This document shows, piece by piece, positions 1 to 64,000 of a stretch of DNA of 64,000 nucleotides. A model generated the notes under the pieces. It saw only the letters and a program-made list of their open reading frames with translations, searched no databases and had not been told where the DNA came from. The position numbers and the translations under genes were made by a program. The DNA is taken from assembly GCA_001179505.1 (NCBI GenBank), contig CDMY01000224.1, positions 1 through 64,000 of the forward strand, written 5' to 3'. Every line of letters begins with the position of its first letter. Positions within the stretch are counted from its first letter, which is position 1. The stretch is from Vitrella brassicaformis CCMP3155 (taxonomy: Eukaryota; Protista; Chromerida).

Positions 1-256
1 AATTCATCCATCCGTCCATATGCGTAGGGATGAAGAAGCGTAGGGAAGATGACCAGACTGTGTGACGCATTGACTTATGTTGTAACCGTCGGCATTGTCT
101 ACTCACGGCCGTTGCGGTCTCTTGATGTCCCTGTCTGTAGTGGTGGGCAATGCGGTCTCTTGATGCAAACAAACATGCTCCCGAACCCACCACCCCCCCG
201 CCCCTGTCTGTGTGTATGGACACCACTAATCAACTCTGTACATACAAGCAATCCAA

Positions 257-1639
257 TCACCGTTCCTCGCCTCTCTGCACCCATTCCACACGGCCGCCCT
301 CTCGCCAGCACCTCTTGTACACGATCGGCCGCCCGTTTGGAAAGAGGGCAGATGGGTCTGGATGGCCCCTCATGAAGCGCCACTTGGCCCGCAGCTGGTC
401 GGGGAAATGGCTCGGCTCGCACTGCGGGCTGGTGCTGCAATGCCACACGCAGAACGAACAGGGACGAGAATGATGCATGCAGTCATGTGTGTAAGAATAT
501 CTGGTCGCTTCCTTGCCTGCAGTGTTTGAGGATGAAGGCATCGTTTGCATTAATAAGGAAGTCCAGCAGGTCATCCGGCATCGTCGAACCACTGCCCGCC
601 TCCTCAGGCGCGACGGCAATCGCATACTCTGCACATCACATCCATCACGGCGACGAAACACAACAAAACACGGGCGCATTGATGCTTTGCTTTCTACATG
701 TCAGCGGCTCAGTGGCTGACCGTCATGGGATGGATTGTAGTATTCGACCGGGTTGCCGTCACTGGAGCTGCTCGCCCAGTGGCGCAACGGCAGCGACACG
801 CTCGGCAAGGCGTCTTGAGCAAACACGACGGGCCCGACGTGGCCACTGCGGCTATCCATGGCCATGCCCCACACACGCACGCGCCGCGTCCCACTCTCCT
901 CCACAGTGTTGACCACATCCACGCAGCACACGCGCAGCCGACACTCCACCGTCGGCAGCTGGTGGAACAGGCCGAGACCCACGGCCAGATTCCTGCGGGA
1001 CATGGCCGCTGGGCGAGACCCAGGGTGGTCGGCGAAGGCACCCAACAGGTGCAGCTCGGCCCGGTAGGGGGGTAGGGTGGGGGGAGGGGAGGGCAGGAGG
1101 GCTTCGATCCGCGCCCTCAGGTTCCTGTCTTGGTTGAGTGCGCCGTCCATGTGGCAGCAAATACATAGGGAGCGGCCGGGGAGCTGCACCCGGAGAAGGG
1201 CAATCACGCATGTTGTTGCGTCCTGCATACACACGCGGCAGGCAGGCAGGCATGCTTTGCATCTGGCCTGGTGTGTGTGGCTCTTCTCCCAGATCACCTG
1301 TGACCCGATTAGAAGCGACTGCTGCTGGTGCTGCTGCGAAGAGGGCGGATTGCCGTCTATCGACGGCGCCGCATCACTAAAAGTGAACGCCCACTCCGCC
1401 TGGTGGCAATAAATGGCACTGTCTGCCTGCACGAGGCCCACATCCTCCTTGACGAACGCCAGCGTTGCGGCTGATGTGTAGCGCTCGGCAGGTATGTCCT
1501 GCTGCTGTATGGGCCGGGCTGCTGGTGGCTGTATAGATGGGTGAACAAGCACACCCTCGTGGCGCTTCAGGGCAGCAAGCACAGACTCGAGTGCGGGAGC
1601 CGATTCAGGGAGCCTCTCTCCATCAACCAGCAGGACCAT
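257..1639 (-). CDS. NTAN1: Protein N-terminal asparagine amidohydrolase (N-degron pathway), spliced
   Basis: Spliced product has MVLLVDGE at the start, GSQ|DATTC (catalytic Cys), CHMDG, ELHLLGAF and ILKHCSTSPQCEPSHFPDQLRAKWRFMRGHPDP...LFPNGRPIVYKR. These match the human NTAN1 motifs I recall (MPLLVEG, GSDDATTC, THCDG, EVHLVGGF, LSTSPLAEPPHF). Confidence 0.9.
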
Positions 1640-2854
1640 GGGGATAGCGCTACGAGGGCCTCGTGTTGATCACTGATCTGATGACGGTAGCACACGCGCA
1701 CGAGTGGATCAGGTGTGTGTTGAAGGCTTCCTTCCTACCTCTTGCTAGCACTCTGCTCCGTCTACGCAGAAATCTCCCCGCGACAAGACGCCCCGATCTC
1801 CACCGCGCGCTTCGCCCCGTCTTCTTGGCCCCCAGACTTGGGGTGAGAGGTACGGGTACAACACGCGAGAGTGGTGGTCGACATGCCGATGGCGTGAGCT
1901 AAGCGAGGAAGATTGCGCTGTGCCGCTGATTGGATGAGTAACGATAGTGGATGAGTAACGAAGACGCATATGATGGCAATGCACGCATTTGAATGTATAC
2001 GTCAATGCGTCACACAGTCTGGTCATCTTCCCTACGCTTCTTCATCCCTACGCATATGGACGGATGGATGAATTGATGGTTGGTTGGTTGGATCATTCAT
2101 TCATTGGTCGGCTGCATGTTCCTTCTCTGTCTCTGTGTGTTTGTCATGCAACGAGTGGTATGAGATCAGTCAGTCGGTCAGTTGGCGAAGATCATCTTGC
2201 CGCCCGCGCTGAACTTGCCGCAGCCTACACACACACAGCACACACACACACACACAAAGGAGACACACGAGTGGATGAGATGCACCCACCCTCCCACTGA
2301 CTGACTGACTGGTAGCCATGTACGTGTTTGTGTCCACTTGCCGTTGATTTCGGCGCCCTGGATTGCCTGCTCGAGCATCAGCAGGTATGAGCACGACGTG
2401 CACTCGACGCGTCTGCACTCACCCACCCACCCCGCCATCCAGCGAGACCGAGCAGCACAGAACGGTGCAGGTGTTGTGTTGCACAGCGTCAGTCATGCGT
2501 GTCTCTGATCGTCTGTCTGTCTGTCTGTCCATTTATTTACCCGAATCCGTATGCGAGCCAACGAATTGGAATATTTTGAGGACAGCACTCCTGAGCATTC
2601 ACACGCATTTGAATATATAGGGGACAGCATTGGATGTTTGCACTCAACATGAAAGCACTTGGTATCATCAGAGGGCACGAGTGAACCGCTGGTACACAAG
2701 GAAGGCATCACCACGCACACATGGACGAATGAATGAATGGATAGCACGCCAAAAAAGAACATAACATGCACACACTAGCGACCTACTAGACGATCATGGG
2801 CACATCGATAACCAGCGAAAGGAGAATGTGCACACATGCACTGCACCCACCTAT

Positions 2855-5800
2855 CTATCTCACGACAGGCCCCAGGGGATATGAACAACAAGTCCTGTGT
2901 CTTCTCTTGTCACTATTTCTCTGCACATGCCGCCGCCGCGACTGGCCTATCCTTAGCCTAAACCTTCGCAGGCGGTCGGTCTCGGAGTCCTTCCGCCAGG
3001 CCAGCCCCTCGTTGATATCACGTTCCCTCACGGGCATTCTTTTTTCCTCGGCCGCATAGACACCCCAGCCGCCAATCCATCCGCGTCTTGGCCTGTGAGG
3101 CCGTCGGCCCTCACCGATGCGCTTCAGTGACTGCTGCTGGTGCAAGGACATTGTGAGATTGCTCTTAGGCGTGTGGAGAGTCGAGGTGCGGGGCTCTTCC
3201 TCCTCATCAACACCCTCTGACTCTTCCCGAGTGGCTGACACAACACAACACAACACAACACACACACACGTGCCCGGAGACAGAGAGGGATAGAGGGAGC
3301 GGCCAAACACACACGACAGACACGTACATTTGTCGCAGAGTGGGAAGAGCACCCGGCCTGCCCTGAAGCTTCCCCCGGTGCTGATGGTCCGTGAGGTGTC
3401 ATAAAGATTGCACCACGTGTCTCCCACACTGTCGGGGTGCCGCTCCCGCTGGACCTCATAGCAGCCGATGAACGGCACTCTATACTTGAGCATCTCATCC
3501 AACAAATAGCCCCTGCAAGGCAACACAGTAGGTAGAGCACCTGATCACACCAGAGAGAGACACCCAGAGAGAGTATCCATTGGCGGGCACGATGTGTTGT
3601 GTGAGTGTGTGTCTTGGTGTCTCTCTCCCTCCCCTGTCCTTCCTGCCTGCAAAGCATGTCTTGTTCCGGCTTCCCCCTATATGTGTCGTGCATGCTGTAA
3701 TGGGCGATCTGGTGCACGGGGCCGGTGGACACCCCCATCACACGAGACCGCCGAGCCGGACCCTCACTGTGGTCACACGCCATACCCTCAGCTAACACAT
3801 ACACACACACCGCCACAACAGGGGTGCAGATGTGATATGTGTATAGGCAGGACTGGCTGGCTGGCTGGCCCACCAGTTTCGCTCCTCATGGCTTGGACAA
3901 AGCATCCATCAGAGATGGAGCATGGGCGCTTGGAAGCCGGGTCATATAGTTTGTACCCGGACCACACGCCACTCCGAGACTCCCAACGGTCGGCGCGCTT
4001 GCACAACGTGCATGTTGACGAAGTCTCGTTCCCCACCTCAGCCTGAGTGAAGGAGGGAGACAAACAGACACACAGAAACGACAGACAGAAAGAAAGGACG
4101 ATGTCCTCTTGGCGCTTGATTTGTGAAGCGCTGCAGCCTCCCTCGCGGCCGTCCGTCCACCTGGAGTGAGTATGCGGCACATAGTGGCTGGAGTGTGCAT
4201 TCGCCTCTGCACACGGTTTCCTTCCTGGACCTGTCTGTGCCATACGCCTGGCCCAGCCAGTCCATCTCACGCATCACGTCACCCGTGCACTTGAACCCAG
4301 GCTTCATTTCGTACTCGAACGGATAACCGCACAACTTGCTCGGGTGGGAGACTGATCACCACACAGACAGACACACGTTTCGATCCACAAGGGACCGATG
4401 GGGAGGATGTCTGAACAAATCAGTGAGTGTGCAAGCACATTTTTCGCCGAGCCAGAAGTTGGTGGTTGAGTCATCGTCGTAGCTGCAGGTGAACTCCTTG
4501 TTGACGTTTTTGTAGTAGCCGAAGTTGTCTTCCCCGCCCTTCTTGGCCCGCGTAACCGACTTGTCCGGCGCACACGCGCCCTCCGCCGCCTTGCTAGAGT
4601 CCACGTGAAAGTCGTACTTGCCCATGCCCTGGCTGAAGGGGAGGGCACATGGGCTGGGGGCGTTGCACGAGTCACCACGAATGTCGTAGCTGCATTGGGA
4701 GGGGAGGGGGGACCGTAGGAAAGTGAGCCGTTGGGGTGTCTGTCTCTCTCGGTTGTGGCTTGGCTTACGAGAGTATGTCGATGCACTGGTCCTGGGCCTC
4801 GAATGCGATCGGGAAGGGGTCTCCCCAAGTGAGCTCGACCAGTATGTAGTCCCGGCTCTGGGACGTGTCGAAGTTGCATGTGGCCATGAAGTGCGTCCAG
4901 GCAGCGTTGGGGTCCTCAAGCATCGCCTTGAGCACTCCTGCACACACAGAAATATATGCACAGCTGCTGTCGGCCTGCGTCACACAATTCATTCGTCACA
5001 CGCACCATAGTTGACATTGAACGACTCCTTCGGCGGTTCCTTGACCAGCTTGTCCATAGTGGCCATTCTGACGCCAGCGGCCACGACATCGGCGGTGAAA
5101 GGAACTCCCCGGAAGCCTCCCGGCACGCTGTAGTCGGCAAGGCGGATCGACCTTATGAATGTCCAAATGTGGCCCCGCTCCCTGTCGAAGACGCAGTATG
5201 TCCGGGTGGCCTTGCCCGCCACGTTGAACGTGTATATCCCATTGGATGCATCGCGATTCTGCAACACCACCGCACTGCACCCGGGGGAGGCTGCAAGGAA
5301 ACAAAACACCACACGTGCGAACTGCGGGAGACACAGACGGCAGGCTTACGGAAAGGCAGCATGGCGATGTCGATGCCCTTCTCAACTTTCACAGATACAT
5401 ATCGCAGCAAATCAAATCAAATCAGCACAGGGCTCCCTCCACCCATGCTTTGTCCCTTCCTTCCCTACCCATGTGGTTGACGTATTTTGTCCATCCCCTG
5501 ACTTGCTCCGGCCTGACGTTCTTCTGCACTGGCTTGGTGGGGTCGGGGCACGACTGCAGGCAGCACAGGGACGCCCGTGGGTCAGACGGGTTCTCGTAGT
5601 AGTTGAACGCGTTGCAGAGCTCCGCCTCCTGGATGGCCTCGCACTCAGACATGCACAGGTCGACGGACGGCACCGCCGGCACACACCCGCCCCCCACGGC
5701 GAGACACCCGATCACCCAGTCATCGCCCACGCCCACTTCGTGCCAATCTCCAGTGCCCTCTGAGGTAGGGATGGATGCCACACGCAGAGGTCATGTGGTG

Positions 5801-8800
5801 ATTGTTTCAATCCACAAGTGGCTTGGCTGCGTGTCTGGCCTGGTTGACCTACCTTGGCATATGATGTCCTTTTGCATATCGGTGACGATTCGGTCGAAGA
5901 AGTGTGGAATCTTGCTGGCTGAGCACTCCATGGTGAGTGGGTTGTCCCTGTCGCACGTCTTGAGTATCTTGTGAGTGCCCTTTGTCGTGTGCTCACGCAT
6001 CCGGCCAAGGATCTCGCTCGGGTGCTTGACGCGGCAACATCCCTGGCTGCTCTCGGGGGCCACGACTGGGCTCACACACGGACAGGCCCACACAGACACT
6101 TCATGAGCCTTGCATGCGAGACACGGTCGGTCCCTTGTGTCGGCCGTACCGATTCTCTTCCTGACGAATGTCTGCCCCGGCTCTCTGACGATCAGGTAGA
6201 CATCGGGGAACGCCTTGCCGCCAACCACAGCCCGCACGAATCGGCCCACAAAGTCGTTGGGCACCAGAGGCGGGCCCTCGAGCAGCTCCAACTCGGCCGT
6301 CGGGACCTCTTTCACCAACACACAAGGGTCGCCTGCGCATCAATCGGGGGAATACATGAAACGATATATGCCGATACTTCGTGTTAAGCCTGGTCTGTCC
6401 GGTGCCATTATCACGTGACCGACCGTATGTTGTGTCTTTGCATTCGGTATACGTGGCCCGTTTGAAGAGACAGAGCGGCTCGTCATCCCCGACGTCGAAC
6501 CGGCTTGTCCCCATGCACCAGTCGCGGTAGTCGAGGCCAAAGAGGTCGAGGAATGCCGGCATGGGCAGCACATCCAAGAAGAAGATCGTGTCGTTCTTGG
6601 CGTGCCGCTGAAATCGGTAGCGCATACCTGCATGAAGTGACACAGACAGATGCAGAGAAATCAAGGGGCCAATACGTGTGGCAGGCCAGATGGAGGCTGC
6701 TCACGCGGAATGTTTGCGGAGATGTTGACTGCAAGAGGCACGCCAACACGACAAGGAGGGAGGGAGACACAAGAAATGAATGTCATTGAATGCCTCCCCT
6801 CTCTCTCCCTCTTTTCTCTTTCCGCCCATCTGATCTGCGTGTATGTATCACTTCACTCATGAATGATTTTACTCGCTGGCTGGCTGGCTTACATTCGTCG
6901 CAGCCAACCGTCACCTCATCGCCCACGATGAAGAAGCGGCCCTCCTCCATTATCGCCGCCTCGTCCTTGGTCAGCGACAGCCACGCCAGCTCCGCCGCCA
7001 TGCTGCTCGCGTCGCCTTCGCCAGGCTTGCTCACGCCACCCTCGTCACTCGAGCCATCACTGCCGCTGTCATCGCCGCTGTCGCCCGCTCGGCGCACCCG
7101 GACCTCGACGAACTTCGTCTCAGGTGCGTGGTGGTAGCTTCGTAGTGGCGGCAGCTCGTCCACCAGATGTGACCGGGGCTTGCCTGGCGGCTTCTTCCCG
7201 GACGGACGGCCGGCCGCTCTTGCGCGAGTTTCGGCGAGGATTGTCTTTGCGGTCTCACTGATGGTCTGCAGGAATGCCTTGAGTGTCGACGGGCCCACAG
7301 GCGACAGCCGGCGGAACAAGGAATCCACCGATTCCTGATCCATTGGAGCCGACGGCGGGGCGCGCTCGGGCGGCCTGGTGGAATTGCTTGCTGGCTCGTC
7401 GGCTGCCTTCTTTGCTTCATCGCTCGGCGGGGCGGCGATGTTATTGAAGCATGGCTTGCCGAATGGCGTGGTGCAGCAGCGTGGCCTGGTCACCCGCAGC
7501 CTGTACCCGTGGAAGCTGTCGGGCGACACGAGTATGAGGTGCCACTCGAACGCCTCGTCAGGCAGACCACTCGGCTTGGTGTAGTCTGCACACAGACAGC
7601 ATTCATGGCGGACGCATCAATGGATTGATGTGCACAAACAGGCGACACAAACACAAGCAGCCAGCCACTCACAGTTGACTGTTGGCTGACTGACCGGGGT
7701 TTGCGATGAATTTGGCGTTCCAGCTGCGGCAGAAGGCCTTGCCCTCGATCGGAGACGATATCTCCTTCAATAAGGCAGGGCTGGCCAAGCACACAAATAC
7801 GTACGAGAGATCCGTCAACAGGCGCGCGGCTTCACTTACGAGGTGACTTGGAAGTTGCAGGTTTGCAGCTTATCGCAGAACTCCCCGGCGGCAGTGCTGC
7901 ACGAGTAGTGCGTCTCCGTGCACTCGGGCATCACTATCCTCCGGTACAGGCCCGGGTTGTCGCGACGCTCTGAGACATGATCCAAGAGCAGCCAGGCACA
8001 GTCATGTATGCCATGCCTCCCTTCACATGGCGCACCGAGGCATAGGAAGCTGTCTTCCCATGTCTTGCCGCCTTCCTTTGGCCTCCACGGGATGCATGTC
8101 GGGCGGCCGTCCAGACCCTTGCCCAGAGAGGTGAAGACAATGTCGTGGCCGTGGACGTCCATGCGCAGCACAGACGGGCAAGAAGCAAGCATGGGTGCCT
8201 TGACACGCAAAGTGATTTGCAAATTCATTCATGAGCACCTGTGGCCACGACGCCGCAAAGCACAGAAAGCCTTTATCAACGGGATCCACGGCTATGGCGA
8301 CCTCCACACAAATTTTGTCCTCTTCCGCTTGCTCCGACCATCCCATGTCCACGGCGGCCCGCCCAGTCCTGACACAGACGAAGCTCTTCTTCTGCGACAT
8401 GACCTCGATGCACTCATAGACGGACGTCGACATCATCCATCGTTGTGGCGAAGGCAAAGTCGTCGGGGAAGCGCGGCCACGGGCGCAGTTTGCCCTCTGA
8501 ATCCTCGCTTTGGGTCGGCACGGCCAGGTACACATTGATGTACTCCTCCGACGCATCGCTGATGTACTGTCCCGTCCGGGTTCCGCACTGCACACACCCC
8601 CATAAGGATAAAGAATGCGAGCGTGGTTTCTGGCTTTCTTGTGCTTGCTGGTTCTGGGTGGCGGGCTGACCAGGGTTGGGTATTCCCAGGACTTAATCGC
8701 GGTTTTCCTCGGCCCCCTTGGTCCCAAACTTGCCCGAGTAAAAAGCACACTTGCCCGAAGAGAATTGGTACTCCCACAGAAAACAGTCGCTACGCAGCAA

Positions 8801-9286
8801 ACACTTCGAGCAGCATGTCGACAACTTGTCACGCTGAGCCGGAGTAAACGATTCCCAATCATTGCTCGTTGCATCGTCTGGCGAGGGAGCATCCAGGGGC
8901 TCTTCGGCTGCGCGTGCGGCCCTTTCCCGCCTTCTCTGGTGTTGCAGCGTGACGGCAGCTCTTCTCTTGAGCTGCAGGAAGGAGAGCGAGCGGCTCCCCC
9001 GGGGAAAGACATAATTACTGCTGGAGGACGTCTGCAGGAGAGAGACCGCCACAGGGGTTGGGTTGCCGCGGAGCTTCTTGCCGCCCATCAAAGAGCAATC
9101 TGACGAAAGGCACCCACGATAACAGGCATTCTTCCATGGCCAAGCCAAACGGCATGAACATTGCAAACCGTGGCAGGGGAACTCGCTTGTCCCCTGGAAG
9201 ACGTTCCTCTTGGTTACTGTCCGTGTTATCCAGCAGCAGCCAACTGTCGTGAGAAACGAAACCCACCGCCGCCACCACAATGGCAT
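2855..9286 (-). CDS. Large secreted Cys-rich multidomain protein with several PAN/Apple-like modules and a fibrinogen-related (NEC-like) domain; at least one apparent frameshift near the 5' end
   Basis: Signal-like N-terminus MPLWWRRWVSFLTTVGCC. PAN-like CCSKCLLRSDCFLWEY...GKCAFY, CMSECEAIQEAELCNAFNY...LCCL and CRGECTLQPLCAAYS. Fibrinogen-like CSAVVLQNRDASNGIYTF...TYCVFD...HIWT and EDNFGYY...STTNFWLG. GT-AG introns join most exons in frame. Confidence 0.7.
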
Positions 9287-9760
9287 TGCGGAGGGCCGGG
9301 GAGGGCCGAACAGTCAATGTCCGACCCGATCAGTCAGCGATGTCGTAGGGGATGGGCGGCGGTGGACAGGGGGGAGGGAGGGAGGGTCATGCACTGCACT
9401 GCAGTCGTGAGATTTATGGTAGAAGTGAGGACGGCCTGAAAGCACACACATCACATGCAGCTTGGGGATTGTTGCATGTAGTTGCAAAGGGAAAGTGAAG
9501 CTCTTTCGTTCTACAATGCAGCAGGGAGTGCCACCTCCCGGCTTCCTTTCTGCCCTGGTACCTAGTTCGTTTCTGCCCCACGGTGACCGGGCTGCAGGCG
9601 CCTGGCAGTGCAGGCAGGGAGGGCCTGGAAGACTGTGTGGGTCCGCTGCACTGGTGGCATCATCTTCTGCAGTCGGCATTGCATCCAACCTGGGGAGAGA
9701 AGGGGGAAAGGGATTTGGGGCCCGGGGACTTGCGAGCTTGGCTCGTCACGAGGTGCCCTG

Positions 9761-11524
9761 ATGGTGGTGGGAAAGGTATCGGCCAAGAGCTTCAGAGCCT
9801 ACGCAGATCTCATCAAGAGGTAAGCCTTCGACTCTTCGTGTGTTCGCAACTCATTATTTGCTTGCACGGTGCATTCATTCAGAGACTATATGGACGAAGA
9901 TCTCCTCGATTATGCATTCTCGTTCATCCCCGAGCGCCTTCTGGCTATCCCTACCGACACCAGCGACGAGCTTGAGCACTTCCTCCGCGATCTGCTGCAC
10001 TGGTTCAAACACGAGTTCTTCACCTGGTTCTCGTTCACCCCGACGTGCGACAAGTGCCAAGGCAAGAGCATGACACACATCCACCCATCCTGCACTATGC
10101 TTGGTATGCGTGAATGTGTGTGCTGGGAATGGGTGTTGCATGGCACGAATGGCTCACTCAGGCGCCACCGAGAGGATGGAGACCGAGACCGTTCCCCTCC
10201 CGAATGCCAAGCGAGTCGAGATCTACCGCTGCGTTGGCGGCGCCAACGCGTCACAGAAGCCCCCCAGCATGTTGCAGCAGCTGTTTGGGTGCTGCCAGCA
10301 GCAGCAGCAGCAGCAGGAGAGTCAGCCGGCCTGTGGTGCGTTGACGGTCTTCCCTCGGTACAACGGGTGTGCGGCGCTGCTGTCGTCGCGTACGGGGCGA
10401 TGCGGCGAGTGGGCCAAGTGCTTTACACTACTCTGCATCGCGGTCAGTGCAGGGACGGACGGAAAAATCAGTGTGTATGTCCATGTGTGTATGTGTGTCC
10501 ATGTGTGTATGTGTGTGTGCTGCAGTTGGGTTTGGACGCTCGTCTGTGCGTCGACTTCACTGACCACGTCTGGACGGGTGTGTACAGTGTCAGTCAGCAT
10601 CACATGTCAGTCACACGCATAGCATACACATGTGGATCGGATCCACTCCATTAGTTAGAGCAGGATTGGATTGGATTGGATGGATCAATCCTCTTGGCTG
10701 GCTGTGGGCCCCTCGCTTGCCTTGCTTGCTTTGGCAGAGATCTGTGTGCCGGGTGTCGCCGATGGCACCACAAACCCCCAGCGGCCGTCATCCCCCCGAC
10801 ACACCTATCTGCAGAAGATGCACAAGGCGACGAAGGGTGCTGGGTGCGGCGCATCGCCGCAGCACCGTGTGTATCATTTGGACTCCTGTGAGGCTGCGCT
10901 GGACTCACCGCTTATGTATGAGAAGGGCTGGGGCAAGAAGCTCAATTACGTCATCGCATACAGGTCCGCTCAGCTCAACGAACCATTTGGCTGGCTGGCT
11001 AGAGCATCAAATCGACGTGTGTGATGTGTGTGTGTGTGCTGCTGCAGCCCCTATGAAGTGTTGGATGTCACCAAGCGGTGGGAGGGAAAATGCGAAGGGT
11101 ACAGTACACATCCACTTCTGTCTGCACCCCTCTTTGCTACAGGTACACAGCCGACTGGCCCGGTGTGTTGTCGCGTCGCACAGCCATCGACGAGGGCGAG
11201 CTGACGACCGTCCTGGCAGACATAGAGCAGACCATGCGCGAGAGCAACGCGTCGCTGGTGGCCTCACGCGAGGGCGATACTGTGAGTCTTCGGTCTGATA
11301 TCGTCAGGTAAGGTGGCCATGGCGGCACACACAGACGACGGGCGTACACTCTTGCATGCGTGTGGATGGATGGATGGATGTGTATGTGTGTGTATGTCTG
11401 TTGTGTGCACTGCAGCTGGTTGGGCGGTAAGCGTGCTGAGGAGTTGGCGGCGCTGGCCCAGCCGCACGAGTCGCCGACCAATGCGTCGGAGCAGGATGCC
11501 TTCGGACCCAGAACCTCACTGTGA
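9761..11524 (+). CDS. PNG1: Peptide:N-glycanase (transglutaminase-like core, no PUB/PAW domain seen)
   Basis: [36 protein letters not shown] (catalytic Cys), DHVWTE (His), HLDSCE (Asp) and [14 protein letters not shown] are the canonical PNGase/NGLY1 motifs. Confidence 0.93.
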
Positions 11525-12121
11525 TCGACTCGATGGATCGAGCTGTACAGACCGACATACTAACGTCGATATGGAGGACACAGACAGATTGGCACAGATA
11601 CACACACACACATCGACGTGACGCGCGCATAGCATAGCGTAGGGGGGTGGGGGTGGGTGGCTGGGGGTGGTGAGTGGGCCAGGCGGCCTCTCTCTCTTCG
11701 CTCGTTGTTAATATGGATGGCTAGATTGATTTTGGTTGACTCTCCTGGCCTGGCAGGCCGGTTTGTTTGACATTAGTTGATCATATCATATCATATTGAT
11801 ATGCCATCGATCAGGTAGGTGCATTGATTGCATTGCATTAACAGTGAAAACAATGTCGGACAGCAGGCACTGCACTGCACAGGCACAGAGCACTGGACGA
11901 ACACACACGGCACACACATCCCCCCCTCGTTAGTCAGAATGTGTCTCCCAGCAATCAACGTGTCCGTCCGCATGATGCATACACGAATTGCCCGTTCACC
12001 CACCCCCCATCCATCCATCCATCCATCCATCCCATCATCTGGCCGTACAGGCCGTCTCAACACTCCCACAGCCCCTCCTGACACTTCCACCCCCAATCGA
12101 CGCATGCTGCCTCATCTCCGT

Positions 12122-12721
12122 CTACGTCACCAAAGGCAGCCGAGGCAGCCGCTCCTTCCTCGCCAAATCCTGCAGAATCCTCAGCTGCCTCTCCCTCTCC
12201 CTCACCTCCAGCCATTTCCTTCTCGTTCTCTCCAGCTGGTCGGCCTGCCGCACCGCGCCACGGAACAGCGCAGTGAATGCGCGGCGCTCCTCGTCCATTG
12301 CCTGCTTCATGTGGTGCCGCTCGAGCGCCGTCTGCAGTCGGGTGGACTCCTCGATGCGCTGCGTGTCGGCGAGCTGATCGACGAGGAAAGGGCTGCTACT
12401 CAGCCGCCGAGCCCATCTTCTTTCCTGGTCCATTCTGTGTCTCAGCGACGACCTCCGAAGGTCCTCTCTCTCCCGCAAGATGGCGTCCCTAATGGCGTCT
12501 CGCTCAGCATACAGCTGCGAGAACATCCGTGTGGAGCTGGCGCGGGCGTGGGCAGCGTGATGAGTGCGCCGCAGCACGCGTTCGTCGACAAATGGCGGGG
12601 CTCTGGGCGAGAGAGGGGGGAGGAAGGTGGGAGGGCAGGGGGCGTCGGAGAGCTCATCTGGCTCCACAGATGGCTCGTCCAGAGCATCGTCGTGGTCTAC
12701 GGGCTGGTCGTTCTCTGTCAT
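12122..12721 (-). CDS. Single-exon coiled-coil hypothetical protein (MTENDQ...RLPLVT)
   Basis: Open frame rich in E/R/Q heptads (ERDAIRDAILRERE, QADQLERTRRKWLEVRERERQL) with coding-like composition. Confidence 0.6.
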   Translation of the reverse strand: MTENDQPVDHDDALDEPSVEPDELSDAPCPPTFLPPLSPRAPPFVDERVLRRTHHAAHARASSTRMFSQLYAERDAIRDAILREREDLRRSSLRHRMDQERRWARRLSSSPFLVDQLADTQRIEESTRLQTALERHHMKQAMDEERRAFTALFRGAVRQADQLERTRRKWLEVRERERQLRILQDLARKERLPRLPLVT

Positions 12722-12784
12722 TTTGGGCTTTCGAGGCGCGGCCCCCACGAAGCCCCCACTGCAGGAGAGAGACCGAGAAAGGCC

Positions 12785-14366
12785 ATGGCACCTAAGAAGA
12801 AGGCTGCGGCCAAGGGGGGCGATGAGCCTGACCCGCTTGAGGTAACGACGGACAGAGAAGAAAAGGAAGCGAAGACTGTGACACGTCCTTGCGTGGATGT
12901 TTGCAATGCGCTCACGCATGGCCTGCAGGTGTTCCTGAAGGCCTACAGGAAGAATGTCAAGGAGTATGAGACACCAAAGATACCCGAGGTCGAGCGAATC
13001 CTCGCAAAGGTCAGCCGAGGAGCCGCAAAGGGCAGACACACACACGCACCAGTGGTTGTTTTGACGCATGTGGCGTGTGTGCAGATTCAGGAGGATGGTG
13101 AGCCCGTCGCTGGGTGGAACTTCCGCGAGGAGATCGACCCCATGGCGTTCAGAGTCCTCATGCACACACTCCACCAGACCAACTACCCCGTGCGCAGGAC
13201 ACACAGACAGACAGACACACACACACACAGACACACAGAGAGGCAGACAGGACACAGAGAGGCAGACAGGCAGACATACAAACATAAACGCCTTTCTGCA
13301 CTGCACACATGCATCGTACACGCAGGGCATCCGTGCGTTGCGCCTTTGGCGGTGTCGCGGTGGTGACGAGTTTGTGCGGAGCATCTGCTACTACCTCGAC
13401 GCCATCCCATCGCCTAACGTGGAGGAGCTGCAGTTCGTCGACACTAACATGACGCCACTCGGGTGCGACTTCGTCGGCCGCACACTCTGCCGGACGGGCA
13501 ACGCAAAGATCACCTTCTTGCGGCTGGACTTCAACAAGATCGGCAGCGAGGGCGCTGAGGCGCTCGCAAAGGGGCTGGCCGAGAATGCCAGCATCAAACA
13601 TTTGTCTCTGCAGGTGAGGGAGGACTGTGTGTCCCCCTCCTGCGTAGTCTTTCTCTGTGTGGTGTGGTGTGTGTTTAGTATTGCGGGATAACGTCGAATG
13701 GAGGTGTGGCGCTGTCGCAGATGCTGATGTATGTCCGGTCTGCCTTGACGGAGGTGCTGCTGAGGGGCAACGAGCTCGGCAGGGAAGGCGCCATTGATGT
13801 AAGGACGTCACGTCAGCAGACTGCATAAGATAAATGAGACATGGGCAGACGGAGAAACGGTCTCTCCTTCATTGTGCAGGTGCTGCGTGGCGCTCGTCGT
13901 GCGCAGCGTCTCAAGTGTTTGGATCTGTCGGACAACAAGTTCGGCGACAGCGATGACGTCCTCGACAACCTGCTCTACCTCTTTGTCAACCACACGGTGT
14001 GTCGATCCATCCTTCTCTTGGATATATGGTGATTGATTGTGTGTTTGTGTGCGATCGAGCTGCCCAGGGCATAGAGGAGTATCGACTGCTGGGCAACTCG
14101 ATCACAGATGCGGGTGCCGAGCGGCTGCTGCAGGGCATTGTCGGCAACACGCACCTCAAAACAATCATGCTGCCAGAACGGTGTGTCTGCCTGCCTGCAT
14201 ACAGCCTGTCAATCAAAGTCTCTCTCTGCGTGTGTATCATCCCCCCATGTGTGATGTGTGTGGTTCAAGCAGGATATCGAAGCAGACGTTGGAGGCGATC
14301 TCTCAGTCGCTGGGTGGGGGCGGCAAGGGCGGCAAGAAGAAAAAGGGCGGCAGAAAGAAGAAATGA
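12785..14366 (+). CDS. RNI-like leucine-rich repeat protein with basic N- and C-termini (possibly flagellar)
   Basis: LRRs LRLDFNKIGSEGAEALAKGL, LLRGNELGREGAID, LDLSDNKFGD and LLGNSITDAGAERLLQG. MAPKKKAAAK start and GGKKKKGGRKKK end. Consistent GT-AG splicing. Confidence 0.85.
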
Positions 14367-14800
14367 TGGGCTGGGATGGGCTGCGTGAGTGGACGGAGTG
14401 TGTATAAAGTACATGTGTGTACAGACACACACACACAGACCTTGGATGGATGGACGGATGGATGGGCGTACATGCATACATACATACATAAAAAGTGCTG
14501 AGACGCCATCCGATAATAAAACATTCAGGCTGGCGATTGCTTTGCGACATGTCCGTCCCATACACACACAAACACACACACACCCCACACACACAGAAAG
14601 AGAGAGAGAGAGAGAGAGGGAGAGATCGGGGGGAGATGGGGAGACCTACATCCACAGTTGGATTGGGAAACAGCCTCCCTGTGCAGGTGAGGGCCGCTTC
14701 CCCGGTCATTCGTCTGCCTGTCCGTCTGTCTGTCTGTCTGTCTTTCTGCACACGCACTAGGTCATTGATTGTCCACCTGTTGGTCCGCAGTCCCTCAGTG

Positions 14801-16667
14801 TCACTCACTGTCCCCAACCACCCTTCCCTCCCCCTCTCTCTACACACTCCCTCTACACACGCCTATCGGACTCTCCTCCCCCCTCAAATGGGTTTCTGTG
14901 TGTCTTGTCATCCTTGCTGGCGGCCTTCTCTGCTGCTCTCAGTCGGCCGTACATGACGATGCCGACGCTGCAAAGGACGAGGCCCATCCAGCTCATGAAC
15001 TGGACGCGCTCGTGGTACGCTAGCACACCAACCTTTTAGTATGCGACACAGAGAGAGAGGAATGTCAGTGTTTTCTGGTGTCCCTGCCTGCATGTCTTTG
15101 TGTTATCTTCCTTACCAGTATGGTCAGGAAGAATTTGGTCTGAGCGGCGAGGGCCAGGGTGAGCCCTGATGTCACGCTCACCTAAGGCACCGAGACAGAC
15201 GCAATGCAACGCACAGGGCAGGACATTCCGGGAGAGAAGCTTCTGAGGTCGGTCTGTCTGTCTGTCTGTCTGTCTGTCAGGCTCGGTCCGGCCACCAACC
15301 AGGTGGAAGTTCGCATAAGTGACGAGGAAGGCCATCACCGTCGAGAGGCCCACCAGCAGCAGTATCAACGTCGCACCCCACCGGTCAGACGCAAACCTGA
15401 GTGAGTGAACAATCGAGCGACGAAATAGCGTATGTGTATGCGGGAAACAAACGGACGTACCCGTGGCAGTATTGTTGCAGCTTTGTTGCCTCTAGGGTCA
15501 GGGCGACGGGCACCATACAGGCGGTCGCGATGGGCTGGGTCATCGCCAACAGCTGCACCGAGCTGTAGTGCCTGCAGCAAGATATATCATTATGTTGTGT
15601 GGGTGGTGCCGTTCTGCATGAGATGGCAGGTATACGTGTCAGTCTTACTTGCATGAGCATTGTACGACGCACCACCTCACTGCACTGCTGATGACTACCA
15701 GACCGTTCAACAAGATACCCAGCCACGACTGAATCTCCAACCCCTGTCAGGCAGGCAAACAAACACACACGCAATGCATTCCCCCCGCGCCCATGTGTGT
15801 GTGTGAGCTCACCTCGATGGCGAGCCATATGGATGCCGACACCATGAAGACGATGCCCATCAGACGCCACGACAAGTGCTCAATGCCCAACGAGATACCT
15901 ATCATGGGTGCCAGGGGGGCAAGGAAGGAATAGAGCACTCTGAGTGAGATTCGTTGCTTGCGTCGGTCGGTCTCACCGCAGAGGTAGGTTGCGAGCGGTA
16001 TTGTGGCCTTGATGGTCGTCATCAGGGCGATACTCGAGTACACGTACGCCGCATTGCTGCTTATCACCGCAACTGCACACGCACACAGACACACACACAC
16101 AAACACGACCATGCGATGTTTTCCAACCATGCCCCACTCGCCCCTCCCCCCCCTTTCGCTCATAGTACCAGCACTGCACGCGGCAATAACGGGCAGCATG
16201 ACTCCATCCCTCCGCCAGTCCAGCGGCCTCCACTTGGCGGCAAGACAGCCGCCATACCGCAGCAGCAGGGGCAGCGCCACAGACTGCGCCAAGAAGTGGA
16301 GGCTGGTCACGAGCAGAGGGAAGTTGAACCCGCGGATGTCGAACATCTCCTTGTTGAGGGCTGTCAGCCCGATCCCCGTCACGTACCACAGCAGCAACGC
16401 ATAAACTATCTCCAACACCTTCCGCACCTCGGGCCCGTGCCGCTGGCCGCTCCACGCCCACGGCAGCTGCACCCCGCCGTCTGCTTTGCCGTGATGACGG
16501 TCAGGGAAGAGCGGAGTCGCCTCGTCGGACGCCTCGCTTGATCGTGTGGTGGTGGTGGTGGATGCATCGCTGAACGGCGACTTGTTGGGTGGGATGGATG
16601 CGGCCTCGTCGCCGTCAGAGCACAGATCTGCCGAGAAGGGGTTGGTGTCCGGGCGATTCAGCCGCAT
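14801..16667 (-). CDS. Triose-phosphate/nucleotide-sugar transporter family (SLC35C2/TPT-like); 3' end approximate
   Basis: WYVTGIGLTALNKEMF..GFNFPLLVTSLHF, SSNAAYVYSSIALMTTIKATIP and ERVQFMSWMGLVLCSVGIVMY; multiple TM helices. Confidence 0.82.
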
Positions 16668-16763
16668 CGCAGACGGTGGAAGATGTTGGGGATGCGATCG
16701 GTCGGCAATTTACATCATGTGGCTTGGTGGGGGCGGCCCCCGTCTCATCGGTCTTGCTCCAAG

Positions 16764-19639
16764 ATGTCACGTGTGCGTTCGTCCTCTGCTTCCCCGACGG
16801 CCTCTCACGAGCTGGCCAAGGATGCAGCCAAGATGGAGGCGCGGCTCAGCCTCCTCAGGTGCACCAATGACACGAACGAAGATCACGCATCCTTGTGTGT
16901 GTGACGCTGTGTGGTGTGTCCCCAGGGAGATCATGGAACAGGAGAAGAAGAAGAAAGACATGTACGTACGTACGTGCGTAGCTAGAGGAATGGCTCCCAT
17001 GTGGCGCACATGCGGCCCTTTCTGTCTGTCATTTCTTCCTTAATTCGTCAGTTTGCGGGGTGGGAAGGACTCTCTCTGGCAGAGCGCCTCTGACAAGGTA
17101 GGTGATGCATGAGCCATCCATTCTCACACGTAGGGAGTCGTTCCCTCCTTTGTATGGCTCCCCTGTGTCCCCATCAGAAGCCCCTGACGAAGGGCTACAT
17201 CGAGACAGTCATGAAAAGCGGCCCCGACACACAGCAGCCCAAGCAGCAGAGACAGCCCACCGACCGAAGCTCATCGGCAGGCAAAACTCGCACCGACAGG
17301 TCTCTTCCACCTGGCCCCGTGTTCAATCCCCCTCCTGCTGCTGCTGCTGCCAAAAACGAGACGACTTTGCAGAAAGACTCATCGGCAGCATTGAGAGGGA
17401 GGTCTAGAGGGCGTGTGGTGAGCCCTTCGAGGGGAGGAGGAGGAGGGCTCGGCAATGTCAGAGCTCCACCAAAGCGGCCAACGGGTCTGGAGAGGGTGCT
17501 GCAGAATGGTAGTGCGAGGAGCAAGACAGGATTCCACAGGCATAGTCCGTCAGCAAGTGTGCACGTCTGGCCTGCAGGTACGAAAGGCTCCCCGCTTGAC
17601 AGTCTTCTCGAGTCCACAGTGGCCAATCCCCCCCGCCCCGCCCGCCCAACACGCAGTCGTGGCGGCCACAGACCACGCAATGCCACAGCGGCATCCAAAA
17701 GCGATGACAATATCAATATAAGTACGAGGGGGTCTGCACGGGCAAGATCCACCACTCAAGACAAAAGGGGGTGGGACGTGACTGGGGCGAGCGGAACGAC
17801 GTCAACAACGCCCATGCGGACCACCCAGAAATCGACTGCGTCCAGCCAGTCGGGCGCTACGGCCATGGACGCAGATTCGCGTGAGGTTGAGACATTCCTG
17901 TTGAAGTGTGGGCTATCTCGGTATCTGACGGCGTTTTTGGATAACGGTTTTGACTGCATGGAGGTGCTGGAGGAGATGACGGAGGAACACATGAAGGCCA
18001 TCGGCATCGCACTCGGACACAGAATCAAGGTAGGTAGGTATGTGCAGAGAATATGACCCCACGTGGGTCTCTTGCGCTTTTTCTGACCCTGTCTGTCAGC
18101 TGCGCAAGTATCTTCGCCAGGTGTCGAGAGCCCCTCCCGTCCCCTGCAGCCCACCACTCCCACCAAGAGCCCCCCCATCACCCCCCGAACACAAGCGCAA
18201 AGCGACAGAAGAGGCCGCCAATTGTCATGCTGCGGCTGATGTGGGTGGGCAGTGTGGCGGTGCTCTGCTCGAGGGAGCTGTTGACGAGGAGGCAAATGCA
18301 CGGGACTTTCAAAGGGCCGTCGAGGTGTGCACACAGGCTTGCCGAATGGCAACAGAATGGTGGGGAACGAGATTCTGGGTGCGTGTAGGAGTGGCGAAGC
18401 GGTAAAGCGGCACCGCCATCGGGTGAGCACTTGGGGTCTACAGACGCACCATTGTTGCCCGGGGCGACCAATGGCACCACCACCAGCCCCTCGGCATTTT
18501 GGGCTGCTACTGGCAACCAGCAGTGAGGAGTACAGTGCACACTCCAGCCACCCTGATTGATGTATTCATTTCTGTCTTCAACACACAGCTGGGTGACGAC
18601 TGCGGCCAACAGTGCAGCGTCAGCATCTGGTGGCAAGCGGCCCCTCACACCAGCTGCGGAGGAGACACCATCAATGAGTAAAGGACACACACGAAACATT
18701 CACTCGTACCTGCCCATTGTAATGGCATCATCAGGCTCTGCCTCAGAGTGCCGAGGGCCCACCGAGACGCCGACCAAAAGTAGCGCACAATCGCAAGAAA
18801 AGGTGTGGTGGATGGATGGATGGATGAGTGGATGGACACAAGACGGCGAGTCAACCTTTCCTTCCCCACCCTCTCCTCGTAGGTCTCTTGCTACACGTGT
18901 TTTAAGCAGTTCTATGTCGAACGGGGAGACATGGAGGAGGACGCCACAGGTCAAGCCACCAGATAGAAACATCGACACACATGGGTACATGCATGTCTCA
19001 TTCACCCATCTCTTCTCCTCCCTCCCAGACAAACATTTCTGTGCTCCCGATTGTGAGGCCCTTTACCACGAAGGGCAGCTCGTAAGCTGTGTGGACTGTC
19101 ACTGTGGAGGTGGAGGAGGGGCTGTTGGCTGTCTGTCGTGTGCCGCATGAATGTCATGTGTGCAGGCTGCACGGAAGCGGTCTCTGAGCATGGAGAGGAC
19201 AGCCCGGCAGCTCCAGCAGAGGCTGCAGGTCGGCGATACAGTCCATGCATTGCAATGAAACCTCTTCCCCACTCATCCACCCTTCTGTGAATGCCTGCAG
19301 GACCTTCAAATCGATGAGCAGCAGGACCTCCGGGGCGACTCCGAACTCTCGGCCTCCCTGATGTGGGACATATCGGCCTCTCTCCAGCATGCCGACAGCC
19401 TTACATACAGCCAAAGCGTGGTGCCCTTCAGCATGGCCATTCCCCATGGCAAAGCAGAAGCAGAGGAGGAGCCGGCGCACGTGTGTGAAGACGGTGAAGA
19501 GGGCGATGCGGGCAAGCATCATGATGAGCAGGAAGAGGTAAATGGGGAGTCCTCATGTGAGAGTGAAGGTGTAATGGAGGCTGCTGCGGGAGCGGCTGCT
19601 GCCGTGATTGCAGAGGCTATCGATAGAGGCGATGACTGA
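16764..19639 (+). CDS. SAM-domain protein with FCS/MYM-like zinc finger and long low-complexity regions
   Basis: SAM: VETFLLKCGLSRYLTAFLDNGFDCMEVLEEMTEEHMKAIGIALGHRIK. Spliced CYTCFKQFY...KHFCAPDC. Upstream exons from ATG 16764 join in frame to KPLTKGY. Confidence 0.75.
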
Positions 19640-19858
19640 CTTCCAATGTGGTGTGCATGTTCGGAGTTGACTTGTGAGGTCGTGGTGGTCCAGTTGCGTG
19701 CTGTGTTGCTCATAAGCCCATCTGCTCCCCTGATACTTGGAGAGATCTAGTGCGCCATGGACACCCCAACGGCTGCCGTCTTTTCCAACGGCCGAGTTCT
19801 GTCTCACTGTGCGGAAAGCTTTTGACAAACACCGTTCCGGCGTGAGCACCCGTAATCG

Positions 19859-22214
19859 ATGAGTGATTGCCGTGCCAGTGACCCCCCAGCCAGTATCCCC
19901 CCGACGTCCTCGGCAGCAGCTCCCCCTCGTCAGACTCACTCCCATCCTCATCCGCGTACACCGTCGACACAAACATCGACACCGACGCATCATCCAACAG
20001 CAGCAATAGAAGGCACAGCCGCAAGTCGAGGGCCGCCCTGCTGCCCCGGTTGCCCTCTCTGGGCTGGTTCGGGAGGTGGCGATATGGAGGGTTGGTGTGT
20101 GTTGGTGGGGGTGAGTTCTACCGGAGGCTGGAGACGCTGTATGGACGTGACTTTTTGAGGCTGTTATGGAGCATTCAGCTGTTCGTAAAAGGCACCATAT
20201 GGCAGTACTTGAAGCTGGTGCCACTGTCCTACTTTCGGTCGGTGAGGCTCTCTCTCTCTCTTCTTGCGCCGCCTGGAGAAAAGTCCCAACGGATGTGTGT
20301 GCTTGTGTGTTTGTGTTTGTGTTTGCGTGTGTGTGGTGCATGGGATGGATGGCATGCAGTGCGTTGGGGTTGGATGGTGTGTCTTACCAGACGAGCATGA
20401 CCATTGCCCTCACACCATGGGCCATGAAAGGTCATACATACAGATGGTCGGTCGACACGTGACAGCCTCGCTGCTCCTGTCGATTGATGTGTGGTATCTA
20501 TCTCCCAGGCTTGTTCGGAGTCGTGACGGACACTCAACCCATCGGCGGGTACCACGCCAAGTGGTACATGTTCATCGCTAATGTCGTCGGCGTCATCGGG
20601 CTGCTCGGACTTGCTACACTCCCACACAGCAGTCGGTGTCCACTCCGCACTGCTCACAAGGGCAAACAAAGCAGATAATGACCAGATTGCCCTCCTGTTC
20701 CTGATTTGATGGATGTTGGTGGCTGCAGTCGCGAGGCGTCAGGTGTGGTCGGTTGGCGGGTTTCTCTTCCTGGGCCAGCTGCAGCCGGCCATACAGGACA
20801 TGCTGTGTGACGGCAAGTACACCGAGATGATGGCCATGCGCCAGGGGGCGGGGTATGCGCACACACACACATATACACACACACACGCACACAGCTGACT
20901 GACAAGTAAGTGTGCTTTGTGTGTCAGAGGCGAGATCGTCACGTTTGTGTGGTTCCTGAGTGTGTGTGGGGACGTGATTGCGAGTGCGACTGTTGGGCCG
21001 ATATCAGACTACGTTGGTCAGTCAGGCGGGCAGGGACACCACACGGCACGGCAGTGCACATCCACCGCCAACCAACCAATGCCCTCTCTGTGTGTGCAGG
21101 TGCTGACCTTGTGTTTTGGATCTGTCTGCCCTTGTCGCTTCAGTCGGATCTACCCCATCCTGAAGGGATGGCTGCCGGAGGAGAGAATACCGCCCCCAAA
21201 TGGCAACAAACTGCAAGTGAGCCCCCGATGCATCCAGCGGGGGAGCGTGTCTGTCTGCCCCTGTTCGTCCGTCAGGTGGATAAGATCAAGGCTGAGTGGC
21301 CCACGTTTATGATGGGCATTGCGTCAGGCATCGCCGCACTCGGACTGGCCATCGTGGGTGAGTCACAGACGGAGGGGTCACTGGGGGGATGTGTTGTGTG
21401 TCGTTCTCTCTGCCTTCCGTCTTTTGAAGGTGCGACGTCGTCTCCCTTCTGCCAACTGGTCTACTCTGCGTGTGTGGCTGCATTTGTGGCCGCTTTGGCT
21501 TTTGCACTTCTCGCCAAGGAGCAGGCGACGTCGAATCTCTACTTCTTCATCAGTGGTAGGTAGGCACCTCACCTCACCCCCCAATCGACCAACACCGGCT
21601 CGCATAGCCAGCCATTGGTGTGTCCATCCATCCCTGCCCTACTCACGTCATCTGCTCATCAGTTTGCTTGTATGTCCAAATCCCCGGGGCGATCGACTTC
21701 TGGTACACGGCGGACCCCGCATGTGTGCCGAACGGGCCTAACTTCGGTTTCACCTACTACCAGACAGTCTCGCGGCTGGTCGGCAGCCTGGCAATGGGGC
21801 TGGGTTTGGTTATATTCCACACAGTGGTCACAAAGTGGCGGTTTCGGAAAGCCTTCTGGATGATGACGATTGTGCGGATTGTGGCGTCGTGTGTGGACCT
21901 GCTGATCATAGAGCGGGTCAATATCAAGATGGGGGTCCCTGACAAGGCGGCGTTCGTGCTGTAAGTGGGCATGAGAAAGAGAGAGGGAAGGACAGAGGGA
22001 GGAGACATAGTGGGGTCTGCCTGTGTGTGTGTGTGTGGTGTGGGGCTGTTGTGTTGCAGTGGTGATGCCATGATTCTCAACTTGGCGAGTATGCTGGACA
22101 TCATGCCCGGCATCCTCATGCTGTCGAGGCTGACATCGCCTTCAGTGTATGTGTGCAGCCACATACCCACAACACAACACCCATACCCGCACCAGAATCA
22201 TATGTGTGTGTGTG

Positions 22215-22250
<36 letters not shown>

Positions 22251-22598
22251 TGTCTCAGCGCCACCTCATCGTACGCGGTGCTTCAGAGCTTCATGAATTT
22301 CGGCCAGAACGCCTCCCTCGCCCTCGGTGTGTGGCTGATTGAGGTGCTGGGCATCAAGACCGGCAGCGACGGGTCGGGTGAATGCGATTTCCGCAACCTG
22401 ACCTATCTCGTGCTGGTGGCCCACATCATCCTGCCGGCCATGTGCATACCGCTAACCTTTCTGCTGATACCCGATATGCCCATCATGCCGCCTTCGAGCG
22501 GTGGTGGCGGTGATGGTGACGAGTCTGGCGGCTCGCCCCAGCCCCCCCAGCCCCCTGCAGCAGCTGTCGTGAGCGGCTCGATGGAGCCCATTATCTGA
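19859..22598 (+). CDS. BT1/FBT folate-biopterin transporter (MFS); start uncertain
   Basis: IALTPWAMKGLFGVVTDTQPIGGY, LQPAIQDMLCDGKYTEMM, FWYTADPACVPNGPNFGFTYY, DLLIIERVNIKMGVPDKAAF, ASSYAVLQSFMNFG and CDFRNLTYLVLV are typical of the BT1 family. Confidence 0.88.
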
Positions 22599-23494
22599 CC
22601 TGGGGCTTTTCGCCTTCTTGTGCGTTTTTAGCGAAATGCAGTCAGTCCTTGTTTGCTGATGTGAATATCCCCCCTTGTCAGTCAGTCGTGGACTGGATGG
22701 GTGTTGATAGGTGAGTAGGTGGTGGGTGGGCTGGGGTGAGGTGGGGTGAGGTGAGGTGAGTGCTCGAAGAGACAGACAGACGACTGGTGGTGTGGTGTGT
22801 GGAGGTACACACCTATTGGTCATCCGGAGAGACAGTGAGTGCAGTCAGTAGGCAAGGAGGGAGGGTGGGTGGGACGGTGGGTGCATGGCATGGCCTGTGT
22901 GGATGTGTATTATCACATAATAACTTAGGAGGGAGGGAGGGATGGGTCAGCAAATGTCCATCCATCCATCCACGCAGACAGCCGATCCAGACAGACAGAC
23001 ATCCAGACATCCAGACGGAGAGGGTGAGAGTCACGTCACTGCAAATGAACGTATCCGCCCATCCATCTCCATCCATCCATCCATACGAACACATACACAC
23101 AGGGGGATTGAGGGGGGGGAGAGGGAGGGAGCCGTCTCACATCGGTTTACAAAAGAAACTACAACCTGACCGGCCAAAACACGCCACGCCCGCACACCTC
23201 ACCTCACCTCACCTCACCTCACCCACACACCTGCCCTGCGTCGCCATTTAGTCAGTCATTACAAACACACATACATACGCTCACTCAACGGACCGACCAG
23301 CATTTCCGTCCGCTGAACACGCAATGAGTGTCGTGGATAGATAGGTGATTGACCCTCCGCCCCTGCCGGGCCCCCGACCCACACAAAGAGGCCCCAAAAA
23401 ATCGGCCACCAAACCATGACGACGACAAGATAACACACCCAAAACAGTCAGGCAGACATTGACGGACCGGTCAGTCACTCCATCAGCCAGCCAG

Positions 23495-24362
23495 CTAGTA
23501 CTGCTGCTCAGCGAGGTACTCGGCGAATGCTAGTGCGACCCTCCGACAGTTGCCCGACGTCTGCTCGAGGTTCTCGTCGAAGAGGGCGATGACGATGGTG
23601 CCGCCCGGTGTGGCCACCAGGTGGCCGCCGCCCTTCTCCTTGGCCAGCACCACACAGTTGAAGCTGTAGTCACCTGACTCAAAATTGAGGTCCTGATGGA
23701 TGGATGGATGGATGGATGGATGGGCGGATGGCGGATGACAACACAAGAAGGGAAGATAAGATGCACACAGAACACAACACATGACTTAAAGTCCATGTGT
23801 GTCGGTAGGGTAGGGAGCCTCACTCACTTGTCGGATGACTTTGTATTTGACGCCCCCGAACCAGACGCCGTGCGGACATCGACCCTCAGTGATCGCCTGC
23901 ACGACGCGCGGCATCGATCGCTGGCTGGCACACGAACGAACACTTTGTGTGTGCAAGCGACTGACTGACCTGTTTGATGTTGTGTGGCTCGTTGATGGTG
24001 ACGGTCTCGGTCGCATCGCCAGTCTGACAAACACACAGCACACCAAGGCACCACCATGCCGCCAAATCGCGTGCGTCGCTCCGTCCCGTTCTCACCTACC
24101 TCATTTGGGAACTCCTCATCGTGGTCTTCCTTGTACATGTACGCCCAGCCAGCACTCTCAGCCACAGGGGCAGCCGCATACACCGCACCGTTCTCCACCT
24201 GCACACAACACACGCAGGCACACACAAGCGACAAACGTGTCCGTCTGGCCGGTTCCCTCGTTCGTTTTGTATTACCGAAGCGAGTCCGCCGGCGAAGCAG
24301 TAGCCCGTATCGACGAGCCACTCCTGGCACATCTGGTCCCACCCGCTGTCCTCCTCGCCCAT
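23495..24362 (-). CDS. PFN: Profilin, apicomplexan type
   Basis: WDQMCQEWLVDTGYCFAGGLA, GVWFGGVKYKV, KGGGHLVATPGGTIVIALFDE and ALAFAEYL closely follow Toxoplasma profilin as I recall it (WLVDTGYCCAGGIA, GVWIGGQKYKV, ALAFAEYL). Confidence 0.95.
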
Positions 24363-24655
24363 GACGATGGAGATGACAGACAGACAACCGCTTCTTGGCG
24401 CCTCCGCAGACAACACGCGAGGGGCGCTCGCCTCAGATCTGTCACGAAGGAGCAGATACGCTTATACTTTCTCTTCTCCCGCCCAGAGAGAGCGGTTTTC
24501 CCGCCCAGAGATCTGCGAGCTAAGCTTGCAGAATTGAGGGCGGAGGGAAGGAAACGTACGAAGCGCCGCCGTGTGGGTATTTGACGGAGATCTCGTGAGA
24601 GGACTCATTGGTTCATGCCATTCCAGATTGGTGCATCCCTTCGCTAACGGGTGTG

Positions 24656-27600
24656 ATGCCAGAAGGAGGGTCAGGAGTCGCTAAGATGGAGCCGGACCTC
24701 GAGGCTGGGCAGGGCATCCCGCCCCGTGACTCGTCCTCCGTGATCGACGCCACCATTCGTGAGCTGGAGCGCACGAGCGGCAGAGGCGGCATCCGACGCC
24801 GCACTGCCGATGCCCTCGAGAAGTTCTTCCGAATGCACGAACGCGGTAAGGAAGTCAGCACGTGTCACAGGGGGATGCATGGCCTGGCGTGGATTGATGT
24901 GTGTCTGTGTTGTTGGTGCTCGCAATCCACTCTCTCTCTCTTGTTCGTTCGTGTGGTTGGCCAACGCATCGCATCAGAGACGACCATAGCGACAGAGATC
25001 CGAGCGGGATGCGTGACCTTCATCACCATGTCATACATGTAAGGAAGGCGCCACACACCTCAACTCAACTCACCTCACCTCATCTCGTCGACACGAATGG
25101 CACCTTGTTTGTTTCCCGTTACCGCTGGCTGCGTTCGTTTAGCGTCATCGTGAACCCTCACATCCTTGCCAATTGTTTCGAGCCCTCCCGCGGCGACCTC
25201 AGCAAGGAGACCACAGGACAGATCCGAGACCCCGTCGTCTTTGGGCACATCCACGCCGCCACTTGCGTGACGGCCATCATCGCCTGTCTGTGGGTCGGCC
25301 TCTTCGCCAACCTGCCCTTCGGGATGGCTGCCGGTGAGCGGAGCGAGTGGACGGACAGATGGGAGACAGACAGGCAGGCAGGCACCTCACGAGTGTCATT
25401 GATTGACGCCTCTCCGTGTGTGTGCATGTGTGTGTCGGCATTTGCAGGGATGGGGCTCAACTCGTATTTCACCTACGGCGTGTGTTGGTTGCTGGATGTG
25501 AAGCCGGGTGCTGCCCTCGTAGCGGTGCTCGTGCAGGGCGTCACGTTTGCCCTCCTCTCGGTCACCGGCCTCTGCAACGCCGTCCAGGCACTCTGCCCCG
25601 ACTGCATCAAAAAGGCCCTCACCGTAGCCATCGGGCTTTTCCAGGCCTTTATCGGCCTGCGCTTCGCCGGGGTGGTCGTGCCGTCGCCGCACACTTTGGT
25701 GACGCTGGGTGACCTGACGAGCATGAACATGTGGCTGGCGATCAGCGGGGTGCTCCTGATAGCGGTGCTGCTGTCGTTCAACGTCAAGGGTTCGATGGTC
25801 ATGGGTATTGGGTTTGTGACAATAACGTCGTGGGTGATGGGGCTGACCGACCCGCCCAAGGCGGTCTTCGCATTCCCCAACTTCATGAACCCGCTGCACG
25901 CACTCGACTTCCAGGCCTTCTGGGACGACTCAGGTGGGGTGGGGTGGGGGTCAGTCAGGAGAGGGGGCTGCCTGAGGGATGGATGGATGGATAAATGGGT
26001 GTCTGCCTTCATTGTCTTCTTCTCGTGTCTTGTGTGTCTGCCTTATGCAGGGAAGCTGCTGTGGGTAGCCCTGGCACTCCTCGTTGTTGCTCTATTCGGT
26101 ACTCAACACAGAGACACACGGACAGCCAGTGACGGCCAGCCCACTGTGCCTACCTGAATCCTCCTGCCTGTCTGCCATAATGCCTGCCTGTTCCGTGTGC
26201 TGTGCTGCAGACACTGCTGGTGTGCAGTTTGGCGCCGGTCTGCAGGCAGGTCTCATCGACCAGGGCGGCAAGCTGCCCGGCTCCCGCCAGGCCTTCCTCG
26301 CCTCGTCGGTGGCCACCACTGTCGCAGCGCCTCTGGGGTGCTCGCCCGTCATCATCCACAACGAGTCGTGTGCCGGCATTCATGAGGGCGGCCGTACGGG
26401 GCTCACGGCCATCGTTGTCGCCATTGGGTTCGTCATTGCTCTATTCTTCCCGCCCCTGTTTGGGTGCGTGCCCGCCATTGCTGCCGCGCCACCGTAAGCA
26501 GAAGGATTGATGACACAGACACAGACAGCCGCCCCAGCCCACGTGTGGACAGACAGTGCGCCTGTGTGCTGTGTGTGTGTGTGCGTGTGTGTGTGTATTC
26601 AGTTTGGTGGGTCTTGGCATATTCATGATGGCGCCGTGTCGGTTCATCGACTGGGATGACCTCGAGCAGGCCTTCCCGGCCTTCCTCACCATCGCCGTCA
26701 TGCCCCTCACATTCTCAATCGCCAACGGCGTCGTCGCCGGACTCGTCAGCTACTTCGCTTTCCTCTCAATCCGGTCCGTCCGTAGCACCGACACCGAATG
26801 ACGACCGACCCTTATTCTGCACCAAATTTGGCTTGGTGTGCATTTTGTGCATTTCGTCTCTTAATGCATTGTCAGTACGATCATTCTGGCCATAGTGAAG
26901 CTGCTGGAGCGGTGGACGGAGCGCTGGACGCCCCCCCGTTGGCTGCGGTGGATGAAGGGCGGCGAGAGCGCCAACCAGGTCATGCGGCACCGGTCGACCT
27001 CACCCGGCGGATGCGCCTCGCCACGCTCCCGGTCCAACATCGACTACGAGTGGAACATGACCATCGATGAGCTCGAGCAGCCCCTCAACGCACAGCCAGC
27101 AGAGGACAAGGACGGTGTCACACCGGCCCCCAAGCCCGACAACGTGCACATCCCGATAGTGCACCGCGGCAGTCGGCGCAGAGAGGGTGAGGGTGAGGAG
27201 GGCGGGGAGCCCGCGGCGATGCTGTCGAGCCCCGTGTCGATCCAGGGTGGAGGGCTGGGGTACACCATCATCCCTCACTCGACCCGCAACAGCCAGCACG
27301 GGTCGTACGCCTCGGTGTGGGAGGCCAAGGCGCTGCAGGAGGGAGGGGTGCAGTCGCTGGGGGTGGGACACCCTTACATCCGACGCGACCTCGCACCCCC
27401 GCTACCCAGATCGCTCAAACGAGGTAAGGACGTGCATGTGACACACCCACACACATTCATCCATCCATTGTGTTGATTCATGGTGTGCAGGTTTCTACAC
27501 TCCCGATCCCTACCCTGCTGCCCCGATCGGGTCATCGTCCTCTGCTGCCAAGGACCCCCGCGTCACAGCTGACTCGACCGATCGCCCCCCGGGCGGCAAG

Positions 27601-27726
27601 GACGAGACGTCCGTGCGGCCTCCCTCATCGCTGCCAGGGGACGCCCCGGACCGCCGGGTGGACGTCATCGTGAGCATCGACACCGAGAAGAGCGTCGACA
27701 AGGACAAGGACAAGGCCGCCAAGTGA
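24656..27726 (+). CDS. AzgA-like purine permease (NCS2/xanthine-uracil permease superfamily) with long C-terminal tail
   Basis: TEIRAGCVTFITMSY, VNPHIL, ANLPFGMAAGMGLNSYFTY, AIGLFQAFIGL, ESCAGIHEGGRTGLTA and PAFLTIAVMPLTFSIANG. Confidence 0.92.
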
Positions 27727-29043
27727 TAGGAAAACACCCAGGCGAGGTGAGACGGGCAGACAAACGGATTGGAATGAGTGCACTAGGCTTTCTGTCTTTG
27801 TGTCGAGGTGGACAGACAAGTGTTTGGTGGTCGGAGCTTTGATTTTCGGTCGTGGGCGGGGGAGAGGGACGAATGCCGATGTGTGTGGCTGGTTGGTTGG
27901 TCCATTGCGTGTGTGTTGGTGGGCATGGCTGCGGTGTGGTGTACATTGATTGATTCTTCCCTGCCCTTCCTTTTAAGCATCGGCAGTGCACCGCAGAGAG
28001 ACAAACAGACAGACGCGCACTCATCGACGACGCCAAATGCACACACACACACTCACTCAGCCATGTGGTGTGTGTGAGTGTTGTGTTTGATGTTTTCAAT
28101 ACATGTGCTTCGTGCTTTGCTTGCCTTAATTACCTTTGCACACACACACACACAAGTTGCGACTGCATCACTCACCATTGATGATATCAGAGAAGATGAC
28201 TCGCCGTTTTCCAACCCACGTGGCGTGGTGTGAATGAATGGCTGCTGGAGCCATCCTGTCTTGCCTTCTCTTGTCTCTCTCTTACTCTGTCTGTCTGTCT
28301 GTCTGTCGTTCTGTGTCGGTCGTGTCGGTCTGTCGGTCGGTCGTCTGCCTGCATCTAGATGGATGGATGGATGAGCGGATGCAGGCAATTGAGGGAGAGT
28401 GCAATCAATCAAGCACTCAACCGTTGGTCGTTCGTTCGTGTCGTCGTGTCGCCGTGCTGCGTTCGTTGCTGATGTAGGCTTTTTACGTACGTACGCTGAT
28501 GATGGCTGTGGCTGTGGCTGTGGCTGGCCATTCCATTTTGCGGCCGTCTACCAGCTGTCAGTCAGCTGGACACTTTTTGTCGGCCTGCCTGCTACTGCCT
28601 GCCTGCCTGCCTGCCTCTCTCCTGGGTGTATTGTCGTGACGACTGACTGGGCAAGGCAGGCGTGGCACACGGAGCACTCGTAAGAGGCTTTTTACGTATT
28701 CCTTGCTAGACGGGATGGATGGATGGATGGATGGATTTGCTTGCGAACAAAGGTGTGCCCCTTTGAGCACCCTATGAAGGATGAAGGCGATGGACGGAAC
28801 GCACTTGACACATGGCATTCATTAACAGCTGTGCGCCTCAGTCAGCCAGTCCCCCGCGTGGCACATCCCATCCACTACGCAGTGCTTGCTTGAAAGATCC
28901 AACGTCTACCCATCTGTCTACCCATACAGTTCCGCAGCAGACAGACAGCCAGGCAGCTGCCACATGAGAAAGGTACACAGTACACAGCACACACCACACC
29001 ACACCACACCTAGCAGCAGCCCTCACGACTTTAGTGCCCTTAT

Positions 29044-29765
29044 CTATCTCTTGGCCCTGGTGCCCTTTCCCCTCCGCGCGCCCTCCGCCCTGTCCTGCCG
29101 CGCCTTCTTGTTGAGCAGTCTGATCAGCTCGATTGCATCAGGAGAGCTTGCGGCAGGGAATGACACAGCCGGTGCTGCTGCTGCTGCTGCTGCAGTGGGT
29201 GGCCCCGTCCGCAGCATGGACGCCGAGGCACTCACGTCGCCGGCTGCCGAAGATGATGCTGCCGAGTCCCCCGCCCCGTTGCACTCAGCTGCTTCCGTAC
29301 TGGCGATGGCGGCTGTCGTCATGATCTGCTCCGGCGCCACGAACAGCGAGTCCCTCCCCTGGTGGAGAGGGATCAGCTGCCGTGAGCAGTATGGAATAGT
29401 ATTATGGCCGGGACCCGGTGTGTGCAGATCGCCATAGCCGCGCTTGCGTGACGAGTTGCTGGCAGCCCGTGTGGGCTGCTTGCTGCTGCTGCTATCGACG
29501 GCGGAATTGTCCTCCTCGACAGGCTGTGTCACGACCTGGGCAGCGGCAGTGACCTGGGAGAGGAGAAGATCGGCGGCATCCGGGTGACACAAACACAGCT
29601 GCTGGATCCCTGTAGGCAAACAAACACAGCAAAGCATGCGTTCCGTGCAGTGCACGCAGCGCAGTGCACGTCTTGTGGCGGGTGACCTTGAAGCAGCTGA
29701 TCGTGGGAGAATGATCTGAAGGATGCCATGCGAGAGGCAACGAACGGCCCACGAACGGGATCCAT
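29044..29765 (-). CDS. Hypothetical low-complexity protein (two exons)
   Basis: MDPVRGPFVASRMASFRSFSHDQLLQ|GIQQLCLCHPDAADLLLSQV joined by a GT-AG intron; Ala/Ser-rich body; basic C-terminus. Confidence 0.5.
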
Positions 29766-30048
29766 TGACGAATGCCCCGACGCTTGACCCAGGAGAGAGC
29801 GGTTTCACGCAATGTCCTAAGGAATTGGATGGTCTGGTGCGAGCATATCCTCGGATTGGCTCATCTACGCCTGTAAGGCCCTCTCATCTACGCAGGCGCT
29901 CGATTTGCTCATCACATTCTGCCTAGCAGACTTGTGTTTGGTCAATAATCCCGCGCCGGATCCGAAAGGCTGACTGCTGTCGTCGTGCCGGGTGTGGCGG
30001 GTCATCCATCCATCCATTCATCTCGTGTGGTGTTTGGTGTGCGTGAGG

Positions 30049-33000
30049 ATGATATCTGCGCCGAAGCGGAGCAACACGGGGGGGACGGGGAAGAAGATGG
30101 TCATCAAGGCCTTCAAAGGTACGCACGCACACGCGGGACGGACGGCAGGGAGGCAAAGGGAAACACAAAGACAGACAGACAAACAGACAGAGAAACAGAG
30201 AAACAGGGCTTCCCGCGCTTCTCTGTCTGTCTATCTGTCTGTCTGTCTGTCGTGCATGTCGTGTGTGTGCTGTGCTGTGCTCTGTGTGTGTGTGTGTGTG
30301 TGTCCAGAGAAGCCTCGTCTGCCCGAGGATTTTGAGGACCGCACCTGGGACAAGCTGCAGCGGGCTGTCGTGGCCGTCTTCGAACGCAGAAAAATCAACG
30401 ACAGCGAAGAAGATCTATACAGAGTACACCTAGGCAGACAGACAGATCAGCAGAGCAAGCAGACCTCTGCAGGAACTTCCCTCGCTCATGGGTTGGGTAA
30501 ATGTCGTGGTTTGTTTGTCGAGCGCAGGACGTCGAGAATTTGTGTCTGCACAAGATGGCCGCCAACCTGTACGGCCGCGTCGAGAAGGAGTGCTCACAAC
30601 ACATCACCAAAAAAGTCAAGTCAGTGCCCGGCGAGCGAATCACAAACACACAACAGCCACTGCACTGCCTTACCCTCTCCCACCTGTCCGTGTGTGTGTG
30701 CGTGTGTGTGTGTGTGACACTGCAGCTCTCTGTTGGCGCAGGCGGGCGACCCTGAGGCGTTTCTGCCTCTAGTGGAGCAGCTCTGGAAGGAGCACTGCCA
30801 GACCATGGTGGGTCGGTCAGTCAGTCAGTCAGGACACACAGACAGACAGACAGACACAAGGACTGCCACCCACACCACAGCACACCACACCTGACAACCA
30901 CATGCCTCACTGAGTGAGAAGTTACGTCTGCCTTGTCCTCCCTCCTCCCGACTCCCGACTCCCTGCTGCCGCCCGCAGGCCACCCTTCAGAATTTCTTTC
31001 TGTGTTTGGATCGCACCTATGTCCTCGCCCAGCAGAACAGCCACATCAGGCCTGTCTGGTCAGCACACCACAGCACCTACACACACACACACACAAGGAA
31101 GGTTGGACACCAAGGAAACGATCCCTGCATTGACCGAGTGTGTCTGCCTGTGTGGTGTGCAGGGAGCTGGGTCTGTGGCAGTTTCGGAAGCGTTTCCAGG
31201 AGCTGCAGGAGGTGCAGAGTAAAACGGTCGACGGGCTGCTCGCACTCATACAAAGCGAAAGGTGGGAGGCCCGCCGGGGCTCGACACACTCTCTCTCTCT
31301 CTCTCTCTCCGTATGTCTCTGTGTGTGTGTTTGTGTTGTGTCACGTCAGGCAAGGGCTGTATGTGCCGCGCGATTTGCTCAAGACCCTGGTGCGCATGCT
31401 CGTCAGCCTCAGGGTAACCAGACCACCTGACCTGACCACAGAACAGACCAGCAGTCGGCACGCAGACCAGACAACTGAGCTGCCGGGCGTGTGTGTGCGT
31501 GTGCATATGTCTAGGTATACGACGAGGCGTTTGAGAAGAAGTTTCTGGAGGAGACAGCCCGGTTCTACGAGAACGAGGGTAACCAGCTCATATCGACCGC
31601 ACAGGCCGCAGACTTCCTCGCACACGTCGAACGCAGAATCAACCAAGAGGTGCCCTCAGGGCAGGGCCAGCACCCCACACAGCCGATATATAGCTAACAA
31701 GACAGCCTGCAAACAGACATCTATCTCTGTCTGTGTGTGTGCTTGTCATGTTGTTTGTCGTGCTGTCTGTCGTGTTTGTTTGTTGTGTGCTGTGCAGGAG
31801 GATCGTCTGCAGAAGTACCTCGACATCCGCACCCGCAGCCGGCTGCTGGACTGTGTGCGTCGCCGGCTGCTGGAGAACCACACGCAGGACCTCCTTGACA
31901 AGGGTCAGTCAATCACATCACACCACAGAGAGAGGAAAGGGCTGGGGCCATTCTGTGTGCCTGTGTGTGTGTGTGTGTGTGTATTTGTGTGCGTCAGGGT
32001 TCATGTCGTTGGTTGAGTATGATCGCGTGACGGACCTTGAGAGGCTCTACCGGCTCTATAACCAGGTAGATGGACTGGACAGGACAGACGCACAGAGGCC
32101 CGCCAGCCCAAGGATCCCCTATGCCGCTGTTAATCTGTGTGTGTAGGTTGATGCGTTGCCCAAGGTGCGTGCCGCCTGGTCATCCTGCGTCAAGGTCAGT
32201 CAGTAGGGCGGTCTGGTCTGCCCACACACACACACACACACACAGATGTCCAACGGAAGATCGGCACATCATTCAGGTGTGTGTGTGTGTCAATATTGCC
32301 TGTCTGCCTCGATATGATATCCACAGAAGTTCGGTGCTGCGATGATGAAGGACGAGGAGCGCGAGAACCAGAGGATGCTGGTCGGCAACCTACTAGAGTT
32401 CAAGACGCGACTCGACACCATACACCAGAAGGCATTCCAGAAGAATCTCGACTTCCACCTTTCCATGAAGGTAGGTGACTCACACACGTGTGTGTGTGTG
32501 TGTGCGGGCGGCGAGCGAGGGAGCGAGGATGCATCACTATCGGTTGTCTCCTGAGTCGCCATGACGGCGCGTCAGTTTTTGACGGCCTTTGGCGCCACAC
32601 TGTGCTGACACTGACTCTCGTGTCATAGTTACGCTGAGCTACCCTCCACACCACACCCTGCACACCACACACACGTGGATGGATGGATGCCTGGATGTCA
32701 CACGTGCCGATGCACCTGCTGCACTCAGCCACTTGTGTGTGTGTGTGTGTGTCTAGGATTCGTTTGAGACCTTCCTCAACGAAAACCCCAATGTCCCCGC
32801 GTCGCTGCTCGGTAGGTAATCCATCACTCACACTCACGTAGGCACACTGTCTGTGTGTGTGTGTGTGTGTCAGCCAAGTATGTGGACGAGCTGCTGCGCG
32901 GCGGCAGTGGAGGTGCGTCGGGGGTGGGGCGGCCCTCCAGCGACCTGGAGCTCGACGAGACACTCGACCGGGTCATGGTGCTCTTCAGATATCTCTACGC

Positions 33001-34581
33001 CAAAGACACTTTCGAGGTCACACAGACAGACATACAGACATACATACAGACAGACAGACAGATGGCTGGAGGGACAGAGAGAGAGAGACGGAAGTGCCTC
33101 GTGTGTGTGTGTGTGTGTGTTGGGCGCAGGCGTTTTACAAGAAGGATTTGGCCAAGCGGTTGCTGCTGTCCAAGTCGAGCTCGACGGACGCCGAGAAGTC
33201 CATGATACAGAAACTCAAGGAGGGTGCGACACGACATAGCACACACAGAGCTCACACAGACACATACATGCACCCCCACACGCAAGAGGGGATGCCGTCA
33301 CCGTGTGTGTCTTCAGAGTGCGGAACGTCATTCACCACCAAGCTCGAGGGCATGTTCAAAGACATGGTCTCCCACCACACACCCACTCACACAGAGACAC
33401 ACACAGATGCAGCCCCTGTTTCCCTGCCTGTCTGCAGGACCTGTCGCGCGGCACACTCGACACTTTCCTGGCAGTAAGGACACCACACACACGATGGCTG
33501 ACCGGTCATCAGATCTACCGTCATCGGCCGTAATCTCTCTCTCGTAGCGTGAGGAGACGCAGGGTGCGTTGAAGGACGCCGGCATGGAGTTCACCTGCCA
33601 CGTGCTGACGACGGGCACCTGGCCGCACTACACCACATGCGCCGACATCGCATACCCCAACAGTGTAATGTCCTTAGCTGCAGCACATGGGCTGGGCAGC
33701 GGGAGGGAGGGGGGCAATGAGAATGAGAATGAGTGTGTGTGTGGTGTTGTGTAGGCGAATCGCGTGCAGGAGATGTTTCGCCGATACTACCTCTCAAAGC
33801 ACAGCGGTAGGGGTCAGATCAGTGGGGCCCGGCAGAGGGCCCAGACACAGACAGACAGACAGACCGTCTTGACTGACTGTGGGTCACGGTTTGTTTCCTT
33901 CCCTTGTGTGTCGCAGGTCGTAGTTTGAAGTTCCTGACCTCCCTCGGCCAGGCCACCCTCCGCGCATCCTTCACCGCACCCGCAAGGGTGGGGGTCAGTC
34001 TCTCTCACACAACACAACCAAACCAAGCCAAGCCCAGCCAGCATCTCTGCTCACTCTCTCACTCTGTGCTGTTCAGCAAGCTGTCGGGTCAGAGGGCAGT
34101 GCTCCTGCTGGTGCTAGTGGTGGTGGTGACGGTGGTGACAGTGTCATGACTGACGGTCCCGCAGCTGCGGCAGCGGCAGCGGCGCCCTCCGGCCGTGCGT
34201 CTGGCAAGGGGGTGGGGGGGAGGGGCAGACACGAACTGGTCGTCTCGCACTGCCAGGTCTATCAAGAAGGGGGGCAGCGCGTGTCATGGGGTGTCCATCA
34301 ACTCAGTTCAACTAACGAATGCACGTCTTTTCGTTGTCAGGCGATCGTGTTGCTGCTGTTCAACCATGCCGACAGCCTCTCGTGCGACGAAATCGAAGCC
34401 GCTACCAAAATAGGTAGGTAGGAAGCGACACACACACACACACACACAGAGGTGACCAGCCACACAAACAAGTGACTGGCGGGTTGTGCGCAGAGCGCAG
34501 TGAGCTGGTCCGGACGCTGCAGTCGCTGTCGTTGCACAAGGTCAACAAACTCCTCATCAAGAGGTCACCCGGCAGAGAGGT

Positions 34582-34615
<34 letters not shown>

Positions 34616-35405
34616 GCAGAGAGGCAGAGAGGCAGCCAGATCCGGGTGAGAATGTTGGTTGATGTGTGTGTGGCTCTGTGTGTGTGTGGCTTAGGTGTCG
34701 GGCAGCGACGTGTTTGAGTTCAACTCCCAGTTCCTGAGCAAGCTCTTCAGGCTCACCATCAACCAAATACAGTCAAAGGAAACGGTCAGCCAGCCGGGAG
34801 GACACACACATTGCATTTTAACACAACGCAGTCAATGCATTGCATCCCGTGTTTCCCATGTCTGTCTGTCTGTCTGTCTGGCGTGTGCGTGTGTGTGTGC
34901 CATCAGAAGGAGGAGGCTGACGCGACCCAGAACAAGGTCTTCGAGGACCGACAGTACCAGGTCGGTCAACCCTGCAACCAACGAACGCATGCATCACAAA
35001 CACTCTGGCCCCCCGCCCTCCCACCCGGGTCACTCTCACCCGCTGTCTGTGTGTGTGTGTGTGTGTGTCTGGCGTGTGTGTGTGTGTGCAGGTTGACGCG
35101 GCGATAGTTCGCATCATGAAGTACAAGAAGACCGCCCCCCACCAGGTGCTCATGACGGAGCTATTCAGCCAGATACGCTTCCCATGCAAATCCTCCGACG
35201 TCAAGAAACGTATCGAATCGCTCATCGAAAGAGGTGAGGTGCCTCAGCCAAGCCAAGCATCCCCGCTGTCCCACCACACGGAGGCGCCTCCCTGCACTCT
35301 CTCTCTCTCTCTCTCTCTGTGCGTGTGTGTGTGTGATGTGTCCTTGGCGTAGAGTATCTGGAGCGCAACGCAGATGACCCCAACACCTACAACTATCTGG
35401 CGTGA
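30049..35405 (+). CDS. CUL4: Cullin-4, many exons
   Basis: [70 protein letters not shown], neddylation motif DAAIVRIMK and C-terminal [17 protein letters not shown]. Confidence 0.95.
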
Positions 35406-36029
35406 TGCGATACGATGCGACACGACCAGCTCTGGGTAAATGTGTGTGTGGCACTAGCTACTCCCCTCCCCCCCGGCCTGTCCGTCCGATGGAGGGCAGA
35501 GCGGTAGGTAGCGCCAGACAGCGGCCGGATCGGCCGGCTCCTTCCTGTGTCGTGTCGTATACATCTACGTAGCACATCTACGTAGCCAGCGAGAGTGTTT
35601 GTTTGCTCTTCCTTGCGCGTGTGGGGGTGCATGGAATGAAGGTTGGCTGCCCCCGGATGCGGACACAGCTGCCTGACCTGACGGGTGGTCACTGCTGGTC
35701 GTGTGTGTGCGTGTGTGTGTGCGTGTCGAGAGGCAAGCCGACAAGCGGCCGAATGAATGCCTCTTGTGTGTGTGATCGTGGGACGACGGCTTTTTCTCTC
35801 GCTCGCCTCTGTGGTAGTGGCCGAGTGGCCGAGTGGCCGTGGTGTGGCGCCTTGCGTGATATATGTGTGTGGCTCTCTGTAGCATAATGACTGACTGACG
35901 GTCGCGATATATATGCGGACGGCCGTGCCGATTCGTGACATAACCGAGTCACACTCTATCGCAGCAATAAATATTATCATGTCAGCGTCTCGCTGGTATC
36001 CACACACGAAGCTTCCCCCCCCCCCCCCC

Positions 36030-36329
36030 NNNNNNNNNNNNNNNNNNNNNNNNNNNNNNNNNNNNNNNNNNNNNNNNNNNNNNNNNNNNNNNNNNNNNNN
36101 NNNNNNNNNNNNNNNNNNNNNNNNNNNNNNNNNNNNNNNNNNNNNNNNNNNNNNNNNNNNNNNNNNNNNNNNNNNNNNNNNNNNNNNNNNNNNNNNNNNN
36201 NNNNNNNNNNNNNNNNNNNNNNNNNNNNNNNNNNNNNNNNNNNNNNNNNNNNNNNNNNNNNNNNNNNNNNNNNNNNNNNNNNNNNNNNNNNNNNNNNNNN
36301 NNNNNNNNNNNNNNNNNNNNNNNNNNNNN
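36030..36329. other. Assembly gap (300 N) flanked on both sides by poly-C
   Basis: Run of n with C homopolymers at about 36015-36029 and 36331-36345. Confidence 1.
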
Positions 36330-36504
36330 TCCCCCCCCCCCCCCCAGAGCAGAGAAACACATAACAGCACGCCCCATCCGCCATACACACACCCAGGCGG
36401 AACACAGAACAGACAGCAGGTGGGAAGCACAGCACTACACACAGGTCAGCTGCATGGTGTGTCTACGACACTGTTCTGCTGGGTGGGTGGAAGAAAAGGA
36501 AGGC

Positions 36505-37485
36505 TCATTCGGCGTTGTCTATCACCCGCAGCTCAACCAGCTTCTCGGCCGACACCCCACTGTCCCGCAACGCCAGAATCCGACCGCACTCTCGCAGACC
36601 CTGCAGCTCATTGCGTGCCCCAGGCTCAGACGCCGCCCTCTCTTGCAACTCCCGTATGCGCCTCCTATACGCCTGCCTCAATGCGTCCTTGACGAAGTCG
36701 GCTGCGTGATCATGGTCAGGAAGGGCGCTCAACACATCCATCGGGACCTCCCTCCTGAGCTGCTCGATGCCCCGCCGCACCGCCTGCATCCGATGGCCCG
36801 TCACATCACCGCCACCACCCCGATGCAACGGCTGCTGAGAGTGAGAGGGAGAGGAGCCCTTATATGCCGTCCCCCTGGGCACCGTCGCCACCTTCAGCTT
36901 GTGCAGCACCGCCTCCGGCTGCAGGGGGGCGTCCTCATGGCCTCGCGAGATATTGCGCCGTGGGGCGAAGGGGGCGATGGCGGCCGACAGGGCGTCCTCC
37001 TTGCAGACATCGGCATACCGCACGACGCGGGGGCTGAAGTCTTCTCGATAAGTCCGCTCCCTCGCCAGCTGCTCCCTCTCTGCCGTGCTGCGGTAGTAGC
37101 CATCCAGCTCGTCGAATGGCGGCTCCTCGTTGTCGAGGCCCGTGCGCGTGTCGTCTGCCACCATCCCCGTGTGCCAGCCCAGAACGTCAGACAGGCCGCT
37201 GGCACCAGGCCGGTCTCTCTGGTCTGTGTCCTTGGTGTCTGTGTCGAGGCAGCCGGTGGCCTTGCGCAGGAAATGCGCCAGTGACCACTGAGAAGACGCC
37301 GGAGCCGCTTTCTCATTGTGGCTGCTGGTGTGTTGTCTAGTCCCCACACAGGGAGCATCGCGGTGGTGGGTGCGTGGCGAGCGCCGCCTCTCGTAGCTGT
37401 GCGTGTGGCTGCCGAAGACGCTGAGGTGTCTGGATGTGCGCCGGGGCGGCGAAGGGCCCTCGTCCATGGCCATCGAAATCATCAT
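36505..37485 (-). CDS. Single-exon hypothetical protein
   Basis: About 326-aa open frame with coding-like composition and a helical C-terminal part (DFVKDALRQAYRRRIRELQE...ELRVIDNAE); no family recognised. Confidence 0.6.
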   Translation of the reverse strand: MMISMAMDEGPSPPRRTSRHLSVFGSHTHSYERRRSPRTHHRDAPCVGTRQHTSSHNEKAAPASSQWSLAHFLRKATGCLDTDTKDTDQRDRPGASGLSDVLGWHTGMVADDTRTGLDNEEPPFDELDGYYRSTAEREQLARERTYREDFSPRVVRYADVCKEDALSAAIAPFAPRRNISRGHEDAPLQPEAVLHKLKVATVPRGTAYKGSSPSHSQQPLHRGGGGDVTGHRMQAVRRGIEQLRREVPMDVLSALPDHDHAADFVKDALRQAYRRRIRELQERAASEPGARNELQGLRECGRILALRDSGVSAEKLVELRVIDNAE

Positions 37486-37728
37486 AGCTGATGAGTCGGA
37501 GTGCCTGTAAGGCCGACACGAACACGCCACAGAGAGCCCCAGGCTGAGTGAGAGGCGTCTTCGAGCGTTGCGCCTCTGCGAACTAAGGGTCTTCAAACCC
37601 TGCAGCCCCTGAACCAGAGCCCCTGAACCCTAGAGTGGCACGAGCCGGAGGAAATGATGTGTCGGAGATGGATAACCTCGGCTATAGCCTGATTGGTTTC
37701 TCAACAGTAGGAAGATGATGATAGGAAG

Positions 37729-39529
37729 ATGATGCCCAACAGTGCGTGTTCGTCGTCCTTCGACAAGCTGCCGCTGTTCTCTCAGCTCCGAGCACGGCAC
37801 GCTGGCATCTTGTCGGCCCGGCACTTCCACTGCTTCCTCGAGCGCAAGCAAATCGCAGCCTTAGATACGTCAGCCACCCTCACGCTGGACGCAGACCATG
37901 CCGGAGGCGTGTCTGCCTTGGCGGCCTCACCGGATGGGCGATTTCTGCTATCCGGCAGCACCGGATCTTCCATGAAGCTGTTTGATCTCGACAAGCGGGA
38001 GAAGCGGCAGCACACCGACATCGGAGGCCGGCGTATTGTGCGACCTGTCCATCAAGTCGGGAAAAGGGACCCGAGGGCTGGCGGGAGGTTTGATCGGGGT
38101 CATCTGTATGCCATCAGCTCCCTCGCGTGGTACCCCGACGGCTCGTCTGTGTGTCTGTCTGCCGGTCTCGACAAATTTGTCAAGGTGTGGGACACATCGG
38201 GCATGGACGAGGTCATCAGCTTCGACCTGAAGAGCAAGGTGCGCGAGCAGCCACACAGCACAACACCCCACACACCACGACAGCCATGCCATGCTTGAAC
38301 CATTCTGCCTCCTCTGACCTGACATCGATTGTCAGGTATATAGCATCGCGACGGCTGGCGAGCGGACCAGCGGCAGCCCGACCTTTGCTGCAGCGCTCGA
38401 AGAGGGCCACACGCGGCTGTGCGACCTCCGGTCGGGCAACTTCACACACATCCTGCGCGGCCACCGAGCGGCGGTCTTCTCAGTCGCCTTCCACCCCCGT
38501 AATGGCTTCCATCTGGTCACCGGCAGCGCCGACCGGACCGTCAGGCTGTGGGATATCCGCAGGGGCGTGCAGTGCATCTACGCCCTCGACAAACACAAGG
38601 CCGACGACCGCTTTCTGCGGGCTCTCGGGCAGGGGCCGATCGGCAGCGCCGACACGCTGCCCCCGCAGAGGCGGCCGGCAGTGCCGAAGACTCAGGCACC
38701 GCCACCTGTAGCGGCGAAACAAGGGCCTCAGCTTGCTGGCTTTGCCGATGAGAGCGACGTGTGGGCCTACATGTCAAGGGTGACTAACAAGCGAAAGAGG
38801 AAGGACAAATCGGCAGAGAGGGAGGAGAGCAACGACAGCCAGGCGAGCAGCAGCAATGACCCCTTGTCAAGACAGCGCATCAACTACCGCCTTAACCCCC
38901 ACCTGTTGAAGCCCCAGCCGCCCAAATCATCTCAGTCAAGGAGAGCCGCCAAGACACCTTCGAGTGCACCATCTGCCCCCACACCCACCCCCGCCCCTCC
39001 CCGCAAGCCCCCGCCGCCAAAGCACACCGGCATCGCTCATGACGGCCGCGTGACGTCGGTGCGCTTCACCACGGACGGGCAGTACGTCCTAAGCTCAGGC
39101 ACCGACGGCCATGTGCGGCTGTGGGACGCCCTGACGGGCGGCAACTGCTTCGTCCACTTCGGGCAGACCAAGAACAAGCAGTCGCTGGGCACCACCTTCG
39201 CCGTGGACACCTTCGACGACCACGTCTTTCACGGCGTGGGCGAGCTCGTGTGCATGTTCCAGCTCAAGACGGGCCGGGTGGTGAGGCAGTGGCGGGGGCA
39301 CCTGGATACGGTGGTGGCGGTGGAGTGGAATGGGAGGCGGAAGCAGGTGTGCAGCGGGGCCAAGGACGGCCTCATACAAGTGTTCGAGCCGTCACCGGGG
39401 TTCTTGCGGGGCAAGGGGGCGGACAGTGGGGTGGCGAGAGCTGCTCCCTCTGTCGGTGCTGCTGCAGTAGCTACGTCGTCTGCAAGGGCTGATGATGAGA
39501 TGAGCGAGTGGAGTGACGAGATCTGGTAG
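37729..39529 (+). CDS. ERCC8: WD40 DCAF, Cockayne syndrome A protein-like
   Basis: GHLYAISSLAWYPD...SAGLDKFVKVWDT, RLCDLRSGNFTHILRGH, VTGSADRTVRLWDIRR (WDxR DDB1-binding box), AHDGRVTSVRFTTDGQYVLSSGTDGHVRLWD; acidic C-terminus ending in W. One intron. Confidence 0.85.
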
Positions 39530-41750
39530 TCTGGCTAGCTAGAATGGGATATTTGCAGATTTCTGTGCAGCCGGGGCGGCAGTGTGTGCAGATGACTTGA
39601 GATGACTGTGACCGACCAGCTTTGGATGTTATGTGATGTTATGTGAGATGAGGTGAAGGTGTTGTTATGCTACCACTGTCATGAGCGTCAAGTCAGATCA
39701 TGGTGCATGCGGATGGCCCCCCCGCCCACGCCATAATGAAAATGCCACCCAGCCAGCCGTCCGTCCGTCCTCGGTTGAGGAGATGCGATGGCAGCCACAC
39801 GCAGCCACAGCAACACAAGCAAGCAAAGGCACACACATCACATCACATCACACACATCCACACACACACAGCTCACATCACTCACTCACATACGTGTCTG
39901 TCTAGTCCAAGCGTATAAGTGTAGTGTACTGTCTCGTCTGTCTCCACCCATCCATCACATCTATCTGTGAGGAAAAACGCACACAAAACCCACCGAACGT
40001 AGCCAGCCAGCCTTAGAAGATTTCCGTACTTGATCAGCGCTCGGGCTCAGGCAGGGAGGGAGGTGCAATTATATCTGTCTGTCTGCCACTCCATCCAATT
40101 AGGTAGACACCCCCCACCCCAACCTGCCGAGCACACCCCATTTGTTTGTGTCGCCAGCCACCCATCTGATCTGCCCTCCTGCCCTGTTCTGGCCTGCCCT
40201 GCCCTGCCTGTCTCTCTGCCTGTCCGTCCGTCCGTCGCTCCAAAATAGACCATGGTGTGGGGTGTGTGTGGTATGGGGTGTGTGTGTGCCGCCCTCCACC
40301 TCCGCGTTACTCCACTGTAAAGTGACTAACTCCCCGGACAAAAACACTGTAAACCGCCGTAGACACACACTCACACCCCACCAGGTAGGTAGATCTATAG
40401 CATCTCTGTGCTGTGTGCTCTCGTCCACACACAGAGGCTGTAAACGTCTGTTTGTATGTGTGTGCTGTTATGTCAGTCAGCACACGGCTAGGCTACCGAA
40501 TGAACACGACACACACACACACTCCGGCAGAAAAGGGGCCGGTCAAGCGTCAAGCGTCAATCGTCATTGTAGCGTGCAGCTACAGACATAACGTACATCA
40601 CACATAAGCAGGGCAGGAAGGGCAAAAAAGAGCAAGGGAGGAAAGGTACACACCCCAAGAGGGAGGGAGGGAGGAAGGGAGAGAGAGAGCGTTAGACAGA
40701 CGGACAGACAGACAGACAGGAGAGGTCGGTTGTCATCGCATCACCTCACGACATCCATCCATCCACACATAAGCACCCACACATCCACACAGCCGGTCCG
40801 GTCAGCCCCTCCTAAATAGGCGCAAAGGAAGCAACATCACGCACGGCACGCAGTGATGCACAATGTCTGCGCATTGCTGAAAAAGAACACACACAGCACA
40901 CCATAACAGCGACACGAAGAGAGACCAACATGAGCGCAAGGTAAGGACAACATCCCAAAACGAATATGTACTGCTCTGCTCTGCTCGCATCCCCCTCGCC
41001 TGCCCGCCCGCCCGCCCGCCCGCTTAACTAAATGCCAGTCTACAAAAGGCCATTAGACAGACAGGCGGAGAAACAGACAGACAGACAGACAGATGAACCA
41101 ATCAATCAACCAATCCATCCATCCATCCAGCCACACTCACACCACACCCACCCGCCCCAATACCGAATAAACACCAACCACTCTTCCGTCCATCCATCCA
41201 TCCAGTCCCCGCACCACAGGCAACCACAGAATCGAGAAGACAGGCAGGCAGGCAGGGAGGGAGGGCCGCTCAAAACGCATGCATCACTTAGTCACTCACC
41301 CGGTTTGCACCACACACATCACATCACATCACTCCACACACACGAATGCGTCACACCACATTCACTCGCCATATGCCGGCTATCACCTCACCTCACAGCA
41401 TGAATCAATGAATGAATCACACGTACCGACCGTACCTACACTGGAAGAGGGAGGGAGGGAGATAAACGTGACGACTAAAACTGCTTCCCAGCCCCGCCCC
41501 CCCCCTCCGCCCCGCCCCCTCGCACGGCTCGCTATCCTATCCCTGTGACATATATATGTTGTGTATATGTTGTGAATAGGTTACACAAGAAACTGTACGT
41601 AGAAAAGCATCATGTCATGCAGGCACCGATCATATCATGACTCGCTCTTGTGGGTCGGCATGCCCCGCACATTGACGGGGGGTGGGGGGGAGGGGGTGGG
41701 GGGTGCTTGACCAAACAAGAGGTATCGGCGCGTGTCTGGATCTCATCTCA
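39530..41750. repeat. Non-coding stretch rich in microsatellites ((CACAT)n, (GACA)n, (TCCA)n, (GCCC)n, (GGGA)n)
   Basis: No coding-biased ORF; repeats are directly visible between convergent genes. Confidence 0.75.
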
Positions 41751-41752
41751 TC

Positions 41753-44700
41753 TCATCGCCAGCCGGTGATGACGATCGAAGCGAGACTCACCAAACCTGA
41801 TCGGTGGACGGATCAACATCGATGCATTCTTTCATATGTGTGTGTGTGTGTGTGTGTTGTGGAGAATGAGTCTGTGCGTACGGTACCTACCGAGGAAGCC
41901 CAGCATGATGACCTCAGACATCTCCTTCACTCTTGCACGATCGATCACACCGCCCATACGAGCCTGCCACACGCACAGAGAGGGAGATGAACCCGAGTCG
42001 AGTTAAGGTGTGTCACTTGGTCCACTGGCTGGCTGACCTCCTTGGCCTTTTTCCTCCGTCTGGCCTCCCGCTCCTTGCGTTTCCTTTCGGCCTCTTCCTC
42101 CTTGCGCCGCTCCTCCGCCTCCTTGCGGCGCTTCTCAGCCGCCTCCTGCTCCTCCTCCTCCTTTTTCTTCCTCGCCGCCTCCTCTTCTTCCTTCTTCCTG
42201 CGGGCCGCCTCGGCTTCTCGCTCTTGCTGGGCCTGCTCCTCCTGCTGCTGACGCTGGCGCTCCTGCTCGGCAGTGGCCTCCGGGGTGGCCTGCTCGACCA
42301 CGTCGCTCGCCACGTCCCCCGCCACGTCAGAGGCCACCTGGGAGGCCACCTCGGACACCTGCTCGCTGCCCGTGATGTCCTGGGCTACCTGTCCCGCCAC
42401 ACCGCCGGCGACGTCGCCCGCGACGCCCGACACGGCCGAGGAGACGGGGTTGCCTGCTTGTGGCTGCTGCTGTTGTGGTTGCTGCTGCTGTGGTTGTGCA
42501 GTCTGCGAGACAACACCAGACGATGCAGCCCCGTTAGCGCCCCTCCGCCTTTCTGGCCTGCGTTGCCTGTACGTCCCCGTGTAAGACCCGACTGCCTGTC
42601 CGATGGATGCCAGACCCCCGCCTACTGAGGGCACCTGGCCGCCGGTGAGCCCGCTCAGAAAACCAAACTGCAGACGACGACGATCGCCAGACGATGAAGG
42701 GCCGGGCAGACCGGTGCCCAGCTTCGGCAGAGGGGGGTCGCCGCGGTACCACGACAGTAGGAGGAAGCCGGAGGCAGCGGAGAAGGCGCAGAGGATGACC
42801 AGCATGCTGACCACGCGGGCGCCGGGGGGGCCCTTCTTGAGAACTCTGAATGAGACCTTAATTGCGGTGTGTGCGAGGAATGCGAAGATGATGGATGTGC
42901 CGAGAGGGAGGTAGAGCGCGGGGGTGTCCCAGGGGAGGTGGTCGACCGTCTCGCTGCTCCAGGAGCTCTCGACCGCTGTGATATTGGGACGCCGCTGAAA
43001 TGATACACACACACACAGAGGGAGAGCCATGGAACCGTGCGATTGCGGTCGACCCATCGACCCATCCAGCCTTTCTCCATCCATCCTCCCTCCCTCCCTC
43101 CCTCCCCATGAGCTTACTGGGCCGTCCTCCAGCTGCTGCCTGTTGCTGACGGTGGTGGTTCGGCTGGCGGCTGGCGTTCGATCTGTCTTGAGCGCGTCAA
43201 TCAGCTGCAGCAGCGCCTCATCGGAGTCCACCTGCTCGCCGTCCGAGTCCACCACACCGTCGCTCCCGACGGAGAAGCTCTCGTGACTCTCGTAGTCGTA
43301 GTACGAGTTGGACCCGCCAGACGACCCCCAAGAGCTGGGAATCACCCCTTCGGTCGACGCACGGTCGCGGACGTTATTGACGATGCCGTCGATGATGCTG
43401 CCGCCTCTGCCTGGAGACGCCCCTCCTCCCCCGCCGCCCCCACCGGGGGAAGACCACTCACTCCACTCGGCCTGCTGTTGAGAGGGGGCGGCGCCCGACT
43501 GCCCCCCACCGCCCTGGGAAGAGCTCGACTGGCCGCCTTGCCCCAACACGCCTGAGGAGCTCCAGCCACCGGTTGATTGCCATTCACTCCACCCTCCTAC
43601 GCAGACACCGACCCGACCGACAGAGAGACACACATGAGTGGGTGTCGTGACGTCTGTGGGTCGATGGATGCGATGCATCCACGTGTGTTGTCTGGTCTGT
43701 CGATTCGATGGGCTGCCTGCCTCTGTCTGTCCTACCTCCTTCCCAGTCGCTCCATTCGCCCCATTGCAGGCCTCCGCCGCTCTGGCCGCCGCTCTCACGC
43801 GGCTGGCGTGTGCGGCCCGTCTGTGGACGGGGAGAAGGAGAAGGCGATGGGGCCGCCGTTGTGTTCGTCTGCTGCTGCTGCTGCTGCTGTTTCGGAGCCT
43901 CCTGGGGCTGGGGAGAGGGCTTTGGCGTGGTTGTGGTTGGCTTCTCAGTTGGCTTCTCGGTCAGCTTCTCTGTAGGCTTCTCTGTGGGCTTCTCAGACGG
44001 CTTCTCGGACGGCTTTTCTTCCTCCTTGTTCTGGGGCTTTTCCTGTCCGGTGTCCTTGACGTCCTTTGGGGTCGGAGGCTGCATGTCGGCGAGGCGGTCG
44101 ATTTCGTTCAGCAAGTCTAGCTTGAACGTCAACACAGACTTCTGGGCAGAACCTACAAACACACAAACACACACAGCGTAGAAAGAAGCACACAGGGAGA
44201 GAGAGATGCAATTCGATGGAGCCAAGCCACCATCCATCCCATCTGTCTGTCCCTCTTTCTGCAGCTAGCTTACTGAGGATGTACATGGACCCCCAGACGA
44301 CACACGCGATGCACGCCAGGAAGACCAGCCAGTTGGACCGCTTCCCGCACCCCACAAAGCACTGCCTTGCCGTCCGGTCGCACCAGCTGTCCTCGGGCAG
44401 CTCGTCAGGGTCCGCCTCGCCCACGTCCTTGCCCTTGCCCGTGTCGGCCGCACCACCGTCATCCTCAGCAATGAGGTCCAGGAGAGCAGGGTCGCCCACC
44501 TTGAGGCTCACCGACCTCTCAAGCGCCGCCCTGCCCGCCTCATCATTGGACTGGCAGGTGTCTGTGCGGATGAGTTGCGTGAGGGAGTTGGCCTGGAATG
44601 AGGACTCGTTGGTGTTGCTGGTGTGCTGCTGGTCGGTGGAGGTGATGGTGGAGGAGCCGTCGGTGTCGTGATGGTGGTGATGGTGCTGGTGCTGATGTTG

Positions 44701-47700
44701 TTGTCGCTTGGTGGGAGCGACGGATGCCGAGAAGTGGAATGAGTCGAGAGCGATGCCCCAGCAGGCGGCAGCTAGGAGGGGGAAGACGATGCACAGGCCC
44801 GTCTGGAAGAACAGCGGCTGTGGCCACCAGATGCCCTTTATCGACGGGACACCCAAACCTTGCGTGAAACACTGAATGAACACAACACAACACAACACAA
44901 CACAAAACGAATGGACAGACAGGTGAAGCGACGACGACTGGTCGTCCGTCCAGGGTCGTCAGGTAAGGTACATACCATGAGCATGAGGAACATGGCGAGT
45001 GGCACCTGCGTGTCGACCATCATGCTCGCCACCAGCCGATACACACCTTTCCGGTACATGGCCGTCTGCTCCACAGCCCACTCACTGGCCGTCACGGGAA
45101 GCCGCACACCGCTGTGCTGACCACGGCTGCTCTCAGCATACTGGCTGCGGCGATCGCTCGAACCAGTGTGGGCGCGCCGCAGCGGATTCCACGACCCAAT
45201 GGCGATCGACGTGAGGCGGCCCGACATCCAGTGGGACGGCGAGGACCGCCCCGATGGGTGGCGCGACGGGCGCGACGAGCGAGCGCTCATCTCGCGGTCG
45301 GCCGATGACGAACGGGTGAACTCAGCAGCCGATGCATCCTGCTCCTGCTCCTGTGAGGTGGCCTGCTGGCCGGCCGGGGCGGAGACATTCGATGCAGCAT
45401 TGGAGGGCGCGGCTGAGAGGTTGGACCTGGACCGGTCACTCGACTCGAGGATGCGCGGCATCTGGGGCGGAGTTGATGGGGATTGGCGCCCCGCTGCTGC
45501 CGCTGCTGCTGCTGCTGCTGCTGGGACAATGGCGTTGTCGTCGTCGTGATGGCTGTCCTTCTTGACCTCCCTCCTGTCGCTCTCGGTCTGCTCGGTCTCC
45601 TGTGACCCGCTGCTGAGCTGCTGCTGGGGTGGGTGCTGCTGCTGGGGTGTGTGTTGCTGCTGCTGGTGTTTGGACCCACCCGCTGTGGATTGCTTTGCTT
45701 TCTTGTTGTCCTCTGGCTCGCAGCTGATGCCGGTGTAGAGGGCGACGGTGTTGACGGCGCAGAGGCCCCATAGGCGGTGGCACCTCCTGAATGTGCGCCA
45801 GGTGGGCCCCTCCCACTGCCGGTTGCGCAGACCACCGCCGCAACAACACCCCTCGTAGCACAGGTAAGTGATGCAGAACAACAACTGCACACACACAGAC
45901 AGGGAGGGAGGGAGAGGGGAGACTCACGTGTGGCTGTCATCTCTGGTTCCCACCGAGCTCCCCAGCTACCTGGAGGAGGAAGAGTGCCGGAGGTATGATG
46001 GTCCAGAGGCCCACTTCCAGGCTGATGTGCGGCTTGCCCTGCTTGTCGTCCCACCATCCTTCCTCCCCCTCCTGCAGCAGCCTCAGTGAGGTGCCGTTGC
46101 TGCTGGTGGCCCCGCCGTCACTGGGTTTGTTGGCTGCGGCCGCTGTTTCGTTGGCGCTGTTGGCCGACACGCCCGTCTCGGTGCTGTTGACCTGCGTCGT
46201 GTTCACAAAGGCGTTGGTCAGGTTCGTCCTGATACATCCACCACACAGAGAGAGAGACCAGCAGGCATAGGCATAGGCATGTGTGTGAGTCTGTGAGTGT
46301 GTGTGTCGGATTGTTGTGGGGGTGTTGACGCAGCGTAGCGTACCCTTCGGGCAGCACCGGCTCGAGTATGTTGATAGAGCTGAGGCAGAAGTCCTCGGCC
46401 AGCAGCTGCCGCACCCCCACGATGTAGGCGAACATGCAGATGAGGGAGGCCTTGGTCAGCAGGATTGAGAACTGCGGCCAGTGCCACCGCCGCCCACGCT
46501 TCTTCTGCCCCTCGATCCTGCCGTTGGTGTTGCCCTCCTCGTCCTCATCATCGCCACCGCCGAAACACGCACGCAGGAGTGAGGTGAGGCACCAGCACGG
46601 AGGCAGGTCGTTGCTGGCGTGCACGTCGGCTTGCCGGAACACTCTCACGGACCGTAGCGCCAGCAGACGGAGGGCCAACGCGTAGATGAAGAACTGACAC
46701 AAGCGAAATCAGAGACAGAAGGAGGGAGGGGAATGTGAAATAAAACAAATGAGGCTGTCATGACGGCGTGGGCGCATTACTCGTGTGGTCTCTCTCAGCT
46801 CACCGTGAGAAGCGATATGAGTGGCAGGGCCAGGGCGGACCACGTGACGGCTTTTCCGGGCAGCAGTGGGTTCCAGAAGTCGCGAACCACATGGGTGGAC
46901 AGCACCAGCAGTCCACAGAACGTCAGCCAGATCCACACCAGCCGCGGCACAAAGTCCAGAGCGCTGCAAACGAACGCCAGCACGGGTCTGCGCTGCAGCG
47001 CCGCCTCGCCTGTCTTGGGCGACTGCCTGTTCCACGTGAAGACCATCACCAGAGACAGCACCGACAGCAAAATGGACACCGGCAGCAGCCAGTCGGCCTC
47101 ACAGGCCGCGTAGCCGATGGACGAGATGCCGAATGGTGCGGGCCAGTCGCCTCCGGCCTGTGCTGCGTCAGCGGCCTGTGAGGCCTTCATGAGGTCGGTG
47201 AAGTAGCAGCACATGGGGCCGTCGTCCACCTTTGGCGGCTGGTCGGGCTGCCCGTAGATGCTGCGACACTTGACGCGCGGGAGCTGGATGTAGTCGGCTG
47301 CAGCGAGGGAGACCTCGCGGCACTCCAGACTAGTGATGGACTGCACGGTGCGACGGGGGACCGCCAGCTGATGGAATGGCCAAAAAGAATGGATGGAGGG
47401 ATGGAGGGATGCATGCATGGGTGTAAGGGTCAGTCGATAGGGATGGGGAGTGCTGTGTCGTACCTGGTTGGAAGTGCACAGGTTGTCGAACATCATGGCG
47501 TCGCATTCGCTGTGCCGGTGGTTCCAACCCTGACGCGCACAGTGGTCTACCAGCTTCTGCAGACAGACAGACACACACACATGGATGGATGGACGGATGA
47601 GCCAACCCGACACACCACACCGAGCGAGGGTGGATGTCTGTCTGTCAAACTGACCTCGTGGTCGTTCTCCTCGATGAGCAGTATGAGTTCGCTGCTGGAC

Positions 47701-49231
47701 AGGTAGGTGGCCGCCTCGCGGGCAAACACGTAGGCCTGCAGCAGCAGCTGGGGAATGTTCTCCAGCAGCAACGCCTCGCGACGAATCTGACGTACACGCA
47801 CACGCAGTGGGGGATGGGATGGGATGCATCTGCCTAGCACGTGTGGTGAGCTGGAGCTGTGGCCGTCCGTACCTGGAATAGTCTGGCGTCTTCGTTCATG
47901 CCTTTGGGGTTGAACCAGTACGCTTTGAAGCGGAAGAGGAACTCGACTTGAAAGACAGCCTGCAGACCCTGAGACAAACTCCTGCACCGTCCGTCCAACA
48001 CGGAGGGCAACACACACACAGAGCCGACAGCAAATGACACACATGCAGTTGTTGGTGCGAGGGAGTTTCCGACCGTGTGTAGAGGCCGACTCTCAGGCCG
48101 TAGTAGAGAGCAGGAACCCTGTCAGGACATGAACCAACAGACAGACCGACGAGTGTGACGTGTCTGTCCTCCACGTGTTGGCCGATGTGGTGTGGTGTAG
48201 GGGAGGGAGGGAGGTGCTTACAGGATGCAGACAACCATGAGTGACGCCCAGCCAGAGTGACCCAGCGATGCAAAATGACCCACAACCACCTGACAGCCAC
48301 ACAGACACAGACACAGACATCAACCAGTGAGTGCACGACACAACAGACACGTCGGCCGCTCTCTCTCCCTCAGGATCTTACGAAGTCTTTGATCATGTCC
48401 GTCCACGGGATCACCAGATAGGCTGCAAACACGCACACACACACACGCGCGCGTGACATTCCCAGGCGTCCGTCCGTTCGCGTGAGTGTCTCGTGGCCTG
48501 GCTGACTCGCTCGCTGACTCACCGAAGACGACCATCCTTGAGAACCAGAGTGTGACTTTGTGTCGTGGCGGCAGTCGAGACCTGAAGCTGTCGCTGGCCT
48601 GCTTGAACTTCTCGCTCGTCTTGACCCACTGCTCGCTCTGCTTGACGCGATCGATCCGCTCCGTCACACGCAGACCCATGCGATCACCCGCCGCACACGC
48701 CTTCCGCCCCACCCGACGCAGAACTGACTCCTTCCTCCTCCCCTCACCATTACCATGACCATCACCATCGCCGTCTTCGCCCCCGATGTGCCAGGCAGTG
48801 GACGACTCGGTGAGGTCGTTGCCGCTGTCACTGATGCCATCCTGAGACGGCCGCCGGAGTCCCTCCTCCATCTCCTTCTGTTCCACCTCAGTCACGGACG
48901 CGTCGCACGTCCCGTTGGCACCGCCTGTGAAGCTGCCCGACTCGGTGACGGATTCGCCTGTGATGGATGTCTCGGCTGCCGCAGGGCCGTCACCTGCTGA
49001 TCCAGCCGATGAAGACGACAGCTCTGTGGAGAGGAGGCCCGGACTCCTGTCTCGACACAAGGGGTGCGGCGCGGCGGGCAGCGGCCGGCGGGTCGTGTGA
49101 GCGAAGTGCGCGTCCAGTGGGGCTGACGAGAAGAGCCGTGGCTGGTGCACCACTGTGTCCCCCTCGTCAGGCGATAGGTCCCTCCGAGGGTTGGAGGCAT
49201 CCTCCGGCACGCCTTCAGAGGGGTGGCTCAT
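41753..49231 (-). CDS. Giant XK-related polytopic membrane protein (about 13-14 predicted TMs) with mucin-like, WxxW and charged-helix inserts
   Basis: XK-type motifs PWTDMIKDF...GHSGWASLMVVCIL, EALLLENIPQLLLQAY and LDFVPRL. Introns join all exons in frame through to the final TM IMLGFLGLVSLASIVITGWR*. Confidence 0.72.
43925..44045 (-). repeat. Coding 12-bp tandem repeat (EKPS/EKPT)n within the XK-like gene
   Basis: Translates as EKPSEKPSEKPTEKPTEKLTEKPTEKPTTTTPKP. Confidence 0.85.
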
Positions 49232-49517
49232 TGCGATGTCTGCCTGGCAGATGCGATAGCTGGCTGCGGGGCTCAGGTAGGACTGCTGCAGCCGAGCCGC
49301 GATGTGTCGTGAGTGGTGCAAGATCTCGGGGGAGATCTATGCCAGTCGTTGCACATCAGATACGCCCCGTGGGTATGCAGCACAGAAGAGATGCAGCCCT
49401 CGCGCTGCTGTGCTCCTTAAGTGACGATCCGTTATGCTGAGCTCGCACTTTGATTCTCAGCTCGCATCTTCCCGTGGATTTGCGAACATTCATTGGGCGT
49501 AGGAGGCCACGCCGTTG

Positions 49518-51944
49518 ATGCCGCATGAGGCAACGAAGGCAACATCTCGAGGGCCGGCCATGAGTGAGGCGGCTCCGAAGCGGCGGAGGACGGCGACGGA
49601 CGGCGAGGGTGCAGACGGGGAGGCCAAGGCGGACGCCAACAGCCCGCAGCAGCAGGGCACTGCACTGCACACTATAGACGTAGAGGCCTTTGCACAGCGC
49701 TTCAGCCAAATCGTAAGTCAATGCCAGGGGAAGCAAGCAACACAGCACTCACTCTGATCTTTCTTCTCTGGGTGGTCTGGTATGGTGTGCGCGTTGCTCA
49801 TTCAGGCTGCTGTGGTGGGGTACGTCTTCTCGTTCTTGTCACTGCACCTGGTAGCGCAGCTGCCCCAGCGGCTGTGGCGTCATGTCGGCGTACAGATCAC
49901 GCGGCTGACGGTCGACTTCTACGACACGGATGAGCGTCGCTTCTGGTGCCGCCTGTCGTTCGCTGACGCCTTCGCGTGGGGGCGGCGCCTCAGGCAGCTC
50001 AAGCACATGGCTCTCCGCTATCCCAGCCACGTGCCCCACTTGTCTCTCTACAATGCGGGTCTGCACTCGACGGTGAGGGACACCCTGACGGCAGTGGTCG
50101 AGGGGCACTGTGATGGGTCAAAACCGAACGCCACTCTCGAGTCCATCGAACTCATCCCCCCTGACGCACAAGGTGCCCCGAGCCCGTGAGATGTGTTTGC
50201 AAGTGAATACGTACTTCTATGCGTGCACACGTAGGTGGTCACGGGAGCGAGTTTCTACGGAGCATCGACGCGGACGAGATGCAACAAGTGACAGCCATTG
50301 GAAGGGACTTCAACTTGACCCATTGGAAGCCCCCTGAGGTCGATCCTCCCCCTACTACGCTCGCGTCTCTCACCTCCATCACGGGCGTCGAAATGGATGC
50401 CGCACGCAGCTCGAGTGACCGCATCTGTCCCGGCAGCGGGCGGCAGTGGGACATGCCGTCGCTCGAGAGGGTGTGTGATTTCCCGGTCAAGGTGCCGTTG
50501 GTCCTCGACCTGTACACCATCCTACATGCCGGATGGACGGGGAGACGTTGGGAGAGCTGGTGGCGACGTCACGACGCTTGAGGGAGCTGGATGTGTGGAT
50601 CGATCCCGATGAGTTAGCTGATGCATTGGAGGCCATCCCCGTGCCAGCAGAGGGCGGTGGGCAGTCGGGCCCTCTCTCGCGGCTCGAGCACATCGGCACT
50701 CTCACCTTTGGTTCCGGTGATGGTCCTTTCAGCGAAAAGTGGGCCCTCAGCATCGGCGAATGGACGGCCGCATTGCAGCGCTTGCAGGTGTGTGCGACGG
50801 GAGGCAGGCAATATCAGTTCGCAATGGTCATGCGCTGCCCTCACGGTTTCTGCAGACGGTTCTTGTCGATCGTGGGTGCCGCTCCATCAAGATGCTGAAT
50901 GTGCGTTTTGAGTCTGATGTCTACTTCCATATCTTCGCGGCCCTGTCGGCCATCGAGACCTTCACGCGCACCGTGTGTCTTAGCCCCGACATCCCAGTCA
51001 ACATCACCGAGATGCCACTTGTGGACGACTTTGAAACCTTCTTCGACATGTCCCTCCTATGTGCCGTCCCCACTCGCCCGTCTCCCTCCCCCTTTGTCCA
51101 GAGGCACCTCCAGCAGCTGGCGGCCGACACACTGAAGGCGTGCTTTGTCGTCCGTCCCGAACACTTCACCGACCCCCTCGACACGCCAAACACTTCACCG
51201 ACCCCCTCGACACGCCAAGCCCCGCTGCAGCCGCCCTTGCCCAGTCCATGACATTCCTGAAGGCGGAGCAAGTGCAGGTCTTCAAGCATGACGGTGGAGA
51301 CTGGCATCCTGACGCTCAGGCCGAGCCGCCCAATCCCGCTGTGGTCGACCAGCTGCCCGACGGCGCATTCCCCGCCGCATCACAACTCTATATCTGCTGG
51401 AGGGAGGGCCATGTGGTCGGCAAGAAGCTGGCGTCGAGGATGCCGGCGCTGAGAGAGATCGAGGTGCGTGAGGCAATGGAGGCGGATGCGGTGGGCGTGC
51501 TGGAAGCAGTGGGCAAGGCTGAGCATTGCGGCGCTTTGAGGTCTTCGTTATGCAGGCTGTGAGCGAGGAAGGGCTGCGGTGGGGAGACAGAGCTGAGGAG
51601 CTGCCGACCATCGAACGGCTGCATATGTGCGTTGACGGTGAGCTGCAAAAAGTGTCTTTGATGTACTCCGTCCCTACTGTCTTCTCTTCACTTCAGTACC
51701 TCACGACTTGGGCGATGGCGAAGCCGCTGGCGAGTTCGGCATCTCTTGTGTGCCGTCTCTGCTCAAGATCCGCGGCCTCAAAGAGCTCAAGTTCTGGCTG
51801 TTGCCTTCCGCTGCCTTCAAGCGGCTGGTGGAGGAGCGCACACACGGCGACAAGATCGAGGGCCTCCCTGGACGCTTCGGGACAATCAAGTGGACGGCAG
51901 GGATGAGTGTGGCATGCCTGGAGCTGAAGCCAAAGCCCATCTAG
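49518..51944 (+). pseudogene. Frameshifted member of a lineage-expanded hypothetical family
   Basis: Protein-like text switches frame at about 50530 (LHAG to MDGETLGELV), at an exact 29-bp tandem duplication (51161-51218) and at about 51525 (KAE to LRRFEVF). Exons otherwise have normal GT-AG introns. Confidence 0.7.
51161..51218 (+). repeat. Exact 29-bp tandem duplication
   Basis: acacttcaccgaccccctcgacacgccaa occurs twice in direct succession. Confidence 0.97.
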
Positions 51945-52453
51945 GTACGGCGCGACCATGCTGTTTGTGTGGCGCCGTGTCGGGCCCTTATTTGTTTTTT
52001 TTGGTGTCGGTGAGTGAGTGTCGCCGTCACTGACAGCAAAGTGCATTGCCAAATCAGTAGCGGTGGTGCTAGGTTGCACTTTACTTTGTTATTGTAGGGT
52101 GGCGTGTGGTGCGCGTGGGGTGCGATGGGCTGACTGCCTTGCCCACTTGTTTGTCGCTGCCTGCTGACTGCCTCGATATCGTGCTTTCCATGTGCTGCAT
52201 GATCTGCATGACATGCTGACATGCTGATGACATTATCCGACCCTGTCTGTGGGTCGCATTCAACAATGAGACAAGTCAAGTCTTCCGCCAATGGATATCA
52301 TCACCCATATGTACACATCACCGATACACATACCTAGATACAGAAGACGAGAAACCGGCAGGCGACCGAATTGGCATACTAATCATCATCATTCGACTAA
52401 GAAATGCTCACTACATGCACCGATCCGTGCATCTACTCATCCCCCAGCCCCCG

Positions 52454-55400
52454 TCAGTCTGTGGTCACTCTGACATCACTCAGCGAGTCGGCATGGACGG
52501 CATCCATGCCACAGGCGGGGCACCGCAGCACCGCATAACGACGCACCTCAGGCACCGGCCTGCCCGCCCCCTCCAGCCGCTCCTTCTCGGCCTTGGCCCT
52601 CTTACTCGAGAGAGAGGTGGGGAGAGAGAGGTGGGGATGTGTCTGTCGGTGTATGTTCGTGTGTGTATGGCGTACGAATGTGATGACGGGAGGATGAGTA
52701 TCGTCGCGACACGCCACACAGCTGCCCCTCTCAACGGCTGCATTACCATTGCTGGTGGCCGGGGGTGGCTGCTGCTGCTGGGGGACCCCCTCGAGCAGCG
52801 CTACTTGCTTGCCTGCCTCGTGTGAGAGGTCGCGAAGTGCTTTTTGAGCATGCTTGATGTCCTGCTTGAAGGCCTCGATGGCGGCAGCAGTCTTGACCAA
52901 CGCAAACGATCCACTGTCAACCTGACGACAACCGGCAAGATGACACAGACATGTGTGCATTGTGTGGATGTGTTTGCATTTCTCTGTCAGTCACCCCCCC
53001 ACCCACCCACCCAGTGGCGGTTTGGTTGCGCATTGCAGTGTACTCGCGCTGGAGGGGCTGCAGCACCGCCTCTAGGGATCTACATTCTACGCTCACCGTC
53101 GCGATGGCCTCCTCCAACCTGCACATCCAACACACACAGGCACCAACGAAGTGCTGCGCCCTGCTGGCCAGATCAGCATAGCTGAGTTGGCTCGCTCACT
53201 CTCGTAGCGTGACATTCAGTTTGTGGTGCATCTGGCGCAGCTCCGCCTCTGTTGACGGCAGCGCCTGTTGCGAATGAACGGGCGACGGCCTGCCGGACAC
53301 ACACAGTGATAAGGTAAGCGTTCAGATGACGGCCATTCGCTTTCCGTTATCCCTCACCCAGCAGCAGGAGGCTGTGTCAAGGAGAATGCAGTGGCGCCTT
53401 GGTTGAGGAGGGGAGAGTTGTCAGGGAGAGGGAGGGGCTGCCCTGGTGGTAGTGCCTTGGCGCCCATGGCCATATCATACAGCGTGTCGAGCCGCTGGTC
53501 CTCCTCCCTGATGCGCGTCTCGAAGGCACGCACCTCAGCCGATGTCTTCAAGGCAAACAACGCGTCACGAGTCAACCTGACCGAACACAGGACACACACA
53601 CAGAATGACTAACGGCTTCATTCTCCCGTCTGTCTGTGCTGATTGCATACTCGAGGGGCACGCTACTCTTCAGTGTGTCGAATGCCTCGCTCAGCTGCTT
53701 GGTGCGCTCCTGCAGACTACAGCAATGCTGCAACAGGGCAGCGTTCTGCGACTCGAGACTGCACGCATGACATACACGCGTCGACACGATGAAGGTCCGT
53801 GTGCCCTCCTCTCTTGCTCTCACCGGTGTTTGTTCGCTATGGCGTCCCTCACATCGCTCTGCAGCTGTGCGACCACCTTGGCAGCCTGTTCCTCGGCAGC
53901 CCTCCTAGTCACAGCGCCTGTGTCCTCGCCACCATCCCCCTGGTGTCCCCCCGATGGCTCCCTCTCCCACTCTGTCCAGGCGGCTTCCATCTCGCCCCAA
54001 GTGGAATCATGGGTACCGACTGATGCACCACTGGGTCCTGATTGAGCGAGAGACTGCTGTGGTGGGACAGGGACGGGCTGGCTGATGGCACCGGCGGGCT
54101 GAATGAAGGGTAGAGAGGCCCCCCAGTGTCGTCGCCTTGTGTCTGCCTGCGGCGCCTTGAAGGTGGTGGTGGTGCCGCTCTCCTTGGGGGCTTCGTGTGT
54201 GTGGTGTGCGGCAGGGGGCTGTGGCTGGGGACTGGGCGCATGCTCCTGCACCAAACATAGCGGGGCAGGAGGCTCCTTCTCTGCTGCATCCTTCTTGTCA
54301 TGGCGATCTTCGTGTGACGGGTTCGCGGGCTCAGGTGAACAGGCCGGGCCGCCAGCAGACGAAGCAGAAAGTGACTTGGCTGACAGGGATATGCTCCTGA
54401 TAATGTCGCGGCTGACATGGCTGCCAACGCTGATCTCGTCGGTCTTTGTCTCTCCCTCCTCGCGTTCGTGAGCATCACCCCCACTGCCGTCAGGCCCACC
54501 AGAAGTACTATCATCAAGTGGGGAGGCCGGTGACGCAGAGCTTGACGACGCAGAAACCGCCTCCTGTGGGGATGCCGATGAGGCCGACGGCTCGGCCTTC
54601 CACGATGCCGCCTTCTTGCCCTTCTTCTTGCGACCTCTCGACACCAGTCGTGCAGTGGCGAGCGCCGCATGTGTCGCCTCCTCATCAAGCCTCGTCTCAT
54701 CCGCCGCGCCGCCGGCGTCAGCTCGGTCACTAACATTGTCTCTCTCGCTAGTCGTGGTCGGAATGGGGGCAGCGGCGGCCGAGTATGACGCATTGGGTGG
54801 TGCAGCTTGTGCTAGTGGGAACGAAGGAGTGGTGAGATGCCTGTCAGATCTCTGACGCTGTTTGCCGCCCGCAGCAGTGGGTGTCCGTGCTCGCGTCGCT
54901 GCCTCTTCAGCCACCAGCTCGTCAGCCACCTGTCGGGCTTCTTCCTCCCTTCTGCGTAGCCGCATTGCCTCTGCGTCAGCCCACCACGACTGGAAGCGCC
55001 TCAGCACGGGAGGGTCGGTGTTGTAGAGGAGCAACAGCACAGGCGCGACGCACACCAAGGCGACAAAGCTCCAGTACAGCACGACCCCGACGCACACCAA
55101 GGCGACAAGAAATCCCTGAGAAATGTGAAATGATCAGCGTCATTCACCTTGCGTGCATCCATCCATCCATCCCGTTGGAAGCATTCACAAAGGGTCTGTT
55201 TTGCCAACGTACGGTGGACTGTGAGGGCGCGATCGAGTTGGACGATCCCGTGTAAGTCTGCTTGGCAGTCCGGTTCTCAGAGCTGCTGGATTGATGAGAG
55301 CATCCACACAGTGCAGGAGACACGTGCTTCTGGGTGACCGCCCACCTGTTGCCTTGCAGGTAGAGGTGCCACGTGGCCCGGTCGATGGACAGAGTACTCA

Positions 55401-58400
55401 GCAGTGATGCGTACTGGATACACCGCACCAACACAAAACATCGATGCACATGGATTTGTCCGTGTCTGGTATCCCGCTGCGCGTGTGAACTCGTACCATT
55501 TCACGGGTACTGATTGTGACATCCGCGAATTCGTATACGACGTTGGTCCCGACCGCATGGTTCACCATCGCGCGCACGCAGCCCTCCTGAAATATGCCCA
55601 TCGATGAATGAGCACCGTAGCCAGTGGCTCTCCCTAACCTCTTCCACAAGCTGCTTGATTCGAGTGCTGCGCTCTTCAGTGCCCCACTCGACATACCTGG
55701 CAAAAGACAATACGATGTCTTTTGTTGCGATCTCTGTTATGTATTTGTCGCCGACCGAAAGAGCCCTTCGAAAGTGTAGCCAGCCACGACGGCTGAGACA
55801 TGGCCCGACCCCAAGCTGCGACACAAGAGCGGGAGAACACCGTGATCTACAAGGAGGGAGAGCTGCATATATGACAGACACGCGACATAGATCCATCCAT
55901 GGGTCATCTCTCAATTCTATTCATTGATGAACGTACCTGATGGCTGCTTGCTTCCGTTACAAGTGAGATCACGAATTTGATGACGTCAAGGTCCCTACTG
56001 CAACTCGCCGACTTGGGGTCGTCGGCGAGTCGCATGAGATGCCCCACAATGCCGGCACCGAAGATCTCCTCCATATACGCGTGCTGCTCTGAGCACATGT
56101 CCACACAAACAGACATCAGCAAATGAGTGTACGAATGCCTGTCTAGTTGTCGGTGTGTGTGTCTTCGTGTCTGACTGACCTTGAGCGCTCAGCGACGCAG
56201 CGTTAACAGAGACGAGGAAGTGTTGGAAAGCTGTCAGGGTGTTATGGTACAGCAAGCAATCATGAGTAAACGGAGGCGACAGGATCCTCTCGCATTCGGT
56301 GAGGAAGTCGCCCTCCCGCAGCTGCAGCTGCACCTCCCGCAGATCTTCCGCATTGGCTGCCAGGGACAAATGGCTGCGATGCGCCGTCCGTAGATCGAGC
56401 GTTGTGATGTGCCTGTGTGCCTGTGCTCTGCGGCTGACCTGAGGTGCTCCTTAGGATATTGGCTATTGCCCCCATGGCGCTGAGGATCTCTTTCACTCTG
56501 ACCCTCTCGCTGCCTTTGAGCGCCTGCACCAGCAGCGGCACGACGCCATGACTCAGGAGTTCATCGAAGCCGTCGTGATGCTCCGTAACGTTGAAGATGA
56601 GCATCAGCGTGTCGAGGGCAGGCACGATGGCGTCAACGTGCGACCCCTGTAGCTCCCGCGACGCGCCGACTGTGCGCTTCAGGAAAGCGGCCAGTCCGGG
56701 TATCACATCTATCCTGTAAACGAACGACATCGCACATGTGCATCATCGACCTGTCCATCCGTCTGTTCAGATCCTTACCGTAAGAGTGCCCGCACCCCAT
56801 CAATGCCGGTAAATGCCACGTTCAGCAGTGCTCGTATGGCCTCCAGTTGCAAGCCCGGTCGCTTGAAGTCAAGCATGAGTTCCTTCACGTCGTGCAGCTC
56901 GGCAAGCTTGGACGTGAAGCCCTTGTTGTTCTTGACGCTTGAGCGAATCTCCTTGACAGCAGCCAGATCGTCACCCACGTCGGCGGTGTGCTGTCCACGG
57001 CACTTGACTAAGTTCGTGAAGTGGGCTGACCGAAAGGGTATCGGACATGGTGGGGTCGGCTCTCAGCTTCCTGAGAGCGAGGACGACACCGGCCTGCAAG
57101 GGAAGAGCAGGCAGGTGAGGGAGGTGGTGCGATGCTGCGCTGCGCTGCGTACATGCTCCTGGATGTTCTCGTCTGGGTCGTCTGCGACTCTTCTGATGGC
57201 ATCTTCGAACGCGTCCTGCAATGCACCCACACACGTGCGGTGTTTCTGTCACGTTGGCGCCTCTCTGTTCTTCGCACCGACCTTGCTCATCCGCTGTATA
57301 ATGGCTTTGCCCGCCTCGCTTGTCTCTTCCACCATCCTGCACCACCCAAACCATGTAATATGCCGCCCCTCTGTCGTCTGCGGCCTACGTACAGCAGCCT
57401 CGCGAAGGTCAGCAAAGAAGTATCAACAGATGAAAAATCCATGGCGTCGAGCGCGCGATATACGCTCTCTATGCAACCCTGCTCCACCATGTACAACACC
57501 TGCAAGGACGCACACGACACCAATTTGTCTGCACATCCTGAGGCTGATTCTGCAAGCCGCCTCGCCCACCTGAGTGTCATTGCCGATTGGAGTGCCCAGC
57601 AACGATCGAGACGTCCACCCGAGTAACACATGAAGTTCGTCGGCCGCCGGTTTGTCCATGCTTGTGTCCCGTGCGATTCTCCTGTCGAGAGCCCTCAGCT
57701 GAGGCACCAAATTCGCAGCGATGATCTTCTCAATGACCATGGCGCCGCCCGCTGCGAAAGGTATGAGAGAAGGGGATGCAGAAAAGCAATCAGTACTTGC
57801 TTGGCGCGCACCTTCGATACAGTTCCCGATGACATGAACGGCATCTTTCACGTCGCGCTGCCATTTCTCGTCGGGGGAATTCTGGCTCATCGTTGCCAGC
57901 AGCATTGTGAGAGAGCGGAGGAGCTGCCCCTCGTCGACAAGCTGCTTGATCACGCCCGCCCGCTTCTCCTCTGGGACGAGAGCTGAGTCGAACAACACTG
58001 TCACACACACCGACACACACACACACACACACACGACACAACGATGGTGGACGCGCAGCGCAAGACTGGGAGGCCGCCTACCTGTGTATTGAAGGAGAAG
58101 ACTGAGTGCCGCCTTGGCGACTTGAGGGGCCGTGTGGCCGAGCAGCGCAACGATGGGGCGAAGACCACCAACACCAATCAGCTCATCGAAGGAGGTATGA
58201 AATGTAACCGGCACCAGCTTGTCCAGTGCGAGCACCAGCGTCGCCGCACGCACGTCGCTGCTGCTGAGAAGCTTGACAACAGCCGAGATGACATCTTTCC
58301 TGCAAAACAAAGAAACGGACAAAAAGCATCAGAAGCCATCCTGATACATCACGTGCCATACTCCTTGTCTACCGAGTCGATGGATCAAGGCCTGTGATGG

Positions 58401-58551
58401 TCTTGCTGTGCAGCTTCTGGGCGGCTTCTCGTCGAAGGCCGAAGCCAATCAGCGACTCGATGAGATCTTGCTCTACTGGGGCGTCTCCACTTGCATCCAC
58501 TGGCCTCAAAGTGAGCAGCGCGCCCGTCAGCAAGACGGGCAAGAGCTCCAT
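52454..58551 (-). CDS. Signal peptide + importin-alpha-like ARM repeats + TM + low-complexity/coiled coil + degenerate C-terminal RING
   Basis: MELLPVLLTGALLTLRPVDA signal. ARM-like GGLRPIVALLGH, EQGCIESVYRAL, QLEAIRALLNVA, HGVVPLLVQAL and GAGIVGHLMRL. TM GFLVALVCVGVVLYWSFVALVCVAPVLLLLY. CVAC...CPAC at the C-terminus. The junctions I checked are in frame, including ACC|gtacgt...ctcag|GGA into the TM exon. Confidence 0.6.
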
Positions 58552-58716
58552 GGTCCGCAGTCAACCAGATCTCCTGGCTTTATCTACATCATGGCACTTG
58601 TAGGTACGTGACCGGCCGAAGCGCTCATTCATCGCCCAAAATCAACTTAGGATATCCGAGCGAGTTTACATTCATTATTCTTCATTCACTGCTTTTGTGC
58701 TTCGTTTCTGTGCACG

Positions 58717-61189
58717 ATGTCGTCTGGCGGTGGCAAGTTGTTTGAGCAGCCGTGCCAGGGCATCCCCGACGAGCTGCTGGCCAACGTCGGCGGCACCTTC
58801 ATCAGCGACGAGATGCGGTGTTCCATCTGCTCGTGGCTCGTGTGGGTGCCCGTCATCACCGAGTGCGAACACATCTACTGCCGCTCATGCCTTGAGAGAT
58901 GGCTCGCACGGTCGGCAAGATCTGAGCAACTGAAAGGAAGTGCTCTTCAGTGCATGTGTGTCTGCCATGCGTCTGTCCCGCAGGTCTCGCTCGTGCCCGA
59001 CGTGCCAGAAGCTGCTGACGGGTGCGTCGTGTGTGCAGCCGCTGGAGCAGGCCAACCGTCTGCTGTATCGCATGATAGGCAAAATCAACCTCAAGTGCAA
59101 GTCAGTCAGTCAGATGGACGAAGAAGGACGAAAAACACGAACTCATCTCATTGGCATTGGCATGGTGTTTGCGTGTGACCTTCCTGCAGACACTACGGTC
59201 TGTCGATGGGGAAGAAAAACCACAATGGCTCTCATGTTCTATGCATTGACTTTGTTCCATCTGTCAGACGACCGTGTAGCGTTTGAGAGCGCCGCATCCA
59301 ACACGCAGACCAAGACACGGACCGGCTGCGAATGGTCCTCACACTCACGTCATCGAAACCACACATGCCTTCCTTCCCGTTCCGTGTGTGCAGGAAGGGT
59401 GCCTACAGTGACTATGCCGCACACCTCAACAAATGCGTGAGGCGGGCGGGCAATGTGTGTGCATCTCCACACCCGGCGCACGAGAGGTTACCTCGTTGGC
59501 TGGTCTGAGGTGTCCACGTGCAGGACTGTGAGTTGCTCAAGTGTGTGAATGCCGGTTGCCCCAAGGCCATCCCTCGCGGCCATTATCACTACCACATCGC
59601 CAAGTGTCCCTATCAGCGCAAGAAATGCAGATTCTGCGGCAAGTCAGTGGCACGCATACACCCCTGCCCCCTCACCCACACAAAGACACAAGGCCTCCAT
59701 TTGTCCGTTGCTGTGTCATTTGTGTCGTCAGGTTGGTCGAGGCTGTGTCGCTGGAGGCGCATGCGTCGGAGTGTCACAAGGACATGCTCATCAAACACAA
59801 AGACAAAATCCAAACACTCGAAGCCAAAATCAACAAGTCAACGAACACGAACATTAAGGACAGTGTGAATGGGCCTCTGTGTGTGTGTGACTCAGGGTTG
59901 AGGAGGTGCAGCGCGAGAGCACGTCTGCGAGTGCTGCTGCCGCCCGTCTGCCCCCGCCCCCGTCGCCCTCCCCTCAGCAGCAGGAGGGATACGTGCTCTG
60001 GGAGATCGGCGATGTCTTCACCAAAGCACAGACAAGTCTGTGTGGGGGGATGGATGGGGTGGGGAGACATCATTGCAAGACTGATATGTCTGTGCATGTG
60101 CAGCCAATTTGATCCTGTCTCCTCGGTTCCAGCTGTCCGGCCATTCCTTGTTTGCATCGCTACTCATCGAAGAGAACCCGCTGTCGCTCAAGTAAGTGAC
60201 AATTGTGCAGCCAGAGAGACGGATGATGTGGCGATGGGCTGCCTGGGGGGAATGCGTGTGTTGTGTGTGTTGTGTCCAGGGTGTCGCTGCATCATGTCTC
60301 GTACCATCAGCGGGCGGCGGCACAGGAAAACACCATGCCTGCCCGGACGCCGCGGCAGACGGTGAGGAGGGAAACAAGGAAGTGACAGGACCCCACCCCA
60401 CATCTTTGTCATGTGTGTGTGTGAAGGTACCTGTCAAGACACCTGCTCGTTCGCCAGTGAGTGCGTCGCACAGCACGCCCAACACCAAGGGCCCTGCCGA
60501 CGTGAGCAGCATCTTCTACCATCTCATCGCCGCACAGCAGTCATCCTCCACACACCACCAACACACCGGTAGGTCAGCCGGCCGCCAGTTGAGTTGAGTG
60601 TTGTATGAGTAAGTGTCGGTGTGTGTGGATGCAGTAAGTGACAACAAGCGCCAGCTGCGTGGGCTTGAGGACTCGCGCGACCACAATGACCCAATCACTT
60701 TACGCAGGCACAAGACAGCGGAAAACAACACCCATGTCTCTCTCTCCCTGTGTGCCCTGTCATGTGTGGATGATCAGAAGAAGGCCAGGTGTGGCGATGG
60801 CGGTGTGCCAGAGGACGAGGCGACGTATCGCATCAGCTTCGACATCACACTCGTACACCCGGCTGACGATCGACACAGCGTCATCAAGAAGGTGAGGGAG
60901 AGTAAAGATGACATACAGGGAGAGACATGCACATCCCTCTCTCTCTCTCTGTGTCTGTCTGTGTCAGGTTGAGTCGTTTTCGATGACGCGTTCGGTGGAG
61001 CCCTTCTGCCTTTTCGCCTTCAAAGGTGAGCCGAGAGGGGTGTCTTTCCTTTCCCTGTATGCGGCATTGTCGCTTTGTGTGCGCGGTGCAGACGAGGCCT
61101 CGTTGCTGCACTTTGTGGATGAGAGCGGTGTGCTGCGGGTGGTGCTGTCTTGCCTCCGCGTCCACCCCGGCATTCTCATCTTCTCGTGA
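58717..61189 (+). CDS. TRAF-like protein: RING, TRAF-type Zn fingers, short coiled coil, split MATH-like domain
   Basis: C3HC4 RING CSICSWLVWVPVITECEHIYCRSC...CPTC. Zn fingers CEWKGAYSDYAAHLNKC and CVNAGC...HIAKCPYQRKKCRFC. MATH-like YVLWEIGDVF...LSPRFQLSGH and later ISFDITLVHP...GVSFLSL...HFVDESGVLRV. Confidence 0.78.
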
Positions 61190-61435
61190 AAGAAGGACCG
61201 AGTGACACACACACAGACAGACAGACGGACAGACAGACAAACCGAAGGAAGACCCAAACACAGCACAGCCGATCGATCAACACACTGACAGACCGATGGA
61301 CAGACAATTTTGACCCAATCCATGTCTCAGCTCATGAATGAGTCCATGTGTGTATCGACACGTCCAGACAGACATAGAATGTCCAAAAGTGCACACACCC
61401 CCATCCATCCATCCATCCATCGATCCCATCCCGTC

Positions 61436-62980
61436 CTACACACTGATGATCCGCAGACAGTCGGGTGCCAGTGAGAGCAGGTACGAGACAGTGGCCCAGT
61501 CGCCGGCACACAGGGCCTTGATGCCCTGCAGCACCACTCCCGCCGCCAACACGCTATACCACACCGACGTGCGCACGTCCGAATCGAAACCGACCACATT
61601 CACCTGAACACACCAGCAGACAGAGGATCGCCTGCATCATATGATGTGTGTGTGAGAGGTGTCAGTGGATGTGTGTTGGCTTGCCGACCGATAGGGAGTC
61701 CTGGTCGTAGTGGACGTAATGCCACCAGCCCCAGGGAATGTACAAACTCTCACCGGCACTGTGGACACACACACCGCCCACACACACACATATAGGCAAG
61801 GGCGGTACCACAGAGCACATTCCTCTCGCGCCCCGTCCACCGGAGAGTGATTTTCAGTGGCGGTGCCGACGACGGAACGACAGACACATCTGCCGATCCG
61901 TTGTTAGCCGGCGCGTCATGAGGGACCATATTGGAGTAGAGGGCGCCGTCGAGTGGCATGCTGCTGGTGGGAGTGAGGAGGTCCGATTGAGAGTAGGGGT
62001 ACAGCCAGAAGGTCTTCTTGCCGGCGATGATGTAGTGGAATATGTGTGGGGCGGCCAGGTCCATGTGCAGCGGGGTGATGGAACCCTTAGGGGCGATCCA
62101 CAGGTACTCCACCAGAGAACCAGCAAAATGCTGAACGAAATGACAGCCAATCGACCGCGAATTCTCTTCCTCCCTCTTCATTGTGTGGCCAGTCACTCAC
62201 CGTGGGCATTGCAAGTCGCCAGTGCAGGTGTCTTCGCAGCCCCGGCAGCTGATTGAACACCTCAATGTCCTCCCGCACGTCAAGCCACCTGCCCCCGCCG
62301 CCCTCGAGGGTGCCATTCCCCTCAGAAAATGCCTGAACCAGCGTGACTGCCCGCTGGATGTCCAGTTTAGTGCTCCCATTGACACTCGAAGGCTCAGAGA
62401 AGGCGTTCAGGGTCACATTGCGGGCGGCGCCGCGCCTCCGCAAGAATGCGGGTGTCCATTTCCCGGCCGGCATGAGGGACTGTAGGCCCTTCATTCTGAC
62501 GGGGATGCAGGCACTGGGGGGAACGGATGAGGGCGGTAGGATGGTGTGAACAGGCTCCAGACGATCAAGGCAGACGCTGCACTCCTCTTCATCCGCCTCA
62601 ACCCTGGCAAGAGGGAACAGACATTCCTCCTCCCCAGCATCTTTCTCTGGCTGGAGTGCCGTCCGCACCAGATCATCCTCACTCAGTGGCCGCATAGCCG
62701 ACAGAGAGACGAGCACCACCTCCGCCCCTCTCAGCAGCTCAGCAGATCCGCATCGGCTGGCCTGCAGCAGCCGGAAGCGCCTCCCAGCCACGAGAGTGAA
62801 GTTGCCATGGGTCGCCGTGTGATGATGCAGTGCAGATGTGTTGGTGTTGGTGTGATCGCACACGTGCAGCCCTGCCGGGCGGAGGGCGAGGAGGAGGGAG
62901 GGCACCGCAACCCAGCCAATGCCGATTGACAGCCCGGCCAGCAACACGCACAAAGGACACCGCACCGCTGCTTTTGGCAT
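61436..62980 (-). CDS. JmjC (cupin-like) 2OG/Fe dioxygenase with N-terminal signal anchor and hydrophobic C-terminus
   Basis: LWIAPKGSITPLHMD (HxD), GKKTFWLYP and AGESLYIPWGWWHYVHY (distal His); N-terminal hydrophobic segment LLAGLSIGIGWVAVPSLLLAL. Confidence 0.88.
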
Positions 62981-63452
62981 GATCGGATCTGAAGGAAGGG
63001 CAGGACGCACGTGTACAGCAACTTCGTAGGGCGGAATCGGCTTCAAAAGTGTTGTTCCTTTCCGTCAGTTTCAAGGCGACCGGTCCCGAAGGGGTCTCTT
63101 GGACGCGTTCGTGGGACATCTCGCTCTAAGGCTCTTTCCTCAGGTGTGCCGTTCATCGGCCAACAGTCCGCGGCGTCTACGATGGAGGTGAGAGGAATTG
63201 GCCTCACACCTATACTGTACATGGCTGGGTCAACAACGTCCACACCGAAAGCACCTTCCACCTGCCTTCCACACGTACGGAAAGTTATCCTACAACCCTC
63301 ACAACACCTGACACTCATGTAATGCCGTCTTCTTGCATGAAGGATCACGCCATGTAGCCAACTGCATCACTGTACGTGGTCCTGGCCAATCCAATTCAAT
63401 ACTCGAAGTATAAAATGCAGGCACCGATAGATACACACCACACATCCGCAGC

Positions 63453-64000
63453 TTAGTTGTCGACGCCTCTCCGTGCCGCCCGTGTGTTGCGCTTGGCCTC
63501 GACCTGCTTCTGCCGGAACGTGTCTCACAGCCGCAGGTGGGCAGCCCTCCTCAAACCTGAGCAGGACCCAACAACACACACACATGCAGGTCATCCATCG
63601 GTTCAGAGTCACCCGTGTCTTCTATAATTCGCTCACTTCTCGAGGACGCGGTCGAGCTGGGTGTTGGTGAAGTCTCAGCCACGCGGCATCTTGCCGCCAC
63701 TGCCGGCAGCAGGGCGACGCCGCGGGCACTTGGCCGCGGGTGTCAGACACCAAATACGCTACGCTCAACATGGTCACTCGACTGGCCCTTGAACACACAG
63801 CCACACACAAAGACATATGGAGACATACATGAATGTCTTCTCCCTGTGCCTCACATACACTTACGGCAGCAGGGGGCCGTTGTGGAGGATGCCGTCGATG
63901 AACGGCTTGTTTTTCTCCCTATCCATGTGGCTGTTGGCCACCTTGGCCTTGGCCTTGTCCACCCTCTCCTGCTCCCCATCCTCCTCCTGCTGGCGCATCG
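63453..64000 (-). CDS. 3' part of a gene running off the window; reading frame interrupted
   Basis: Coding-biased exon MRQQEEDGEQERVDKAKAK...FIDGILHNGPLLP|gtaagt. Further coding-biased stretches DFTNTQLDRVLEK|FEEGC and TFRQKQVEAKRNTRAARRGVDN* are each preceded by an in-frame TGA. Confidence 0.45.

What the first reader, a model, noticed from the sequence alone, without database searches (positions are those of the whole stretch)
52454..58551. Receptor-like architecture: signal peptide, luminal ARM repeats, TM, coiled coil, RING remnant
Importin-alpha-like ARM repeats are normally cytosolic or nuclear. Here two ARM blocks follow an apparent signal peptide and precede a TM and a cytosolic coiled-coil/RING tail. 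That implies a type I membrane E3-like protein with ARM repeats in the secretory lumen or complex-plastid periplastid space, compare SELMA. It looks like an exon-shuffled chimera of expanded families.
Basis: partly seen in the sequence, partly recalled or inferred. Interest (0 to 1): 0.7.

Follow-up and report, generated by a model that had tools for sequence, protein, structure and literature searches.

The report
Membrane ARM-repeat protein with deleted RING
This is a real, already annotated but unstudied gene of the alga Vitrella brassicaformis: a single-pass membrane protein with a helical ARM-repeat domain behind a signal-peptide-like start, and a tail copied from a large ubiquitin-ligase family whose zinc-binding RING core has been deleted here, so it is probably not a ligase.

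Summary
The model equals the public protein CEL94636.1 / A0A0G4EF88 of Vitrella brassicaformis: 1478 aa, 24 exons, 23 GT-AG introns of 52-97 nt.

- **ARM repeats:** they pass Pfam's threshold.
- **Membrane segment:** one strong 31-residue hydrophobic stretch, with basic residues after it.
- **Tail:** long helices.
- **"RING remnant":** a 21-codon deletion removes four of the eight metal ligands. The duplicate 65 kb away and more than 13 relatives keep a full IAP-type RING.

That duplicate is a pseudogene (two frameshifts, one truncated exon, one stop codon). Even so, one stop against about 16 expected by chance, and exon indels mostly in threes, show that this reading frame was selected.

- **Relatives:** exons 1-18 (ARM, membrane segment, disordered region) occur only in this pair and nowhere in 1.8 billion proteins. 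Exons 20-24 (possibly also 19) belong to a coiled-coil-RING cassette found on 30 or more contigs.
- **Not supported:** current ligase activity, and periplastid or SELMA targeting.
- **Unproven:** the non-cytosolic position of the ARM domain. It rests on a signal-peptide-like start and charge bias only. No RNA reads could be obtained.

The scan noted the same layout before on other DNA of this genome (s1-242722, a five-member cluster).

The parts
58552..58716 (.). 165-bp spacer between this gene's ATG and the ATG of the divergent RING/TRAF-like neighbour (58717, + strand). It contains a block, 58552-58624, that is about 97% identical in the duplicate, and a two-codon upstream ORF.
58373..58551 (-). 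Exon 1. The only usable ATG lies here. Residues 1-20 (58492-58551) are signal-peptide-like, followed by an acidic linker.
55213..58299 (-). Exons 2-17, residues 60-741: an all-helical ARM-repeat domain, ending in a Ser/Thr-rich stalk with NSS and NRT sequons.
55023..55115 (-). Start of exon 18, residues 742-772: a 31-residue hydrophobic membrane segment. A 42-nt tandem duplication, absent from the duplicate gene copy, has lengthened it.
53824..55022 (-). Rest of exon 18: basic juxtamembrane helix (RR...RLRRR), then a low-complexity disordered region of about 350 residues. The first in-frame ATG of this exon (M791) lies after the membrane segment.
52676..53758 (-). Exons 19-23: the long-helix (coiled-coil) part of the cassette shared with the Vitrella coiled-coil-RING family. 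It ends with the first Cys pair (C1416, C1419).
52601..52675 (-). Annotated intron 23: 75 nt, in frame, no stop codon. This is the site where 63 nt encoding RING ligands 3-6 are missing compared with the duplicate and the family.
52454..52600 (-). Exon 24 plus the TGA stop: a conserved C-terminal segment with the last Cys pair (C1457, C1460). It is 96% identical to the duplicate, with Ka/Ks 0.17.

Best explanation
One 24-exon gene (public model CEL94636.1) encodes a lineage-specific single-pass membrane protein.

A signal-peptide-like start would take the roughly 700-residue ARM solenoid across the ER membrane. The hydrophobic segment 742-772 then stops transfer. That leaves a basic juxtamembrane helix, a disordered region of about 350 residues and a long-helix cassette in the cytosol.

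The cassette (exons 20-24, possibly also 19) comes from a family of coiled-coil plus IAP-type RING tails. Vitrella has attached this tail to many different front ends. The ancestor of this gene and its neighbouring duplicate had a complete RING. This copy lost the 21 codons that carry ligands 3-6, so it cannot form a cross-brace RING and is most likely not a ubiquitin ligase itself.

If it still works, the most likely mode is a RING-less membrane scaffold or decoy. Its ARM domain would bind a partner on the non-cytosolic side. Its conserved helices and C-terminal segment would pair with RING-bearing relatives.

Shown: gene structure, past selection on the reading frame, ARM repeats, membrane segment, RING-core deletion, chimeric origin. 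Inferred: signal-peptide function, topology, pairing with relatives, any current function.
For: - **Gene model:** it equals P0001, with 24 exons and all-GT-AG introns of 52-97 nt.
- **Selection on the frame:** the duplicate keeps the GT/AG dinucleotides at 42 of the 46 intron ends in the MAFFT alignment. One of the four flagged was an alignment error, so about 20 of 23 introns keep both ends. Exon indels are multiples of three in 18 of 23 cases, against 5 of 26 in introns (Fisher p 5e-5). Between the copies there is 1 in-frame stop, against 16-21 expected at the observed divergence.
- **One gene, not two:** exon 18 has no in-frame ATG before the membrane segment and lies only 97 nt after exon 17.
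- **ARM:** Pfam Arm scores 41 bits against a cut-off of 20.6.
- **Membrane segment and charge bias:**
- **RING deletion:** the duplicate's last exon encodes the Cys-rich core that is missing here. 13 of 15 aligned tails match PF13920 (best E 4.6e-12), while P0001's tail matches nothing. A profile of the family hits the cIAP, XIAP, CGRRF1, RNF25 and MGRN1 RINGs.
- **Residual constraint on the tail:** Ka/Ks is 0.26 for the coiled-coil exons and 0.17 for the last exon.
- **Closest tail relative:** P0002 has the same order (helical repeats, membrane segment, disordered region, coiled coil) with an intact RING.
Against: - No RNA evidence was obtained, so the splicing of exons 1/2, 13-18 and 23/24 rests on the public prediction and on conservation in the duplicate.
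- The signal peptide is judged from features only, and it has no basic n-region.
- Ka/Ks against the duplicate is 0.65 overall, 0.94 for ARM residues 331-700, and above 1 for the start and the membrane segment. The duplicate is a pseudogene. This is compatible with relaxed constraint or ongoing decay.
- The supposed ectodomain has only 7 Cys and 4 N-glycosylation sequons in 719 residues, a composition more like a cytosolic domain.
- P0002's public model has no signal peptide.
- Both structure models are of low confidence (pLDDT 49 and 55).
Confidence: 0.55

Rival explanations
1. The gene is decaying. After a recent segmental duplication both copies came under relaxed constraint. The duplicate collected frameshifts and a stop codon. 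This copy's disabling lesion is the RING-core deletion. The protein, if made at all, has no function.
For: - The duplicate has four or more disabling lesions: +1 nt in exon 1, -2 nt in exon 9, a truncated exon 14 with a lost acceptor, and CAG to TAG in exon 19.
- Ka/Ks is 0.65 overall and about 0.9 or more in parts of the ARM domain and the membrane segment.
- There is no relative of exons 1-18 anywhere else.
- Earlier scan notes describe several broken fusion genes with the same cassette in this genome.
Against: - This copy keeps 1478 codons open across 24 exons, where about 16 stops would be expected at this divergence under neutrality.
- The last exon and the coiled-coil exons show Ka/Ks 0.17-0.26.
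- The deletion left the frame intact, whether intron 23 is spliced or retained.
Confidence: 0.22
2. The ARM domain is cytosolic. Either the N-terminal hydrophobic stretch is not a working signal peptide (wrong start, or an uncleaved anchor in the other orientation), or the unusually long 31-residue hydrophobic segment dips into the membrane as a hairpin. In both cases the ARM domain and the tail would face the cytosol.
For: - Nearly all known ARM proteins are cytosolic or nuclear.
- The domain is poor in Cys and sequons.
- The n-region has no basic residue.
- The hydrophobic segment has 31 residues with a central YWS and a Pro.
- The relative P0002 has no annotated signal peptide.
Against: - M1 is the only ATG that can feed exon 2 in frame, and the neighbour's ATG is 165 bp away.
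- The hydrophobic core of the start is kept in the duplicate.
- The duplicate has a single 17-residue hydrophobic stretch, too short for a hairpin. The extra length here is a recent 42-nt duplication.
- The charge bias puts the C-terminal flank in the cytosol.
- ARM-like repeats do occur in the ER lumen, in SIL1.
Confidence: 0.18
3. These are two separate genes, an ARM gene and a membrane-segment/coiled-coil gene, fused only by the gene predictor.
For: - The stretch 55665-55116 (exons 14-17 and their introns) is the least conserved part in the duplicate, at 60-78% identity with large indels.
Against: - The gap is only 97 nt, with a GT donor and a CAG acceptor.
- There is no in-frame ATG before the membrane segment in exon 18, yet that segment is kept open and hydrophobic in both copies.
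- Exons 16 and 17 are 87-91% identical, with a 9-nt indel and Ka/Ks 0.48.
Confidence: 0.04
4. The protein is sent to the periplastid compartment of the complex plastid as a SELMA-like component.
For: Only the signal-peptide-like start, and the general idea of a luminal repeat domain working with a RING ligase.
Against: - The residues after the putative cleavage site are acidic (4 D/E and no K/R in 12), and position +1 is Ser. That is unlike chromerid or diatom transit peptides (ASAFind criteria, from general knowledge).
- No similarity to Der1, Cdc48, Ufd1 or Hrd1-type proteins was seen in any search.
- The RING is non-functional.
Confidence: 0.01

Closest known systems
Vitrella coiled-coil + IAP-type RING (zf-C3HC4_3) cassette family. 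The closest member is P0002 on contig C413; others include P0003-P0005 and loci L038-L067.
   Same: - Exons 20-24 (and possibly 19) align over about 330 residues at 38-48% identity, with the same conserved helix motifs and the same C-terminal CPxC segment.
- P0002 also has helical repeats, one membrane segment and a disordered region before the cassette.
   Different: - P0001 lacks the 21 residues that carry ligands 3-6 and matches no RING profile.
- Its ARM domain is not detectably related to P0002's front end.
PA-TM-RING receptor-like ligases (RNF13, GRAIL/RNF128, plant RMR) and ZNRF3/RNF43
   Same: The same logic: signal peptide, a protein-binding domain on the luminal or outer side, one membrane segment, and a cytosolic RING region (PMC4021871).
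   Different: - The outer domain is an ARM solenoid, not a PA domain.
- The tail is an IAP-type cassette with a coiled coil, not RING-H2.
- The RING is destroyed.
- There is no sequence relationship.
SIL1/Sls1, the ER-luminal nucleotide-exchange factor of BiP
   Same: An ER signal sequence followed by ARM-like repeats. This shows that such repeats can work in the secretory lumen (PMC7913895).
   Different: SIL1 is soluble and small (four repeats), with no membrane segment or tail. No sequence similarity was found here (one search lists only importin-alpha and designed ARM proteins).
Importin-alpha and other classical ARM proteins (beta-catenin, ARMC8, RAP1GDS1)
   Same: They give the best, but weak, sequence and fold matches for residues 23-741.
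   Different: The best E-value is only 3e-4, over about 42-130 residues. No IBB domain was seen. The protein is membrane-anchored with a signal-peptide-like start.
Inactive RING partners (MDMX, BARD1) and pseudo-ligases
   Same: The idea of a family member without its own ligase activity that pairs with an active relative.
   Different: Those partners keep a folded RING. Here half of the zinc ligands are gone, so any pairing would have to use the coiled coil. This is inference and was not tested.

Membership tests
Armadillo repeat proteins (Pfam PF00514, ARM-type alpha-solenoid) | Match to the Arm profile above the curated cut-off | tested here: met
   41 bits against a cut-off of 20.6, E 1.7e-10. 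Repeats at 98-128, 459-484 and one more.
Armadillo repeat proteins (Pfam PF00514, ARM-type alpha-solenoid) | Stacked three-helix repeats forming a superhelix | tested here: inconclusive
   The single-sequence model is all-helical over 26-715, but pLDDT is 49. All top Foldseek hits are ARM proteins, with TM-scores of 0.38 or less.
Importin-alpha | IBB domain plus ten ARM repeats with an NLS-binding Trp/Asn array | tested here: inconclusive
   Only weak local similarity (E 3.4e-4 to 5e-3). No IBB hit in Pfam. The binding residues were not examined.
RING finger, IAP type (PF13920 zf-C3HC4_3) | Eight metal ligands (C3HC4) in cross-brace spacing | tested here: not met
   Only C1416, C1419, C1457 and C1460 remain. 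21 residues with ligands 3-6 are absent compared with the duplicate and 13 relatives.
RING finger, IAP type (PF13920 zf-C3HC4_3) | Match to a RING profile | tested here: not met
   P0001:1380-1478 gives no family at E up to 10. 13 of 15 sequences in alignment A1 match PF13920, best E 4.6e-12.
Type I single-pass membrane protein | Cleavable N-terminal signal peptide | tested here: inconclusive
   The feature check fits: h-region of 13 residues, Pro at -4, V-x-A at -3/-1. There is no basic n-region, and no SignalP-type tool was available.
Type I single-pass membrane protein | One membrane segment with the more basic flank on the C-terminal side | tested here: met
   A single Kyte-Doolittle peak at 742-772 (2.64). 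K+R within 15 residues: 0 before, 2 after (6 within 28). Modelled helix 739-772.
PA-TM-RING receptor-like E3 ligases | Luminal protease-associated domain and cytosolic RING-H2 | tested here: not met
   No PA or RING-H2 hit in Pfam. Family definition from PMC4021871.
SELMA / periplastid-targeted proteins | Bipartite leader (signal peptide plus a transit-peptide-like, acid-poor stretch) and homology to ERAD components | tested here: not met
   The stretch after the signal-like start is acidic. No ERAD-component similarity.
Uso1/p115 head domain (the name UniProt gives the protein) | Match to the Uso1/p115 head profile | tested here: not met
   No such family among Pfam hits at E up to 1. The name comes from the database record.

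The most novel reading that the evidence does not exclude
Chromerid algae may have built a private class of receptor-like proteins by placing ARM/HEAT solenoids on the non-cytosolic side of a single membrane segment and wiring them to a cytosolic coiled-coil-RING cassette. This gene would be a RING-less member that acts as a decoy or regulator of its ligase-competent relatives. Those relatives would include P0002 and the five-gene cluster noted in s1-242722. The arrangement would resemble decoy receptors in animal signalling.
Probability: 0.2. Interest if true: 0.6.

Novelty: new variant of a known kind. Interest (0 to 1): 0.35.

Why it matters
If the topology is right, this is a rare case of an ARM solenoid working outside the cytosol. 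It would also be a concrete example of how Vitrella builds membrane-bound ubiquitin-system proteins, by attaching one coiled-coil-RING cassette to unrelated front ends.

The gene and its duplicate also show two different fates shortly after duplication. One copy lost only the catalytic core. The other keeps that core but is broken elsewhere.

The value is limited. The gene has no relatives outside this strain's genome, the ligase part is dead, and both expression and location are untested.

Tried and rejected
- **Transcript-derived protein fragments:** a search across the ARM/membrane junction (P0001:600-900) found nothing. The look-up of encoding contigs had no record.
- **Joined sequences:** I sent no self-joined spliced sequence to any search tool. 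Searches used window references exon by exon, or the stored public protein P0001. A joined CDS was built only inside local scripts, for exon mapping, Ka/Ks and the stop-codon simulation. A search for exon-exon junction words in public collections was left out for the same reason.
- **Relatives of the ARM half:** phmmer against 1.84 billion representatives, a word search and own-genome searches found only the protein itself and the duplicate.
- **More family loci:** The front ends of most cassette genes, and the cluster of s1-242722, could therefore not be inspected.
- **Literature:** the accession numbers appear in no paper. A search for Vitrella + RING + armadillo gave nothing relevant.
- **Structure models:** both were of low confidence, so fold matches are used only as weak support.
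- **Rfam:** nothing in the window.
- **Rejected readings:** a two-gene model, periplastid/SELMA targeting, a working E3, and the UniProt name 'Uso1/p115 head'.
Full report
**Identity of the locus**

The window is contig C224:1-64000 of Vitrella brassicaformis CCMP3155. A phmmer search with the first large minus-strand ORF against 1.84 billion representative proteins returned one protein only, P0001 (1478 aa, 99% identical). P0001 is CEL94636.1 / UniRef A0A0G4EF88, an 'unnamed protein product'. UniProt labels it a Uso1/p115-like head domain protein.

Mapping P0001 back onto the window gives an exact solution of 24 exons from 58551 to 52457, plus a TGA stop. There are 23 GT-AG introns of 52-97 nt. 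I found no paper that mentions the accession.

**The five claimed features**

- **Start.** Residues 1-20 have a 13-residue hydrophobic core, a proline at -4 and V-D-A before a possible cleavage site. There is no basic residue in the n-region. M1 is the only ATG that can feed exon 2 in frame. The divergent neighbour's ATG is 165 bp away. No signal-peptide predictor was available, so this stays 'signal-peptide-like'.
- **ARM repeats.** Pfam Arm scores 41 bits against a cut-off of 20.6 (E 1.7e-10), with hits in both halves. The nearest solved sequences are importin-alpha, but weakly (E 3e-4 to 5e-3). Language-model neighbours are ARM proteins such as ARMC8, RAP1GDS1/vimar and UNC45. A single-sequence AlphaFold model is helical from 26 to 715, but its mean pLDDT is only 49. 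Its Foldseek hits are designed ARM proteins, importin-alpha and beta-catenin, with TM-scores of 0.38 or less. No Uso1/p115 profile matched.
- **Membrane segment.** The only strongly hydrophobic stretch is 742-772 (Kyte-Doolittle 2.64), modelled as one helix. Within 15 residues the preceding flank has no K/R and the following flank has two; within 28 residues the following flank has six. This puts the tail in the cytosol. The segment owes its 31 residues to a 42-nt tandem duplication. The duplicate gene copy has a single 17-residue version.
- **Coiled coil.** A model built with four relatives shows helices of 64, 28, 52 and 32 residues between 1141 and 1391 (pLDDT 69-84 for the longest two). 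There is no folded domain after 1392. Weak Pfam hits go to coiled-coil families.
- **RING remnant.** See the section on the RING deletion below.

**Is it one gene, and is the frame real?**

No RNA reads were available, so I used a natural control. The gene and its neighbour lie in a 10.7-kb segment, window 52350-63081. This segment is repeated in inverted orientation at C224:118175-129351, with 78-93% DNA identity. The duplicate ('B') gives three kinds of evidence.

- **Splice sites.** In the MAFFT alignment B keeps 42 of the 46 intron-end dinucleotides. One of the four flagged, the exon 18 acceptor, was an alignment error. About 20 of 23 introns therefore keep both ends.
- **Indels.** Indels between the copies are multiples of three in 18 of 23 cases inside exons, but in 5 of 26 cases inside introns (Fisher p 5e-5).
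- **Stop codons.** At the observed divergence of 13-17%, random substitution of this coding sequence gives 16-21 in-frame stops. The lowest count in 300 trials was 7. The copies show one, in B.

The annotated frame has therefore been under selection for most of the time since the duplication.

- The gap is a 97-nt GT...CAG intron.
- Exon 18 has no in-frame ATG before the membrane segment; the first is M791. The hydrophobic stretch is nevertheless kept open in both copies.
- Exons 16-17 are 87-91% identical, with a 9-nt indel and Ka/Ks 0.48.

A two-gene reading is therefore unlikely, though RNA has not excluded it.

**State of the two copies**

B is broken:
- a +1 insertion in exon 1, leading to a stop before the donor;
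- a 2-nt deletion in exon 9;
- loss of the 5' part and the acceptor of exon 14;
- CAG to TAG in exon 19.

No protein of comparable length (813-2586 aa) encoded by B appeared in the protein databases.

Ka/Ks between the copies is 0.65 overall. By region it is 0.63-0.94 in the ARM part, 0.26 in the coiled-coil exons and 0.17 in the last exon. Because one partner is a pseudogene, these values overstate the relaxation of the window copy. They still allow weak constraint on the ARM half.

**The RING deletion**

Searching the genome with the tail found matches on many contigs. A member without an intron at this site (L026/L038, contig C527) reads CxxC, about 10 residues, then PCxxxCxCxxC, about 32 residues, then CPxC.

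B's last exon encodes the same Cys-rich core. In the window copy, 63 nt are missing at the 3' end of intron 23 and the start of the last exon. The alignment of 15 tails shows a clean 21-residue gap in P0001.

- 13 of the 15 tails match PF13920 zf-C3HC4_3 (best E 4.6e-12, 46 bits against a cut-off of 27). P0001's tail matches nothing.
- A profile of the alignment finds the RINGs of cIAP1/2, XIAP, CGRRF1, RNF25 and MGRN1.

The ancestor of the pair therefore had a complete IAP-type RING. The window copy retains only ligand pairs 1-2 and 7-8, which cannot form the cross-brace. Annotated intron 23 is 75 nt, in frame and free of stops, so the protein lacks the core whether or not the intron is removed.

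**Chimeric origin**

- Exons 1-18 (start, ARM, membrane segment, disordered region) have no relative other than B in the genome. None was found in the large protein collections.
- Matches elsewhere in the genome begin at the start of exon 20. In the alignment with P0003-P0005, similarity extends back through exon 19. This cassette occurs on at least 30 contigs.
- Annotated relatives attach the same cassette to ankyrin repeats (P0003), to other helical domains (P0004, P0005), and, in the closest one (P0002, contig C413, 48% identity in the A2 alignment), to HEAT/ARM-like helices, a membrane segment and a disordered region with an intact RING.
- P0002's public model has no signal peptide. Hydrophobic ATG-initiated ORFs lie upstream of it, but I could not test them.
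- Pfam Arm hits also lie within 1.5-3.5 kb upstream of cassette hits on C266, C831, C164 and C542.

Earlier scan notes describe the same cassette fused to Cdc48, OB folds, SRA-SET and FHA, and an ankyrin-membrane gene lying beside a cassette gene. They also describe a five-member cluster with the layout signal peptide, ARM, membrane segment, tail, RING on another contig. My searches with this gene's ARM half did not reach that cluster, so any kinship is at best distant.

**Interpretation**

The best reading is a lineage-specific single-pass membrane protein. Its ARM solenoid probably faces the ER or secretory lumen or the cell exterior. Its cytosolic tail is a RING-less derivative of a ligase cassette.

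A non-cytosolic ARM domain would be unusual but not unprecedented, since SIL1 has a signal sequence and ARM-like repeats (PMC7913895). The general layout parallels the PA-TM-RING ligases (PMC4021871).

Periplastid or SELMA targeting is not supported. The stretch after the putative cleavage site is acidic, with Ser at +1. That is unlike the leaders of plastid-directed proteins (ASAFind criteria, from general knowledge).

The main rivals are ongoing decay of a young chimera and a cytosolic ARM domain, through a non-functional signal or a hairpin-like hydrophobic segment. What the ARM domain binds is unknown.

**Limits**

- There is no RNA evidence, no dedicated signal-peptide or topology predictor, and both structure models are of low confidence.
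- No self-joined spliced sequence was sent to any search tool. Joined coding sequence was used only in local scripts.

Noticed in passing
window 52350-63081 and 63215-64000 (continuing to C224:69027) versus C224:118175-133882: A segmental duplication with an internal inversion. The 10.7-kb block that holds this gene and the divergent RING/TRAF-like gene is inverted in the second copy. The adjoining block of about 6 kb is in direct orientation (76-93% identity).
   Followed up: partly
C224:122700-129240 (loci L007, L008): The duplicate of this gene is a pseudogene: +1 nt in exon 1, -2 nt in exon 9, a truncated exon 14, and TAG in exon 19. It still encodes the complete Cys-rich RING core that the window copy has lost.
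   Followed up: yes
window 58552-58716: Only 165 bp separate the two divergent start codons. A 73-bp block next to this gene's ATG is about 97% identical in the duplicate, while the rest of the spacer has diverged. The block contains a two-codon upstream ORF (ATG ATG TAG).
   Followed up: no
window 55023-55115: A 42-nt tandem duplication inside the membrane-segment coding region (29 of 42 bases identical between the units). It lengthens the hydrophobic stretch from about 17 to 31 residues.
   Followed up: yes
G000:C413:11340-15798 (loci L027, L040, L073; protein P0002): The closest tail relative has HEAT/ARM-like helices, one membrane segment (about 505-525), a disordered region, a coiled coil and an intact RING, but no annotated signal peptide. 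A strongly hydrophobic ATG-initiated ORF lies about 280 nt upstream (C413:16078) and might be a missed first exon.
   Followed up: partly
G000: C266:129156-131307, C831:219923-223176, C164:49823-53403, C542:192826-194383: Pfam Arm hits lie 1.5-3.5 kb upstream of coiled-coil-RING cassette hits on the same strand. ARM-plus-cassette genes may therefore recur at several loci.
   Followed up: no
window 58717-60400 (+ strand): The divergent neighbour starts with a C3HC4 RING (Pfam zf-C3HC4, E 1e-7, with weak TRAF3_RING similarity), followed by Cys/His-rich ORFs. It is duplicated together with this gene.
   Followed up: partly
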